From the NCBI GenBank assembly GCA_021156165.1, contig JAJNBM010000003.1, forward strand, positions 1,817-65,816: a stretch of DNA of 64,000 nucleotides, given 5' to 3'. The DNA comes from Gammaproteobacteria bacterium (lineage in GTDB: Bacteria; Pseudomonadota; Gammaproteobacteria; UBA1113). Positions 1-64,000 of this stretch are shown here, in pieces (the first letter of the stretch is position 1; each line of letters begins with the position of its first letter). The notes under the pieces are model-generated. The model made no database searches. It had not been told where the DNA came from and saw only the letters and a list, made by a program, of their open reading frames with translations. The position numbers and the translations under genes were made by a program.

Positions 1-815
1 AATTCACCTCCTAATAGTGATAGATGTAAAAACATTTAAATTTGCGTTAGTGAGATTTAATATCTCATAAATTTATTGTATGTTCCTGCAATAAGTTTGT
101 CAATGAAAATAAAAGAGAATCAGAATTTTCCACTGTTGCTTTTGCATTCAAAGTAATTTAATTTTAAAAATTATTTTTGCGCACATCTTTTAAAAAATAA
201 ATTTTCATTCTATTTTTTAACGCAAGAAAAAACTCAAGCGAAATGCATTTTTAATTTTTGATGACGCATTCATTATTTTAGATGACGAGAACAATGGCAA
301 GACTTGATGTGGATAGTTCTACAGAGTAAACGACATAAAAAATTATCTGTCAGATAATTCTGTTTTTTAATTGGAACATCAAAACATAATTTTATATCGC
401 AACTTGTTTTATAAAAATTTTTCCTTGAATTTAGTAAAATATGTTGCAGAATTTTTTGCATAATGAGCAGCGTATCTGACGAGCTAATATAGAAGCATGT
501 TATCATCCAGCATGTGTATGAGTTGCTTCTCGATTTCCTTCAGCCATGACAAGGGTTGCTATTACCGTGTTACCGAATATAATTTATGGGCTCAAGGAGA
601 AAGTTAATTTAACAATAAAGAGTTAAATTTATTTTAAATGCTTTAGAATAGAGATATTCTAAAAACCGGATTGGGGGCCAATAGAGCAGAGGCCAGCCCC
701 TTGATGGTGAGCAATAAAAGAACATATGTAAATAGAGCGGCGTATCCTTAATGATCACCCAAACAGGTATTTCTCTATAAAAGGGCCGAATGCTTGTAAA
801 AACAAGGAAAATGTC

Positions 816-844
816 TTGACAAAAGGGGCAAAGCTCCCTAAAAT
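816..844 (+). promoter_or_regulatory. sigma70-type promoter for the tRNA cluster (TTGACA, 17-nt spacer, TAAAAT)
   Basis: Exact TTGACA at 816-821, a 17-nt spacer and TAAAAT at 839-844. The first tRNA starts at 857, about 12 nt after the -10 element. Confidence 0.55.
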
Positions 845-856
845 GCCCACTTTCTC

Positions 857-932
<76 letters not shown>

Positions 933-954
933 AGAGAAAAATGACAGTCTTACT

Positions 955-1030
955 GTCCCCATCGTCTAGAGGCCTAGGACATTGCCCTTTCACGGCAGTA
1001 ACAGGGGTTCGAATCCCCTTGGGGACGCCA
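955..1030 (+). tRNA. tRNA-Glu (anticodon UUC)
   Basis: Very close to E. coli tRNA-Glu. Anticodon loop CTTTCAC; encoded CCA. Confidence 0.9.
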
Positions 1031-1074
1031 ATTTTTTTGGCTGTTTAGCTATAAGTTCATTTTTGTTCAAATAT

Positions 1075-1150
1075 GTCCCCATCGTCTAGAGGCCTAGGAC
1101 ATTGCCCTCTCACGGCAATAACAGGGGTTCGAATCCCCTTGGGGACGCCA
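1075..1150 (+). tRNA. tRNA-Glu paralog with anticodon CUC
   Basis: Differs from the 955-1030 copy at only 2 positions: anticodon loop CTCTCAC, plus a compensating stem change G to A. Confidence 0.85.
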
Positions 1151-1160
1151 CTCCTGGGAT

Positions 1161-2069
1161 TTAACCATTAATAATTTTGCCACCATTAGGATGTAAGACT
1201 TGCCCGGACATATAAGAAGAATCCTCGGAGGCAAGAAAAACATAACAAGGTGCTACTTCATCCGGCTGTCCTGGCCTTTTCATAGGCACATTTTTCCCAA
1301 ATTCTTTTATATGTTTTTTACTAAAACTTGCTGGGATTAAAGGTGTCCAAATAGGGCCAGGAGCAACTGCATTTACTCTAATTCCTTTATCAATAATAGA
1401 CTCGGAAAGAGAACGAGTAAGGGCAACGATAGCCCCTTTAGTGGCGGAATAATCAATTAATTCTTTACTGCCCTTATAGGCGGTTACCGAAGTAGTATTG
1501 ATAATAGAAGCGCCTTTTTTTAAATAGGGTAATGCCGCTTTTATCATAAAAAAATAAGAGAAAATATTAGTTCTAAATGTTTCTAATAATTGTTCGGCAC
1601 TAATATCTACAATGCTGTCCTGCGGATATTGCACAGCGGCGTTATTAATTAGAATATCTATTTTGTCAAAATGTTTTAAAGTAGATTCGACTACTTTTTT
1701 GCAAAATATTTCTTTACCCACATCTCCAGCAATTAATAAACAACGCCGACCTATTTCTTCCACTTGACGCTTTATTAATTTTGCGTCTTCATGTTCGTTG
1801 AGGTACGCAATGGTAACATCTGCGCCTTCTTTTGCGTATAGAAGCGCTACCGCGCCCCCAATCCCACTGTCTCCGCCCGTAATGATGGCTACTTTATTTT
1901 TTAACTTATTGCACCCTTGGTACTCTTTTTTGTCCATTTTAGGCTTGGGTTTCATTTTATATTGTCGCCCCGGTTGTTTAGTCTCTATTTCGGCTTCATG
2001 CGGAATCTTTTGGGCAATTGATGTAGGTGTCTCCATTTTTTTCTCCAGCTCTTTGATAAAGTGATTCAT
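1161..2069 (-). CDS. yghA: NAD(P)-dependent short-chain dehydrogenase/reductase, YghA-like
   Basis: TGGDSGIG Rossmann motif. Full-length similarity to the E. coli YghA / general stress protein 39 family, including the N-terminal extension. Confidence 0.85.
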   Translation of the reverse strand: MNHFIKELEKKMETPTSIAQKIPHEAEIETKQPGRQYKMKPKPKMDKKEYQGCNKLKNKVAIITGGDSGIGGAVALLYAKEGADVTIAYLNEHEDAKLIKRQVEEIGRRCLLIAGDVGKEIFCKKVVESTLKHFDKIDILINNAAVQYPQDSIVDISAEQLLETFRTNIFSYFFMIKAALPYLKKGASIINTTSVTAYKGSKELIDYSATKGAIVALTRSLSESIIDKGIRVNAVAPGPIWTPLIPASFSKKHIKEFGKNVPMKRPGQPDEVAPCYVFLASEDSSYMSGQVLHPNGGKIING

Positions 2070-2296
2070 CTGTTCCCCAACAGAGAGACTCGATATAAAT
2101 GAATTAACCGAGACAGACCGTCAGAGAACCGATGGAAAAAGTGTTTACGCTCTTTTCTACATATTTTCTAATTAAATTTATCGGAATCGAAAAAATGATA
2201 TCTTAAAAAGCAAAAGAACTCAACCAAAAAAATTTAGATTCGTTAAATTTAGAATAATCGCACATCGAATCTATGGCTTATAAGACAGAGAAGCGT

Positions 2297-2302
2297 TATA
2301 AT
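2297..2302 (+). promoter_or_regulatory. candidate -10 box (TATAAT) upstream of the hemerythrin-like gene
   Basis: Perfect TATAAT sits about 25 nt upstream of the AGGAGG SD (2315-2320). The -35 element is weak. Confidence 0.3.
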
Positions 2303-2326
2303 AAAATTTAACAATAGGAGGCCCAT

Positions 2327-2782
2327 ATGAATATTATTAGTATGCTGAAATCAGACCATAAAGAGGTTGCTGCAATGTTGAAAAAACTTCTGCAAAGCAG
2401 AACCACCAAAAGCAGAGACTCTATTTTTTCTAAAATTTATGAAGCGCTTGCTGTACATGCTGAATTTGAGGAGAAAACATTTTATCCTGCTGTCAAAAAA
2501 ACCGCTAAAACTAAAGATCTCGTTTTAGAGTCTTATGTAGAGCATGACTTAATTAAGATTTTACTCTCAGATATACAAAACATGTCTCCTAAAGATGAAT
2601 TGTGGAAAGCCAAAGTGACGGTATTACAAGAAATTATAAAACATCATGTTAAAGAAGAAGAGCAAGATCTTTTCCTAGAAGCCAAGCGCATCTTAGATAA
2701 AGAACAATTGAATAACATGGGGAAAAAGTATCTTCACTTTAAAGCCACTGCCCAAATAGAAGTAGCAGGCGAGCCTGAATGA
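2327..2782 (+). CDS. hemerythrin-like (HHE cation-binding) domain protein
   Basis: Spaced H/E residues: SDHKEV, HAEFEEKTFYP and HHVKEEEQDLF. Strong SD. Confidence 0.55.
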   Translation: MNIISMLKSDHKEVAAMLKKLLQSRTTKSRDSIFSKIYEALAVHAEFEEKTFYPAVKKTAKTKDLVLESYVEHDLIKILLSDIQNMSPKDELWKAKVTVLQEIIKHHVKEEEQDLFLEAKRILDKEQLNNMGKKYLHFKATAQIEVAGEPE

Positions 2783-2852
2783 AGAACATTATTAACCTTT
2801 AAAAAGCATGCTCTGTTTGTTTCACAACGGCTTGTCCTAATTAGGAAATTAT

Positions 2853-3341
2853 ATGAACATAGAACATATTGCACTACAATTAGGTAAGCTCTTGCAAGAT
2901 AAAAATCTGTTATTGGCGACCGCCGAATCTTGCACAGGAGGCTGGATTGCAAAAACAATTACTTCTTTACCGACAAGCTCATGTTGTTTAGATCGGGGAT
3001 TTGTAACCTACAGCGAAGTTTCCAAACAAGAAATGCTAGACGTTGATCCACAATCAATAGAAAAATACGGTGCGGTAAGTGAAGTAGTGGCACAGCAAAT
3101 GGCTGAAGGCGCTTTAAATAACAGCCATGCCCAAGTAAGTCTAGCTGTTACTGGAGTAGCAGGGCCTACGCAAGATGGCAGCGGAACACCTATTGGGACA
3201 ATATGGTTTGCCTGGGCAAGATTAAACGCACCCACCATTACAGAATATTTACATCTTGAAGGAAACAGGAATGAAGTATGTGCACAATGCGTTCAGCATA
3301 GTTTAAATAGACTTCTAGAAATATTAGAAAATCAAGAATAG
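2853..3341 (+). CDS. pncC: CinA C-terminal domain / nicotinamide-nucleotide amidohydrolase PncC
   Basis: LATAESCTGGWIAK motif, typical of the PncC / CinA C-terminal domain. Length is about 160 aa. Confidence 0.85.
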   Translation: MNIEHIALQLGKLLQDKNLLLATAESCTGGWIAKTITSLPTSSCCLDRGFVTYSEVSKQEMLDVDPQSIEKYGAVSEVVAQQMAEGALNNSHAQVSLAVTGVAGPTQDGSGTPIGTIWFAWARLNAPTITEYLHLEGNRNEVCAQCVQHSLNRLLEILENQE

Positions 3342-3352
3342 GGTTTAACTCT

Positions 3353-3988
3353 TCAGCCCTGCGTCTTATCCGGATATTCACACCAATCGCGAATAATACA
3401 CTGCGCACAAAGCGGTTTCCTGGCTACACAGGTATAACGGCCATGCAAAATAAGCCAATGATGAGCATCATGTAAATAAGCTTTAGGTACAACTTTAAGT
3501 AAGTCCTTTTCGACGGCTAAAGGGGTGGTGCCTTGCGATAGGCCTATGCGCTTCGCTACTCTAAAAATATGTGTATCTACAGCAATAGTAGGTTCGCCAA
3601 AAGCGGTATTTAACACCACATTAGCTGTTTTACGACCTACACCCGGCAAGGCTTCCAGCGCCTCGCGGTTAGACGGCACTTCGCCTTGATGTCGTTCTAG
3701 CAGCAACGCACAAGTCTTAAGAATGTTCTTTGCCTTGGTTTGATATAACCCTATGCTTTTAATATAGGGTATTAACCCCTCTATGCCCAAATCTACGATA
3801 GCTTGTGGCGTATGCGCTACTGGGTATAGTTTGGCAGTGGCTTTATTCACGCTTACATCTGTAGCTTGTGCCGATAAAATCACAGAAACGAGCAATTCAA
3901 ACGGTGTTTGATAGCGCAACTCGGTAGTCGGCTTAGGATTGGCTTTAGCAAAAGCCTTAAATATTTTTTGAATGTTAGCCGCTAGCAT
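3353..3988 (-). CDS. nth: endonuclease III
   Basis: HhH-GPD motifs and the C-terminal 4Fe-4S Cys cluster CxxxxxxCxxCxxxxxC. Full-length match to Nth. Confidence 0.9.
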
Positions 3989-4562
3989 TAGGAGTGCTCT
4001 TTTTAGCCAAAACGCGTAGCCGTGCGGATTCTATATAATCGCGTTGCGCTTTTATAGAATCGGGGATACTTACTTTCTTAGCATCGCTCATTTTTTGTAA
4101 GCGTTCCTTTTTTGCGCCGTAATGTCGGCGTGCAGCGCTGGCGGGTATTTTTTTTTCAGATGAAACTGCCATCATGCTGATACAGTCTGTAGGGCAGGGT
4201 AATAAGCACAATTCACAGCCAGTACAAACATCGGGTAATACGGTATGCATCATTTTAGCGCTGCCCACGATAGCCTCGACAGGGCAGGCCGTAATGCATT
4301 TTAAGCATCCTATGCAATAAGCTTCATCGATAACTGCAACACTAGGCGGGCGATAACGTTGCTGCACTTCCTGGCGATACGGCGTCGCATCTACCCCCAT
4401 TAATTTTGCCAAAGCTTCTAAGGTCTCAACGCCTCCCGGAGCGCACTGCGCAATATCCGCTTCGCCACGTGCTATCGCTTCGGCATAAGGTAAACAGGCC
4501 GCATAACCGCATTCTTGGCATTGAGTCTGTGGCAATACCGCATCTATATCCTTGATGCGCAT
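3975..4562 (-). CDS. rnfB: RnfB/RsxB-like 4Fe-4S ferredoxin, standalone
   Basis: N-terminal CxxCGxxxC and two CxxCxxCxxxCP ferredoxin motifs, collinear with E. coli RsxB. No other rnf genes are in the window. Confidence 0.7.
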
Positions 4563-4563
4563 T

Positions 4564-6237
4564 TTATTGAACCCACTCGGTGATTTGTTTTTCTTCTATA
4601 CGTGTCATTAAAGGGGTAAAGGATTTAATGCTGTGGGCTAGTAAAGGTGTATTTATGTCCTGCCATTGTAAAGGGGCAATTTGTAAGAAACTTTCTACCG
4701 AAAGTGCCAATTGTGGCAAAACGGGCTTTAAATAAATGATTAAGATACGAAATAAATTAAGCGCACTGGTCGCAATTTCTTTTAATTCCTCAGACCCGCC
4801 TTGTTCTTTGGCTATTTGCCAAGGTTTTTTCTCAGCAATCCATTCATTCGCTTTATCGGCAAGGGCAGTGACTTCGCGTAATACGCGCGCATAATCGCGC
4901 GTTTCGTAATAATCAGCTATTTCGCTTTGTTTGCCGATAAATAATTCCCATAATGGTTTATTCGTTAATTGGGTTGCCAATTGATTATCAAAAAATTTTC
5001 CTATAAAGCTCGCTGTACGCGCGGCAATATTGATAATTTTTCCTATAAGATCGGAATTGACGCGCTGCATAAAATCTTTGAAATTTAGGTCGATGTCTTC
5101 TATGCCGCCATTTAATTTTGCTGCAAAATAGTAGCGCAAATATTCCGGATTTAATTTTTCTAAGTATTGCTTGGCGGTAATAAAGGTGCCGCGTGATTTC
5201 GACATTTTCTCGCCATTCACGGTTACAAAACCATGTACAAAAACTTGCGTGGGCAAACGATGCTCACTTGCCATTAAAACGGCTGGCCAAAACAGGGTGT
5301 GGAAGTAAACAATGTCTTTTCCGATGAAATGATATAATTCCGTCTTGCTGTCTTGCTTCCAGAACGCATCATAATCTAAGCCGGGGTGTTTGGCGCAAAA
5401 ATTTTTGAAACTGGCCATGTAGCCTATAGGCGCATCTAGCCAGACATAAAAATATTTATCTTTTTCTTCCGGGATCTTAAAACCAAAATAAGGTGCATCA
5501 CGGCTAATATCCCAAGTTTGCAATCCGGCATCGAACCATTCTTGCATTTTATTTTGAATTTCTTTGATGACATGCGGCCCGCTTATCCATTTTTTTAGCT
5601 GATCTGCATAGTGTGGCAAATCAAAAAATAAATGTTCTGTAGCACGGGCCTCTGGCGTAGCGCCGGATAATACGGATTTAGGATCAAGCAACTCCGATGA
5701 ACCATAAGTGGCACCGCAGACTTCGCAATTATCGCCATATTGATCGGGACTATTACAGCGTGGGCAAGTACCTTTGACATATCGATCCGGTAGAAACATA
5801 TTTTTCAGCGGGTCATAAGCTTGATAAATGGTCTTACGAATAATCGCGCCTGCCTTTTGCAGCTGTTGGTAAATTGCCGCTGATAATTGCTCATTCTCAG
5901 GGGAATGGGTGGTATAAAAATTGTCGAATGTAATACCAAACTGCTCGATATCTGCCAATTGCTCACGTGCCATTTTAGTGATAAAAGCTTCAGGGCTTAA
6001 ACCGTGTTTTTCAGCTTGGATCATAACGGGTGTGCCATGGGCATCGCTGCCTGCAATAAAATAGCATATATTGCCGCGCATTTTTTGAAAATTAACCCAA
6101 ATATCGGCTTCCACTGCTTCTAAAATATAGCCCAAATGGATAGTGCCATTCGCGTAGGGCAATGCTGTAGTGGCTATCATGGTACGTACATTATTCATTA
6201 ATAATCTCTTATAAAATAGTTGTTTGGATTCCCGCAA
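4564..6237 (-). CDS. metG: methionyl-tRNA synthetase, short form
   Basis: HIGH motif ([13 protein letters not shown]), KMSKS and zinc knuckle Cys residues. The real start is probably the internal Met near 6198. Confidence 0.95.
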
Positions 6238-6254
6238 TTAAAGGCTTGCGTAAG

Positions 6255-6307
6255 GGGCAGCCCCCGGGTCTGCCCAAACGGGGCAACCAGGGGGTTGCCC
6301 CTACGGG
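6255..6307. repeat. pair of REP-like GC hairpins, the second ending in CCCTACGGG
   Basis: gggcag-N9-ctgccc (6255-6275) and ggggcaacc-aggg-ggttgcccc (6280-6301), followed by tacggg. Member of the dispersed family noted in the findings. Confidence 0.6.
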
Positions 6308-6349
6308 TAATTCACAGAAAAGGATATGCTCGATTCTAGCACAAATTGA

Positions 6350-7300
6350 CTACGGCGCAAAGTGATAATAGGCTGTCCTTCCCTCATTATTTTCTGCCAA
6401 GTTAAAGCTGGAAACCCGCTCTCTCCAGAATGAAAGCGCCCTCTCCGGAAGAGATACCGAATGGGGAGGCGCTTTAGGGGCTTTATCACTATGTGCACGC
6501 GGTTTTGCCTCATTAAACCTAAGCTGGCCAAAAGTGTTATTCAGGCCATAAGCCCGTTTATTGAGCTCTAACAATATTTGTAATTGTAGATGTTCAGCAC
6601 CTGTTTCTAAAGAGAGTAAATCATCCTCTTTTCTAATCACTAAAGCTTCGGGTTCTAGATATAAATTTTGGCAGGCACGGCTCAATATTTCAATGGTAAG
6701 CCCATATTGCATTTCTAAAAAATTTAATTTAAATTTTTCAAGCTCAGTAACCGCATTGTGCAATTTAGGCCCTAAAGATGTAATGTCTATATTATCATAG
6801 CGCAGGTGATTTTTAAGCCTTTGTATTTCCATTAACAAAGCGCTGTAGCGCGAAAAATCGTGGATAGATAAGGCTGAAACGTCAAAGAAAACCATCGTTA
6901 AAAATAAGTGATACGCTAGAGTAAATGGCGCTATTATTTTTGTTACGTTTTCCCCTGTTTTGAAAATATATAACCGCTGGGTGATCCTTTCCTTACTTTC
7001 TTCTGATAAATTTGAAAATATTGCGCTTAAAAATTCTTCACGGTGTATATCCCTGGGCAAGCTTTTAAAAATATATTTAAATAAAGAGACAGAAATCTCT
7101 GAAGAACGTAAAATATTTTCCCTCCCATCCGCTACTGGATTTAAAATATCGTAGTCCAAAGCTCTAGTGAGCAATTCTTCTTGTTTTTTGGGTGTGGTTG
7201 CAAAGAACAAAACTATATCCATTACTGTTTTCTTCTTTAGCGTAGGTCTCGATCGATATTCATAAAAATACCATTGTAAAATATCTGCTGGAATAGCCAT
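6350..7300 (-). CDS. hypothetical protein
   Basis: Long ORF of 316 aa with no recognisable motif. Its 3' end runs into the REP hairpins. Confidence 0.45.
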   Translation of the reverse strand: MAIPADILQWYFYEYRSRPTLKKKTVMDIVLFFATTPKKQEELLTRALDYDILNPVADGRENILRSSEISVSLFKYIFKSLPRDIHREEFLSAIFSNLSEESKERITQRLYIFKTGENVTKIIAPFTLAYHLFLTMVFFDVSALSIHDFSRYSALLMEIQRLKNHLRYDNIDITSLGPKLHNAVTELEKFKLNFLEMQYGLTIEILSRACQNLYLEPEALVIRKEDDLLSLETGAEHLQLQILLELNKRAYGLNNTFGQLRFNEAKPRAHSDKAPKAPPHSVSLPERALSFWRERVSSFNLAENNEGRTAYYHFAP

Positions 7301-7635
7301 AATAATGCTCCTGAGTTAAGTTAATACAACTCTCACTCAGGGGAGCAATCAGGATTGCAGCGAGTTAAAATGCATTATAACATTTAATTATAATAAATCA
7401 ATGTTTTGAGAAAATATTTTCTCTTCTCCTGAGGCCAGTAGGCATTGGGTTTGTCAAAGCGAAAAAGGAATAAAGCAGGGCAAAATATTAGCAGATTGGA
7501 GAAGAATACGGGCAATATTGGAAGAAAATATGCTAATATTTGGACTGCAATATTCATTTTGCAGCCGATAAATCCCCTACCTAGAGGCCCTATGCTATAC
7601 TACCGATTTATTTATGTATGAGCTAATAATATCCC

Positions 7636-8964
7636 ATGGATTATCTTATAGAGTATCAAAAAAAATTAAGCACTGCAGAAAAAGCAGCCGAGTGGTTGCC
7701 TCCGTTAGGTAACCTAGGCATAGGCATGGCGGCAAGTGCACCACCCGCAATATTACGAGCCATAGAAAAAAGAGTGCAGCAACACGACATTGAACGACTC
7801 AACTTATATTATCTACATTCTACACCGCCCTTATACGATAGTCTGTTAAAATATGAATACATGGATCGTATCAAGCCGCATCCTTTTTTTATGGGTGCAG
7901 CTGAACGTGAACTTATTCAACGCGGCGTGGTAGAAAACAGACGGGTTGTCTTTTTTGTACCCACCAACTTTAGTGAAGTACCGAAAATTATTGAAGAATA
8001 TCTAGACTTAGACATTTTTATCATGACGGTTTCACCCATGGATAGGGGGGGCTATTTTAGCTGTGGCACCAATAGCGATTACACCATTCCCGCGGCAAGA
8101 ATGGCTAAAAAACTCATTGTAGAAGTCAATACACATATGCCTAGGGTTTTTGGCAATTGCAGCCTACATCTATCGGAAATTGATGTATTGGTTGAAAACA
8201 ATGCCCCCCTATGTGAAGTTCCCGCAAAAGCCATCTCGGAAATAGATAAAGAAATTGCCCGACAAATTATTCACCTTATCCCTGATAAAGCCACGTTGCA
8301 ATTTGGTATAGGCTCTGTGCCCAGCGCCATTTGTGCAGCATTAACCACGCACCGAGATTTAGGCTTGCATACCGAATTGATCACGCCTGGCATCATGCAA
8401 CTCATTCAATGCGGCGCCATTAATAATAGATTTAAACACATTAATAAACACAAGAGTGTTTATACCTTTGCTTTAGGTGATAAGGCGATGTATGATTTTT
8501 TAAATGACAACTCTAGCATGGAGTGTCATCCTGTAGATTACGTCAATGACCCTTATGTGATCGCCAAAAATGATAAAGTTATTTCCATCAATAGCTTTGT
8601 ACAAGTCGATCTTTTTGGCCAAGTCAATGCCGAATCTGTCAATGGCAGACAATTTAGCGCTATAGGCGGCCAACTGGATTTTATACGCGGCGCACAATTA
8701 TCCAAACAAGGGTGTTCTATTTTAGCTGCACATTCCACTGCGGCTGAAGGCAGCGTTTCGCGTATTATCCCCGTGGTTTCAGGACCCATTACAGACTCCA
8801 GGGTAGATGTACAATACATCGCTACCGAATACGGTATAGTGAATTTAAAAGGCAAATCCACCTATGATAGAGCGATGGCGCTTATCGATATTGCTCATCC
8901 CAAATTTAGAACAGAATTATTAGAACAAGCTAAGGGCTTGATGGGACTGAAAGGGTGGGTGTGA
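7636..8964 (+). CDS. acetyl-CoA hydrolase/transferase family protein (4-hydroxybutyrate CoA-transferase-like)
   Basis: LQFGIGSVPSA and VDLFGQVNAES...FSAIGGQLDFIRGA are collinear with AbfT/Cat2 family signatures. Confidence 0.8.
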   Translation: MDYLIEYQKKLSTAEKAAEWLPPLGNLGIGMAASAPPAILRAIEKRVQQHDIERLNLYYLHSTPPLYDSLLKYEYMDRIKPHPFFMGAAERELIQRGVVENRRVVFFVPTNFSEVPKIIEEYLDLDIFIMTVSPMDRGGYFSCGTNSDYTIPAARMAKKLIVEVNTHMPRVFGNCSLHLSEIDVLVENNAPLCEVPAKAISEIDKEIARQIIHLIPDKATLQFGIGSVPSAICAALTTHRDLGLHTELITPGIMQLIQCGAINNRFKHINKHKSVYTFALGDKAMYDFLNDNSSMECHPVDYVNDPYVIAKNDKVISINSFVQVDLFGQVNAESVNGRQFSAIGGQLDFIRGAQLSKQGCSILAAHSTAAEGSVSRIIPVVSGPITDSRVDVQYIATEYGIVNLKGKSTYDRAMALIDIAHPKFRTELLEQAKGLMGLKGWV

Positions 8965-8977
8965 ACGCTCGCCATTT

Positions 8978-9898
8978 ATGAGGAAACTTTCAATGCTACA
9001 TACAAGAGTAGTTTTTACTGAGCAAGAAAAAAAATGGTTATTGGAACACCATATCGCCCGGGAAACTGATAACAAAGCCGCATTAATATACCCAATGGGC
9101 GCCGAAAGATTTTTATCCTCCGTACTATTTGGTAACAGAAAATGGCAAAATAATTATGATATTAGAGCAGATATAGAAGATAAAGATGTATTGGTCATTC
9201 CAGGCTACGGCAACAGTAGTTTTTTATTTGCTGCAGCAGGGGCTAAGTCGGTAACGGTATACGATAAAGATCCGGTTACCATCACTTGGATGCGCGCTTT
9301 TAAGAAATACTATCATTACCGCGGCAATAAGGGCAAAAGAAAAGGTTTCCCATCTATAGGCGAATTATTGGACGCGCTAACCTGCGGGTATCCCCCAGTG
9401 GGAATTTTACCTACTGGAAAATTAAGGCAGCTATTATTGCGATTGTTTAACCCCCAGGCATTGCGGCGCTCCTATATTTTCTATATGCTACTGTTAGTGC
9501 GTCAAGCCGTTGAGAAAGATATCAAAGATGATTTCGACCTCAATAAAGACATACAGTTTTATGTGGGTGGGCTACAACAGCTGTTAGTAGAGCAGAAGAA
9601 TAAATGCTTTGATACGGCTTTTGTACCTTATCTTTTAGGTGTTGAAAATGGTATAGAAGAAAAACAAGCTATCGTTGATTTTGTTAAAAAATTAGTTAAA
9701 ATAGTTCCAAATGGGCATCTATTAATCACCCCTTCTAGAAGCACTAAAGAATTTCGTGTTGTCGGTAAGCGCTACTTTGTTACTACAGGTTATGATAGCA
9801 TTCAAGCTATTCCGGAATTGCAACCCTATGTTATAAAAGAGAATAGGCATTGGTTTGAAACACAAGGTTTAATGATATTAGGAGAAAATAATGGATAA
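8978..9898 (+). CDS. hypothetical protein with a class I SAM-methyltransferase-like motif
   Basis: VLVIPGYGNSSFLFAAAGAKSVTVYDKD resembles MTase motif I (hh.GxG...A..GA.V...D.D). Confidence 0.4.
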   Translation: MRKLSMLHTRVVFTEQEKKWLLEHHIARETDNKAALIYPMGAERFLSSVLFGNRKWQNNYDIRADIEDKDVLVIPGYGNSSFLFAAAGAKSVTVYDKDPVTITWMRAFKKYYHYRGNKGKRKGFPSIGELLDALTCGYPPVGILPTGKLRQLLLRLFNPQALRRSYIFYMLLLVRQAVEKDIKDDFDLNKDIQFYVGGLQQLLVEQKNKCFDTAFVPYLLGVENGIEEKQAIVDFVKKLVKIVPNGHLLITPSRSTKEFRVVGKRYFVTTGYDSIQAIPELQPYVIKENRHWFETQGLMILGENNG

Positions 9899-9959
9899 AA
9901 TAATTTGCGCAGGTAAAAATGATTATCTTTACTCAAATGAATCTTGTAACAATGATTAA
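9891..9959 (+). pseudogene. 22-codon remnant duplicating the 5' end of the downstream FAH-family gene
   Basis: Encodes MDKIICAGKN..., identical to the first 10 residues of the 10434 gene. The DNA differs only at synonymous third positions. Confidence 0.4.
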
Positions 9960-10389
9960 AGAGATGGTTTTTTTAATCATTTCGTTTGTCTGGTCAGGAA
10001 TGATTTTGGGCATTTCTTTTTTTGAAGCTTGGGTAAAATTTAAAACTCCAAGCCTTACAAAAGAAGTCGGACTAGATGTAGGGAGAACGGTGTTTCGATC
10101 TTTTCATTTTGTGCAATGGGTATTGCTAGGCGCTTTAACAGTCATTTTTTTGAATCGGCCTATTATAATTCAAGGCATAATGCTTCTTAGTATTTTCTTT
10201 TTATTTAGCATTCAAGTGTTCTGGACTTTCCCGAAATTATGTTCAGATGTGGATTCAATTAGGTTTGGGAATCCTGCCAGACATTCCTCTCAACATCTTC
10301 TATATGGGGTGATAGAGGTATTAAAGCTTGCTGTTTTATTGATTGGAGCAATCTATTTACTTTTTAAGTTTACAGATCATGTATTTTAA
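9919..10389 (+). CDS. hypothetical integral membrane protein
   Basis: 156 aa with four hydrophobic helices. No known motif. Confidence 0.4.
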   Translation: MIIFTQMNLVTMIKEMVFLIISFVWSGMILGISFFEAWVKFKTPSLTKEVGLDVGRTVFRSFHFVQWVLLGALTVIFLNRPIIIQGIMLLSIFFLFSIQVFWTFPKLCSDVDSIRFGNPARHSSQHLLYGVIEVLKLAVLLIGAIYLLFKFTDHVF

Positions 10390-10433
10390 TCCATTCTACA
10401 GTTTTTTCAGAGGCCGTTTATCAGGAGCAAATA

Positions 10434-11063
10434 ATGGATAAAATAATCTGTGCGGGTAAAAATTACCTAGAACATGCTAAAGAAATGAAAGATGGTATCC
10501 CTGAAAAACCAGTATTATTTCTCAAGCCGCCTCGCGTCCTTAAAACGTGCGCAAAATGGCAAGATGAATATACGCTACATTGGCCACAGGGCGCAAACGA
10601 AGGGGATATACATTACGAGTGTGAGCTAGTTTTTCTCATAGCGCAAGGGGGCTATTGTTTATCGGCAAAAGAAGCGCAGTCTGCTATTTCTCATGTAACC
10701 GTGGGATTAGACATGACTAACCGAACGCTACAAAGAAAAGCAAAAGATGCAGGCGGCCCTTGGGAAATAGGCAAAATCTTTCCCGATGCTGCCATCATCG
10801 GTCCTTGGCTTTCTTTAGACCTTGTGGATAGTGATGCATGGCAATTTACATTTGACCTCAATGGGGAGGTACGTCAGCACGGCAATAGCGCTGAAATGCA
10901 TTTAAGTCCCGTGGAACTGTTGGTGTATGCCAGTCAGTATTTTCCCATTTGTGCAGGTGACTTGCTTTTTACCGGTACACCGGCGGGTGTAGGAGCGGTT
11001 AAACGAGGCGATGTCGCTAAGCTATCTTTGCAGGAATATAACTATACCGTCGGTTGGCGCTAG
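10434..11063 (+). CDS. fumarylacetoacetate hydrolase (FAH) family protein
   Basis: FLKPPRVL... and C-terminal GTPAGVG..GD, as in the YcgM / 2-keto-4-pentenoate hydratase-like fold. Confidence 0.8.
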   Translation: MDKIICAGKNYLEHAKEMKDGIPEKPVLFLKPPRVLKTCAKWQDEYTLHWPQGANEGDIHYECELVFLIAQGGYCLSAKEAQSAISHVTVGLDMTNRTLQRKAKDAGGPWEIGKIFPDAAIIGPWLSLDLVDSDAWQFTFDLNGEVRQHGNSAEMHLSPVELLVYASQYFPICAGDLLFTGTPAGVGAVKRGDVAKLSLQEYNYTVGWR

Positions 11064-11282
11064 GCCGGGCAGAATTGATAATTTATTGGACAAATTTATT
11101 TCCCTATTTTTTTGCTAAATTTGGCCAAAAAACTATAGACAAGCCATTTTACTTTCACTAATATTCTCTTCAGTTCTCAGCGACCATACAGGCTATGCAT
11201 TTTACGCTAGCGTGGTCCAGAGAACTTTCTTTAAGCACCCATTGTGCATAATTTGTTTGAAATGGCTTCTTAAAACCAATTC

Positions 11283-11714
11283 ATGCGGTGGGTAGAGACA
11301 ACAACTTTTTCTAGGGATGAACAAACGATGTCAAATGAACACTGGGGATACCACTTAATGCTAGATTGCGCTAGCTGCGACAAACCGAACATCATGGATG
11401 CAGCGCACGTTACTGCATTCGCCAAAGAGCTGGTCAAAGAAATTGATATGGTCGCTTATGGAGAACCGCAAGTCGTTAACTTTGGTACGGGTAATAAGGC
11501 TGGATTTACGCTGGTGCAATTGATCGAAACCAGCAATATTTGCGCCCATTTCTGCAACGATACAGGCGACGTCTATCTAGACGTATTTTCTTGCAAACCT
11601 TTCGAAATAGAAGCGGTTAAAAAAACTGTTGCAAAATACTTCAAGGCAAAAGCCATGAAAGTTAATTTTGTAAAACGTCAAGCCTCTGAAGAACGCATTG
11701 CGTTATCTGCCTAG
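11283..11714 (+). CDS. S-adenosylmethionine decarboxylase-like (SpeH/SpeD small class) protein
   Basis: GYHLMLDC...VVNFGTGNKAGFTLVQLIETSNICAHF resembles class 1 AdoMetDC. The canonical ES-H cleavage triad is not obvious. The start is probably the internal Met near 11328. Confidence 0.5.
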   Translation: MRWVETTTFSRDEQTMSNEHWGYHLMLDCASCDKPNIMDAAHVTAFAKELVKEIDMVAYGEPQVVNFGTGNKAGFTLVQLIETSNICAHFCNDTGDVYLDVFSCKPFEIEAVKKTVAKYFKAKAMKVNFVKRQASEERIALSA

Positions 11715-11869
11715 GGAATAGCATGTTCTCAAGTGACGCCCGCTAAATTTTTTTAGTATGGGCGTCCGCTAAAAAAGTAGCACATCATTGTAGGAGGTCT
11801 ATTTGAATCGGAAGGAGTAGACTAATAAGCTATTGAGTTTCTTCCTTCCGCTGCAATAACGAGGCATTC

Positions 11870-12877
11870 ATGACAATTCAAAACAATATAGCAGGGAAAC
11901 TGATACCTATAGGCGCTGCGCATATCATTTCACAATGTGCCATTATTGCCGCGGAACATCAACTAAATACACTTCTTTCCGATCAGCCTATTAGCATCAG
12001 AGAAATAGCTAAGAAACTAAACTTCACCGTAGAAGGAACATGGAAATTTATTCGTGTCCTAGACGCCTTAGAACTGGTAACATTAAAAGAAAATTTAATA
12101 ACTGCTTCTGAATTAACACCCCATCTAGATTATTTTCTAGGAATACACATTACTGATGGATATGCTGCAATAGAGCAGTTAGAAGCCACATTGAAGGGCA
12201 AAGAATCTTCTTGGCAAGCGCATTATGGCAAAACTTTTTATGAATATCTAAACTCCTACCCTGAAAAGTCGCAAATATTCACAGATTGGTGCCGAAAAAC
12301 AGCAAATGCCTGGCTTACGGCAGTTTTTCCCATGTACGACTTTAGCCCTTATAGCACTATCGTGGATATGGCAGGTGGTAATGGCGAATTACTATCCATG
12401 ATATTAACCAATCACCCTAAGGCACACGGGATTTTATTTGAATTACCTGCTATAATCGAGCAGGCAAAGGAGCAATGGGTAGAATCTGAGTTCACCCAAC
12501 GGCTTTCTTACTGCTCTGGAGACTTTTTTATCCACGCACCTACCGAGGGTGATCTGTATATAATCAGCAGAGCATTATTGAACTGGAATGATACAGATGC
12601 TATTCAAATCATAAATCAATGTTATAAGAATATGTCGAAGGGTAGTAAACTACTCATCATTGATTTTGTACTTCCTGAAAAAAGCCATGCTTCTTATTTC
12701 AACTTTGTTTTAAGCGATATAAATTTGTACGGCACAATGCTAGGTTCAAATCGAACAAAGCAAGAGTGGATGGGTCTTCTTCAGAAAACACAGTTTCATT
12801 CCAATTTTGTTTATAACAGTAACGAAGAAAGCATGTCAACTTTACCCATCTGCTTGTTGGAGGCGACTAAGCTATGA
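11870..12877 (+). CDS. SAM-dependent O-methyltransferase (family 2, with N-terminal dimerisation domain)
   Basis: VDMAGGNGELL (motif I), LPAII and DIxxxSRALLNW are typical of hydroxyindole/caffeate OMT-type enzymes. Confidence 0.8.
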   Translation: MTIQNNIAGKLIPIGAAHIISQCAIIAAEHQLNTLLSDQPISIREIAKKLNFTVEGTWKFIRVLDALELVTLKENLITASELTPHLDYFLGIHITDGYAAIEQLEATLKGKESSWQAHYGKTFYEYLNSYPEKSQIFTDWCRKTANAWLTAVFPMYDFSPYSTIVDMAGGNGELLSMILTNHPKAHGILFELPAIIEQAKEQWVESEFTQRLSYCSGDFFIHAPTEGDLYIISRALLNWNDTDAIQIINQCYKNMSKGSKLLIIDFVLPEKSHASYFNFVLSDINLYGTMLGSNRTKQEWMGLLQKTQFHSNFVYNSNEESMSTLPICLLEATKL

Positions 12878-13359
12878 CCGCGGGGCATATTATTGACTTG
12901 GGGATTTTAGAAAATCGTAGCTTGGACAAGTATTGGATCCAAGAAAGTGAAAATTTATGGTTTAAGCCGGTAAGGCTTGATGCAGTACATGGGTATTATA
13001 CTTGTTATTGGTATGCAAACCAAAACTGCTCTGGCGGATATCATTATCATTCAGGAGCTACGCATGGGATTAACTTAAATGGCTCTATGGTTTTTACAGA
13101 TATACATGATAAAGTCATAACTGCCAAGCCGGATCAATATTTCTATATTCCACCCGGAGTAACTCATAAAGCCGACATCATTGTTGATAATGAAAATTTT
13201 CTTTTTTATGGCTCTATTGAAGGTAGTATAATTTATTTAGATGACCACAAACAGGCACAATCGAAGCTTGATGTGTTTGATTATATTAAATTGGCAGTAG
13301 AACATTATCAAAGAAATAAACTCAATATTGCTAATTTAAGCCAAATTATAGTACAATAA
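12874..13359 (+). CDS. cupin-fold protein
   Basis: HYHSGATHG...PPGVTH metal-binding pattern of the cupin barrel. ATGA overlap with the upstream OMT suggests translational coupling. Confidence 0.5.
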   Translation: MTAGHIIDLGILENRSLDKYWIQESENLWFKPVRLDAVHGYYTCYWYANQNCSGGYHYHSGATHGINLNGSMVFTDIHDKVITAKPDQYFYIPPGVTHKADIIVDNENFLFYGSIEGSIIYLDDHKQAQSKLDVFDYIKLAVEHYQRNKLNIANLSQIIVQ

Positions 13360-13370
13360 GATAAACTGAA

Positions 13371-14603
13371 ATGAACAAAAAACTCTCGGAAAACAAAATT
13401 GACCCGGCTAAACTGCATCTTAGAGGCAATAAGCTACGCCAATTGATCAATGAAATGACGCCGCATTTTACGGAAATACGCCAAAAAATCCACATGCATC
13501 CTGAGCTAGGCTACCAAGAGAAATTAACGGCAGCTGTAGTGGCGCATGAACTAAAACAAATGGGTCTTAATGTAGTCACTGGAGTAGGCGGAACCGGCGT
13601 TGTAGCCATTATCGATTCTCGAAAACCGGGTAAAACTGTCGCCTTACGAGCCGAGCTAGATGCTCTGCCTATGACAGAAATGGCCGAATTAACTTACAAA
13701 TCCATTCATCCCGACAAAATGCACGCCTGCGGTCATGATGGACATACTGCAACCCTATTAATGGCAGCATATGCTTTGTGTAACTTTAAGAATAGCTTTA
13801 AAGGCAGGGTAAAACTTATTTTTCAACCCGCAGAGGAGGGTAGTGGGGCTGGCGCCGCAGCTATGATTCAAGAGGGTGTTTTAGACTCCCCTAAAGTAGA
13901 TGCCATATTCGCTTACCATAATTATCCTGGCTTTCCTATGGGGGCGGTGCAAACCCGGGGGGGGACCGTTCTGTCTGGAAATACTAACTTTACAATCACT
14001 GTCTATGGTAAAGGGGGGCATGCGGCAAGTCCAGATCTAAATATCAATCCTATTTTAATAGGGGCAGGTTTAATTCAAGAGATACATGAATTGAAATTAG
14101 GTAATGGCCAAATTATTAGTATTACAGAGATCCATGGCGGTTCCAGTAAAAATATTGTACCAGGTTACATTATTCTAGGTGGAACATTACGTTATATTAC
14201 GTTACTTGATAGGCAAAGCCTGAAGGAGCAATTAACCATTACTATGAATGAAGCTGTTTTGGCTTATGGTGGAGAGGCCAAGATTGAGTTCATTGATCAC
14301 TATTCGCCCACCATTAATGCTGCAGCAGAAACCCAACATGTGTTTAGAATTGCTCATCATTTGCTAGGAAATGAAAAAGTTGTCACAAAACAAAAACCTG
14401 CACGTGCTGCTGAGGATTTCTCTTTTTATCTAGAAAAAGTTCCCGGCTGTTATTTTTTCATGGGTAATGGTGAAAACAGCGCTTCTTGTCATAATTCTGA
14501 GTACGATTTTAACGATGCTTTGTTACCACACGCAGCGGAATTACTGTGTCGTATCGCTATTGATTATTTAAACCATGAAGGTCCAAACCTGCAAAAAGGA
14601 TAA
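13371..14603 (+). CDS. M20D-family amidohydrolase (aminoacylase / hippurate hydrolase-like)
   Basis: MHACGHDGHTATLL metal-binding motif. Full length is collinear with the ILR1/HipO family. Confidence 0.85.
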   Translation: MNKKLSENKIDPAKLHLRGNKLRQLINEMTPHFTEIRQKIHMHPELGYQEKLTAAVVAHELKQMGLNVVTGVGGTGVVAIIDSRKPGKTVALRAELDALPMTEMAELTYKSIHPDKMHACGHDGHTATLLMAAYALCNFKNSFKGRVKLIFQPAEEGSGAGAAAMIQEGVLDSPKVDAIFAYHNYPGFPMGAVQTRGGTVLSGNTNFTITVYGKGGHAASPDLNINPILIGAGLIQEIHELKLGNGQIISITEIHGGSSKNIVPGYIILGGTLRYITLLDRQSLKEQLTITMNEAVLAYGGEAKIEFIDHYSPTINAAAETQHVFRIAHHLLGNEKVVTKQKPARAAEDFSFYLEKVPGCYFFMGNGENSASCHNSEYDFNDALLPHAAELLCRIAIDYLNHEGPNLQKG

Positions 14604-14606
14604 TTT

Positions 14607-15476
14607 ATGATGTTTCAGAGTGTGGAAATACCTTTTAATGAAGGATATATTTATTGTGAAATTTCAGATTATGAAACAATTACACGCACAAGCAATGTGA
14701 TGTTTGTTTTGTCCGGAGGGCCAGGACTGAGCATGCTCAACTACCAAATAGATCCTGTCCTAAAGCTACGCACACAAAATCATTTGGTTTTTTTAGACCC
14801 TCCTGGTACTGGCAAAAGCCGAAAATTTACAGCAAATAACTGTAATATGGAACAATATATTGAATGCATAGAATGTATAAGACAGTTTTTTGATTTAAAA
14901 AAAATAACTTTGTTAGGGGTTTCATATGGAACCATGGTGGCTATAGGCTATAGTCTTAAATATGCCAAAGCCATTAAAAGTATGGTTCTAGTAGCCGGTG
15001 CTTCAAGTTATCATTTTCTTGAAAAGGCAAAACAAAACGTATTAGAACACGGCTCCAAAGAACAATATGATTTATGTAATAAATTGCTTTGGGAAGGAAA
15101 ATTTTCTTGCTCTGAAGAAGTGGCCAATTTTTTCTATATCTTGGGACCACTTTATTCGAAGACCCTGAAAAAAAGCGGGGGAGGGTCTATACTCAGTGAC
15201 AAATTGAAACAGTATGATTACCCATTTGCACTGTTAAATCTAGCTTTTTCAAGTGACTTTTGGCAGTTTGATTATACAAAAGACTTGAAAAATATATCTT
15301 GTCCAGTTTTAATTTTAAGTGGAAAAGAAGACTGGATCAATGATCCCTTTTTTGCAAAAATAATGGGCCGCGAAATTGAGCATTCTACAGTTCATATACT
15401 CGATAGTGGCCATTCAATTTTATATGATCAGCCAGAAGCGTTTTATAGCTTGACTTCAGCCTTTTTATCCTGCTAA
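14607..15476 (+). CDS. alpha/beta hydrolase (proline iminopeptidase-like)
   Basis: GVSYG nucleophile elbow, plus a C-terminal His in SGHSIL. Confidence 0.75.
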   Translation: MMFQSVEIPFNEGYIYCEISDYETITRTSNVMFVLSGGPGLSMLNYQIDPVLKLRTQNHLVFLDPPGTGKSRKFTANNCNMEQYIECIECIRQFFDLKKITLLGVSYGTMVAIGYSLKYAKAIKSMVLVAGASSYHFLEKAKQNVLEHGSKEQYDLCNKLLWEGKFSCSEEVANFFYILGPLYSKTLKKSGGGSILSDKLKQYDYPFALLNLAFSSDFWQFDYTKDLKNISCPVLILSGKEDWINDPFFAKIMGREIEHSTVHILDSGHSILYDQPEAFYSLTSAFLSC

Positions 15477-15504
15477 TCAGTTTGTTAACATCAAAGTATT
15501 ATTG

Positions 15505-16590
15505 CTAGCCCTTCTTTTTGGCGGACGATTTATCGCGAAGCTCTACCACACAATTTACTCTGGCATCTGGGATTGGCTTGAGCAGTCGGCAGGTAACATC
15601 GCTCTGCAGGGTAGGAAAAATAAGATTAGAATTCACGTCCACAGAGAATTGATTTTGCGGTAGTTTTATATTTATATAAGCATCCGCATTTTCATGTCGT
15701 CGATTATTGAGAATGGTTTCTTCATTATTCTGAAATCTTTTATCCGAGCTCTCAATTTTTCGAAGATTAAGGCTGCTATCAAACACGGACAGCCCAGATT
15801 CTATAAACTGGTTATTTAACACAGTAATTTTTGGGGAGTCATAGGTATAACTATCACCGGGTTGTAGCAGCTCAGCAACTTTCTCATGCTTCACCTTTTG
15901 TGGAGAATATCCTGCCCACACATGAGCTTGTGGAGAATATACTGCCCACACATCAGCCGTCTCATTCTTAAATGTAACGCTATATACAACACCCACTTTT
16001 CCAGCCACAGAGGTAGACAAGTCGCTCACATTAGCACAACCTAATGTATTATCACGGTTGATATAACTCTTTCCCTCAGTTAAGCTTAATTCTTTAAACT
16101 CCAACTTATTATTAGCGCCACCGGAATAACTGTTGCGCTCTAAGGCTAAAATTCTAGTAGAATTTGCATTAAAACTTAACGGCTGTTCTATCGTTGCTGG
16201 AGTTGAATCCGTATTTTTAAACTTTATGGAATATTTTCCAGGCTTGACATAAAAACATAGGTTATGTCTTCTGTCGAGTTTACCGATGTAAGCATAGTCA
16301 GCGGATGGGGATTTGATATATACACTTGAACTATATTGATCTGCATCCGACATAGCGCCCCCCACCAGATACCAATCTACAATGGTGTAAGGTTGTACAA
16401 TATACACTACGGCTTGATCTGGCTTCGCCGCATACAGTAACACTGCGTTCTTATTCGAGCTAGCCAACGGTTTATTACTTGCAGGTATTGGGCAGCCAGT
16501 GAGTAATAACGCCATTAAACTCAGATTCAATAACAGCAAAGCCTTTTTCTGTGGTCGTTTCATCCTATCTATCTCTTTATTAGTGCACAC
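15505..16590 (-). CDS. putative lipoprotein (LLTGC lipobox)
   Basis: Signal peptide with lipobox. Contains a 30-bp tandem duplication. Confidence 0.55.
   Translation of the reverse strand: MCTNKEIDRMKRPQKKALLLLNLSLMALLLTGCPIPASNKPLASSNKNAVLLYAAKPDQAVVYIVQPYTIVDWYLVGGAMSDADQYSSSVYIKSPSADYAYIGKLDRRHNLCFYVKPGKYSIKFKNTDSTPATIEQPLSFNANSTRILALERNSYSGGANNKLEFKELSLTEGKSYINRDNTLGCANVSDLSTSVAGKVGVVYSVTFKNETADVWAVYSPQAHVWAGYSPQKVKHEKVAELLQPGDSYTYDSPKITVLNNQFIESGLSVFDSSLNLRKIESSDKRFQNNEETILNNRRHENADAYINIKLPQNQFSVDVNSNLIFPTLQSDVTCRLLKPIPDARVNCVVELRDKSSAKKKG
15898..15957. repeat. 2 x 30-bp tandem repeat inside the lipoprotein gene
   Basis: ttgtggagaatatCctgcccacacatGagc followed by ttgtggagaatatActgcccacacatCagc. 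Encodes VWAGYSPQ twice. Confidence 0.5.
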
Positions 16591-16659
16591 AATTTTTACC
16601 CACTATAGTATACATTAGGGAATAGGGGAGCGGCAAAGTGGAAGAACCGCTATCGCTAT

Positions 16660-17289
16660 TTAAAGCCTGCTTTTCCAGTAGTCCCATGGGCGATTCAAAA
16701 TAGCACGGTGAAGTTCCTCAGCCTTAACAGCCTCTTCATAATCCAAGAATTTTGGCGTTCCAAGCTGCATTGCGATGGGCTGAAGATTAGCATTAATAGT
16801 TAGATAGATTGCCCGATAGACAGCTTCCTTCACAGAACTGCCAACAATGGTGGCGCCGTGACCGCGCATCAATACCACAGCACTTTTACCGAGGGACAAA
16901 GCCAGCGAGCGACCCAATTCGTTGCTTTGTACGAGCATATTTGTCATGCCATGTTTGAGCTGTATATCGAATATAGGGGCACCCTCAGCCAAAAATCCAC
17001 ACATATGATAAAGCGGTTGCAACGGTGTCTTACTAACACCAAAAGGGATCAAGGCAGGAGAATGTGTGTGGACAATCGCATTGACATCTGGCCTCGCCCG
17101 ATAAATTTCGCCATGAATAAAACGCTCCAGTGAGAGCTTCGAGCCATTAGGATTACATGGGTTGCTGTCTAAATCCAACTCCACAATATAGTTTTCTCTA
17201 TCAGCTCCACCAAGATTATCGCAAGTCATGAAATAGTGATCAGATTGGCTGGGATTGCGGATAGAAACATGACCAAATCCATCAAGCAC
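16660..17289 (-). CDS. class II aldolase/adducin-family protein
   Basis: HTHSP motif and an aldolase N-terminal block. The aldolase-like sequence TESIDDLITATRILVNEG continues upstream of the GTG at 17289 without a start codon, up to a TAA. Confidence 0.65.
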   Translation of the reverse strand: MLDGFGHVSIRNPSQSDHYFMTCDNLGGADRENYIVELDLDSNPCNPNGSKLSLERFIHGEIYRARPDVNAIVHTHSPALIPFGVSKTPLQPLYHMCGFLAEGAPIFDIQLKHGMTNMLVQSNELGRSLALSLGKSAVVLMRGHGATIVGSSVKEAVYRAIYLTINANLQPIAMQLGTPKFLDYEEAVKAEELHRAILNRPWDYWKSRL

Positions 17290-17539
17290 GCCCTCATTTA
17301 CTAAAATTCTAGTGGCAGTGATAAGATCATCAATGCTTTCCGTTTATAAGGTCTCTGAGGGCAACCTGGACTTTTCTTAAACCAATGACGGTTATCGCAT
17401 CAGGGGCCGCACTTATAGCGGGATAAAAAGCTAGCATATTCACTTAAAAATGGCGATTATTTACCTTTGATATGGGGCACGGTAGATTTTAGAAGAGAGG
17501 TAGTTTATTATATGATGGTACTGAATAACAACCATCTAT

Positions 17540-18685
17540 TTGAATACAATATATAACTATGAGGACAATAAAATTATGACAATTGCTTTTTTTGTTAGCA
17601 GCATTGGTGACACAGATTTGGCCTTTGAAACAATGACTGCCTTAATAGAGAAAGGGTATACTAATGAATTTTATGCCATTCCTCTAAGCGCAACGGGGCA
17701 AAAACGCAGCCAAGAAAAAGCTATTTCTCCTCAAATTAAGCTCTTAGCCGAGCCATTGATAAATAGTAAAGATATAGAGGATTTTTTAAATAAGCACTCC
17801 ATTGACCGCGCTTATGTTGGTGTACCTTCTGAAAATCAATATCTACCGTTTCAGGTCGCTAAAGAGTTAGCAACAAAAGATATTCCTTGCACCGTTGCTT
17901 ATGAATTTATGTTTTCAGCGCCACAGAACCACTGCTTCTGGACAGCCATACCTGAATTAACCTCTGCAAAGCTAGATTATGCGGTGAGCCTATCCGCAGC
18001 AAAAAAGGATATTTTAAATAGAAATCCGGATGCTAAGATAAATATTGTGGGCCATTTAAGCATTGATAGGGCTATAGCAAATAATACGATGGGACCTATA
18101 GAAACTAAAGAAAAGTTAGAAATTAAGGCTAATGAAGAGTTTATTTTTATTTCAGGCACTACACAGCCTATTAATGTTGATAGCGAATTTGCCTTGGCCA
18201 TTCTAAATGAACTAGCAAGTAATAACTATCCAAACTTGCAAATTAGGTTTGGCTTACATCCTGGTATTCCTGATAAAGAAAGTTATTTAAATACTCTCTT
18301 GAGTATGTGTGCAAAATATCCTCATTTGTCCGCTCAATTTAAAATTATTTTGTCACCCCCAATTGAACAGCAGGTAAAATCAGAAGATATTTTAAACAAC
18401 TCATTTATAGTAAGAGTGAATGTATCTGGCCCAGAGGCAGCCAATGCCGCCGCTAAAATTGCACAAGCCGTGCCTGGTGCGCTACTTAACGAATCTGTCA
18501 TTAAAGGCAAACCCAGCTATTTTCATAGGGAAGGGGAACCGTATTTACCACGAGACTTTTTCTCTAATAACATTCAGGCATTTTTTAACGCAACAACAAA
18601 TAACAGCCCCCACACTAAAAAAGACCTTGATCTAAACGACAGTACTACAGCAGAAAATATGGCTAATATTATGTGTAAAAAATAA
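17540..18685 (+). CDS. hypothetical protein (two Rossmann-like halves, GT-B-like)
   Basis: 381-aa ORF with no definitive motif. The start may be the Met at 17576. Confidence 0.4.
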   Translation: MNTIYNYEDNKIMTIAFFVSSIGDTDLAFETMTALIEKGYTNEFYAIPLSATGQKRSQEKAISPQIKLLAEPLINSKDIEDFLNKHSIDRAYVGVPSENQYLPFQVAKELATKDIPCTVAYEFMFSAPQNHCFWTAIPELTSAKLDYAVSLSAAKKDILNRNPDAKINIVGHLSIDRAIANNTMGPIETKEKLEIKANEEFIFISGTTQPINVDSEFALAILNELASNNYPNLQIRFGLHPGIPDKESYLNTLLSMCAKYPHLSAQFKIILSPPIEQQVKSEDILNNSFIVRVNVSGPEAANAAAKIAQAVPGALLNESVIKGKPSYFHREGEPYLPRDFFSNNIQAFFNATTNNSPHTKKDLDLNDSTTAENMANIMCKK

Positions 18686-18754
18686 ACTTGGGGCACGTGA
18701 GAATTCGGTAGGCTTTAGAAAAGAGGTTGCATTTATTATTTGAATGCGCGACTG

Positions 18755-19575
18755 CTAGAAGGCAGAATCTAACCCAAGTGCGACAATAGTATATAATTTG
18801 AACGGACATAAAGAGGGAGAAGTTCAGATGGGAAAGCACTATATAAGTAGAGAAGTAAATGTTATACCCATTACTGACAAATCATTACAATTGGTTCCAA
18901 CGCAGGATGTTGAAATCCAAAAATTGATTAATATATTACCACCAGAAAATCATCCTACAGGACAGAGGAGATATATTATTACAGGTGGCCCAGGGGCAGG
19001 GAAAACAACGATAATTAATGAACTATCCAAGGAATATACTGTGATTCCTGAAGCGGCCACTACGATTATTGAAAAAGAAATCGCGGAGGGCATTATTAGA
19101 CCATGGCAATTTGATGATTATCATATTAAGGTCAATCAATTAAATAATATCAACCAAGTTAAAGTTCAAAATTTATCTGTGCCAATTGTATTTTTTGATA
19201 GGGGATTTTTAGATAGTCTTTCTTATATTTTGTTGCAAAAACGAATATTGCATCAATATGTGATTGATTGTGTGCAGACTGTGGTTAATGCAAGCTATTA
19301 TGAAAAAGACCTCTTTTTTATTGATAACCTGGAATACGTCATGCCTGGGCCCGCTCGGAATGAGTCACTTGAAGAATCCTTGCAAAAAGCAGCTTGCTTG
19401 GAGAAAAATTATAGGGCCTTAGGGTATAATATTATTCATGTACCTCCTGGGCCAGTTGAAGATCGGGTGGCATTCATTGTGGCGTGGATTAAATTAAGGA
19501 ACCAATTAAAGTAGCTCCGCTAGAAGCTTCATCAGTAAGTTGTCGCACTTGGGGGAAGATTCTGCAAGAAGGAAG
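18755..19575. mobile_element. single-gene cassette flanked by roughly 30-bp imperfect inverted repeats
   Basis: gcagaatctaacccaagtgcgacaa at 18761-18785, and its reverse complement ttgtcgcacttgggggaagattctgc at 19540-19565. Confidence 0.35.
18798..19514 (+). CDS. P-loop NTPase (AAA_28 / NadR-kinase-like)
   Basis: Walker A motif ITGGPGAGKTT. Length 238 aa. Confidence 0.55.
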   Translation: MNGHKEGEVQMGKHYISREVNVIPITDKSLQLVPTQDVEIQKLINILPPENHPTGQRRYIITGGPGAGKTTIINELSKEYTVIPEAATTIIEKEIAEGIIRPWQFDDYHIKVNQLNNINQVKVQNLSVPIVFFDRGFLDSLSYILLQKRILHQYVIDCVQTVVNASYYEKDLFFIDNLEYVMPGPARNESLEESLQKAACLEKNYRALGYNIIHVPPGPVEDRVAFIVAWIKLRNQLK

Positions 19576-19808
19576 ATACTGGTGATTACTATTATAATCA
19601 CCAGTATGTTTAAAGCCACTGCGCGGATTCAAGTAATAAGTGCAACCACCTTTTTTAAGATTACCGTACTATGTGCTAACAGTAAATAGTCGGGGTTTTA
19701 AGTAAATATGGTAAGATTTTTAGTCAGTTACAGATGGAAACGTCGATTACCGTAGCATATTTGTGATTACAAACTCTTTTCATAGAGATTACTGGCATAG
19801 AAACCATT

Positions 19809-19830
19809 TGCGGCGGGTATACGCCCGCCG
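19809..19830. other. perfect GC hairpin (8-bp stem, 6-nt loop) between convergent genes
   Basis: gcggcggg-tatacg-cccgccgc. No U-tract follows on either strand. Confidence 0.4.
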
Positions 19831-19856
19831 CATTGTGAGATTGTCGTAATTTCGGG

Positions 19857-20429
19857 CTAGCTACATAACTGTTTTATGGCTGGTATAATTTGCGCAAAAA
19901 TACTCCCATAAGCAGCTAACTGTGAAACAAGTTGGTTGCACTTATCTTTAAAACTTAGTTCCCCTACCGATTTTTCCGTCTCTGATATTAAATCATTAAT
20001 AGTTCTAAGCGCATCCCCTTGGAAATTTTTGTTCGCGGTGGATTTAAGCGCACTAAACACATTACTGTTATCAACAGTACTGTTAATAGTGCTTTGGCTC
20101 GAATTTAAGATAACATTAGATTGGTTTGCAGTTATATTATAGACTGGCTGCTCAGTACTTCTATTTTTTTGAATATTAGGTATTTTTTCTAATTTGCATT
20201 CATAGTGCGTAGTATCCACATCACCAGAAAAAAAATCGGCGTTAATGACCAAATACTCTTCTTGTACATTATTTGGTAAGAGCCTAATTACTGTATCCCC
20301 AGCAATAATTTTTACCTTCCTGTCAAAAATAAAAAGCTTATCTCTTTGTAGACTGGCCCTAATTCCATCGACCCTATCTTGCGTTTGACCATTTATTATT
20401 GAAATAACATCGTTCATAAGTTCGTGCAT
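19857..20429 (-). CDS. hypothetical protein, downstream member of a two-gene module
   Basis: 190 aa. Its start abuts the stop of the upstream gene. Shares a QPVYNIxA..SNV..N.QS.I motif with it. Confidence 0.5.
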   Translation of the reverse strand: MHELMNDVISIINGQTQDRVDGIRASLQRDKLFIFDRKVKIIAGDTVIRLLPNNVQEEYLVINADFFSGDVDTTHYECKLEKIPNIQKNRSTEQPVYNITANQSNVILNSSQSTINSTVDNSNVFSALKSTANKNFQGDALRTINDLISETEKSVGELSFKDKCNQLVSQLAAYGSIFAQIIPAIKQLCS

Positions 20430-21119
20430 TTATTTCTCCCCACTTGTGGTAATACTGCTTTGCTCTGTGTTTATGTTTACGTTTGAGTTAGTTGCTTGCA
20501 CGTTATAAACTGGTGGCTGGCTAGAGCTCGTGTATGGCTTTTCTGCTAATGCGTATTGAACTTCATTTTTAGGCTCGGATATAAGTTTAAGCCTAGTTTC
20601 TAAGGCACCTATTTGCCTTGAGAATAGATCAAGAAAAGCCCTATCTCGATTGGGATGCAGATCATATCTGTCCTGTGGAAACCATCTGTCATTACCACCA
20701 TAATTGATATGCTCTAACATCTGCATACAATCATCTTTCCAGCGTTTATATCCCTGTAAGTTAAAAATATGGAAGTACGCACTATTCAGTGATAATTCTC
20801 GTATAATCTCTGTTAATGTTTCTTGGCTTGGCTTATCTGTAGGTAATTCGCTGATAGGAACATATACCGCATAAAATTTTTGGTCTGAAAACCTGCTTCT
20901 CAACGCATCATATACTCGGGCCTCTATGTGCTTTTTTGCCTTATTAACTGAATAATAGATAGTGGGGCAAATTTCTTTAACGGGGTCAGAAAAGTCTTCT
21001 ACTTCTATGAAAATCACCTCAAATCGTACCGATTTATCGTATTTTTCATATTTAGAATACAGCTCTTTACCAGCACTGATATGATCTTCTATGATTTTTA
21101 TAATTGCTTGACTTGCCAT
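20430..21119 (-). CDS. hypothetical protein, upstream member of a two-gene module
   Basis: 229 aa with no known domain. C-terminal SSQPPVYNVQATNSNVNINTEQSSI is repeated in the partner protein. Confidence 0.5.
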   Translation of the reverse strand: MASQAIIKIIEDHISAGKELYSKYEKYDKSVRFEVIFIEVEDFSDPVKEICPTIYYSVNKAKKHIEARVYDALRSRFSDQKFYAVYVPISELPTDKPSQETLTEIIRELSLNSAYFHIFNLQGYKRWKDDCMQMLEHINYGGNDRWFPQDRYDLHPNRDRAFLDLFSRQIGALETRLKLISEPKNEVQYALAEKPYTSSSQPPVYNVQATNSNVNINTEQSSITTSGEK

Positions 21120-21321
21120 ACGCTAATCTCCTTTATGGATTAAAACTAAAATGATATGCCCTTCCCAAGCCTTAGAGACGTTTTTAAGGGCTTACCGCTA
21201 AATATTACTTTTTTAGTAATACCGCCCCTCTATATGGAGGTTATCAGTCTATTTTTCAAGGGGGAAAATTCGTAAAATAAAAAATAAGTCAAAATAAACC
21301 ACAAATAGTCACTATATTTTA

Positions 21322-21657
21322 TTATTTTTTATCTTGATGCCAAACCTGAGCATAAACCCCAGGGTATTCCTTGCCATTTTTATGCTTCATGGTGGTTTGT
21401 GTATCTGGCATTATACGCACATAGTCATAATCCTCATCGCCGCCTAGGCCAGTGGCAGCAGGCAGAAAAATAGGTTTATGGCCAAGGGTCGCATTGGCCT
21501 GGGCTACCTGTAGGTTTGCATCATTAACCAGATTATTGGCATGTTTAACCCAGAAAATTGTACCCACAATAATTAAACCACATACGCCCATGAGGATAAG
21601 AGAGATAAGGTTCCGCCTATCAATATGGGTGGCCAAGGTATTGACAGGCGAATTCAA
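21322..21657 (-). CDS. small single-pass membrane protein
   Basis: 111 aa with one hydrophobic helix (LISLILMGVCGLIIVGTIFWV). Confidence 0.4.
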   Translation of the reverse strand: MNSPVNTLATHIDRRNLISLILMGVCGLIIVGTIFWVKHANNLVNDANLQVAQANATLGHKPIFLPAATGLGGDEDYDYVRIMPDTQTTMKHKNGKEYPGVYAQVWHQDKK

Positions 21658-21916
21658 CTCGCTAATGCAATCACTGTTGTTCGTAGCTTAGCACAAATTA
21701 TATACCATATTTCCAATCAATGCGGGCAATGAAAGAATATGCACAGCTGACAGCTGAAGATATAGGATTACCGCTATATGGATCTGATAGCTCAAATGGG
21801 TTCAGAGCGGGTAAGCGTTGAGGAGCTTGACAAAGTCTACTTCTCTAGTTCTTATCTTATAACACTAAATACTTCATTAGGAGTCGCATATCCTAATAAG
21901 ATCGCGCTCATCTGGA

Positions 21917-23266
21917 TTAGCAGATTCTGCATTCACTATTTGAGCTTTCAGGGCTGCCCTGTACCTTAGGCGACTCTTTATCTACTTTCTTTTCATTATC
22001 GGAGCTAGAGCCAGTTGGGAAAAAGATAAATGGACTGTTCAAGGATGTGGCCATACTTAACACCTCCACTTCTTGTTGTTGCTTACTTAGCCTTAGCAAA
22101 CCGTTAGCTTCTTCTGGCTCATTCTTGAGTGGTGACTCTGCAGCCTTTGGCAAGGATAAAAAGCTAATTTTTCGCCTCCCCGTCTCTACTGGGGGACTAT
22201 TGGGGGTACTGGGAGACGCACTAGGCGCATTGGGCGCATCGGGATGATAGATAAATATCAAATCACGTAATAAATGTCGCGCTTCATCATATCCCTGTTG
22301 ATAGTAAGTTTCATTTAACCGATCCAACCCATCACTCAGTTTTATCCACGGTTGGGATGGAGAATCGTCACTATCTAACATTAAACCCATGGAATCCTTA
22401 AGTCTTGAAGGAACTGCAGAATACAGTTCGCTAATAACTTTTTTATTTTGTATAATGCTAGATAAAGGGGATTTATGCGCCTCATAATATGCTTCATGGT
22501 ATCTAGTGCATTCGTCCTTCAGCCACTTAATCTTTTCGTTATTATCTTCAGTATTATCTAAAAATTCAGAGCAGCGGCTATAATACCCGCTATTGTCCTC
22601 ATTCAATTCCTTAATCTTTTTCCTATTCTCCTCAATGCTATTCTTAAAAAAATCAGCAAGTTCTTTATCATATTTTCTATGGCTTCCATCTTCTTTGTTC
22701 AGTTCCATAATCTTTTTTTTATATTTTTCAATAGAACCTAGCAATTGAATATACCGTTTACAATATTCTTTATGCTCACTATATTTTTCATTCAGTCCTT
22801 TAATTTCTTCTTTACATTCCTCAATATTTTTAAAAAATTCCGTATAATGCTCACCATATTTTTTAAGTTTGTTATAATCTGCTTTGAGTTTTTTAATTTC
22901 AGCCCCGTTCCCTTTCTCGGCAGAGCTAGCTATAGAATTTATTTTCAATTCTATGATAGACATCTTCAACTCGAGAAGCGAGGAGTAAACAGCAGCACCC
23001 TTAAGACAACTTTCATACATAGCGTCTATTTCAGCCGCGCCTAAGAGCAGCTTAATATATTTTTCACTTTTTTGAATCCTCTTATAAAAAGCAGGATATT
23101 CCTGATGATAAAATTTTTGTCTTAAATTACGTTGTTCTGGATTAATTCCTTTAATTTTTTCTGCGTGCTCAATAGTTTCTTTAAGAAACCTCTCATAAAT
23201 CGAGACATAGTCTTCTTTGAGCCGACGTCTACGAACAGAAGCTGAATTTGGCGGAGTTGCAGCCAT
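21917..23266 (-). CDS. Lys/Glu-rich coiled-coil protein with Pro/Ser-rich C-terminal tail
   Basis: 449 aa with heptad-like KE-rich repeats. The tail reads PDAPNAPSASPSTPNSPP and ends ...SECRIC. Confidence 0.55.
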   Translation of the reverse strand: MAATPPNSASVRRRRLKEDYVSIYERFLKETIEHAEKIKGINPEQRNLRQKFYHQEYPAFYKRIQKSEKYIKLLLGAAEIDAMYESCLKGAAVYSSLLELKMSIIELKINSIASSAEKGNGAEIKKLKADYNKLKKYGEHYTEFFKNIEECKEEIKGLNEKYSEHKEYCKRYIQLLGSIEKYKKKIMELNKEDGSHRKYDKELADFFKNSIEENRKKIKELNEDNSGYYSRCSEFLDNTEDNNEKIKWLKDECTRYHEAYYEAHKSPLSSIIQNKKVISELYSAVPSRLKDSMGLMLDSDDSPSQPWIKLSDGLDRLNETYYQQGYDEARHLLRDLIFIYHPDAPNAPSASPSTPNSPPVETGRRKISFLSLPKAAESPLKNEPEEANGLLRLSKQQQEVEVLSMATSLNSPFIFFPTGSSSDNEKKVDKESPKVQGSPESSNSECRIC

Positions 23267-23377
23267 TTTATTACCAAACTAATTATTGTTATAATAAGCC
23301 ATAATATACCGAACAAACATTAAGGAAATATTAAGGGAATAAAATAATCAAAAAACAACAAATTAAAGTTGCCGTAC

Positions 23378-23803
23378 TTATATTTTTGCAATATTGTGAA
23401 TGACTTGTAATGCCGCCTCGGCACAATAACGTCCTTTATGATCTTTATTGGACACGCGTTCTAGGGCTTGAGCTTCGTTTTCTGTGGTCAAAACACCGAA
23501 AATAACGGGTATTCCTTCGTCTAAAGAAACCCTTAAACAGCCATCACTGACTTGCGAGCAAACGTAATCATAATGGCTGGTTTCGCCACGAATGACTGCC
23601 CCTAGGACTATAATGGCGGCAAATTTTTGGCTTTGGGCAAGCTTTTGCGCCATGATGGGTATCTCAATGGCACCTGGCACAAAAGTAGCATGAATTTGCT
23701 CTGAGCCTAACCCCAGTTCCAATAAACGCTTTTTTGTGCCCTCGAATAAGGCATCGGTAATAGTCTCATTAAATTGACTGCAAACTATGGCTATTTTAAG
23801 CAT
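23378..23803 (-). CDS. ribH: 6,7-dimethyl-8-ribityllumazine synthase
   Basis: Full-length match to the lumazine synthase fold. Part of the rib operon. Confidence 0.9.
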   Translation of the reverse strand: MLKIAIVCSQFNETITDALFEGTKKRLLELGLGSEQIHATFVPGAIEIPIMAQKLAQSQKFAAIIVLGAVIRGETSHYDYVCSQVSDGCLRVSLDEGIPVIFGVLTTENEAQALERVSNKDHKGRYCAEAALQVIHNIAKI

Positions 23804-25034
23804 AAACGTCTCCTGATAAAAAATGTCCCATTTTTTCTTGTTTGGTTTTTAGATAAGCTTCATTGTCCATGCTTGGCTTTATATGTAAATTTCGGCGCTT
23901 TAAAACATCTCCCGGCCAATGCTGTGCCAGTGCAGCCATTTTTAGAGGATTATTAGTTAACAATTCTATTTCTTCTACGTGTAAATATTTCAAAATATCA
24001 ATTGCCAAATTATAACATCGTGCGTCCATGGGAAACCCTAGAGAAAGGTTTGCCTCCACCGTATCCAAGCCTCTTTCTTGTAATAAATAAGCACGCATTT
24101 TGTTGGCTAACCCTATACCCCGCCCTTCTTGTTGCAGATAAATGAATATTCCCGTTTCTGTTTGCACCAATTGTTTTAAAGATTCTGCTAATTGTTGACC
24201 ACAGTCACAGCGCAAAGAAGAAAACACATCGCCGCTCAAACAACTAGAATGAATGCGCACTGTTGCTCGGCTAAAATCAGTGCCCTTGCTTAATACTATG
24301 GCTTCCTCATTGCTATATAGATTTTTATAAAGAGTCATATCAAATAAGCCATGTCGTGTAGGTAAACGACATTGGGCTAAAACCTCTAACACTGCCCTAT
24401 TCGGTATAGGCTCCCTGATTTGTTGTGATTCTTTAAGCCTATAAGAACGTAATTCAGCAATGGTGATCATAGGCAGCTGCCCTTCTTTTGCCCATTTTTT
24501 TAATGCCTCACCGCGCAGCATTGTGCCATCAGCCGCCATAATTTCACAGATAACGCCCGCTGGCGGTAGCCCTGCCAAACGCGCTAAATCCACCGCGGCT
24601 TCCGTATGACCTTGACGTTCTAAAACGCCATGAGCTGCAGCGCGTAAGGGAAATATGTGCCCAGGTTTATTTAAATCTTTTTCTCTAGATGTAGGATCAC
24701 TCGCAATTAAAATGGTACGGGCTCGATCTGCAGCAGAAATACCCGTTGTAATACCTGAGGCTGCATCTATGCTGATCGTAAAAGCCGTGCGCTGTTGCTC
24801 CGTATTTTCTGTAGGGGCGACCATCAAAGGTAGATTTAAACGATCTAATTGTTCACCCGTTAATGCTAAACAAATCAAACCGCTGCCCTCTTTCGCCATG
24901 AAAGCAATCGTTTCGGCTGTGATAAGGGATGCCGCGGCAATTAGATCGCCTTCATTTTCTCTCTCTTCATCGTCGGTTACGACTACCATACCGCCATTGC
25001 GGATTTGTTCGATAGCTTCTTTAATATGATTCAT
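23796..25034 (-). CDS. ribBA: bifunctional DHBP synthase / GTP cyclohydrolase II
   Basis: N-terminal RibB block (GGMVVVTDDEERENEGDL) and the C-terminal RibA zinc-binding CxxGxxxxCxC. Confidence 0.95.
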   Translation of the reverse strand: MNHIKEAIEQIRNGGMVVVTDDEERENEGDLIAAASLITAETIAFMAKEGSGLICLALTGEQLDRLNLPLMVAPTENTEQQRTAFTISIDAASGITTGISAADRARTILIASDPTSREKDLNKPGHIFPLRAAAHGVLERQGHTEAAVDLARLAGLPPAGVICEIMAADGTMLRGEALKKWAKEGQLPMITIAELRSYRLKESQQIREPIPNRAVLEVLAQCRLPTRHGLFDMTLYKNLYSNEEAIVLSKGTDFSRATVRIHSSCLSGDVFSSLRCDCGQQLAESLKQLVQTETGIFIYLQQEGRGIGLANKMRAYLLQERGLDTVEANLSLGFPMDARCYNLAIDILKYLHVEEIELLTNNPLKMAALAQHWPGDVLKRRNLHIKPSMDNEAYLKTKQEKMGHFLSGDVYA

Positions 25035-25161
25035 ATAGCCCCCTCTGTATTATACTTTTGTGATTATCTTGGTTCCTAGCTTGCAGGTCATATCACGGTG
25101 ATATCCCCGTCGTGCCCATGCTTGCGCGCGGCGGGGGCTTCTAATATTCTGTAAATCCATA

Positions 25162-25812
25162 TCAGCCCGCGATTTCATTGTAACCATTCAATCTAGAGGC
25201 TGGGCGATTGAGCACATACTTAGCCAAAATATCAAACTCTAAATTAACCTCTATTCCAACTTGATAATCGGCAGCAATCGTTATTTTTTGTGTGTGCGGT
25301 ATTAAACTCACTGTAAAATAGTTTTCATACACACCCATAATCGTCAAACTCATCCCGTCAATAGCAATTTGTCCTTTAGGGACGAGGTAAGGTAAAAAAT
25401 CTTGATGTGCTAAAAACTTGACTGTTTTGGCACTCCCTTCTGTATCCATACCTATAATGGTCGTTTTAGTATCGACGTGGCCCAAAACAAAATGTCCGCC
25501 TATACGACCTTGTGCCACTAAAGCGCGTTCTACATTCACGGTTTGCTCCAAAGATAAGTTAGACAGCGTAGTCACCCGTAATGTTTCAGACACTAGCTCT
25601 ACGCAACACGTATCTGCCATTATTTCTATAATGGTTAAACAAACACCGTTTACGGCTAGACTATCGCCTATTTTCAAATCATCTAAAAAGGGCTTCTTGC
25701 GCAATGTTAACTTCAAGCCTTCTAGATTTGGATGTAAAGCAATAACCTCAGTAAACCCTTCCACTAAACCGGTAAACATATTTTTTTCTCCACTTTTTTG
25801 AGAGTTAGACAA
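25162..25812 (-). CDS. ribE: riboflavin synthase alpha subunit
   Basis: MFTGLVEG... lumazine-binding repeats. The start is probably the Met at 25779. Confidence 0.9.
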   Translation of the reverse strand: MSNSQKSGEKNMFTGLVEGFTEVIALHPNLEGLKLTLRKKPFLDDLKIGDSLAVNGVCLTIIEIMADTCCVELVSETLRVTTLSNLSLEQTVNVERALVAQGRIGGHFVLGHVDTKTTIIGMDTEGSAKTVKFLAHQDFLPYLVPKGQIAIDGMSLTIMGVYENYFTVSLIPHTQKITIAADYQVGIEVNLEFDILAKYVLNRPASRLNGYNEIAG

Positions 25813-26882
25813 ACATCCGGCGCTAAAAAAAGCATTTCTTCAATTTGCCAACTTTGTTCCGATATAAGATCGAGAGATCTCAAGGGCGACAATGCTTCTG
25901 TATGGCCAATAAATTTGGGTGCTAAGTAAATTATTATTTTTTGTAACAAGGCTTGACGATAAAAAGAAGTTAAAATTCTAGAACCCCCTTCGACCAATAG
26001 ACTGGAAATGTGCTTTTCCCCTAGATCTTTTAATACAAATAACAGATCTGTCATTCCTTCCTCTGTCGTGGGTGCAATAATAACGCTAACGCCTTGACTC
26101 TCTATACGTTGGCGCCAAGAAGGCAAGGAATGTTCCGTAGTATAAACCAATGTTTTAGAAGCTAACGGGCTATTGAATAGATGCAAATGGTGTGGTAAAT
26201 CCCCTTTGGCACTTAAAATAATGCGCCACGGCTGAAGATTTGGATCTAAATTTAAATCTTTGCGACGCACCGTTAATTGAGGATCATCCGTAATTGCAGT
26301 GTTGGCACCTACTAGAATAGCCGCAACGGCCTGTCGTAAACGATGGCTGTGTTCAAGGGCAGCTGTTGAAGTCAATTGTCGTGACTGGCCAGAGGGAACG
26401 CTTATTTTACCATCTAGGCTCATCGCCCATTTGGCCATCACAAAGGGCTGTTTTTGGGTAATGTAATGGAAGAAAATTTGGTTTAACGCCAGGGCTTCGT
26501 CGGCACAACAACCTATATGAACCGCAATCCCGGCGGCGCGCAATTGCGCCAGGCCTTGCCCAGCAACCAGCGGATTTGGATCAACTACCGCTAGATGTAC
26601 GCAGCTCACCTTAGCCGCAATTAATGCCGCTACACAAGAGCCCGTTCTACCTTCATGGCAACAAGGCTCTAAGTTTACATAAATCTCCGCTCCTGCCGCT
26701 AAAGTACCCGCTTCGTGTAAGGCAACGATTTCAGCATGAGGCTCACCTGCACGTTGATGCCAGCCGCGGCCTACAACTTGCCCCCTATTTACTATGACAC
26801 AACCCACCATGGGATTTGGGGCACAGCTATAGCGGCCTTGCTCTGCTAAGGTTAAAGCTTCGTGCATATAAGGATTCATCAT
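25764..26882 (-). CDS. ribD: bifunctional riboflavin deaminase/reductase
   Basis: CMP/dCMP deaminase zinc motif HAE...PCxxC, and a C-terminal reductase domain. Confidence 0.95.
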   Translation of the reverse strand: MMNPYMHEALTLAEQGRYSCAPNPMVGCVIVNRGQVVGRGWHQRAGEPHAEIVALHEAGTLAAGAEIYVNLEPCCHEGRTGSCVAALIAAKVSCVHLAVVDPNPLVAGQGLAQLRAAGIAVHIGCCADEALALNQIFFHYITQKQPFVMAKWAMSLDGKISVPSGQSRQLTSTAALEHSHRLRQAVAAILVGANTAITDDPQLTVRRKDLNLDPNLQPWRIILSAKGDLPHHLHLFNSPLASKTLVYTTEHSLPSWRQRIESQGVSVIIAPTTEEGMTDLLFVLKDLGEKHISSLLVEGGSRILTSFYRQALLQKIIIYLAPKFIGHTEALSPLRSLDLISEQSWQIEEMLFLAPDVCLTLKKVEKKICLPV

Positions 26883-26977
26883 TCACCCATTTACAATGAC
26901 AATACGTAGGGCGAATGATTAAGAAAGAAACAACATAGCAGCGCCAAATGCGGTGCTTAAACCGATTGATTCTCTTC

Positions 26978-27262
<285 letters not shown>

Positions 27263-27327
27263 GCAGTATTGTGGAAGAAAATAAAAGGTCTGTCAAGATG
27301 TATACCACTCGGCTTAGAATTATGGCA

Positions 27328-27894
27328 TTATTCCCACCTGTTTATTTTCAGAGCTTCGCCAACAATCATCTCACTGAATAATTTCTCTGCGGTTTGCCCT
27401 ACTTTTATTAAATCATACATTTCTGCGCTCATAAAATTTAATTCTTTTGCTTTGTGCAACTGTGCTAATGTGGCATCATAATAATTACCCGCATTTAAGA
27501 TTCCAAATTTCTTGGTAATTAATCCCACATGCATTTGACTTAACATATCGAAAAATTCGTCTAAAGAACCTACGCCGCCGGGTAATAAAATAAATCCATC
27601 AGCTTTTTCACAAATAATCTGTTTGCGTTCACTCATAGACTTAACTGAAATTAACTCTGACAACGAATCGTGTGCTAATTCTTTATTGATTAGAAACTCG
27701 GGTATGATGCCGGTAATTTTACAGTTATGCTGTATAGCTGTATCGGCCACTAAGCCCATAATTCCTACCTTGCCCCCACCATAGATCACCTCAATATTAT
27801 TTTCCGCTAATAACCGTACAAGATTGGCCACTTCTTTTAATAAACCAGGATCGGAACCTCTGGCTGCGCCACAAAATATTGCTACACTTTTCAT
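27328..27894 (-). CDS. LOG-family cytokinin riboside 5'-monophosphate phosphoribohydrolase-like protein
   Basis: GGGxxGIMG and PGGVGSLDE motifs, as in the TIGR00730 / YgdH family. Confidence 0.8.
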   Translation of the reverse strand: MKSVAIFCGAARGSDPGLLKEVANLVRLLAENNIEVIYGGGKVGIMGLVADTAIQHNCKITGIIPEFLINKELAHDSLSELISVKSMSERKQIICEKADGFILLPGGVGSLDEFFDMLSQMHVGLITKKFGILNAGNYYDATLAQLHKAKELNFMSAEMYDLIKVGQTAEKLFSEMIVGEALKINRWE

Positions 27895-27972
27895 GTTTAT
27901 TTTCCTCTATTTTTTTATATCTGCTACACTCTAAAATGCAGATGATCTAAAATTTCATGTGATCATTTAGAA

Positions 27973-28000
27973 GGACGGCTCACGAGTCGCCCCTAAATAG
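27973..28000. repeat. degenerate REP-like hairpin
   Basis: ggacggc-tcacga-gtcgccc-ctaaatag. Compare the perfect copy gggcggc-ttacga-gccgccc-ctacagc at 55021. Confidence 0.35.
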
Positions 28001-28009
28001 ATCTACGCT

Positions 28010-30760
28010 CTACTGCCAACCAAATCTACGTATATAAAATCGTTTCATCAATTGAGTTACTACCATATAGGCCAATACAATTATCGGTATAAATGCGAAA
28101 TACAGTGGCGGCAAAGCAACGAGTCTGAAATAATGCGCCCATGGTCCCATAGGCAATAAAATACCTACGATCATAATGATTAAGGTGGTAGCCATCAACG
28201 GCGCTGCGGCACGGCTTTGAATGAACGGAATCTTCGGTGTACGAATCATGTGTACGATCATCGTCTGGGTGAGTAAACCCACCACAAACCAACCCGATTG
28301 AAATAAAGCTTTTTTTTGCATTGTATTTGCACTGAATACAAACCACATCATCATAAAGGTGAGGATGTCAAACAGTGAACTCACAGGCCCAAAAAATATC
28401 ATGAAACGGCCTATATTTCCTGGTTGCCAGCGCTGCGGTTTGGTAATCAACTCATCATCTACCTTGTCGAATGGAATAGCCACCTGTGAAATATCATACA
28501 AAAGATTTTGAGTCAACAATTGCAGTGGTAACATCGGTAGAAAAGGCAAAAAGAGAGATGCTATTAATATAGAAAATACATTACCAAAATTTGAACTTGC
28601 CGCCATCCTAATATATTTCAACATATTCGCAAAAGTACGCCGCCCTTCCAATACCCCTTCTTCTAATACCATTAAACTCTTCTCTAACAGAATAATGTCC
28701 GCCGCTTCTTTGGCAATATCCACCGCGGTGTCTACTGAAACGCCTATATCTGCAGCGCGCAATGCCGCGGCATCGTTGATGCCATCGCCTAGGAAACCCA
28801 CCACATGGCCATTACTTTTTAACAGGCGAATGATACGTTCTTTGTGAGTAGGTGTTAGTTTAGCAAATACATTGTTCTTCTCCACTAAAGGGCCCAACTC
28901 CGCATCGCTGAGCGCTTCAATTTGATTACCCAGTACTATCCCCTGCTGCTCTAAACCAACTTCACGACAGATCTTAGCAGTAACCCGCTCATTGTCGCCC
29001 GTTAAAACTTTTACGCTAATGCCATGTGCAGCCAAGGCTTGTAGTGCGGGTGCTGTGGAATCTTTAGGCGGATCCAGAAAAGCCACGTAACCCATCAAGG
29101 TTAATTCGCATTCATCCGTTACACTATAGATTTCTTTATTCGGTGGCAGTTCCTTAGCAGCCACCGCGACCACACGCAATCCTTCTTCGTTTAAATCGCC
29201 TGTTATTGACCGTATTTGCTGCAGAAGTTCAAATGTTAAGGGTTGAGTAGAATCTCCTTGCTGCACTTGGGTACACACCGACAGGATTTCGTCCACAGCA
29301 CCTTTACAAATTAATTCGTGGTGATCCTCACGCTCTGCTACCACCACCGACATACGTCGGCGCGTAAAGTCAAAAGGGATCTCATCTACTTTACGGTAAT
29401 TTCTCGCAGGATTCAGTGATTTATTTAAATCAGCTTGTTCTAGTACCGCAACATCCAGTAAGTTTTTCAATCCAGTTTGGTAATAGCTGTTCAGATACGC
29501 CATTTCCAATACTTCATCGGAATCTTTACCCCAAACGTCAACATGACGTGATAAGAAGACTTTATCTTGCGTCAATGTGCCCGTTTTATCGGTACATAAT
29601 ACATCCATAGCGCCAAAATTTTGCATTGCATCCAATCTTTTTACAATGACTTTTTTGCGCGATAAAATCATTGCCCCTTTGGCTAAGGTTGAAGTAACGA
29701 TCATCGGTAGCATTTCAGGGGTTAAACCAACCGCAACAGACAAAGCAAATAGCACCGCCTGTAACCAGTTTCCTTTGCTAAAGCCATTAATGAAAAGTAC
29801 CAAGGGCACCATCACAAGCATAAAGCGTATCAATAACCAGCTTACCTTATTGACACCGACCTGGAAGGCGGTTAGTGCGCGATCATTCTCTGTGACGCGA
29901 GTAGCTAAAGCGCCAAAATAAGTATGGTTGCCAGTTGAGATCACTAGCGCTCTCGCTGAACCAGATACCACATTAGTACCCATAAATAAGATATTATCTA
30001 AATCAAAAACATTCGTCGTGTTACTGCTTTTCAGCTCAGCAAACTTTTCTACTGCCATAGATTCACCCGTCATGGCTGCTTGTGCCACGAACAAATCTTT
30101 AGCTGTTAGTACACGGCAATCAGCAGGAATCATATCGCCTGCAGACAATAATATTATATCACCAGGGACTACTAACTTAATGGGCAATTCGCGTATTCGA
30201 CTTATCCCTACAGACAAATTCGGATCTAAATCAGCCGTATCTTCCGGTATATCGTATCGTAAAACTGTCGCCGTATTGCTCACCATAGCCTTCAATGCAT
30301 CTGCAGCTCGGCTTGATTTGCCTTCTTGCCAAAAACGTAGGAATGTCGATAACAATACCATAGCAAAAATCACCAAGGCACCGCTTGCATCACGGGTAAC
30401 ATAAGCCACTATAGCCAGTAGCGTTAATAATAAATTAAAAGGGTTGGTATAACAATGCCACAGATAGAGCCACCAAGGTAGCGGTTTCTCATGTTCAACC
30501 TCGTTTAAGCCTAAGTGTGCACGGATAACTTCAGCTTCGCTTTCAGTCAAACCGACTACATGAGCATCTAGCGTTTTGAATAGGGTATCGGTATCGCTGC
30601 TGGCAGCACTCAGAAGTGCCCGTGACAAGGTATCAGGCACTTCACGGCTAATACCGATGTGTGTCATGGTATCTAATAAAGTAAGTCGCCGAAAGTGACG
30701 CGCGATGTGTCTATTTTGTAGAAAATTTGCAAAAAACTCTTTCAAAGGTCTAAAGTTCAT
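28010..30760 (-). CDS. mgtA: magnesium-translocating P-type ATPase
   Basis: DKTGTLT phosphorylation motif, TGES, GDGxNDxP and 10 transmembrane segments. Collinear with MgtA. Confidence 0.9.
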   Translation of the reverse strand: MNFRPLKEFFANFLQNRHIARHFRRLTLLDTMTHIGISREVPDTLSRALLSAASSDTDTLFKTLDAHVVGLTESEAEVIRAHLGLNEVEHEKPLPWWLYLWHCYTNPFNLLLTLLAIVAYVTRDASGALVIFAMVLLSTFLRFWQEGKSSRAADALKAMVSNTATVLRYDIPEDTADLDPNLSVGISRIRELPIKLVVPGDIILLSAGDMIPADCRVLTAKDLFVAQAAMTGESMAVEKFAELKSSNTTNVFDLDNILFMGTNVVSGSARALVISTGNHTYFGALATRVTENDRALTAFQVGVNKVSWLLIRFMLVMVPLVLFINGFSKGNWLQAVLFALSVAVGLTPEMLPMIVTSTLAKGAMILSRKKVIVKRLDAMQNFGAMDVLCTDKTGTLTQDKVFLSRHVDVWGKDSDEVLEMAYLNSYYQTGLKNLLDVAVLEQADLNKSLNPARNYRKVDEIPFDFTRRRMSVVVAEREDHHELICKGAVDEILSVCTQVQQGDSTQPLTFELLQQIRSITGDLNEEGLRVVAVAAKELPPNKEIYSVTDECELTLMGYVAFLDPPKDSTAPALQALAAHGISVKVLTGDNERVTAKICREVGLEQQGIVLGNQIEALSDAELGPLVEKNNVFAKLTPTHKERIIRLLKSNGHVVGFLGDGINDAAALRAADIGVSVDTAVDIAKEAADIILLEKSLMVLEEGVLEGRRTFANMLKYIRMAASSNFGNVFSILIASLFLPFLPMLPLQLLTQNLLYDISQVAIPFDKVDDELITKPQRWQPGNIGRFMIFFGPVSSLFDILTFMMMWFVFSANTMQKKALFQSGWFVVGLLTQTMIVHMIRTPKIPFIQSRAAAPLMATTLIIMIVGILLPMGPWAHYFRLVALPPLYFAFIPIIVLAYMVVTQLMKRFYIRRFGWQ

Positions 30761-30784
30761 TTTTATATCCTTATGCTATCGCCT

Positions 30785-31486
30785 TTAGAAAATGGACACA
30801 GGCCCTAGAACGTCCTTAACAAAGGGAATAGTTAAACGTTTTTTTTCTGCCAAAGAAGCACCGTCTAGTTTTTCCAATAATAACAACAAGACTCCTAGAT
30901 CTCGTTGATAATGGTTCAATAAAAAATGGATCACCTCATCGCTGACTATCATACCCCGCTCTTTGGCACGCAATTGCAAAACAGCCGCTCTTTCTGCTTC
31001 CGTTAACAATTCAATATGGAATACTTGTCCCCAACTCAAGCGCGATTGCAGATCCGCTAAGCTACAGTTTAAACCGCGCACGGAAGTTTTTGCGGTACAG
31101 ACCCATATATTATCTTTATCCTGCATGCGATTATAGGCATCAAATAAAGCTTCTTCCCAGAGTGCTTGCCCTACCACGGCATCAATATCATCTATGCATA
31201 ATATATCTACTTGTTCCACATTCGCCAATATTTCCGGCGTATATAAGCTTGCTTCCTTTAAGGAAAGATACATGGTTGTCTTGTGAAGAGCGTTGGCTGT
31301 TTCGCACAGTGCATGCAATAAATGGGTTAAACCACAACCGGGGCTTCCCCACAAATAGGCGCTGGTTTTTTGGGGTAACAGCTCTTTTTGTAAATAATCG
31401 ACAATATTTTTATTTAGGCCGCCATAAAAATTGGCAAAGGTCATGTGCGATTGCGGCTGTAAACCTTTCAACAGCAGTTGCGTCAC
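30785..31486 (-). CDS. hda: DnaA regulatory inactivator Hda
   Basis: Short DnaA-domain-III paralog with a Walker A-like GSPGCGLTHLL and an arginine finger region. Confidence 0.85.
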   Translation of the reverse strand: MTQLLLKGLQPQSHMTFANFYGGLNKNIVDYLQKELLPQKTSAYLWGSPGCGLTHLLHALCETANALHKTTMYLSLKEASLYTPEILANVEQVDILCIDDIDAVVGQALWEEALFDAYNRMQDKDNIWVCTAKTSVRGLNCSLADLQSRLSWGQVFHIELLTEAERAAVLQLRAKERGMIVSDEVIHFLLNHYQRDLGVLLLLLEKLDGASLAEKKRLTIPFVKDVLGPVSIF

Positions 31487-32553
31487 GACGAATTCTTCGC
31501 ATATAGATTGCTTTTGATATAGCGATCTCTTAGATAACGCACAAAAACCATAATCACTGCAGCTACCGGCAAGGCCAGTAATATGCCAAAGAAGCCAAAC
31601 AAAGTGCCCCCCGCCAATACGGCAAAAATAACGGCTACCGGATGCAATTGGATCCTATCCCCTACTAAATAAGGCGTTAATAGTGCCCCTTCTATACTTT
31701 GCGCAATAACAAATACCAATACCACATACAGTAAATGCGGCCAATCGTGAAATTGAAAAAATGCGGCAATCAAAGCGCTAGTGAGTCCAACAATAAAACC
31801 TAAATAAGGAACAATACTCAATATTCCGGCAATAACACCAATTAACAGCGCCCAGTTGATATGAAATAAAGATAAGCCCACGCTGTAAAGTATTCCAAGC
31901 CCCATCATCACCAATAATTGGCCACGCAAAAAACCGCTTAAAACAGCATCACATTCTTTTAATAATCGTATGGTAATGGGTTCTATACGCCTAGGGATCA
32001 ATAGATGAATAGCCTGTAACAAGCGATCCCAATCGCGCAATAGGTAAAATAAAACCACCGGTATTAATAATAAGCTGGTGAAAAAACCAATGACCACTAA
32101 GCTCGAACCGGCAAATGTTTTAAAAAGAGTAGGTATATATTGCCCCGCTTGTTTCCAATGGGTTTGTAAGGTGCTTTGCAAAGTATCTTGCCATGGATTT
32201 TCTTCCCAATCCATATTTAAATTAAAATGGGATGCCGCCCAGGGTAAAATATCTTCCTTTACACGCGCGATAATATTCGGTAATGCTTGCAGCAAATTGA
32301 TCACTTGCTGTTCTAAGGCGGGAATAAGGAAAATTAAACTTAAAATAAATAAGCCGAATAAAGCCAAAAAGACTATAACGACGCTGAGGGTTCGCCCCAG
32401 ATGCAACCTTTGCAAAAAAACTACCCATGAATTGGTTAAATAGGCCAATATCGTCGCCACTAAAAAAGGGGTTAATATGGCAGAAATTTTATAAATAAAA
32501 AAACCTAGGGCCGCTACAGCAAATAACACCATCCATTTTCTAGTATCGCTCAT
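31483..32553 (-). CDS. AI-2E family transporter (PerM-like permease)
   Basis: 356 aa with 8 transmembrane segments in the UPF0118 pattern. 4-nt overlap with hda. Confidence 0.8.
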   Translation of the reverse strand: MSDTRKWMVLFAVAALGFFIYKISAILTPFLVATILAYLTNSWVVFLQRLHLGRTLSVVIVFLALFGLFILSLIFLIPALEQQVINLLQALPNIIARVKEDILPWAASHFNLNMDWEENPWQDTLQSTLQTHWKQAGQYIPTLFKTFAGSSLVVIGFFTSLLLIPVVLFYLLRDWDRLLQAIHLLIPRRIEPITIRLLKECDAVLSGFLRGQLLVMMGLGILYSVGLSLFHINWALLIGVIAGILSIVPYLGFIVGLTSALIAAFFQFHDWPHLLYVVLVFVIAQSIEGALLTPYLVGDRIQLHPVAVIFAVLAGGTLFGFFGILLALPVAAVIMVFVRYLRDRYIKSNLYAKNSS

Positions 32554-32558
32554 AGTAA

Positions 32559-33119
32559 TTAATCTCCTTTTCGACTAAATGCACGCCAACCCCAAACCCA
32601 AATATAGTGGATCATACTGGCTGCAGTGGTAAATAACACCGCGTAGATCAGTATGGTGATCCAGAGAATATTAAAGAAGCCATAGCTATGATTTGCTAAC
32701 ACAACCATTACTAAAATAATTTGCAAACAAGTATTGGCCTTACTGATCAAACTGGGTTTAAACTCATACTGGCCAATTAGAAAGTGATAACACATGCCGC
32801 CGGTGACGATCACCACATCGCGTGTTAACACTATAGCCAATAACCAGACCGGCAGTATATTTAAATAAGTTAAAGCAAAATAACTGCTGACCATCAATAA
32901 CTTATCCGCTAGAGGATCGACCATTGCGCCCCAACGACTGATCCACTGAAAACGACGCGCTAAATAGCCATCTATGGCATCGGTTAAGCCCGCGAATAAA
33001 AATAGAAAAAAAGCTAATTTATAATTTTGCATTAGTAAACCAACGACTATAGGCCCTACTAATAGCAACCGGAAAACAGTAATAATATTGGGAATATACG
33101 CTGGATTCATAGTGCCCAC
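32559..33119 (-). CDS. pgsA: CDP-diacylglycerol--glycerol-3-phosphate 3-phosphatidyltransferase
   Basis: CDP-alcohol phosphatidyltransferase motif DAIDGYLARR...GAMVDPLADK. Collinear with E. coli PgsA. Confidence 0.8.
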   Translation of the reverse strand: MGTMNPAYIPNIITVFRLLLVGPIVVGLLMQNYKLAFFLFLFAGLTDAIDGYLARRFQWISRWGAMVDPLADKLLMVSSYFALTYLNILPVWLLAIVLTRDVVIVTGGMCYHFLIGQYEFKPSLISKANTCLQIILVMVVLANHSYGFFNILWITILIYAVLFTTAASMIHYIWVWGWRAFSRKGD

Positions 33120-34255
33120 TGATAAATTAATGCATCACTTGGGATGTTTTTATCTGCTGATTGTGTTTTTACTAAGGTCAATACCTGATCGGCAATAGCT
33201 TGTTGTAAAGCAGCACTGCCTCCTTGTGCATTGATAGTTAAGATCACTTCATCCGGTGATACTTCCACCACCTCGATGTCTTGCACCGGCGCTAATTGTT
33301 GTAAATTATTCTTTAAGCCATCCAGAGCCGATAAATCAGCGATACCATAAACCACCACCTCTACTGGACTCACCGGTAAGGGTGCTTGTGGCACAAGGGG
33401 GGCTTGGGGCTTAACGCCTTGCGTCATCATAGATGACAATTGCCCCATGCCACCTCGCAAGGCACTGGCTGCATCATTAGCGCTAAAGGCCCAATCCACA
33501 CTGTTCTGTGGTGTTTTTAGTGTCCATTCACTCGTCCACAGAGCTGTATCTCCATCGCCTTTACTCAGATGCACCAATAAAATGCCATCATGCGTATACC
33601 GTTTCGAAGCCGCATCAATGCTAGGCCAATCCCCACCCCAAGCCTGAGCTGCACTCAAAGTCTTTAAATCGGTTAAATCGAGCAAAGGCCACTCTATATC
33701 GATAGAGGATTGTTTTACTGAAGTATCTATTGTTTTTGCATACGGCGAAGCACTGCCTAATAGTTGCTGTTGCTCCCCACTTTCTATAACCAACCAGGCG
33801 AGGAATCTCTGTGGCGGTCCAGCAGTGGGAATATTTTGGCCTTTGCTTTTTAATAGCCGGGAAATAGCGGCGGGATCGAAGTCTATTTGTAGGGTAAATG
33901 CGCTGCCGTTACTGGCGGGAATATATTGATAACTCAACATCCAATCTTGGGCATGACTTAAGCTATCTGCCCAAGCCGGATCTTTATCTATATTTTGTAT
34001 ATTAGTTAACCTGGATAATAGCTGCGCTAATGCCATTTTTAATTCATCGCTGCTGGGCTGGCTTTCAGCACTAATAATGGGCAATTGAGCACGGTATAGG
34101 CTAGAATCAGTCATAGCCACCGCCATGGCGCATAAAGAGGCCATGAATAGGACAAAAATAACTAAACTGGTATAAGCTCGTTTCATACTGCGACAATCTT
34201 GCCATAGGCGGTAATAATGTGGCCTTATTTTACACCTTTTTGAGAGTTGCGGCAA
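33107..34255 (-). CDS. exported hypothetical protein (DUF2066-like)
   Basis: The signal peptide starts at the internal Met near 34186. No catalytic motif. Confidence 0.45.
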   Translation of the reverse strand: MPQLSKRCKIRPHYYRLWQDCRSMKRAYTSLVIFVLFMASLCAMAVAMTDSSLYRAQLPIISAESQPSSDELKMALAQLLSRLTNIQNIDKDPAWADSLSHAQDWMLSYQYIPASNGSAFTLQIDFDPAAISRLLKSKGQNIPTAGPPQRFLAWLVIESGEQQQLLGSASPYAKTIDTSVKQSSIDIEWPLLDLTDLKTLSAAQAWGGDWPSIDAASKRYTHDGILLVHLSKGDGDTALWTSEWTLKTPQNSVDWAFSANDAASALRGGMGQLSSMMTQGVKPQAPLVPQAPLPVSPVEVVVYGIADLSALDGLKNNLQQLAPVQDIEVVEVSPDEVILTINAQGGSAALQQAIADQVLTLVKTQSADKNIPSDALIYQWAL

Positions 34256-34460
34256 AGTGTTCAGGAATTATACTGGTTAAGCGATATTCCCTTGCCGGGT
34301 GTGTTGATGTGAGTTAAACTATGCATAGCTATTACATTCTTCTATAGGTTGGTATGCTTAGCGATGAGAAGGGCCTGTGAAAGTACCAGCCTGCCACACT
34401 TACATACCCTAGTAAGCACCCCAACGTATAATAACTGGTAACTGGAGGGTTATTTTAGTC

Positions 34461-34727
34461 ATGTCCAATATTGTTAATATTATTTTTTCTGTTGCGTTGT
34501 TTTTAAATGCGGCCATTTTTATTCCACAAGCAGTGAGGATTTACACTACAAAATCAGCTCAAGGCGTTTCTTTATTAACTTTTGGAGGGTTATTGGTTAT
34601 TCAATTTGCTACTGTGTTACATGCCATAATGATGCGGGATTATATATTATTAATAGGCTATTTATTAAGCATATTGACTTGTGGAACGGTTGTTGTGCTT
34701 GTGCTGATAAATAAGCGTAATAACTAA
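34461..34727 (+). CDS. SemiSWEET / PQ-loop family small transporter
   Basis: 88 aa with three transmembrane segments and a PQ motif (IPQAVRIY) in TM1. Confidence 0.55.
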   Translation: MSNIVNIIFSVALFLNAAIFIPQAVRIYTTKSAQGVSLLTFGGLLVIQFATVLHAIMMRDYILLIGYLLSILTCGTVVVLVLINKRNN

Positions 34728-34818
34728 ATATTATTAAACCCTGCCTAGTAAGTCATATTCTTAGCGTTTATCTTATTTTCTTGCTTGCACACTCGCGTAA
34801 AATGAGAGTGTAAAAAAT

Positions 34819-35658
34819 TTGACAGGCTCTATTTCTTACTTTACTATCGCCGTACCAGGCATAGGTTACATTACGCTACTATATTATTTTATAAAATCGG
34901 GAGCAATTGTGAATAACAACATTAAAACTATTGTCAAAGCCTCTTTTAAAGATTGCCCTATTGAAGAGAGAAAAATTTTTCATAAATCACATTGTCTCAT
35001 GCCAATCAGTATTGGGCAAAAAATACATGAAGGAGAAAAATTTATAGCTACCATGCGCTTAGTTGAAAGAACTTTTGCACGTTGTACTATCTTGCTAGAT
35101 GATAGCGTACAGAAATATACTTTAAAGATAGAATCCGAAACAGACTTAATAACTTTGCATCAGCAGGCCATTGAAGCCGGAACAGATTGGTTGCAGCGAC
35201 AAAAAAAGTTGTTATTGGAAGAACTGGCTATACCCTGTACCGTAATAAGATGGGATGATTGGCTTGTTCTGCCTGAATATCCTGAAAATCACAAAAAGGT
35301 AGCTTCTTTATACAATGAAAATTTAATTTATAGGGATGCCATTGATAATACTATCAAAGATTTTTTAGATAGGTATGTGGCACATGGTACAAGTTCTTCT
35401 TTTGATTATGTCAAGGCACATGATTTATGCTTTACCTACCTTTTAGAAGAGTGCGCTGTCATGTCACTTTGGGTTAAAGGAGAATATGATTTTGAATTGT
35501 ATCCAAGCGGTAGAAATAAAGCCATGGCGGCCACATATGAGTTTTTTATAAAAAACCAATACCCAAACTTGCTAAAATCAGTCGGATTGCGGTTTAAAAA
35601 ATATAAGAATATAATAGACCAAACGATGGGTGAACGAGAAGAGATGGCTAAATATTAA
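34819..35658 (+). CDS. cyclodipeptide synthase (CDPS)-like protein, XYP subfamily
   Basis: PISIGQK aligns to the CDPS G-x-S catalytic loop. YLLEE gives a Y and an E four residues on, matching AlbC Y178/E182. LYPSG gives Y-P, matching AlbC Y202/P203. Confidence 0.5.
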   Translation: MTGSISYFTIAVPGIGYITLLYYFIKSGAIVNNNIKTIVKASFKDCPIEERKIFHKSHCLMPISIGQKIHEGEKFIATMRLVERTFARCTILLDDSVQKYTLKIESETDLITLHQQAIEAGTDWLQRQKKLLLEELAIPCTVIRWDDWLVLPEYPENHKKVASLYNENLIYRDAIDNTIKDFLDRYVAHGTSSSFDYVKAHDLCFTYLLEECAVMSLWVKGEYDFELYPSGRNKAMAATYEFFIKNQYPNLLKSVGLRFKKYKNIIDQTMGEREEMAKY

Positions 35659-35666
35659 GGAACTCT

Positions 35667-35710
35667 GTTTGAGTAAAGCTGCTGGGGCGACCCAGCACCT
35701 CTGCTCAAAC
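35667..35710 (+). other. long imperfect stem-loop in the CDPS-kinase intergenic region
   Basis: gtttgagtaaagctgctgggg-cgac-cccagcacctctgctcaaac, about 15 of 19 positions paired. Confidence 0.3.
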
Positions 35711-35763
35711 CAGCAACTATCCTCTTTAACGCTAAGGGTGCTCAAAGCAGAACTGTATCTGAA

Positions 35764-38700
35764 ATGCGTTCACTCAAGCGTCTTGGCGAAAAACAACGTA
35801 TTTTTTTAGAGGGAGTTATTATAATGAAAGATGATGAGACAATAAAAGCGTTAGAGTCTGAAATTTTAGAACGAGATAATATAATTCAGGACCAAAAAAT
35901 AAAAATTGATCAGCTTTTTAATATTATAAATACCATTCCTGGTAGCGTATATTGGAAAGACTTAACCGGCCGTTATCTTGGTTGTAATGACTATCAAAAA
36001 AACATGAATGGTGGCAGAGACTTAATTGGCCTAAAAGATAATGAACTGCCCTGGGCTGAAAAAGTAGCTGAAATAAGAAAAAACGATGACGCTGTTATTT
36101 CTACGGGTGCTATTCTAGAATTTGAAGAACACCCTATTTTAGCCAGCGGCGAGCGCATTACTACGTTAACCCGCAAAGCACCTCTATATAATAAGGACAA
36201 AGATATAATTGGGGTCCTTGGAATTTCTCTAGATATTAGTGGTAGAGAAAAAAGTATTCAAAATATTATTCGCGAAAAAAACGTTTTAAAAGAAGAAAAG
36301 GAATTTATAGAATCAACCTTAAGCAATATAGTCGCCGATATGCCTGGGCATGTGTATTGGAAAAATAGAGAGGGTGTTTATCTGGGGTGTAATGATAGAC
36401 AGGCAAAAAGCCTAGGGTTTAATTCGGGCAAAGGTGTCATTGGCAAGACAGACTTTGATTTATCATGGGGGTCTAGTATTGCTGAAAATTTTAGGGAAAA
36501 TGACTTGTTAGTGATGAATACGCAGTGTATGCACACCGTAGAAGAAGATACCACTATAGACGGCGTAAAGAGGACTATGTTAAGCCAAAAAACGCCTCTT
36601 AAAGATAATAAGGGTAATATTGTAGGTGTTCTTGGTATCTCTATAGAGATTACAAGGTTAAAAAACATACAAGAGGAACTTGTACGCGCCAAAGAAAAAG
36701 CCGAAGCCGCTAACAAAGCAAAAACAGAATTTGTGCAAAACATGCAGCACGATATACGCACGCCCTGTGCAGGTCTTTGGGGCGTGTTGAACATACTAGC
36801 CAAAGCAGAAGAAGATCACAACAAAAAAGAAGCGTTAGACATGGCTGCTGCAGCGAGTAAAAAGCTTTTAGAACTATGCAATGAAGCAGTTGAATTCGGT
36901 GATTTGAGCAGCAATGTAAGGCCTGTACTTGAAAAAGCGCTAAATATACGTGAATTGGCGGAATCGATAGTTGAACTTAATAAACCAGCCGCTTTTGCTA
37001 AAGATCTGCTCATTCACTTTAAGGTGGATGCTTCAATACCCGCCCAAATCCTCTGCGATGAATTTCGCTTGAGCCGTATCCTCGTTAATTTAATGGGCAA
37101 TGCGTTAAAATTCACTAATAAAGGCGAAGTCGCTTTAAATCTCAAGGCCGAAGTAGATAAAGAGACACACCGCGGCTGGTTAACCCTAGAAATAAAGGAC
37201 ACGGGTATAGGCATTCCTGCAGACAAAATTAAGACTATTTATGAGAAATTTAGTCGTGCGGTGGCTTCTAATACCAACTTGTATCCCGGAACCGGTTTAG
37301 GTTTGTATGTGGTAAAAACTTTTGTGGATGAGCTAAACGGCAACATTGAGCTTGAAAGCCGTGAAAATGAAGGAACTTCGTTTAAAGTGGGCATTCCTTT
37401 TAAAGTTCGTTGGGAGGATATGAAAAAACCAGGCGTAGAAATTGACGAATATTTCAGATCGCCGATTGATCTGACCGCTGAAGTAACACAAAACCCAGAA
37501 GCAATTTTCCAAAAGACATCTCTAGCGAAAAAGCCATTTACTCATACGCTTTTAATTATCGAAGATGATAAAACCTGCCTTTTTGCGGAAAAGAATTTAT
37601 TGTCTACTTATACCAACCAGATTGATGTTGCGGAAAATGTAGCCGAAGCCTTAGAGAAATTAGCCACTAAACGATATGATTTAGTGATTTCTGATCTGGG
37701 TTTGCCAGATGGTTCCGGTAACGATATTGTCGCCAAGGTCAAAGCCACCCCAGAATCGGCGAACTATAACACCCCTTTTGTAGCGATGACGGCCCACCAA
37801 GACGCTTTAAAACATCAACAGGCGATGAAGGCGGGTTTTACAGCAACTCACATTAAACCTTTAGGTGCCGAAAAAGCGGTAGAGCTTTTAAAGTCTTATC
37901 CAGCGCAGGAATCTGGAATCTCACCTCAGGAAGTTATTATCTCTCCTAAAGTAGAAGGTAAACCCGTAATCGATTTGGCTTTAGGAAGGCAACGGATCGC
38001 AGCCAATAATGAAGAGCAAGCGATAGAAGCGCTAGGTGTTTTATGGGAAACTCTGCAAATAGATATCCCCCTATTGCAACTTGCAGCAGAAAATAACGAC
38101 CTTGCAGGGGCAAACGCTATTTTACTTAAGATACGCGGCGGCTTATATTACACTGGTACACCCCGCTTAGAGGAAGCCTGTGAGGTGTTGCATACAGAGG
38201 TAGGGCGCGGTGTTAAAGATTTGAGAAAAATTCATAGTTTATTTTCTGCGTTTTATGATGAGGCAAAACTATTTGCGGAGCAATTTAAAGAGCTAGTGAA
38301 GGGCGTGAATGCACAAAAAGAAGCTGAACATTTAAGAATGGTAAATGAAAAGCAAAAAGCACTGTTAGAACAGGAGGCAAAATTCACTCAAATAGCCAAT
38401 CAAGTCGCACATGATATACGCTCACCACTGGCCACTTTATCTATGATCGTGGAATCCTGCACACACATTCCGGAAACCCAGCGCCTCGCTTTAAGAGAAG
38501 CAGCCATCGGCATAGAAGATATTGCCAATCACCTACTCCATGAATATAAAAAAAAAGGCTCAGATGAAGTTACAGAGCATGAGGCATGTCACCCCCTCTT
38601 AGTGTCTGCTGCTTTGCTAGAATCCTTAACCCATAAAAAATATCAATACGACAAGTGCCCCATTCAGTTTGATTGCACAATGGCCCTCAATGCCCAATTT

Positions 38701-39792
38701 GCCTTTATTAAAATACAAGCCAGTGCTTTTAAGCGGATGTTGTCTAATTTAATGAACAATGCGGTAGATGCGCTTGAAGGTCAACCTGGAACAATTCATT
38801 TACATTTAGAAGCCGACACTGAATCGGTGAAAGTACATATTCAAGATAGTGGCAAAGGCATGCCAGCGGATGTGGCAGACAAGATCTTACATAAAATCGC
38901 TATAACGCAAGGTAAAAAATTAGGTCATGGCTTAGGATTTACTCAGGTGCGGGAAGCCTTGGAGCACAATCAAGGCGAATTAGAAATTGATTCTAAACTC
39001 GGTGTAGGCACGACAATCACCCTCTCTTTTCCTAGAACCAGCGCTCCACAGTGGGTAGCGCAAGAGATAGTATTAAACCCTGATGATACCCTTATTATCT
39101 TGGATGATGATAGCTCTATACATGGTGCTTGGGACACCCGTTTTGAGCCCCTGTTAAATAAAAACCCAGAGCTGCAATTAAAGCATTTTCAATTTGGCAG
39201 GGAAACGCTGGCATTTATCCAAAGATTAACACCCGCTGAAAAAGAGCACATTTTTCTGCTCTCGGATTATGAATTATTGAATCAAGAATATAATGGCTTA
39301 ACGATCATTGCGAAAAGCGGTATACAACGCTCTATTTTAGTCACTAGCCATTATGCCGATCCAGAGGTACAAGCAGAAGCTGTAAAAGCGGGCACTAAAA
39401 TTTTACCTAAACAATTGGCCGCTGAAGTGGTAATTAAAATAAATGATAGAGATGAAGTTACATCCGAAAAAGTGTATGCCGTTCTTGTAGACGATCATCC
39501 CGGCTTTACTAAAGCATTAGCACTCTATGCTTTCGATGACGATCAAATCACAGCTGAATACAATAATCCAGAACATCTTTTAAGAGATCTGGACAAATAC
39601 GCCAAAAACACCAAAATCTATTTGGATAATAATTATGCCACTTCAAAATTAACCGGTATAGAAGTAGCTAAAAAATTACATGAACAAGGCTATACGCATT
39701 TATATATCCTATCGGGCGAGTCAGCCTTAGAGGCACCCTCTTATGTAACCGTCATTGGAAAAAACGAAATAGAACGTATAAAAGATTTGTAG
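35764..39792 (+). CDS. multi-domain hybrid sensor histidine kinase (2 PAS, two kinase cores, receiver domains)
   Basis: Two PAS blocks; H-box MQHDIRTP with HATPase NLMGNALKF...GTGLGLY; REC with LVISDLGLPDG; second H-box VAHDIRSPL with NLMNNAVDA...GHGLGF; two further REC-like domains. Confidence 0.85.
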   Translation: MRSLKRLGEKQRIFLEGVIIMKDDETIKALESEILERDNIIQDQKIKIDQLFNIINTIPGSVYWKDLTGRYLGCNDYQKNMNGGRDLIGLKDNELPWAEKVAEIRKNDDAVISTGAILEFEEHPILASGERITTLTRKAPLYNKDKDIIGVLGISLDISGREKSIQNIIREKNVLKEEKEFIESTLSNIVADMPGHVYWKNREGVYLGCNDRQAKSLGFNSGKGVIGKTDFDLSWGSSIAENFRENDLLVMNTQCMHTVEEDTTIDGVKRTMLSQKTPLKDNKGNIVGVLGISIEITRLKNIQEELVRAKEKAEAANKAKTEFVQNMQHDIRTPCAGLWGVLNILAKAEEDHNKKEALDMAAAASKKLLELCNEAVEFGDLSSNVRPVLEKALNIRELAESIVELNKPAAFAKDLLIHFKVDASIPAQILCDEFRLSRILVNLMGNALKFTNKGEVALNLKAEVDKETHRGWLTLEIKDTGIGIPADKIKTIYEKFSRAVASNTNLYPGTGLGLYVVKTFVDELNGNIELESRENEGTSFKVGIPFKVRWEDMKKPGVEIDEYFRSPIDLTAEVTQNPEAIFQKTSLAKKPFTHTLLIIEDDKTCLFAEKNLLSTYTNQIDVAENVAEALEKLATKRYDLVISDLGLPDGSGNDIVAKVKATPESANYNTPFVAMTAHQDALKHQQAMKAGFTATHIKPLGAEKAVELLKSYPAQESGISPQEVIISPKVEGKPVIDLALGRQRIAANNEEQAIEALGVLWETLQIDIPLLQLAAENNDLAGANAILLKIRGGLYYTGTPRLEEACEVLHTEVGRGVKDLRKIHSLFSAFYDEAKLFAEQFKELVKGVNAQKEAEHLRMVNEKQKALLEQEAKFTQIANQVAHDIRSPLATLSMIVESCTHIPETQRLALREAAIGIEDIANHLLHEYKKKGSDEVTEHEACHPLLVSAALLESLTHKKYQYDKCPIQFDCTMALNAQFAFIKIQASAFKRMLSNLMNNAVDALEGQPGTIHLHLEADTESVKVHIQDSGKGMPADVADKILHKIAITQGKKLGHGLGFTQVREALEHNQGELEIDSKLGVGTTITLSFPRTSAPQWVAQEIVLNPDDTLIILDDDSSIHGAWDTRFEPLLNKNPELQLKHFQFGRETLAFIQRLTPAEKEHIFLLSDYELLNQEYNGLTIIAKSGIQRSILVTSHYADPEVQAEAVKAGTKILPKQLAAEVVIKINDRDEVTSEKVYAVLVDDHPGFTKALALYAFDDDQITAEYNNPEHLLRDLDKYAKNTKIYLDNNYATSKLTGIEVAKKLHEQGYTHLYILSGESALEAPSYVTVIGKNEIERIKDL

Positions 39793-39842
39793 CAGGTTGG
39801 AAAAGGCAATCGTATGAGGCAACCACAGGGGTTACCCATCTA

Positions 39843-39870
39843 GGGCAGGCAGAGGGCCCCTGCCCTACGA
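39843..39870. repeat. REP-like hairpin with CCCTACGA tail
   Basis: gggcagg-cagagggcc-cctgccc-tacga, between the convergent kinase and rpoS genes. Confidence 0.5.
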
Positions 39871-39897
39871 AAACTTGCCATAGACTCAGCAGCTCCC

Positions 39898-41253
39898 CTA
39901 CTCGTCTTCGAAAATCATCTTCCCAGACAAACCATTCTCTTCCATGATTTCACGCAAGGCTCTTAATGCCTCTACTTGGATCTGTCTGACTCGTTCACGC
40001 GTTAAACCAATTTTGCGCCCCACCTCTTCTAAGGTTGATTTTTCTTGTCCTAACAACCCAAACCTATAGGCCAGAACTTGGCCTTGCTTTTCAGGCAGCT
40101 GCGCCAACCAGGTTTCAATATTTTCCCGCAAATTATCATCTAACAACATAGTTGCAGGATCAATGTTATTAGGATCCGCCAGAGTTTCCAATAAACTCTT
40201 ATCGGTATCTTTACCTATGGGCACGTCTACTGAAGTAATTCTTTCATCCAAACTTAACATGCGTTTAACATCTTCAACTGGTTTATCCAGCATTTCGGCA
40301 ATTTCTTCTGCACTCGGGGTATGATCCAATTGTTGCGTTAATAGCCGCGCGGCACGCAAATAGACGTTCAACTCTTTCACCACATGTATCGGTAAACGAA
40401 TCGTTCGTGTTTGATTCATGATGGCACGTTCTATGGTCTGTCGGATCCACCACGTGGCATAAGTTGAAAACCGAAAGCCGCGTTCGGGGTCAAATTTTTC
40501 CACGCCGCGGATCAAACCCAAATTACCTTCTTCAATTAAGTCCAAGAGGGCTAAACCTCTGTTAATGTAGCGTCTGGCAATTTTAACCACTAAGCGCAAA
40601 TTACTTTCTATCATACGCCGCCTAGCATTGGCATCGCCTTTTAAGGCTAAACGTGCATAATAAATTTCTTCTTCCGCGCTAAGTAAAGGCGAAAATCCTA
40701 TCTCACTTAAATACATCTGCGTTGCATCTAATGCTTTTGTTGACAGATGAAATCGTCTTTTTTCACTGACTCTTGCACTTTCCTCAGCCAAATCTTCCTC
40801 TAATACCGCTTCCTCATCGAAGTCTTCAAAAATGTATTCTTCTGGATAATTTTCATCGCCTTCGTCGTCCCCTAGGATCTCCTTTTCTAAGGAAATATCC
40901 ATTTCTTCATCAAAAGAAGCATCTTCAATATCTGTCATGTATTTGCTATCCAATGAGACTGGCGTTAATTTTTTGTTTTCAATGCACTCTACTGCATTTT
41001 CTTTTTGCTTCTTTTTAGAAGAAGTGGCTTTAGTTGCAACCGCTTTGGTCTTAGCAATGACTTTTTTCACTTGAGCCACCACCTTAGTGGCCACTTTAGT
41101 GGCTACTTTCTTTTTAGGTTTCGCCTCTGCCTTAAGACTTACTTTAGAAATTTTTGTTGGCACTGATTTTTTCTTAACCGTTGCTAACGATTTCTTCTTC
41201 GTTATCATCTTTTTAACGCCCATTATTTCCTCCTTGCCCTTTCCCTTATCCAT
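39898..41253 (-). CDS. rpoS: RNA polymerase sigma factor RpoS with an approximately 95-residue Lys/Ala/Thr/Val-rich N-terminal extension
   Basis: Residues 106-451 align end to end with E. coli RpoS, including [15 protein letters not shown]. The upstream in-frame codons are KKK/AT/KV-rich. The Met at codon 11 has a perfect AAGGAGG SD. Confidence 0.85.
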
Positions 41254-41269
41254 AATCTCAACCTCTATA

Positions 41270-41326
41270 CTATTCGCATTTGATTCTTAAGCTTGGTTGC
41301 CTTGGCCTAAGAATCAAATGCTATGG
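41270..41326. mobile_element. short MITE-like element, copy R2, with internal deletion
   Basis: cgcatttgattcttaag ... ctaagaatcaaatgctatg. Lies between the OMP stop and the rpoS SD. Confidence 0.5.
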
Positions 41327-41332
41327 GTAATA

Positions 41333-42034
41333 CTAGGCCAAAAAGAATTTCAGTCCTAAATCAAGATTGTTGGTTCTGTAATCTGGGATACTACTGCCAC
41401 CACCTAGATCACCATTCACTACAAAAGCATTTACAAAACGGTACTCTAGATCGAGCTCCACCGTCGGATTAAAGGCGTAGGATATTCCACCCAATGCTTG
41501 TACCGTAAAAGCACCTTTCCAGGTGCCATCATCGTCCTGATTAGGTTGATGAGCCAATTGGTAATTATAGTCGATGGCTGAACCACCTACACCCACCCCA
41601 GCAAAAACACCAAAACCGGTATCGCCCCGTAGGTTGAAAATAGCATTGGTCATGGCACTGTAGCTGGTGGTATGCCCATCTAAACTGATATCGGGAAGCC
41701 CAGGAACACGTAATTTATCGGCACCATTCCGGGCTGCGTTTAATTCTTCTTCTATACGAAACCATCTATAATCATAGCCTAGGGTAATACCGCCATTATA
41801 ACCTGGATTACTTTCCATCGTTACACCATGGCCATAGTTTTGATCATTCAGTAAAGTGCCGCCCCCTTCTACTCCCAAATAAAATCCCTTGCGGGGCGCA
41901 GGGCTGCCATCAGCGGTAACCACGGAGCCTGCCGGTGGAGCATTGTCTTCATCCCAACTGCCAGCGTGGGCGGTGCTAAAACCGATAATACCTAGAACCA
42001 AGAAAAAACTACTTTTTTTGAATAATCTGTACAT
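41333..42034 (-). CDS. outer-membrane beta-barrel protein (OmpW/Opa-like)
   Basis: Signal peptide ending AHA, alternating amphipathic strands, and an aromatic-rich C-terminus. Confidence 0.55.
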   Translation of the reverse strand: MYRLFKKSSFFLVLGIIGFSTAHAGSWDEDNAPPAGSVVTADGSPAPRKGFYLGVEGGGTLLNDQNYGHGVTMESNPGYNGGITLGYDYRWFRIEEELNAARNGADKLRVPGLPDISLDGHTTSYSAMTNAIFNLRGDTGFGVFAGVGVGGSAIDYNYQLAHQPNQDDDGTWKGAFTVQALGGISYAFNPTVELDLEYRFVNAFVVNGDLGGGSSIPDYRTNNLDLGLKFFLA

Positions 42035-42114
42035 AAATTATACTCCATCTTCATTTCTTTAAGGCAACAAAAAACTTGCGCAGGCATGCAACCAAAACTA
42101 CAAGTGAAACAACA

Positions 42115-43494
42115 TCATACAGGGTTTATGAGTGGGGGTAAAGCACCGAATTGTAAAATAACTGCAATTTTTTGGCTGAGGGCCAATAGTGGGCGATCGC
42201 TTAATTTAGGGCCGCTGATTTGCAGACCTACGGGCAATCCTTGAGACGTTAAACCGCAAGGCACCGTAATACTGGGTTGCCCCGTCATATTAAATAAGCA
42301 CGTAAACGGAGTCCAATTATCCAAAGCACTAACTGACTTTGCATGCGGTGAATCAAGGCCTATATCAAATGCAGGAATAGGCACGGTGGGTGTTAATAAG
42401 GCATCATAGTCGTTAAAAAATGCCTGCATCGCTTCACTCACACTAAGGCGGGTAGATTCTGCCTGTAAATATTCTAATAACGTCATAGTCTCACCCAGCT
42501 GTGCGATACGCACAAAACCGGGATCTAATTGCCGTTGTTCTACAGCCGTTAAATCTGCATAAGATTCATAAGAACCAGCCTGCCAAATATGCGCAAATGC
42601 AGATAAGTACTTACCCACAGGTGGCGTTTTTTCCTCTAAAACAAATCTGTGTTCACGCAAAACAGCGATGCTACGCTGGAATATAATCGCTACTTCTGGG
42701 TCTAATTCAGCAAACCCAAAATCAGAACTGTAAGCCAACCGGTACAATTCTTTGTGCTGAATACTAGGCAAGGGAACATAATTCACTGCGCGCTTATCTT
42801 CTTGATTTAAGATGGGCAACAGCGTTTCTATATCGGCAATTTCTCGCGCCAACACACCCACATCTACCAGTTGCGCCAAATTATGCAACGGATAGAGGGG
42901 AAATAAATCGTGTGTAGGTTTATAACCTATAACGCCACAAAATGCCCCTGGAATACGGATAGAGCCACCACCATCGGTGCCTATGGCTGCCACCCCTAAA
43001 CCCAAAGCCACTGCTACTGCAGCGCCGCCACTAGAGCCGCCGCAGGTTTTATTTACATCCCAAGGATTGCGTGTAATACCCGTAACGGGACTATCGGTTG
43101 CACCTTTCCATCCCCATTGCGGCATAGTCGTTTTAGCGAATAACACGGCTCCCGCTAAGCGCAAATGATGCACTACCGGCGCATCCGCTTTACTGCTTGC
43201 TTCTGTCCTGATGCTTGCTCCAGCATGCATGGGCCAAGTGCGTACTTCCAAGCTGTCTTTGATGCTAATAGGCCAACCATCTATGGGCGACAGCGCTTTA
43301 CCCTGCTGCCAACGTAAAGTAGACGCCTTAGCCATTTCTAAGGATTCTTCTTCCGCCAAATAAGAAAAAGCATTCACTTCTGGATTGTATTGTTTTAAGC
43401 GTTGCCATAATTGCGTACAGACCTGCAACGGCGTGAGTGAGCCCTCTTTATAAGCTAAAGTTAATGCTTGTCCGGTTAGAAATTGCTTAGTCAT
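42115..43494 (-). CDS. amidase (amidase-signature family)
   Basis: GGSSGGAAVAVA Ser-cisSer-Lys signature region and a central Gly/Ser-rich motif. Confidence 0.85.
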   Translation of the reverse strand: MTKQFLTGQALTLAYKEGSLTPLQVCTQLWQRLKQYNPEVNAFSYLAEEESLEMAKASTLRWQQGKALSPIDGWPISIKDSLEVRTWPMHAGASIRTEASSKADAPVVHHLRLAGAVLFAKTTMPQWGWKGATDSPVTGITRNPWDVNKTCGGSSGGAAVAVALGLGVAAIGTDGGGSIRIPGAFCGVIGYKPTHDLFPLYPLHNLAQLVDVGVLAREIADIETLLPILNQEDKRAVNYVPLPSIQHKELYRLAYSSDFGFAELDPEVAIIFQRSIAVLREHRFVLEEKTPPVGKYLSAFAHIWQAGSYESYADLTAVEQRQLDPGFVRIAQLGETMTLLEYLQAESTRLSVSEAMQAFFNDYDALLTPTVPIPAFDIGLDSPHAKSVSALDNWTPFTCLFNMTGQPSITVPCGLTSQGLPVGLQISGPKLSDRPLLALSQKIAVILQFGALPPLINPV

Positions 43495-43502
43495 ATTTTC
43501 CC

Positions 43503-44546
43503 TTAAAATAAAGAACCTTGCTCAACAACGCTGTCTACATCATGAAACCTCAACCCTATCCCCAACAAACGAATAGGCTGAGAATAAACTAATACGCGTT
43601 TTAATAAAGTGACAAACGCACCTAAATCATCTGAATTGCTGCTGATTTCTGCCGATTTAATCTTAAAGTTATTCAGTTTTATCTTTACAAACTGACTTTT
43701 AATTTTGTGCGAGCTCGCTCTCCTGCTTTGTAGTAAACGTACGTGCAAATCGCATAAGTCCTGGTGTATTACGTTAAAATCGCTGCGATCCTGTTCAAAA
43801 GTGGTTTCAACGCTGATAGATTTTCTAGGCCTATTCGGCTCGACAACGCGTTTATCAATCCCCCTAGATTGATAGTACAGGGTTTGACCAAACTTACCAA
43901 ATTCTTGGATCAATTGCAGCAAGCTTAATTGCTGTATATCGGAACATTTTTTTAAGCCCCTATGATGTAACCGTTCTAACATAACTCGACCCACACCGAA
44001 GATCTTTTCTACTGGCAAATCTTTAATAAAAACTTCCACCTGATGAGGGGGAATAACGTATAAGCCATTTGGTTTATTTAAACCACTAGCTATTTTAGCT
44101 AAAAATTTATTAGGGGCTACGCCTGCCGAGGCCGTCAATTGCTCTTTCTGCCAGATACGGTGCACGATGGCTTGCGCCATTAGAGTCGCGCTGTTGTTAT
44201 AGTCCTTATTTAGGCTCACGTCTAAATAAGCCTCATCTAAGGCCAACGGTTCCACTAAAGGGGTAAATTCATAAAAAACACCCTGTATGCTTTTAGAAAC
44301 CGCTTTATATTTTTCAAAACAGACGGGCAAAATAACTAAATTTTGACACAGTTGTTTCGCCTTTTGTGTAGGCATACCCGAATGCACACCAAACTTTCTA
44401 GCCGCATAATTGCAAGTGCATAAAACACTGCGCGCAGAATCTCCGCCCACCGCCACAGGTTTATCCATTAAGCTCGGATTATCGCGTATTTCAATGGCGG
44501 CATAGAAACAATCCATATCGATGTGAATAATTTTTCGATTGAGCAT
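43503..44546 (-). CDS. dinB: DNA polymerase IV
   Basis: N-terminus IIHIDMDCFYAAIE. Full-length Y-family polymerase. Confidence 0.95.
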   Translation of the reverse strand: MLNRKIIHIDMDCFYAAIEIRDNPSLMDKPVAVGGDSARSVLCTCNYAARKFGVHSGMPTQKAKQLCQNLVILPVCFEKYKAVSKSIQGVFYEFTPLVEPLALDEAYLDVSLNKDYNNSATLMAQAIVHRIWQKEQLTASAGVAPNKFLAKIASGLNKPNGLYVIPPHQVEVFIKDLPVEKIFGVGRVMLERLHHRGLKKCSDIQQLSLLQLIQEFGKFGQTLYYQSRGIDKRVVEPNRPRKSISVETTFEQDRSDFNVIHQDLCDLHVRLLQSRRASSHKIKSQFVKIKLNNFKIKSAEISSNSDDLGAFVTLLKRVLVYSQPIRLLGIGLRFHDVDSVVEQGSLF

Positions 44547-44654
44547 AAAGATGTGTTAGGCCTTTCTCCACAATTGTGTAAATTATGCCGGTTATGGCGC
44601 AAAAAAGGAAGAACTTGTTTTCTCCTTCAAAATATGGTGCAATAGCCGCTCTTT

Positions 44655-44768
44655 ATGGTAGTTTGCCTATCCATTTGCGACAGTACGCTGCAAACCCCGC
44701 CAGACTCGGAAGAGAGCAACGGTAGTGGTTGAATTGTGTGCAGATTGTGGTGGGTGAACTGCCCTCCT
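44655..44768 (+). ncRNA. ffs: signal recognition particle RNA (4.5S, small type), immediately upstream of dnaX
   Basis: CCAGACUC-GGAA-GAGAGCAACGG matches the domain IV GNRA tetraloop and asymmetric loop (E. coli CCAGGUCC-GGAA-GGAAGCAGCC). Flanking arms pair. The ends are approximate. Confidence 0.5.
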
Positions 44769-44780
44769 TGAATAGAAACG

Positions 44781-45902
44781 GTGCATACTATGCCAAATCA
44801 TGTATTAGCGCGTAAATGGCGTCCCCAATCCTTTACAGAAGTCATAGGCCAAGCTGCTATTGTGCAGGCTTTAACCCATGCTTTGGAAAGCGGTCGTTTG
44901 CACCATGCGTATTTATTCAGCGGTACACGCGGCATAGGCAAAACCTCTCTGGCTAGATTATTGGCAAAATGCTTGTCCTGTGAAAAAGGACCCACAGCTA
45001 CACCCTGTGGTCAATGTCATCCCTGTTTAACCATAGCGCAAGGCAATTATCTAGATCTATTAGAAATCGACGCGGCTTCTCGTACCAAGGTTGAAGACAC
45101 CCGCGAACTCTTAGAAAGTGTGCAATATCCTCCTATTATGGGCCGTTATAAAATTATTTTAATCGATGAAGTGCATATGCTCTCTGGCCACAGCTTTAAT
45201 GCCTTATTAAAAACACTCGAAGAACCGCCCAAACACGTTATCTTCTTGCTGGCCACTACCGAACCTGAAAAGTTGCCGAATACCGTTTTATCGCGTTGTT
45301 TACATTTCACCTTAAAACCACTGACCAACGACGTCTTAAGCGAGCATTTTAATCACATTTTACAACGAGAGCATATTCGCTTTGACCCTAATGCGCTCAC
45401 TTTAATTGCTAAAGCTGCTTGCGGCAGCGTACGCGATGGTTTAAGCCTATTGGAACGGTGCATCGCCTTTTGTGGCAGTGATATCACCGTGGCTAAAATC
45501 AGCGAATTATTAGGCCTAGCCGACAGCCATACTGTACAGCAGCTATTAGATACCTTAATAAAAAATGACGCGGTCAGTGGATTAACACTCATTCGTGCTT
45601 TAGCCGAGAAAGGCGCTGATTTTAGTGGGGTATTAGAAGCTTTTATCGAATTATTACATCAATTGGCTTTACAACAGGTATTACAAAAAGACAATCCTAC
45701 CCTTCTTAGCGCCGAACGCATACAGTTGTATTATCAAATTGCCTTAATAGGACGGCGCGATCTGCCGCTTGCCCCTGATCCGCAGATGGGCTTTGAAATG
45801 CTCTACATCCGCTTATTGTCCTTTCAACCTTGGCATGAAGAAAATGAGGTGCTTCCTGTTGTAAAAAAAAAACTTTCAATCCCCGCGATGAATCCAATAT
45901 AA
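44781..45902 (+). CDS. dnaX: DNA polymerase III gamma-length product (domains I-III) in the zero frame
   Basis: Walker A GTRGIGKTS and zinc module CxxCxxC. The zero frame stops 9 codons after an A10 run at 45863-45872. Confidence 0.9.
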   Translation: MHTMPNHVLARKWRPQSFTEVIGQAAIVQALTHALESGRLHHAYLFSGTRGIGKTSLARLLAKCLSCEKGPTATPCGQCHPCLTIAQGNYLDLLEIDAASRTKVEDTRELLESVQYPPIMGRYKIILIDEVHMLSGHSFNALLKTLEEPPKHVIFLLATTEPEKLPNTVLSRCLHFTLKPLTNDVLSEHFNHILQREHIRFDPNALTLIAKAACGSVRDGLSLLERCIAFCGSDITVAKISELLGLADSHTVQQLLDTLIKNDAVSGLTLIRALAEKGADFSGVLEAFIELLHQLALQQVLQKDNPTLLSAERIQLYYQIALIGRRDLPLAPDPQMGFEMLYIRLLSFQPWHEENEVLPVVKKKLSIPAMNPI

Positions 45903-46285
45903 ACTGGAATGAACTGTATCCTCAACTTAACTTAAATGGTTTATGTGCTGTGTTAGCAAACCATTGCGCCTTAATCAGCACCCTAGATAATCATTGGCAT
46001 TTTGCACTGAACCAAGAACACAGCGCCTTACACGATAAACAGCAAGAAACTCTTTTGGCTAAAGCCTTAAGCACCCATTTCAATACAACCATACAGGTTT
46101 CTATTGAAATGGTCACCGAGGCTATTACGACCCCAGAAAAAGCCCAGCGCCAAAAGGCAGAGGCGTCTCTAGCCACTGCCCACCGCTCCCTACAAGAAAA
46201 CCCCCGCTTTAGGCAGATTATGGAACAATTTCGTGCTACAATAGTTCCCGGCTCAATAACGAGCCTAGAACAAGACGAGGTTTAA
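45848..46285 (+). CDS. dnaX: tau-specific C-terminal segment of DnaX, in the -1 frame relative to 44781
   Basis: The -1 frame is open from 45848 through the A10 run. It encodes NWNELYPQLNLNGLCAVLANHC...NPRFRQIMEQFRATIVPGS, which is collinear with tau C-termini. Confidence 0.7.
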   Translation, partial: GASCCKKKTFNPRDESNINWNELYPQLNLNGLCAVLANHCALISTLDNHWHFALNQEHSALHDKQQETLLAKALSTHFNTTIQVSIEMVTEAITTPEKAQRQKAEASLATAHRSLQENPRFRQIMEQFRATIVPGSITSLEQDEV

Positions 46286-46288
46286 ACA

Positions 46289-46636
46289 ATGAGCGATAAT
46301 TTATCAAAATTAATGCAACAAGCGAAAGATTTACAAGCCAATATGAAAAAGGCCCAAGAAGAACTCGCTGCTATGATAATAGTCGGCGCGGCTGGCGGTG
46401 ATATGGTACAAGTCTCTTTAAACGGTTTACATTACTGTAAAAAAATCCTAATTAACGCCACTGCTGTGCCCGGCATGACCCCTGAAAACATTAAGTTATT
46501 GGAAGTCATGATCGCAGCCGCTATCAATGATGCGACGGCCAAAATTGAAAAACGCTCACGCGAGAAACTATCTGCGCTTGCGGGCAATTTGGGATCGCTG
46601 CCTGAAGGCTTTGGTGGCATGGGTGACGGTGCTTAA
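46289..46636 (+). CDS. ybaB: nucleoid-associated protein YbaB/EbfC
   Basis: 115 aa. Conserved position directly after dnaX. Confidence 0.9.
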   Translation: MSDNLSKLMQQAKDLQANMKKAQEELAAMIIVGAAGGDMVQVSLNGLHYCKKILINATAVPGMTPENIKLLEVMIAAAINDATAKIEKRSREKLSALAGNLGSLPEGFGGMGDGA

Positions 46637-46694
46637 GGGGACTGCTTGTACCCTATGAAATAAATTCCAATAACACAGAATAGCAAGTACCCGG

Positions 46695-46829
46695 CATTGC
46701 GAGCTTGCGAAGCAACCCAGGAAAATGTTGATAATGAAAAGGACAGCACTTACGACAGGACTCATAAACAACATGAAACCTTATAAAATAGTGATTTTTA
46801 CCTCTGGATTGCTTCGCAAGCTCGCAATG
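46695..46829. mobile_element. 135-bp element with perfect 21-bp terminal inverted repeats, inserted between ybaB and recR
   Basis: cattgcgagcttgcgaagcaa at 46695-46715 and its exact reverse complement at 46809-46829. A different family from the R MITEs. Confidence 0.5.
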
Positions 46830-46869
46830 ACGAGGTTAGCCAAATTGCATAGTTACGAAAGAAGGGAGA

Positions 46870-47475
46870 GTGGTTACGATGAGTTTTAGCCCGCTAATAG
46901 ACAAATTGATAGCCCAATTGCGTTTTTTACCGGGCGTAGGACCAAAATCGGCCCAGCGCATGGCCTTTCAATTATTAGCGCGCAATCGCCCGGCTGGTAA
47001 ACAATTGGCTGAAGCCTTACTTGCAGCTATGAATGAAGTCGGGCATTGCGATCTGTGTCGTACATTCAGTGAAAGCGCGCGCTGTCAATTATGTGCTAAT
47101 CCTAGGCGCGATCACCGTTTATTGTGTGTAGTTGAATCGCCAGCCGATCTACTGGCCATAGAGCAAACTGGTTTTCATGGCTTATATTTTGTGTTAATGG
47201 GTCATCTATCGCCCTTAGATGGTATTGGTCCAGAACAATTGGGGCTAGGGTTATTAAAACAAAGATTTCAAAGCGAAGACATAGGCGAATTGATCATCGC
47301 CACTAATCCCACCGTAGAAGGCGAAGCAACGGCCCATTACATACACGAATTAAGTCTGCCTTATTCCTTGCGGGTTACACGTATTGCCCATGGCGTGCCC
47401 TTAGGCGGAGAATTGGAATTCATTGACGGCGGCACTTTAGCACGGGCATTAGCCAGCCGCGAAACTTTGGCATAA
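46870..47475 (+). CDS. recR: recombination protein RecR
   Basis: HhH motif [11 protein letters not shown]4 zinc finger and Toprim domain. Confidence 0.95.
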
Positions 47476-47504
47476 CGTAAGTTCAAGACTTGATGTGCTT
47501 ATTA

Positions 47505-47533
47505 GGGCAGACACAGGGGTCTGCCCCTACGAG
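47505..47533. repeat. REP-like hairpin with CCCTACGAG tail
   Basis: gggcagac-acaggg-gtctgccc-ctacgag, directly downstream of recR. Confidence 0.55.
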
Positions 47534-47581
47534 AATTCAAAAATCCGTATTCGAAACAAATACTCAAGGCGGAGCGTATAT

Positions 47582-47698
47582 TCATAGCAGTTGATTTTTA
47601 GGCGAGGCGCCGAGCCCTCGAGCACCAGGAGTGTAGTACTCTACATGACTGGTGCAAGATGGGTGAAGGCAACAATGCCTAAGAATCAACTGCGAAGA
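47582..47698. mobile_element. MITE-like element, copy R3, inverted relative to R1
   Basis: catagcagttgattttta ... ctaagaatcaactgcgaaga. Sits between the REP and the fis stop. Confidence 0.6.
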
Positions 47699-47703
47699 AT
47701 ATA

Positions 47704-48006
47704 CTAGTCGCGCTGTTTGCCTACATGGGTAGTGTCAAAGTATTCGGCTAGTTTTTTGCGTAAGGTCCCGCGGCTAATGCCCAGTACACGTGCGGCTTTA
47801 GATTGATTGCCACGCACATAACGCATGATGCTTTCAATCATCGGCTTTTCAATTTCCGCCATTAATTTTTGGTACAAATTATCGGGTTGTTGATTTCCCA
47901 ATAAGGCAAAGTAGCGATCTAACACCTCATTCACGTGGTGGCCTAAACCGTGGGCTTGATTTTGGTTTCTCTGTTGAATCGATGCAATTTCTTCCGTGCT
48001 CATCAT
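47704..48006 (-). CDS. fis: Fis family DNA-binding protein
   Basis: C-terminal HTH GNQSKAARVLGISRGTLRKKL. Confidence 0.85.
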   Translation of the reverse strand: MMSTEEIASIQQRNQNQAHGLGHHVNEVLDRYFALLGNQQPDNLYQKLMAEIEKPMIESIMRYVRGNQSKAARVLGISRGTLRKKLAEYFDTTHVGKQRD

Positions 48007-48297
48007 AAGAGTTTAGCTCCTATACAATCTAGTTCATACTTCCCCGCTTTTATACTTTGTATAAAAACGATACACTATAGTGCACTTCCTAATAAAAAGG
48101 AAATGCCTTTTTTGGCCATAATTTGCGCAAAAATATATTATTATGCGGTTCGCCGACAACCTTTACAAGTTACCATTCCAAACCCAAATAATCAATACTT
48201 TTTGTGAAAAATATCAACATTTTTTAGCGCATAATATGGCCCTGTTTTTTCTGGATTATGATATAATATCCATTTATATTAACAAACCGAGTGGTCA

Positions 48298-49671
48298 ATG
48301 TCTGATAGCACTACTATTATACCCAAAACATATACCCCAAATAAAACCAGCAAGGTGTTTATTTTAACTCATGGCTGCCAAATGAATGTCTACGATTCAG
48401 ACAAAATGCTGGCCGTTTTACGGGATGCAAAAGGCATGGAAATCACGGAAGATCCCACCCAAGCAGACCTATTGCTCATCAACACCTGCTCTATACGGGA
48501 TAAGGCTGAAGAAAAAGTTTTTTCCGAGCTAGGTCGCTGGCGCGAATTGAAAGAAAATAACCCCCATATGCTCATTGCTGTGGGCGGTTGTGTCGCCAGC
48601 CAAGAAGGTGAAGCTATCGTTAAACGCGCTCCTTTTGTGGATTTAGTCTTTGGGCCACAAACATTACACCGCTTACCGCAATTAATAGACCAACGTCATG
48701 CAACGCGTAAAGCAGCCATAGATGTTAGTTTTCCTCAAATTGAGAAATTCGATTGCCTACCCGAACCCAAAGCCACAGGAGTGACCGCTTTTGTATCTAT
48801 TATGGAAGGCTGTAACAAGTATTGTAGTTACTGTATTGTACCTTATACCCGTGGAGAGGAAATCAGCCGTCCATTTGACGACATCCTGGCTGAGGTCGCC
48901 TCTTTAGCCGAACAAGGCGTTAAAGAGATTACTCTATTAGGGCAAAATGTCAATGATTACCGTGGCCTTATGCATAATGGCGCTACCGCCGATCTAGCCC
49001 TTTTGATCCGCTACATTGCCGCTTTAGACAATATTCAACGCATTCGCTTTACCACTTCGCATCCATCGGCATTTAGCGATGATTTAATAGAAGCTTATAA
49101 AGACATTCAAAAACTGGCTAACCACTTGCATTTACCGGTGCAAAGCGGTTCTAACCGCATTCTGAAAATGATGAAACGCGACTATAGCGCAGAAAGTTTT
49201 ATTGAACGCTGCCAAAAGTTAAAAGCCGTACGCCCTGATATTTCTATTTCATCCGATTTCATCGTAGGCTTTCCCGGAGAAACTGACGAGGATTTTATCG
49301 CCACTTTGGATCTCATACAGACGGTGGGTTTTGATCAATCTTTTAGTTTCATTTACAGTCCGCGCCCCGGCACGCCCGCGGCTAAATTGCACGATGGTAT
49401 AGATATGGCGGTTAAAAAGAAGCGCTTAAAAATACTACAAGATCGTATTCAGCTCCAGGCACAGGCTATTAGCTTAGCCATGGTGGATACTATCGTTCCT
49501 ATCCTCGTCGTCGGTCATGCTAGGAAAGACAACACCGAACTCAGCGGACGCAGCGAAAATAACCGTATTGTTAACTTTAGCGGACCGAAAGGTTTAATAG
49601 GTCAAATTGTGCCTGTACGCATCAATGCTTGTTTGCGAAATTCGCTGCGTGGAGAAATGGTTAAAATATAA
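48298..49671 (+). CDS. miaB: tRNA (i6A37) methylthiotransferase
   Basis: Radical-SAM CxxxCxxC, an N-terminal MTTase Cys triad and a C-terminal TRAM domain. Confidence 0.95.
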
Positions 49672-49824
49672 CCACTTAGCATAATAAAAATATTTAGGAC
49701 ATTATTTTTAAAACAAACCGTAGTTGTAAAAGCATATCTCAAGGTAGCAGCTCCACAATAACTGTTGATCCTGAATAGTTGCGCTATAATTAAAATATAA
49801 GTTCTAATCATAACTGGATACACA

Positions 49825-50802
49825 TTGAACCATACTATCGAAGAAAAAGTAAGTTTTATCCCGATTGACAACGACCGCTTGGCAAAGCTGTGTGGGCAAT
49901 TCGATGAGCACTTACGCTTTATTGAAAAACGTTTACAGGTTATAATTGCGCCACGTAGTGGCTCTTTTAAAATCAGTGGGGAAGCAGACTCCGTACTTAA
50001 AACAGCTAGAATTTTAACTGCTCTGTATGATAAAACCAAACACCATGCAGATTTAACTTTGGACGATATTCACTTATTATTAGGTGACCACTTAATGGAT
50101 ACATTATCTTACCCGCACGGCACTGACGAAGAAAAATTTGAAATTTTAAACCGCGCTGGCCGTCTAAGCCCTAAAAGCAAAAATCAACAGGATTATCTCA
50201 ATGCCATAAAGAATCATCCTATTGTTTTTGGTGTCGGGCCAGCCGGTACTGGTAAAACTTTTCTAGCGGTTGCCATGGCCGTTGATGCTTTACAAAAAGA
50301 ACTGGTACAGCGTATTATCTTAACTCGCCCGGCTGTAGAAGCAGGTGAACGTTTAGGATATTTGCCAGGCGATTTGGCCCAAAAAGTAGATCCCTATTTA
50401 CGACCGCTCTACGATGCCTTATATGAAATGTTGGGCCCAGAACAAGTAACTCGGTTGTTGGCTAAAAATCACATTGAATTAGCGCCCCTTGCGTATATGC
50501 GCGGCCGTACTTTGAATAATGCTTTTATCATCTTAGATGAAGGACAAAACACTACGCGTGAGCAAATGAAGATGTTTTTAACCCGTATAGGCTTTGGCTC
50601 TACCGCCGTCGTTACAGGAGATATCACCCAAATAGACTTAGCGCGCGCAGTACCATCGGGGTTAATTCATGCCATTGAAGTTTTAAAATCTGTAAACGAC
50701 GTTCATATTACTCATTTTGAAGCCAACGATGCCGTGCGTCACCCCATAGTGCAAAAAGTCATTCGCGCTTATGAACAATATGATGATGATCAGAACGTAT
50801 GA
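49825..50802 (+). CDS. ybeZ: PhoH-like ATPase
   Basis: Walker A GPAGTGKTF, in the conserved miaB-ybeZ-ybeY-corC order. TTG start. Confidence 0.9.
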   Translation: MNHTIEEKVSFIPIDNDRLAKLCGQFDEHLRFIEKRLQVIIAPRSGSFKISGEADSVLKTARILTALYDKTKHHADLTLDDIHLLLGDHLMDTLSYPHGTDEEKFEILNRAGRLSPKSKNQQDYLNAIKNHPIVFGVGPAGTGKTFLAVAMAVDALQKELVQRIILTRPAVEAGERLGYLPGDLAQKVDPYLRPLYDALYEMLGPEQVTRLLAKNHIELAPLAYMRGRTLNNAFIILDEGQNTTREQMKMFLTRIGFGSTAVVTGDITQIDLARAVPSGLIHAIEVLKSVNDVHITHFEANDAVRHPIVQKVIRAYEQYDDDQNV

Positions 50803-51329
50803 CACAAGCGCCCACTCTTGATTTAACTTTACAAGTCAACGACACCTCTCTAAACACGAGTGAGAGTCAATTTAGTGCGTGGTGTTTAGAAACTTTACGC
50901 TATGCTACAATCCATAGCGAAGCTTTGCAGCAGCATCCTGCCTGGGAAATTACTGTGCGTATTGTCGATACGGAAGAAGGTAAAAGCCTCAATGCCAATT
51001 ATCGCCATAAAGAATATGCCACCAATGTCCTATCATTTTATTACGACGATCCTTTTGCCGACTTAAATTTTTTAGAAGACGAAGATGAAATTGTAAGTGA
51101 AAAAGAATTAGGTCAGGGAGATATCGTCTTGTGCGCGCCGGTAATCCTTAAAGAAGCCGCGGAACAAAAAAAATCAATCGTTGAACACACCGCGCATTTA
51201 ATAGTACATGCCACATTGCATTTAATGGGCTATGATCACGAAATAGAAAAAGATGCCCGTATTATGGAAAATCTTGAGATCGTCATCTTACAACAACTAG
51301 GTTTTAACAATCCTTATGAGGAAATATAA
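50799..51329 (+). CDS. ybeY: endoribonuclease YbeY
   Basis: HxxxHxxGxxH zinc motif (HATLHLMGYDHE). Confidence 0.9.
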   Translation: MTQAPTLDLTLQVNDTSLNTSESQFSAWCLETLRYATIHSEALQQHPAWEITVRIVDTEEGKSLNANYRHKEYATNVLSFYYDDPFADLNFLEDEDEIVSEKELGQGDIVLCAPVILKEAAEQKKSIVEHTAHLIVHATLHLMGYDHEIEKDARIMENLEIVILQQLGFNNPYEEI

Positions 51330-51334
51330 ACATT

Positions 51335-52210
51335 ATGAACGATGAACTTGACAATGAAGAATCTCACCAGAAAGGTTGGCTAGAACGTTTAAGTCAGGTA
51401 CTCTTAAGAGAACCACATGATAAAGAGGAACTCACTGAGTTACTACGTCATGCGGCCGAACGCGGCATTATCGCTAATAATGCGCTACAAATGATAGAGG
51501 GCGTGTTATCTGTCTCCGAGTTACAAGCACGCGACATTATGGTACCCCGCTCGCAGATGGTTGTAGTTGAAATTGATGAAACTGTCGATGAATTTTTACC
51601 GCGCATCACTGAATCAGGACATTCCCGTTTCCCGGTGATTGGCGAGAACCGCGACGAAGTGATCGGCATATTGTTGGCAAAAGATCTGCTGAACTATGAC
51701 CTCAAAAAAGAAGGTTCTAATCAGGCAGTTCAAATCGATAGCCTATTGCGTAAAGCCATTTTTATCCCCGAAAGCAAACGCGTAGATGTGTTATTACGGG
51801 AATTTCGCATGGAATACAACCATATGGCCATCGTCGTCGATGAATATGGCGGTGTTTCTGGCTTAATTACCATAGAAGACATTTTAGAAGAAATTGTGGG
51901 TGAAATTGAAGATGAATACGATATGGACGACGAAGTCAATATCACCACGCACGATCAGCGTCATTTCATTATCAAAGCCATCACGCCTATAGAAGAGTTT
52001 AATGAATATTTTAACCTGAAATGGAGCGATGAAGAATTTGACACCGTAGGCGGTATTTTAGTAGCGAAACTAGGACACTTACCTAAAAAAGGCGAACACA
52101 TCACTTTTGATGACTTAAACTTTAAAATACTACAAGCCGACAGCCGTAGAGTGAAAACTTTAGAGTTGATTTTGGCAGAGGAATATACTGCTAAAAAACA
52201 AATTGCATGA
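51335..52210 (+). CDS. corC: CBS-domain Mg/Co efflux protein CorC
   Basis: Tandem CBS domains and a C-terminal CorC_HlyC domain. Confidence 0.9.
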   Translation: MNDELDNEESHQKGWLERLSQVLLREPHDKEELTELLRHAAERGIIANNALQMIEGVLSVSELQARDIMVPRSQMVVVEIDETVDEFLPRITESGHSRFPVIGENRDEVIGILLAKDLLNYDLKKEGSNQAVQIDSLLRKAIFIPESKRVDVLLREFRMEYNHMAIVVDEYGGVSGLITIEDILEEIVGEIEDEYDMDDEVNITTHDQRHFIIKAITPIEEFNEYFNLKWSDEEFDTVGGILVAKLGHLPKKGEHITFDDLNFKILQADSRRVKTLELILAEEYTAKKQIA

Positions 52211-52234
52211 TTTCGCATGGCCTACATCCAAACC

Positions 52235-52258
52235 ATCACCCCAAACTGAAGGGGTGAT
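52235..52258 (+). terminator. candidate terminator hairpin after corC
   Basis: atcacccc-aaactgaa-ggggtgat followed by agtttaaat. The U-tract is weak. Confidence 0.35.
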
Positions 52259-52439
52259 AGTTTAAATAGCCTCTAACTAAAAAATCAACCTACCCTAGAA
52301 ATAACGTGTGGCGTATCCTCCCCTGGCTTTTGTCTTTTCATCGGAGGCTCCCCCTAAGTATAGAGAGAAACTTAGGTATAAAGGTATGTCGATCTCGGCT
52401 CGGCTATAAACGGCATATCACCGTGTTTTAACAGCTCGT

Positions 52440-52940
52440 TTATTCCAATCCTGCTAATAATGCATCAATTTTTTCAGGCGTTAGCTTTTCGTGAAATTGA
52501 TGATCCAATTGCAGCACCGGCGCATTCACGCAAGCGCCTAAACATTCTACTTCTTTTAAGGTGAATTTATTATCGGCCGTGGTTTCACCAAAATTGATTT
52601 GCAGCCGTTTTTTAAGATGCGCAACGATTTCATCGCTGCCACTCAACATGCAAGACACATTGGTACATACACATAATTTATGCTTACCCACAGGCGCTAA
52701 CTCGAACATGCTGTAAAATGTTGCCACTTCAAAAACTTGAATTTGCGGCAGATCTAAATAATCGGCAACCGCTTTCATGGCTGCTTCAGACAACCAACCC
52801 CCATTGGCTTTTTGCGCAATATGCAGCGCAGGGATCACTGCCGAGCGTTTTTGCTCCGCTGGATATTGTGCCACCCAGGCATCAATTTCTGCCTTATCGT
52901 GCTGACTCAATTCAAATATTGTATTGGTTATAACATCCAT
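52440..52940 (-). CDS. nuoE: NADH-quinone oxidoreductase subunit E
   Basis: 2Fe-2S Cys pattern CxxxxC...CxxxC. Full length. Confidence 0.9.
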   Translation of the reverse strand: MDVITNTIFELSQHDKAEIDAWVAQYPAEQKRSAVIPALHIAQKANGGWLSEAAMKAVADYLDLPQIQVFEVATFYSMFELAPVGKHKLCVCTNVSCMLSGSDEIVAHLKKRLQINFGETTADNKFTLKEVECLGACVNAPVLQLDHQFHEKLTPEKIDALLAGLE

Positions 52941-54199
52941 TAGCGATCAATCTCCCCAAAGACTATATCTTGACTGGATAATATCGACACCACATCGGCT
53001 ATCATATGACCGCGACACATTTCATTCAGCGCAGACAAATGACTAAAACCCGCCGCACGGATTTTTAATCTATACGGCTTATTGGCACCATCGGAAATTA
53101 AATAAACGCCAAATTCACCCTTAGGATGCTCCACCGCCGCATACGCTTCACCTACAGGAATAGTATACCCTTCCGTAAATAATTTAAAGTGGTGGATTAA
53201 GGCTTCCATGCTTTCTTTCATGACCGCTCTAGATGGCGGCACTACTTTGGCATCCTCCACCATCACCGCACCGGGATTTTTACGCAACCAATCTATACAC
53301 TGCAAAATGATGCGATTGGATTGACGCATTTCTTCTACACGCACTAAATACCGATCGTAGCAATCGCCATTTTTACCAATGGGAATATCAAAATTCAAAT
53401 CGGCGTATACTTCATAAGGTTGTTTTTTGCGTAGATCCCAAGCCACCCCTGAGCCACGCAACATAGGACCGGTAAAGCCCAATTGCAGCGCTCGTTCTGC
53501 TGTCACGACACCTACATCCACGGTACGTTGTTTCCAAATACGATTGTCTGTGAGCAAGGTTTCATATTCATCTACACGCGCTGGAAAGCGATTACAAAAT
53601 GCCTGTAGAAAATCCAGCAAACTGCCTTGTCTGCTTTCATTTATTTCCTGAGTGTCTTTCTCACTACGCCAAGCCGAAGGCGCATATTGCGGCATTTTGT
53701 TGGGCAGATCGCGATACACGCCACCCGGACGATAATAAGTAGCATGCATCCGTGCTCCGGACACGGCTTCATAACAATCCATTAACTCTTCACGCTCCCT
53801 AAAAGTGTATAGGAATACTGCCATCGCGCCTATATCCAAAGCATGGGCCCCTAACCACAATAGATGGTTCAGCAAACGAGTCACCTCATCGAACATGACA
53901 CGTATATATTGTGCTCTAATGGGCGGCGTCACCCCTAATAATTTTTCTAAAGCTAAAACATAACCGTGTTCATTGCACATCATGGATACGTAATCTAAAC
54001 GATCCATATAGCCTATGCTTTGATTGTAGGGTTTGGTTTCGGCTAATTTTTCAGTAGCGCGATGCAATAAGCCGATGTGGGGATCAGCGTGGCGTATTAC
54101 CTCGCCTTCGGTTTCTAATACCAACCGCAGCACCCCGTGTGCAGCGGGATGTTGCGGTCCAAAATTAAGCGTATAGTTATGTAATTCAGACATGGCCAC
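52940..54199 (-). CDS. nuoD: NADH-quinone oxidoreductase subunit D
   Basis: Full-length 49-kDa subunit. Confidence 0.95.
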
Positions 54200-54947
54200 T
54201 GTCTCCTTTCTGCGCGTGATTAGATTCCAAATAACGGCTATCCTCTCTAATGACTTTAGGGACCAACACGCGTTCAGGAATAGTCACTGGTTGATAAATC
54301 ACCCGTTCGCTGGCTTTATCGTAACGCATTTCTACATGGCCGGATGTGGGAAAATCTTTACGGAAAGGATGGCCTATAAAGCCGTAGTCCGTCAAAATAC
54401 GCCTTAAGTCTGGATGCCCTTCGAATAAAAAGCCAAACAAATCGAAGGCTTCACGCTCAAACCAATCCGCGGATGGCCAAATAGGCATGATCGACGGAAT
54501 ACATAAATCAACTTCATCTAAAAACACTTTTAGGCGCAAACGTTGGTTTAATTTGACCGATAATAAATGATATACCACCGCAAAACGGGAACCTGAAAAA
54601 GATTCCATTCGAATGCCATCCTGATCCACCGCCCGTTCAAAACCAGAACCCGTTGCTTTATCCGTCACCCATTCAGCGATACCATACGTTAAATAATCAA
54701 CCCCGCATACATCAATAAGTTGTTCAAAACAAAATTCTGAGGCATCGCGCAACTGAATCGCTACGTCTATTAAGCCTTTTTTATTTAAGATCAGAGTCAA
54801 TTCACCGCGATCGCTTTGCAAAGTCATTTGTTCGCGGGGAGAATCTGCTTTCATAGTGACACAAGGGTGTTCATGATGATTCACTACAAAGCCTTGCGCT
54901 GTAAAATGACTGAGGAGATTATCTTGTAAAGTGCTCAATCGACTCAT
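54186..54947 (-). CDS. nuoC: NADH-quinone oxidoreductase subunit C
   Basis: Full-length 30-kDa subunit, encoded separately from nuoD. Confidence 0.9.
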
Positions 54948-55020
54948 TATTTAACCCTCATTATACCTATAAAAAAGCAATCCTAAAACCATTACATGCA
55001 ATATCATGCGCGTTGACTCA

Positions 55021-55047
55021 GGGCGGCTTACGAGCCGCCCCTACAGC
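55021..55047. repeat. REP-like hairpin between nuoC and nuoB
   Basis: gggcggc-ttacga-gccgccc-ctacagc. Abuts the nuoB stop codon. Confidence 0.5.
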
Positions 55048-55566
55048 TTAGCTATCTACCCCACAAAAAATTCGTCTGGTATGCTTTATTTTATTTTGCA
55101 ATTGAATAATACCATAGACCAAGGCTTCCGCTGTAGGCGGACAGCCCGGCACATAAATATCCACCGGCACGATGCGATCGCACCCTCTCACCACAGAATA
55201 AGAATAATGGTAATAACCGCCCCCATTGGCACAAGAACCCATGGAAATAACCCACCGCGGTTCGGCCATTTGATCATACACACGACGCAAGGCGGGTGCC
55301 ATTTTATTGCATAAGGTACCCGCCACAATCATGACATCGGATTGGCGGGGACTGGGTCTGAACATCACCCCAAAACGATCTAAATCATAACGCGCTGCGG
55401 CAGAATGCATCATTTCTACGGCACAACAGGCCAAGCCAAAAGTGACTGGCCACATGGAGCCACTGCGGGCCCAGCCCACTAATTTTTCCAATGACGTAGT
55501 CACAAAACCATTTTGTTGCATTTCTTGTGGCTGAAATATCTCGTGTGCTGAAGTGTCTATTCCCAT
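55048..55566 (-). CDS. nuoB: NADH-quinone oxidoreductase subunit B
   Basis: CCxxE...C Fe-S ligands. Start trimmed to the Met at 55566, since the longer ORF overlaps nuoA. Confidence 0.9.
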
Positions 55567-55913
55567 TCTAAAGCCCCTTTTTTCCACTCGAAAATAAAGC
55601 CTACAACTAATAAACCTAAAAAGACCATCATGCTTAAAAAGCCAAACCAACCTATTTGACGCAACACCACTGCCCACGGGAATAAAAAGCCTGTTTCGAG
55701 ATCGAAGAGTATGAAAAGGATGGCAACCAGATAATAGCGTATATCAAAAGGCATGCGCGCATCTTCAAACGCAGGAAAGCCGCATTCGTAGGGTGCATTT
55801 TTAACGGCATCGGGTTTATGCGGCCCTAAAAGCCAGCCACCCACTAGAGGTACTATAGCCAAAACTATGGCTAAGCCCAAAAAAATGAGTATAGGCAGAT
55901 AATTTGTTAACAT
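55557..55913 (-). CDS. nuoA: NADH-quinone oxidoreductase subunit A
   Basis: 118 aa with three transmembrane segments. Confidence 0.9.
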
Positions 55914-55941
55914 ACTCTTATCCTTATTATGACCTAATTTA

Positions 55942-55969
55942 GGGCGGGCACAGGGGCCTACCCCTACGA
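55942..55969. repeat. degenerate REP-like element
   Basis: gggcgggcacaggggcctaccc-ctacgat. Compare the copy at 47505. Confidence 0.35.
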
Positions 55970-55981
55970 TCCTAATTATAA

Positions 55982-56066
55982 TGGTGCCGAAGGCCGGACT
56001 CGAACCGGCACGGCTTTCGCCACTGCCCCCTCAAGACAGCGTGTCTACCAATTCCACCACTTCGGC
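55982..56066 (-). tRNA. tRNA-Leu (anticodon GAG)
   Basis: Class II tRNA with a long variable arm. Anticodon loop TTGAGGG; encoded CCA. Confidence 0.9.
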
Positions 56067-56076
56067 GATTTATGTA

Positions 56077-56191
56077 CTCTACGCATTTGATTCTTAGGCT
56101 TTGTTGCCTTCACCATTCGCACCAGTCATGTAGAGTACTACACTTCTGGTGCTCGAGCTCGGCGCCTCGCCTAAAAATCAACTGCTGTGAG
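56077..56191. mobile_element. MITE-like element, copy R4
   Basis: ctctacgcatttgattcttagg ... ctaaaaatcaactgctgtgag. Directly abuts tRNA-Leu. Confidence 0.6.
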
Positions 56192-56206
56192 TAGATTCTA
56201 TCCAGC

Positions 56207-56232
56207 GCGGTTCGCGAACCGCCCCTACGACG
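56207..56232. repeat. REP-like perfect palindrome with CCCTACGACG tail
   Basis: gcggttcgcgaaccgc-ccctacgacg. Overlaps the secG stop. Confidence 0.5.
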
Positions 56233-56593
56233 TTCCGTTGCTTGGCTGCGGTAGCGGAATATCCAAAGCACCAGGGGTCTTATTCGTTACGTCGCCGCTC
56301 ACTGGCGCTGGGGCCACGGGTTGCGGCAATATCGTATTCTCTAAAGCAGCTTTCTGACGACTCATCTTAGCGGCATCATAACCCAACATAATGCTGGTTG
56401 CAAAAAAAACGAGCGCAGCGAACCCTGTAAGCTTTAATAAAAAACTAGCGGAACCTGGGCTACCAAACACGGTGTTAGAAGCACCACTGCCAAAAGCAGC
56501 GCCCATATCAGCCCCTTTACCTTGTTGCAATAATACTAAGGCGAGTATACTCACACAAACAACCAAATGTATCACGAATAATATTAATTCCAT
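56225..56593 (-). CDS. secG: preprotein translocase subunit SecG
   Basis: Two transmembrane segments and a Gly-rich loop. Conserved tpiA-secG linkage. Confidence 0.9.
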   Translation of the reverse strand: MELILFVIHLVVCVSILALVLLQQGKGADMGAAFGSGASNTVFGSPGSASFLLKLTGFAALVFFATSIMLGYDAAKMSRQKAALENTILPQPVAPAPVSGDVTNKTPGALDIPLPQPSNGTS

Positions 56594-56603
56594 ACTTTCT
56601 CCG

Positions 56604-57362
56604 TCATATCAACGCCCTATAAATGGGCGAAAAAGTCTCATATTTTAACGAGGCGCCACCGATCAGCCCGCCGTCTACATTAGCTAAGGTCAATAATTGT
56701 GCGGCATTATCGCCTTTGACACTGCCACCATATAATAGGCGCACCGTTTGACTGGTCGCGCTATCATACTGTTTTACTAGGTGGTCACGCAAGGCCGTAT
56801 GCACCGAAACCACCTCACCTGTAGTAGGCGTTAAACCTGTGCCTATAGCCCATACGGGTTCATAAGCAACCACCGTGTGTGCAAAATCTTTAGCTGTGGT
56901 GATTTTAAGCACTGCATCCAACTGCGCCATCACTACTGCCAGTGTTTGCCCTTTTTCACGTTCCTCCAAACTTTCACCCACACACAAAATGGGCGTTAAA
57001 GCAGCTGCTCTCGCTGCCAACCACTTTTGTGCCACCCAGGGGCTATCTTCGCCATAATATAAGCGTCGTTCCGAATGCCCTACAATAACATAGCGGCAAC
57101 CCACATCGCACAACATTTGCGCTGAAATCTCACCGGTAAAAGCCCCTGCCACTTTATCGTTCACATTCTGCGCGCCCCAAGAAATGGGTAAATGCGCACA
57201 TGCGGCGCGCATATTGCTCAAAAATACTGCAGGCACGCACAAGGAGACTTCCACTTGATTTAAAATTGCACTATCTTTTTGCATAGCCATGAGCAGAACG
57301 TCTATATCGGCGCTCGTACCGTTCATTTTCCAATTGGCAACGACTAATTTTTGGTGCATCAT
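56604..57362 (-). CDS. tpiA: triosephosphate isomerase
   Basis: AYEPVWAIGTG active-site motif. Confidence 0.95.
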   Translation of the reverse strand: MMHQKLVVANWKMNGTSADIDVLLMAMQKDSAILNQVEVSLCVPAVFLSNMRAACAHLPISWGAQNVNDKVAGAFTGEISAQMLCDVGCRYVIVGHSERRLYYGEDSPWVAQKWLAARAAALTPILCVGESLEEREKGQTLAVVMAQLDAVLKITTAKDFAHTVVAYEPVWAIGTGLTPTTGEVVSVHTALRDHLVKQYDSATSQTVRLLYGGSVKGDNAAQLLTLANVDGGLIGGASLKYETFSPIYRALI

Positions 57363-57432
57363 GGTTCAAAATAGTTTATGATGTGCGAATTGTAACCGAG
57401 TTGCTCAGGAGGAGCAAGTTGAGAGTCTGTAT

Positions 57433-57972
57433 TTAACTTTTATACGGCGTTCCATATAACCTTTCCCACATGACCGCCTCAAAACCAAAATCGCGCATAT
57501 TGTTCATTCTTTCCGGATATAGAATGCCGTCTAGGTGATCGCATTCATGCTGTACCATGCGAGCATGAAAATTATCCGCGATACGTTCTATCGCTTCACC
57601 TTCTTCATTAACGCCTTTATAGTGGATCTTCTGATAGCGCGGCACTTTTCCGCGTAATCCTGGCACACTCAAGCAGCCTTCCCAATCCTCGACTTTTTCC
57701 TCCGTTAACGGCGTTATCACCGGATTAATTAAAATAGTAAAAGGAACGGGTTTTTCAGTAGGGTAACGCACACTGCTTTCAAAACCAAAAATCACTACCC
57801 GCTGATTGACACCAATTTGCGGTGCAGCAATGCCTACCCCGCCCTCTTTTTTCATCACATCTTTTAAATCCAGTATCAGATCATATAATTTCGCGCAGGA
57901 AAATTCCGTTACTTCAAGCGATCGCTTCGATAAACTAAGCGTTCCCATTTTTAAAACCGGCAAAATAGCCAT
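57433..57972 (-). CDS. def: peptide deformylase
   Basis: GIGIAAPQIG, EGCLS and HECDHL motifs. Confidence 0.9.
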   Translation of the reverse strand: MAILPVLKMGTLSLSKRSLEVTEFSCAKLYDLILDLKDVMKKEGGVGIAAPQIGVNQRVVIFGFESSVRYPTEKPVPFTILINPVITPLTEEKVEDWEGCLSVPGLRGKVPRYQKIHYKGVNEEGEAIERIADNFHARMVQHECDHLDGILYPERMNNMRDFGFEAVMWERLYGTPYKS

Positions 57973-57987
57973 ATTTCATTTCTCCAT

Positions 57988-58749
57988 TCAGGGAGTAACA
58001 TTGGCAAATTCTATTGCCTTATGTGCAATAAACCGTGTGGTGTCTACAACGGGTTTAAGTAGATTTGCCTCATTATAAACATCGGGTAACTCAGTACATG
58101 CCAAAATAACTGCGTCACAATCCATTTCTTTTATCACCGTATCCGCAATCATAGCTGAAAAGTGCGCTCGTTCTTCTTTTTGTGGAATAATATAATCAAA
58201 AATTAAACTATGTATTAAATTGCAGCCTTGCTCATCTGGTGTTATGGCTACGATCCCTCTTTTATGAAGGTATTCTTCGTAAAGGCCGCCCTGCATCGTC
58301 ATCTTAGTTCCTAGAACACACACTTTTTTATAGCCTCTAATAACACATTCATCAGATACTAGCTCTATCACATTTAAAACAGGAACAGGGGCTCGCTCAA
58401 TAATAGTTTTAATTGCATAATGGGGTGTGTTTGACGGAATAATAACAAAGTCGCATCCAATGCTACACAGCTTAGCAATGGATAAAAGAATAAGATTAGA
58501 CAAACCTACCCAATCCCGCTCTAAAACATATTTTTTATATTTGGCAAAAGGAAATGAGTGAATACTAAACTCTGGATGCATTTCTGTTTTATTTATTCTT
58601 ATATATTCAGCCACAATCTCATTTGCACAGATACAAGCACCCACAGTGGTGATATTGACTATTCCTATGTGCTTCACGCAATTTTCCTCTCGAGGGCTTA
58701 TGGTCATGGGGTTAATTCTAACAATACCACAAAGAAGTACTGGTGCCAA
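57988..58749 (-). CDS. Asp/Glu/hydantoin racemase-family protein
   Basis: Two conserved Cys regions (...ACTELP). The start is probably the Met at 58707. Confidence 0.7.
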   Translation of the reverse strand: MAPVLLCGIVRINPMTISPREENCVKHIGIVNITTVGACICANEIVAEYIRINKTEMHPEFSIHSFPFAKYKKYVLERDWVGLSNLILLSIAKLCSIGCDFVIIPSNTPHYAIKTIIERAPVPVLNVIELVSDECVIRGYKKVCVLGTKMTMQGGLYEEYLHKRGIVAITPDEQGCNLIHSLIFDYIIPQKEERAHFSAMIADTVIKEMDCDAVILACTELPDVYNEANLLKPVVDTTRFIAHKAIEFANVTP

Positions 58750-59045
58750 AATTTGATCGATCGTTAATATTGCTCATTGCCTCAATCACGGCAAAAATAT
58801 TTTATCTGCCATAAAAAATCCTATCAATCAAGTGCATAAGTCCTTTTTTTGGGCTTTTTACACTCAAAAATATAAAAAATTCAGATTTTTTACTGGAAAA
58901 ACCCAAAATATGTACTATACTCCTGGAACCTTTGAAATAAGAGCTGTCGGAACTCTCTAACAAAGGTCGGGATTTATTAAGTCACTTAATAGCCATAAGC
59001 CTTAATAAGCGGTGTAACCATCATAGATAAATAAGGAAGTGAATC

Positions 59046-59285
59046 ATGACTGCATATTTTGCCTCGAACCAAGACCCATTTAGTAAACTGATTAAACCTA
59101 AAAACCCTATTCAAGGCACGTTTAATTTAAGCGAACCTTCGTCTCATTCCCAGAATGACGAACACTTACTTTCCCGTGCCGTGCTGGTATTCAGCTGTTA
59201 TACCTTCATTCCTGAAATGAAAGGCAGAGTCGCAGGTAATAACGATGACGATAGCGCCGATGATGAAGAATCATCGCAGTCATAA
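59046..59285 (+). CDS. small acidic hypothetical protein
   Basis: 79 aa with a good SD (AAGGAAG), followed by a strong intrinsic terminator. Confidence 0.4.
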   Translation: MTAYFASNQDPFSKLIKPKNPIQGTFNLSEPSSHSQNDEHLLSRAVLVFSCYTFIPEMKGRVAGNNDDDSADDEESSQS

Positions 59286-59322
59286 AATTTAGCAATTTTT
59301 CCTTCGTCTGTAACCACATAAA

Positions 59323-59349
59323 AAGCCCGCTTAACGCGGGCTTTTTTTA
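59323..59349 (+). terminator. rho-independent terminator
   Basis: agcccgc-ttaac-gcgggct followed by TTTTTTT. Confidence 0.75.
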
Positions 59350-59352
59350 TAC

Positions 59353-59465
59353 TCTTCGCATTGGATTCTTAGGTTTTGTTGCCTTCGCCATCTCACACCA
59401 GCCATGTATATTTAATTCGTGGTGCGCTAGAAGCTCGGAACCTCGCCTAAAAAGCAATAATAGTG
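59353..59465. mobile_element. MITE-like element, copy R5, with degenerate 3' end
   Basis: ctcttcgcattggattcttagg ... ctaaaaagcaataatagtg. Abuts tRNA-Arg. Confidence 0.5.
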
Positions 59466-59470
59466 CATTT

Positions 59471-59546
59471 GGTGCGCCCGGAGAGATTCGAACTCCCGAC
59501 ACCCTGGTTCGAAGCCAGGTACTCTATCCAACTGAGCTACGGGCGC
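59471..59546 (-). tRNA. tRNA-Arg (anticodon UCG)
   Basis: Cloverleaf close to E. coli tRNA-Arg. Anticodon loop CTTCGAA; encoded CCA. Confidence 0.9.
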
Positions 59547-59590
59547 ATGAGTGGTATCCTAACGAAAATAGGGGCTAATATCAAGTGGTG

Positions 59591-62500
59591 TTACCCCAAT
59601 TTAACAGGGCTCCTCCTCATCTCTGAAATCGCCTCAGTTGTACGGGATGTTCTATTATCATTTGCATACTGAAGCACTGTTTCTGCATCTGCATTTTCTG
59701 GCCATTTCGCACTCAAAGGATTTGAGAAAAATGAAAGTCGTTTATTATAAGAAGGTAAAAAATCCCTCATCCATTGTGTTTTGATCTCTTTCATTTGTTT
59801 CCATTTTAATAACTCACCCACAGCAACAATATCAGAATAATTATAAATCAATTTAGCCAATTGGCCCGTTTCTATCATACGGGCCACAATAAGCTCAAAA
59901 ATATTTTTGTTTTCATTCAAGATCCTTGCAAGATTGATAAAATCATCGACACTGGAAATCCATAGTAAGTTACTATCATTTATACCCAGCAGGCCTGAAA
60001 AAAATTCAGTTTGCTGAGTGGGGGTAAGCCAAGCGGCTAATGCTGTGAGTGCGTAGCCACAAGGGTTTCCTAGAATAGAAACTTTTATCTCTTCAAATAT
60101 TTCAGTACGTTGTTGAACGCGTAGATGCTCCATGATATGATTGAAAACCATTTTATTCAATGGCTCAGAATTAATCATATTTATTAGTGCCGACTTCATA
60201 ACATTAAAAATGATAGATTGCTGTTCAGGATAAAAATACGGGCAGTTATTCGCCTCACCACCCATCCATTTTGAAAATACCTCAGGACACTTAATAATCT
60301 CCGGTAATACGTGGGTAATGGCATAAAGGCCATAAGTTACAGTTTTCTCATCTTGCGCTGAAAAATAAGTGGGAGAGTTAATGATCTCTCTAAGTCTACT
60401 ATTTATTATAGCTTCTTTTTGGTATCGTCCATTTTCGTCTAAAAAAGAGAGGGCTATGGGAATAAGGTAAACAGTAGCGGGATCCCTTAAATATGGCAGC
60501 AATTTTTCATCCATATTATCGTTATGCACTGCTTCTAAAATATATTTAAAAGGTAGCAGTTCCATAAGGCATGCTTGAGTTTCCCTAACAAATATCTTTT
60601 GCTCCTCTTTCTCACATGCTAAAAACAAATCCATATAGCAGTCAAAGTAATCCTCCAACTCCTCCTCAAATAAGGTATTGAGACGTCCCTGTTGAGCCAA
60701 AATCAAAATAAATGGTATGAGAAATTTTTGAGGCATCCCCATCTTAAGGCCTTCTAAATCCTCCAATGACTCTATCAGCCCAGTTTGGGTTTCCAGAAAT
60801 TTTACAACGGATTCCTCGGACACTACTCCTTCAAGAATTCTTAATATTTCATATAACTCCCCCACGTGCTGTATTTTGCAGGATAGATCCTTCAAATGGG
60901 TTTCAATGATTTTTGCTTTTTGAGCCCGATCCAAGCCACTGATGAGAGAAATAAATTGAGAAGCTGAAGCGAGTCTGCTCATATCTATGATTTGGGTGAT
61001 TAGGAAATATCGTTTATCTGCGCTTAGCGGATCCATTAATGTAGAAAAAAAAATTTCTGGGTCCTGTGCTTCGTAAGGAGGAAACTTATAAAAAATCTCT
61101 TTGAAATAGCCACTCATCGCTGCACAGGCTATTTCAAATCGCTCATTATTGAGGGAATTTAAAGTAACGCCCATATTTTTTGGGTTTCTCCCCATGGCTG
61201 TAACAAACAAGTTTTCGGTAAGTTGAGAATTGAGATGCCCCTGTTGAGCCAAAATAAAAATAAATGGTATTAGAAATTTTTGAGGCATCCGTACCTTAAG
61301 GTTTTCTAAATTCGCAGGTGACTCTATCAGCCCAGGCAAATGGTCACTTTGGGCTTCCAGAAATTTTACAAATGACTCCTCTGACACCCCTTCTGGAATA
61401 ATTCTTAATATTTCATATAATTCCCTCGCGTGCTGTATTTTGGAGGATAGATCCTTCAAATGGGTTTCAATGATGTTTGCTCTTTGAACCAAATCCAAGC
61501 CACTGATGAGAGAAATAAATTGAGAAATTGAAGCAAGCCTATCCATGTCTAGGATTTTTTCAATTAAAAAATAGCGCTTGTCTGCACTGAGCGCACCCTT
61601 TAATGCAGAAAAAAATATGTGTGGGTTAAGATGGCTTGGGTCATAGGGAGGAACTTTATAAAAAATTTTTTTGAAATAATCACTCATCGCTACACAGGCT
61701 ATTTCAAATCGCTCATTATTTAAATAATTTAAAAGCATGCCCATTTTTTGGGGTTCTCTTTGCATGGTTGTGTCAAACAGTTCTTCGATAAATTGCGATA
61801 AGACAGCCCCTAGCATATCTGGTTTGCTTAAGAAAGCGAACGTGGCCAAGTCGGCATAAGCATTGATTGGATCCTTATTGAAAGCAATTACGATTTCGCT
61901 GCGGTAGATTTCATTTAGGCAGAGTACGTTGAAATCATCCACACTTAATAAGGTTAGGTCTTCAATATGAGCAATGCTAAACTTAACGCCTAAAGCATGG
62001 AGAAACTCAATACTTGGGATCTTAAGACTATCCACTCCCTTATAAGCAACAGAATTTTCTGTTTTTTCAACCAATATTTTCTGTGCTTCAGCTACTGCCT
62101 CCGTTGCATCTTTAATGAGTTCAATTTTGCTCTCTGCACTTAGGGTGATATTGGCTAAAGTTGCTTCATGCCCTCTCATTGCATCCGATAATACTTTTTG
62201 TCTGGTATCAATACAGGTCGTAACCGTAGGCTGTGGAACAATATTTCCCTCTGCAACCACTTGATTGTAGCGAGCTTCAGTTTTGTCCGTTATATTCAAT
62301 AAGAGATCAATTTGTGCCCGTACCAAGGGGGGAATATCATTTTTTTGTTCCGGAGTTAACTTGTCATAAAACTGCTGGAAATTAAGAATAAGGATATAAA
62401 CACCTTCACTTGCAGCACCTTCACTGCCTAGCCCCTGTTTACTGTGAAACCGCAGGCCTATTATAAGGGTATTAAGATGGCTCAGTAAATTGCTGCTATC

Positions 62501-63193
62501 GTTTGTGAGGGTGTCAAAGTGGCGTTTGGCTTCTATAACTGATCTGGTTTCAAAAGAATGTTGAAATAAACGGTGTTTTTCTTCTGCGTCCAAATAAGCC
62601 AAACCACCATCGCGAATGGCTGGATCATCGCTTTCATAATTATAATAGTGGTTACAAATATTTGTTTCCACAGCGGAAGGGGTTATTTGTATCAAAAATT
62701 TGACGGGTAACAAATACTTGCCATTACGATTGATAATATGCGTTTTTATTACCTGTTGAAGCGGTATGCTGTCTAAATCGGGATAAACTGAGCTATCCAC
62801 AGTCACCTGGGTTTGTATCCCTGGCATCAGTATATGGATGGGACTGGGACTAGTTTCAATGGGCACCCCTTCAGCAGGCTTTTTATTTTTTAAATTTTGA
62901 GCTATTTCGGTAGCAATATCACACAGCAGTTCGGTAACGGGGTCATCAGGCAATGCGGTATAGCCCACAGGGGAAAGACCATATTTTTTCCAATTTTCTG
63001 CTAAAAATATTTGTAAATCGGCTAATAGCTTTTCCTCATCATTACCCTTTTTTTCTATTATCTCCAGGAGAGCAGCCAATACTTCCTTACGATATGCAAG
63101 GATAATTTGTCCCCTTAAAGGGATAGGAGAAACGTCCTCAAGCCCTTTAAGTTGTTCAATTTTAAGCTTTAATTGATCTTGAATCGCTGCCAT
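59591..63193 (-). CDS. large (1200 aa) hypothetical protein with two tandem repeats of roughly 190 aa
   Basis: Uninterrupted 3.6-kb ORF. The repeated block NNERFEIAC...MPQKFLIPFI.ILAQQG occurs twice. Confidence 0.6.
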   Translation of the reverse strand: MAAIQDQLKLKIEQLKGLEDVSPIPLRGQIILAYRKEVLAALLEIIEKKGNDEEKLLADLQIFLAENWKKYGLSPVGYTALPDDPVTELLCDIATEIAQNLKNKKPAEGVPIETSPSPIHILMPGIQTQVTVDSSVYPDLDSIPLQQVIKTHIINRNGKYLLPVKFLIQITPSAVETNICNHYYNYESDDPAIRDGGLAYLDAEEKHRLFQHSFETRSVIEAKRHFDTLTNDSSNLLSHLNTLIIGLRFHSKQGLGSEGAASEGVYILILNFQQFYDKLTPEQKNDIPPLVRAQIDLLLNITDKTEARYNQVVAEGNIVPQPTVTTCIDTRQKVLSDAMRGHEATLANITLSAESKIELIKDATEAVAEAQKILVEKTENSVAYKGVDSLKIPSIEFLHALGVKFSIAHIEDLTLLSVDDFNVLCLNEIYRSEIVIAFNKDPINAYADLATFAFLSKPDMLGAVLSQFIEELFDTTMQREPQKMGMLLNYLNNERFEIACVAMSDYFKKIFYKVPPYDPSHLNPHIFFSALKGALSADKRYFLIEKILDMDRLASISQFISLISGLDLVQRANIIETHLKDLSSKIQHARELYEILRIIPEGVSEESFVKFLEAQSDHLPGLIESPANLENLKVRMPQKFLIPFIFILAQQGHLNSQLTENLFVTAMGRNPKNMGVTLNSLNNERFEIACAAMSGYFKEIFYKFPPYEAQDPEIFFSTLMDPLSADKRYFLITQIIDMSRLASASQFISLISGLDRAQKAKIIETHLKDLSCKIQHVGELYEILRILEGVVSEESVVKFLETQTGLIESLEDLEGLKMGMPQKFLIPFILILAQQGRLNTLFEEELEDYFDCYMDLFLACEKEEQKIFVRETQACLMELLPFKYILEAVHNDNMDEKLLPYLRDPATVYLIPIALSFLDENGRYQKEAIINSRLREIINSPTYFSAQDEKTVTYGLYAITHVLPEIIKCPEVFSKWMGGEANNCPYFYPEQQSIIFNVMKSALINMINSEPLNKMVFNHIMEHLRVQQRTEIFEEIKVSILGNPCGYALTALAAWLTPTQQTEFFSGLLGINDSNLLWISSVDDFINLARILNENKNIFELIVARMIETGQLAKLIYNYSDIVAVGELLKWKQMKEIKTQWMRDFLPSYNKRLSFFSNPLSAKWPENADAETVLQYANDNRTSRTTEAISEMRRSPVKLG
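60660..61770. repeat. tandem duplication of roughly 540-570 bp inside the 1200-aa gene
   Basis: ccctgttgagccaaaat(c/a)aaaataaatggtat at 60687 and 61228. gct(a/g)cacaggctatttcaaatcgctcattatt at 61121 and 61691. Confidence 0.5.
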
Positions 63194-63352
63194 GAGTTTA
63201 CCTTCCTACTATTGTAAATATTTTGGACAAGATTATATCTTATGCTCATAATTAAGTCAATTATAAGGGCGGTCTGGTAAGGGTAGGCTTTTGACTTAAA
63301 GTCTCCTATTTTGCTATGATAATGCACAATATGGACTATAGGAAGCTACGAT

Positions 63353-64000
63353 ATGCCTTATCTACATGCCGATTGGCCGCTGCAAGGCAAAGTGCATGCT
63401 TTTACTACCTTGCGGCCCAATGGGTACAGCCTAGGCGTTTATGCGGGTTTAAACTTAGGCTATCATGTGGAGGATGATGCCCATCTCGTCGCAAAAAATG
63501 TCGCGCGACTGGTTACAGAAATGAAACTTCCCTATACGCTACAATGGGTGCAGCAAGTGCATGGCAGAACGGTTGTGGCAGCCGCCGACGTCCACCCTCA
63601 AGTCCAAGCCGATGGTGTCTATAGTCATTCTAAGGGGCAGATTTGCGCCGTGTTAACGGCGGATTGTTTACCCATTCTCATTTGTCATACGCACTGTCGG
63701 GGCATAGCGGCCTTACATGGGGGCTGGCGCAGCTTACAACAAGGCATTATTGAGGCGGGGATAAAGCAACTTGATTTACCGAGCAGTGAATTGGTGGCAT
63801 GGCTAGGGCCCGCCATAGCTCAAAAAGCCTATGTTGTGGGAGCTGATTTTCGCGACTTATTTTTAGATACTGACCCCAGCTTAGAGCCTGCATTTCATTT
63901 GGATACAGAAAAGCAATGGCATGCCGATCTCTATACTATCGCCCGATTGCAATTGCAGCGTTTAGGCGTAACGCAGATTTATGGCGGCCAGTATTGCACC
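63353..64000 (+). CDS. yfiH: YfiH/PgeF (DUF152, laccase-domain) protein, 3'-partial at window edge
   Basis: ATG at 63353. ADCLPIL and HGGWRS motifs. The ORF runs off the end of the window. Confidence 0.8.
   Translation, partial: MPYLHADWPLQGKVHAFTTLRPNGYSLGVYAGLNLGYHVEDDAHLVAKNVARLVTEMKLPYTLQWVQQVHGRTVVAAADVHPQVQADGVYSHSKGQICAVLTADCLPILICHTHCRGIAALHGGWRSLQQGIIEAGIKQLDLPSSELVAWLGPAIAQKAYVVGADFRDLFLDTDPSLEPAFHLDTEKQWHADLYTIARLQLQRLGVTQIYGGQYCT

Follow-up and report, generated by a model that had tools for sequence, protein, structure and literature searches.

We found that the dnaX gene of an uncultured gammaproteobacterium is divided between two reading frames at a run of ten A's, such that standard decoding yields a product of the length of the gamma subunit and the tau subunit requires a change of frame. 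With moderate confidence, we consider this run to be a real, evolutionarily maintained recoding site, at which tau would be made mostly through RNA polymerase slippage that adds one A. We infer from the sequence the occurrence of slippage, the level at which it takes place (RNA polymerase or ribosome) and its efficiency.

The run at 45863-45872 (+ strand), exactly ten A's by direct reading, is the longest homopolymer in the window, the whole 64 kb stretch of DNA that was analyzed. It lies in the context GT_A AAA AAA AAA C and presents a T10 tract to RNA polymerase on the template strand. Frame 0 around the run reads GTT GTA AAA AAA AAA CTT ... ATA TAA, and the frame-0 product ends in ...PVVKKKLSIPAMNPI*, with the stop codon (TAA, 45900-45902, + strand) nine codons past the run, just as the initial annotation of this DNA had described. 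This first ORF (44790-45902, + strand) encodes domains I-III followed by a nine-residue tail, a gamma-like protein of 370 amino acids that is identical to protein P0001. Its matches to Pfam DNA_pol3_delta2, DNAX_ATPase_lid and DNA_pol3_gamma3, together with those to NCBIfam, span residues 1-350, and the match to NCBIfam TIGR02397 (dnaX_nterm) scores 404 bits. The ORF had been delimited as 44781-45902; its end stands, while translation probably starts at the ATG at 44790 (MPNHVLARKW..., the equivalent ATG being used in relatives) rather than at the GTG at 44781. From this ATG, gamma would be 370 and tau 498 amino acids long. Directly upstream lies ffs (small SRP RNA, 44664-44759, + strand; Rfam RF00169, 59 bits compared to a gathering score of 40), and downstream lie ybaB (46289-46636, + strand; Pfam YbaB_DNA_bd, E 2.6e-21) and recR (46870-47475, + strand; Pfam RecR_HhH, Toprim_4 and RecR_C). 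The order dnaX-ybaB-recR is the usual arrangement.

The remainder of tau lies in the -1 frame. This frame is closed upstream by a TGA (45845-45847, + strand, by direct reading), and is then open from 45848, as previously reported, to a TAA at 46283-46285, a distance of 145 codons plus the stop rather than the 146 amino acids that had been counted. Thus, the change of frame is confined to the interval between this TGA and 45899; in every relative, the -1 frame becomes open just 12-21 nt ahead of the run. The tau-specific C-terminal part (45872-46285, + strand) consists of a short linker and domain V, which binds alpha. The initial annotation had identified the -1 segment as a tau C-terminus from two quoted motifs, both of which are present in this frame, and had named a profile search as a check; in such a search, the segment alone matched Pfam PF12170 (tau domain V) with 49.5 bits (cutoff 28.8; E 6e-13), and it also matched the C-terminal ends of the NCBIfam gamma/tau equivalogs. 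The two frames are joined alike by an A11 mRNA, an A8 mRNA or a -1 ribosomal slip, in each case giving ...VVKKKTFNPRDESNINWNELY... across the junction. In the +1 frame, a TGA (45889-45891, + strand) ends the product of an A9 or A12 mRNA as ...KKNFQSPR*, which is also gamma-length. The non-tau frames in the window have stops 17 and 28 nt past the run, and both non-tau frames are closed 1-28 nt past the run in every locus.

This arrangement is widely conserved among relatives, which are known throughout from metagenome assemblies (consensus sequences, some of them at low coverage) labeled as Gammaproteobacteria or Proteobacteria bacterium MAGs. The layout recurs in at least 11 other distinct loci with 76-88% protein identity, so that the run, the -1 relation and the place where frame 0 stops are common to 12 distinct loci (76-100% identity). 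When run lengths were compared among these orthologs, as had been suggested, we found A10 in 11 of the 12 and A11 in one, from unrelated projects; the run is maintained unchanged across the 12 loci although dS is ~1, and it is reproduced in L051 and L052. Furthermore, it is retained at the nucleotide level even though the preceding codon varies (GTA, TTA, CTA), changing the amino acid. A -1 shift is required at the same run in 12 of 13 lineages, and the frame-0 stop falls exactly nine residues past the KKK in all 12 loci of this -1 type, where the tau-frame codon that it overlaps is ATA (Ile) in 11 loci, including the window, and CTA in one. The share of ATA among the Ile codons of these dnaX genes is only 32%. 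A single A10 in 64 kb at 41% GC is not improbable by chance; its placement at the boundary between domains III and V, combined with the frame change and the conservation in relatives, is far beyond chance.

Domain V itself bears the marks of a functional protein segment. We obtained a median dN/dS of 0.137 (median dS 1.36) and zero internal stops in 13 loci, compared to a dN/dS of 0.086 in domains I-III, which points to purifying selection on domain V; a pseudogene is ruled out by these values together with the absence of stops. No ATG, GTG or TTG precedes the conserved domain V start in the -1 frame in 10 of the 13 split lineages (the window, L001-L003, L040 and L043-L047). Since most loci have no start codon before domain V, tau must come from recoding. 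These results bear out the central claim of the initial annotation, that standard decoding gives a gamma-length product and that tau needs a -1 shift or an extra A. An in-frame version of this domain V was found nowhere among 5.8 billion proteins, in which the close homologs are orphan ORFs of 84-136 amino acids, and a scan of metagenome contigs yielded distant dnaX genes only.

Translation of the templated mRNA produces the 370-residue gamma-like clamp-loader subunit, ending at the stop nine codons past the run, while full-length tau (498 residues) would come from a share of expression events that switch into the -1 frame at this site. Most probably, the polymerase would slip on the T10 template and add one non-templated A, resulting in an A11 mRNA (GTA AAA AAA AAA ACT TTC...); transcripts that slipped into the third frame would end fast and also give a gamma-length protein. 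A tandem -1 slip of tRNA-Lys on A_AAA_AAA, which would lead to an identical protein, may account for some of the tau. Indeed, the phase of the run suits a classical X_XXY_YYZ -1 ribosomal shift, and both mechanisms fit the sequence alone. We think that polymerase slippage is the most likely because no stimulators of the type found in E. coli are conserved. We looked for such stimulators with an Rfam E-value scan, with folds of the sequence flanking the run (60 nt on the downstream side, 45 nt on the upstream side) in 16 loci, and with a scan for duplexes with the anti-SD. The Rfam scan yielded no match to a frameshift element at E ≤ 10, its sole match being one chance snoRNA, and single-sequence folds of the 16 loci gave no conserved hairpin downstream or upstream of the run (z ~0); MFE values for the downstream 60 nt ranged from -0.6 to -10.3 kcal/mol (z ~0), with no structure in common. 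The window does have an SD-like GAGGTG (45846-45851, + strand; a lone occurrence) 11 nt upstream of the run, with an anti-SD duplex energy of -9.2 kcal/mol, compared to -0.1 to -6.1 kcal/mol and variable spacing in the relatives; this element, unconserved in relatives, is probably not a stimulator. AAG is absent from the slippery site of every split locus, which reads A_AAA_AAA followed by C.

Several observations speak to the polymerase. Both alternative frames are shut within 28 nt of the run, as in Thermus, where an A9 run gives ~50% slipped product (PMC1088944), and transcriptional realignment was proposed for dnaX genes with two ORFs and an A10 run (Antonov et al. 2013; PMC3711429). A/T runs of 7, 8, 9 and 10 nt number 40, 10, 3 and 1 in the window, and the three 9-nt runs are in frame within other genes. 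Since this fall-off is approximately the chance rate, it gives no sign, in what is a very small sample, of an unusually slippery polymerase at 9 nt.

We considered that the same maintained gene might instead produce tau mainly by -1 ribosomal frameshifting (-1 PRF), through a tandem tRNA-Lys slip on A_AAA_AAA in an A10 mRNA. This is a possibility to be taken seriously, but we regard it as doubtful. The run contains two overlapping A_AAA_AAA heptamers in frame 0, in an identical phase in all split loci; the shift needed is -1 in 12 of the 13 lineages; -1 PRF operates at the homologous boundary of E. coli dnaX (PMC3711429; PMC5009743); the GAGGTG lies 11 nt upstream in the window; and some dnaX genes with reversed polarity are counted as candidates for ribosomal frameshifting in a review (Atkins et al. 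2016; PMC5009743). Nevertheless, neither the SD-like element nor a downstream hairpin is conserved and a match to an Rfam frameshift element is absent, and A_AAA_AAA in E. coli is far less prone to shift than A_AAA_AAG (PMC5009743), while an essential subunit needs high efficiency. Moreover, all ten A's are conserved where seven suffice, and closure of both other frames near the run is expected if mRNAs populate all frames.

We consider each of the other explanations improbable, to differing degrees. The least improbable holds that the split is a tolerated frameshift mutation, a form of gene erosion rescued adventitiously by low-level slippage; this is how poly(A) frameshifts in the dnaX genes of Blochmannia vafer and B. 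floridanus have been read, with rescue by transcriptional slippage (PMC3017870), and a one-base change in an already slipping run could be nearly neutral (PMC5009743). We nonetheless find erosion unlikely here, given that at least 12 lineages retain the split state, with a synonymous divergence that approaches saturation, that selection on domain V is strong, that the frame-0 stop is fixed at one position against the expectation from codon usage, and that the site is the gamma/tau boundary, while the Blochmannia site is downstream of it. In addition, the window consists of dense intact ORFs, with no further genes split at homopolymers. Tau is an essential subunit of the replisome that tethers the polymerase core, and domain V connects alpha to the clamp loader, for which its covalent linkage to domains I-III is needed. 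This need argues against the production of domain V from an internal start as a free protein, which is what gene callers imply when they report separate ORFs of 84-145 amino acids with PF12170 downstream of a short dnaX. Furthermore, a start codon ahead of the conserved domain V start is missing in ten of the 13 split lineages, and the called starts vary among loci and cut off conserved residues; we thus consider a free domain V very improbable. The initial annotation had put forward two further alternatives, a homopolymer sequencing error and a phase-variable tract, both of which seem to us extremely improbable. A sequencing or assembly error, with the true gene a continuous tau ORF with A11 or A8, is contradicted by several observations: the A10 sequence is identical in three assemblies (the source, JGI 3300042904 and Logan SRR35179664, the latter two having the same 3.5-4.1 kb sequence at 100% identity), run lengths are equal in independent sample pairs (L041/L042, L043/L044 and L048/L049), and A10 is found in 11 of 12 split lineages with the in-frame version absent from the 5.8 billion proteins. 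While long homopolymers are error-prone, all assemblies are metagenomic with some at low coverage, and one relative (L004) is off by one A, the remaining 8-9 nt homopolymers of the window sit within intact long ORFs. Thus, the three concordant assemblies and the shared layout of at least 11 further loci largely refute a sequencing error. A10 tracts can also alter in length at replication, and the A9 of L004 might be taken as a sign of phase variation at the DNA level that turns tau on and off in subpopulations. Yet tau is essential, so an OFF state would be lethal, and the consensus length is A10 in all the other lineages as well as in all replicate assemblies; in an essential gene whose consensus run does not vary in length from species to species, phase variation is implausible.

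The layout corresponds to that of the two-ORF dnaX genes described by Antonov, Coakley, Atkins, Baranov and Borodovsky (2013, NAR 41:6514; PMC3711429), in which tau needs recoding, which form GeneTack cluster COF_239165634 and which were taken up again by Atkins et al. (2016; PMC5009743). As in those genes, the first ORF encodes domains I-III and ends shortly past the shift site; the tau C-terminal domain is encoded in the -1 frame, in overlap with the end of the first ORF, a relation that holds in 12 distinct loci; a poly-A run, typically A10, lies at the junction inside the overlap; gamma is the standard product and tau the recoded one, with transcriptional realignment as the proposed mechanism; and the position and direction of the frameshift are kept in related genomes. 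The initial annotation was correct that the polarity is reversed relative to E. coli and Thermus, but this is less novel than was implied because it had been published (PMC3711429; see also PMC5009743). The nine published A10 cases come from Chlorobi, Bacteroidetes and Verrucomicrobia (PMC3711429), whereas the clade of the window consists of uncultured Gammaproteobacteria. It also differs from them in that the frame-0 stop has a conserved position nine codons past the run (1-4 codons in the published cases), in that the base after the run is C rather than G, and in that outgroups with in-frame A9 or A10 runs bracket the flip in polarity.

What the initial annotation had stated of the two classical systems, -1 PRF at A_AAA_AAG in E. 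coli and transcriptional slippage at A9 in Thermus, agrees with the published papers, and the window resembles each of them in part. Like Thermus thermophilus dnaX (Larsen et al. 2000; PMC5009743; PMC1088944), it has a run of at least nine A's at the gamma/tau boundary, stops shortly past the run in both alternative frames, two clamp-loader subunits from one gene and no elaborate stimulators. In Thermus, however, tau is in frame 0, as a single continuous ORF, and gamma comes from slipped transcripts, while in the window these roles are exchanged and the run has ten A's. With E. coli dnaX it shares the gene, the boundary after domain III, a slippery site of lysine codons and the -1 direction; in contrast, E. 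coli uses A_AAA_AAG, an upstream SD and a stable downstream stem-loop, and shifts to make gamma, while the heptamer of the window ends in A, the SD-like element ~10 nt upstream is unconserved, no stem-loop or Rfam match is found in the clade, and gamma is the frame-0 product, such that the shift would lead to tau. In Shigella flexneri mxiE (Penno et al.; PMC1088944), two overlapping ORFs are similarly fused into a longer functional product when transcription adds one non-templated nucleotide at a run of 9 nt, but this is an unrelated transcription activator gene whose short product is not known as a functional subunit. The dnaX genes of Blochmannia vafer and B. floridanus are likewise gammaproteobacterial and need poly(A) slippage for tau (PMC3017870). 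Unlike the site in the window, which is the gamma/tau switch, theirs is in the tau-only region downstream of the gamma site and was read as erosion in a reduced endosymbiont genome.

The polarity flipped within this lineage, because more distant relatives have A9 or A10 at the equivalent place while their tau is encoded in frame 0. These outgroups (L005, A10; L006, A9; L007, two A9 runs) have a run at this boundary too, with stops close by in the remaining frames, and their single continuous tau ORF makes them resemble the Thermus type, which suggests that slippage predates the flip in polarity. The split clade probably arose once, although the NJ tree falls short of demonstrating it, with the in-frame L005 at an unresolved three-way node with two split groups. 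We propose, tentatively, that the reversed dnaX arose independently in Gammaproteobacteria beside in-frame A9/A10 sisters and that the gamma stop was itself selected, by way of a disfavored ATA in the tau frame. If so, the short subunit would be a selected product with a defined tail rather than a by-product, and, with polymerase slippage near 50%, the polarity of gamma and tau encoded in the DNA could flip almost neutrally.

One locus, L004, breaks the strict -1 rule, with an A9 run and domain V at +1. It is a lone variant on a single contig of 2.9x coverage amid eight close relatives of the A10 type, which make up 8 of the 9 distinct proteins in its 90% cluster, and we accordingly gave it little weight as evidence for frame-agnostic slippage. 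Should this A9 be genuine, drift in the templated frame relation could occur even between sister species.

The clade of the window is a new gammaproteobacterial case of the known two-ORF dnaX, apparently of independent origin; literature searches yielded no paper on the reversed layout in Gammaproteobacteria. It extends reversed-polarity dnaX to the class that includes E. coli, for which the classical frameshift was defined, and provides a natural series, with in-frame A9/A10 beside out-of-frame A10, that illustrates the prediction that one nucleotide can swap the subunit that depends on recoding. Comparative support for gamma as a functional product comes from its conserved stop. Moreover, while the mechanism itself is not new, the dnaX genes of this clade would be a convenient test bed for polymerase compared to ribosomal slippage. 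As a result of the split gene calls, genome annotations of the clade appear to be without tau, an essential replisome subunit. Gene callers label the split loci as a short "gamma/tau" followed by a "hypothetical protein," and one source names the orphan domain V ORF "ATP synthase delta subunit."

We found by direct reading that dnaX is split at a homopolymer as the initial annotation described: a run of ten A's at 45863-45872 (+), the longest homopolymer of the window (41% GC), is followed by a frame 0 stop at 45900-45902 (+) (...GTT GTA AAA AAA AAA CTT TCA ATC CCC GCG ATG AAT CCA ATA TAA), and the -1 frame, closed upstream by a TGA at 45845-45847 (+), is open downstream up to a TAA at 46283-46285. 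The frame 0 part gives profile matches to DNA_pol3_delta2, the ATPase lid and gamma domain III, which are clamp-loader ATPase modules, and to NCBIfam dnaX_nterm (404 bits). Profile search also bore out the assignment of the -1 frame segment as the tau C-terminus, since this segment alone matches Pfam PF12170 (tau domain V, alpha-binding) at 49.5 bits (cutoff 28.8) and aligns with several NCBIfam gamma/tau equivalogs at their C-terminal ends. Thus, the run coincides exactly with the boundary between domains III and V. The joined product, ...VVKKKTFNPRDESNINWNELY..., would result from an mRNA with A11 (+1 A) or A8 (-2 A), or from a -1 ribosomal slip. From the probable conserved start, the ATG at 44790, the short product has 370 aa and the long product 498 aa. 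The gene neighborhood has the usual ffs-dnaX-ybaB-recR order; dinB and a gene for an amidase lie upstream.

The initial annotation's alternative, that a homopolymer sequencing error caused the split, is excluded by four lines of evidence. The window sequence recurs at 100% identity over 3.5-4.1 kb, A10 included, in one JGI metagenome and one Logan assembly. A protein search with the conceptual fused protein yielded 11 distinct relatives (76-99% identity), every one of them ~370 aa and ending nine residues past KKK; identity to the closest continuous tau proteins drops to 66% and 56%. When DNA was retrieved for the protein relatives and for GTDB species representatives, 12 distinct loci including the window had A10, or A11 in one lineage, all with domain V in the -1 frame, and run length was exactly equal within each of three pairs of independent samples. 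Finally, the other long homopolymers of the window (A9 twice, T9, G8) all lie inside uninterrupted long ORFs. In the A11 lineage (L041 3567-3577; L042 3221-3231), the extra A stems from a C-to-A substitution of the base next to the run, and the -1 relationship is retained with a longer linker ahead of domain V (~158 nt).

Both the run and the stop behind it are conserved. The run is unchanged even where the codon at its 5' edge changes amino acid (GTA, TTA, CTA), and the frame 0 stop is exactly nine residues past KKK in all 12 loci of the -1 type. The tau-frame codon overlapped by this stop is ATA in 11 loci and CTA in one, although just 32% of the isoleucine codons of these genes are ATA, and the next tau-frame codon begins with A or G in every case; this pattern points to selection for termination of the short product at that position. 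Moreover, the third frame is closed 1-17 nt from the run, so that with frame 0 also closed nearby every reading other than tau gives a gamma-length protein.

We considered that domain V might be a dead remnant or a separately translated ORF. A remnant would not persist at near-saturating synonymous divergence: across 13 split loci, the shifted-frame reading of domain V is free of internal stops and its median dN/dS is 0.137 (median dS 1.36), compared to 0.086 for domains I-III. Separate translation was rejected, as gene-called starts vary between loci and cut into the domain, and these calls are not credible because in 10 of 13 lineages no in-frame ATG, GTG or TTG precedes the conserved domain V start. 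The -1 frame opens just 12-21 nt ahead of the run and frame 0 ends 27 nt past it; thus, any frame change is limited to ~55 nt that always include the run. These results support the initial interpretation that standard decoding yields a gamma-length product and tau needs a shift.

As to how the shift occurs, we found no E. coli-type stimulators by Rfam scan, folding, or SD comparison across loci. There was no frameshift-element match in 45600-46200 (one chance snoRNA match at E<=10); folding of 60 nt downstream and 45 nt upstream was no better than shuffled, with no structure common to the loci; and the SD-like GAGGTG 11 nt 5' of the run is not conserved in relatives. A -1 tandem ribosomal slip on A_AAA_AAA is possible and would give the same protein, but seven A's would suffice for it and all ten are kept. 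We therefore favor transcriptional slippage, in which RNA polymerase would slip on the run and add one A, the A11 mRNA joining the frames to encode tau; closure of both other frames near the run also argues for this, as do the precedent of Thermus, where an A9 run gives ~50% slipped product (PMC1088944), and the same inference by Antonov et al. for their own A10 dnaX genes (PMC3711429). The polymerase of this organism may not be unusually slippery, since 9-nt A/T runs are not depleted in the window, a very small sample (64 kb).

Three outgroup loci, L005 (A10), L006 (A9) and L007 (two A9 runs), also carry an A-run at this boundary; frame 0 there encodes tau without a break and the two alternative frames are closed nearby, a layout like that of Thermus dnaX. 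In the L007 dnaX (63% identity), both runs are in frame (4052-4060 and 4102-4110) and lie within the linker that follows domain III, separated by ~50 nt. In an NJ tree, L006 and L007 fall outside, and L005 joins both groups of split loci in an unresolved trichotomy. Because the more distant relatives have tau in frame 0, this comparison of loci indicates that gamma/tau polarity is reversed within this lineage, probably a single time. The sole exception, L004 (A9, domain V at +1), is probably an assembly error or a rare variant: it is one contig at 2.9x coverage, its DNA is 93% identical to the related locus L003, and 8 of 9 distinct members of its 90% protein cluster are of the A10 type.

The reversed organization has been published (Antonov et al., PMC3711429) and restated (Atkins et al. 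2016, PMC5009743). Supplementary Figure S3 of Antonov et al. has nine genes from seven genera (Chlorobium, Prosthecochloris, Pelodictyon, Flavobacterium, Cytophaga, Capnocytophaga, Coraliomargarita), none gammaproteobacterial, and we found no description of this dnaX layout in Gammaproteobacteria in later literature. In Blochmannia, dnaX likewise carries a poly(A) frameshift, at another site and interpreted as erosion (PMC3017870). The window dnaX shows all sequence-level features of the Antonov class, lacks the features that define the E. coli cassette, and differs from the Thermus type in polarity alone. It is a real, maintained phenomenon of an already described type in a new, apparently independent lineage of Gammaproteobacteria, with the conserved gamma stop and in-frame sister lineages as modest additions. 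Present annotations of this clade omit tau and label its C-terminus a hypothetical protein. The split also accounts for misnaming of the orphan domain V ORFs: one source calls a member of their cluster (P0139) 'F0F1-type ATP synthase delta subunit', and others use 'hypothetical protein'.

In-frame 9-nt homopolymers occur in three other ORFs of the window: a 1342-aa hybrid histidine kinase (35764-39792, +; PAS, HisKA, HATPase_c, Response_reg and a second GHKL domain), unbroken at a potential slippage site (A9, 38548-38556); a 195-aa Fe-S/4Fe-4S dicluster protein (3975-4562, -; T9 on the + strand at 4148-4156, A9 in mRNA); and a 1200-aa ORF with no Pfam match at E<=1e-5 (59591-63193, -; A9 on the + strand at 61045-61053, U9 in mRNA). 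An FMN riboswitch match (26978-27263, -; 92 bits) extends over 286 nt against a model of 138 positions and thus has an unusually large insertion. Three tandem tRNA genes lie inside 300 nt (857-1147, +), with single tRNAs at 55985-56066 (-) and 59473-59546 (-).
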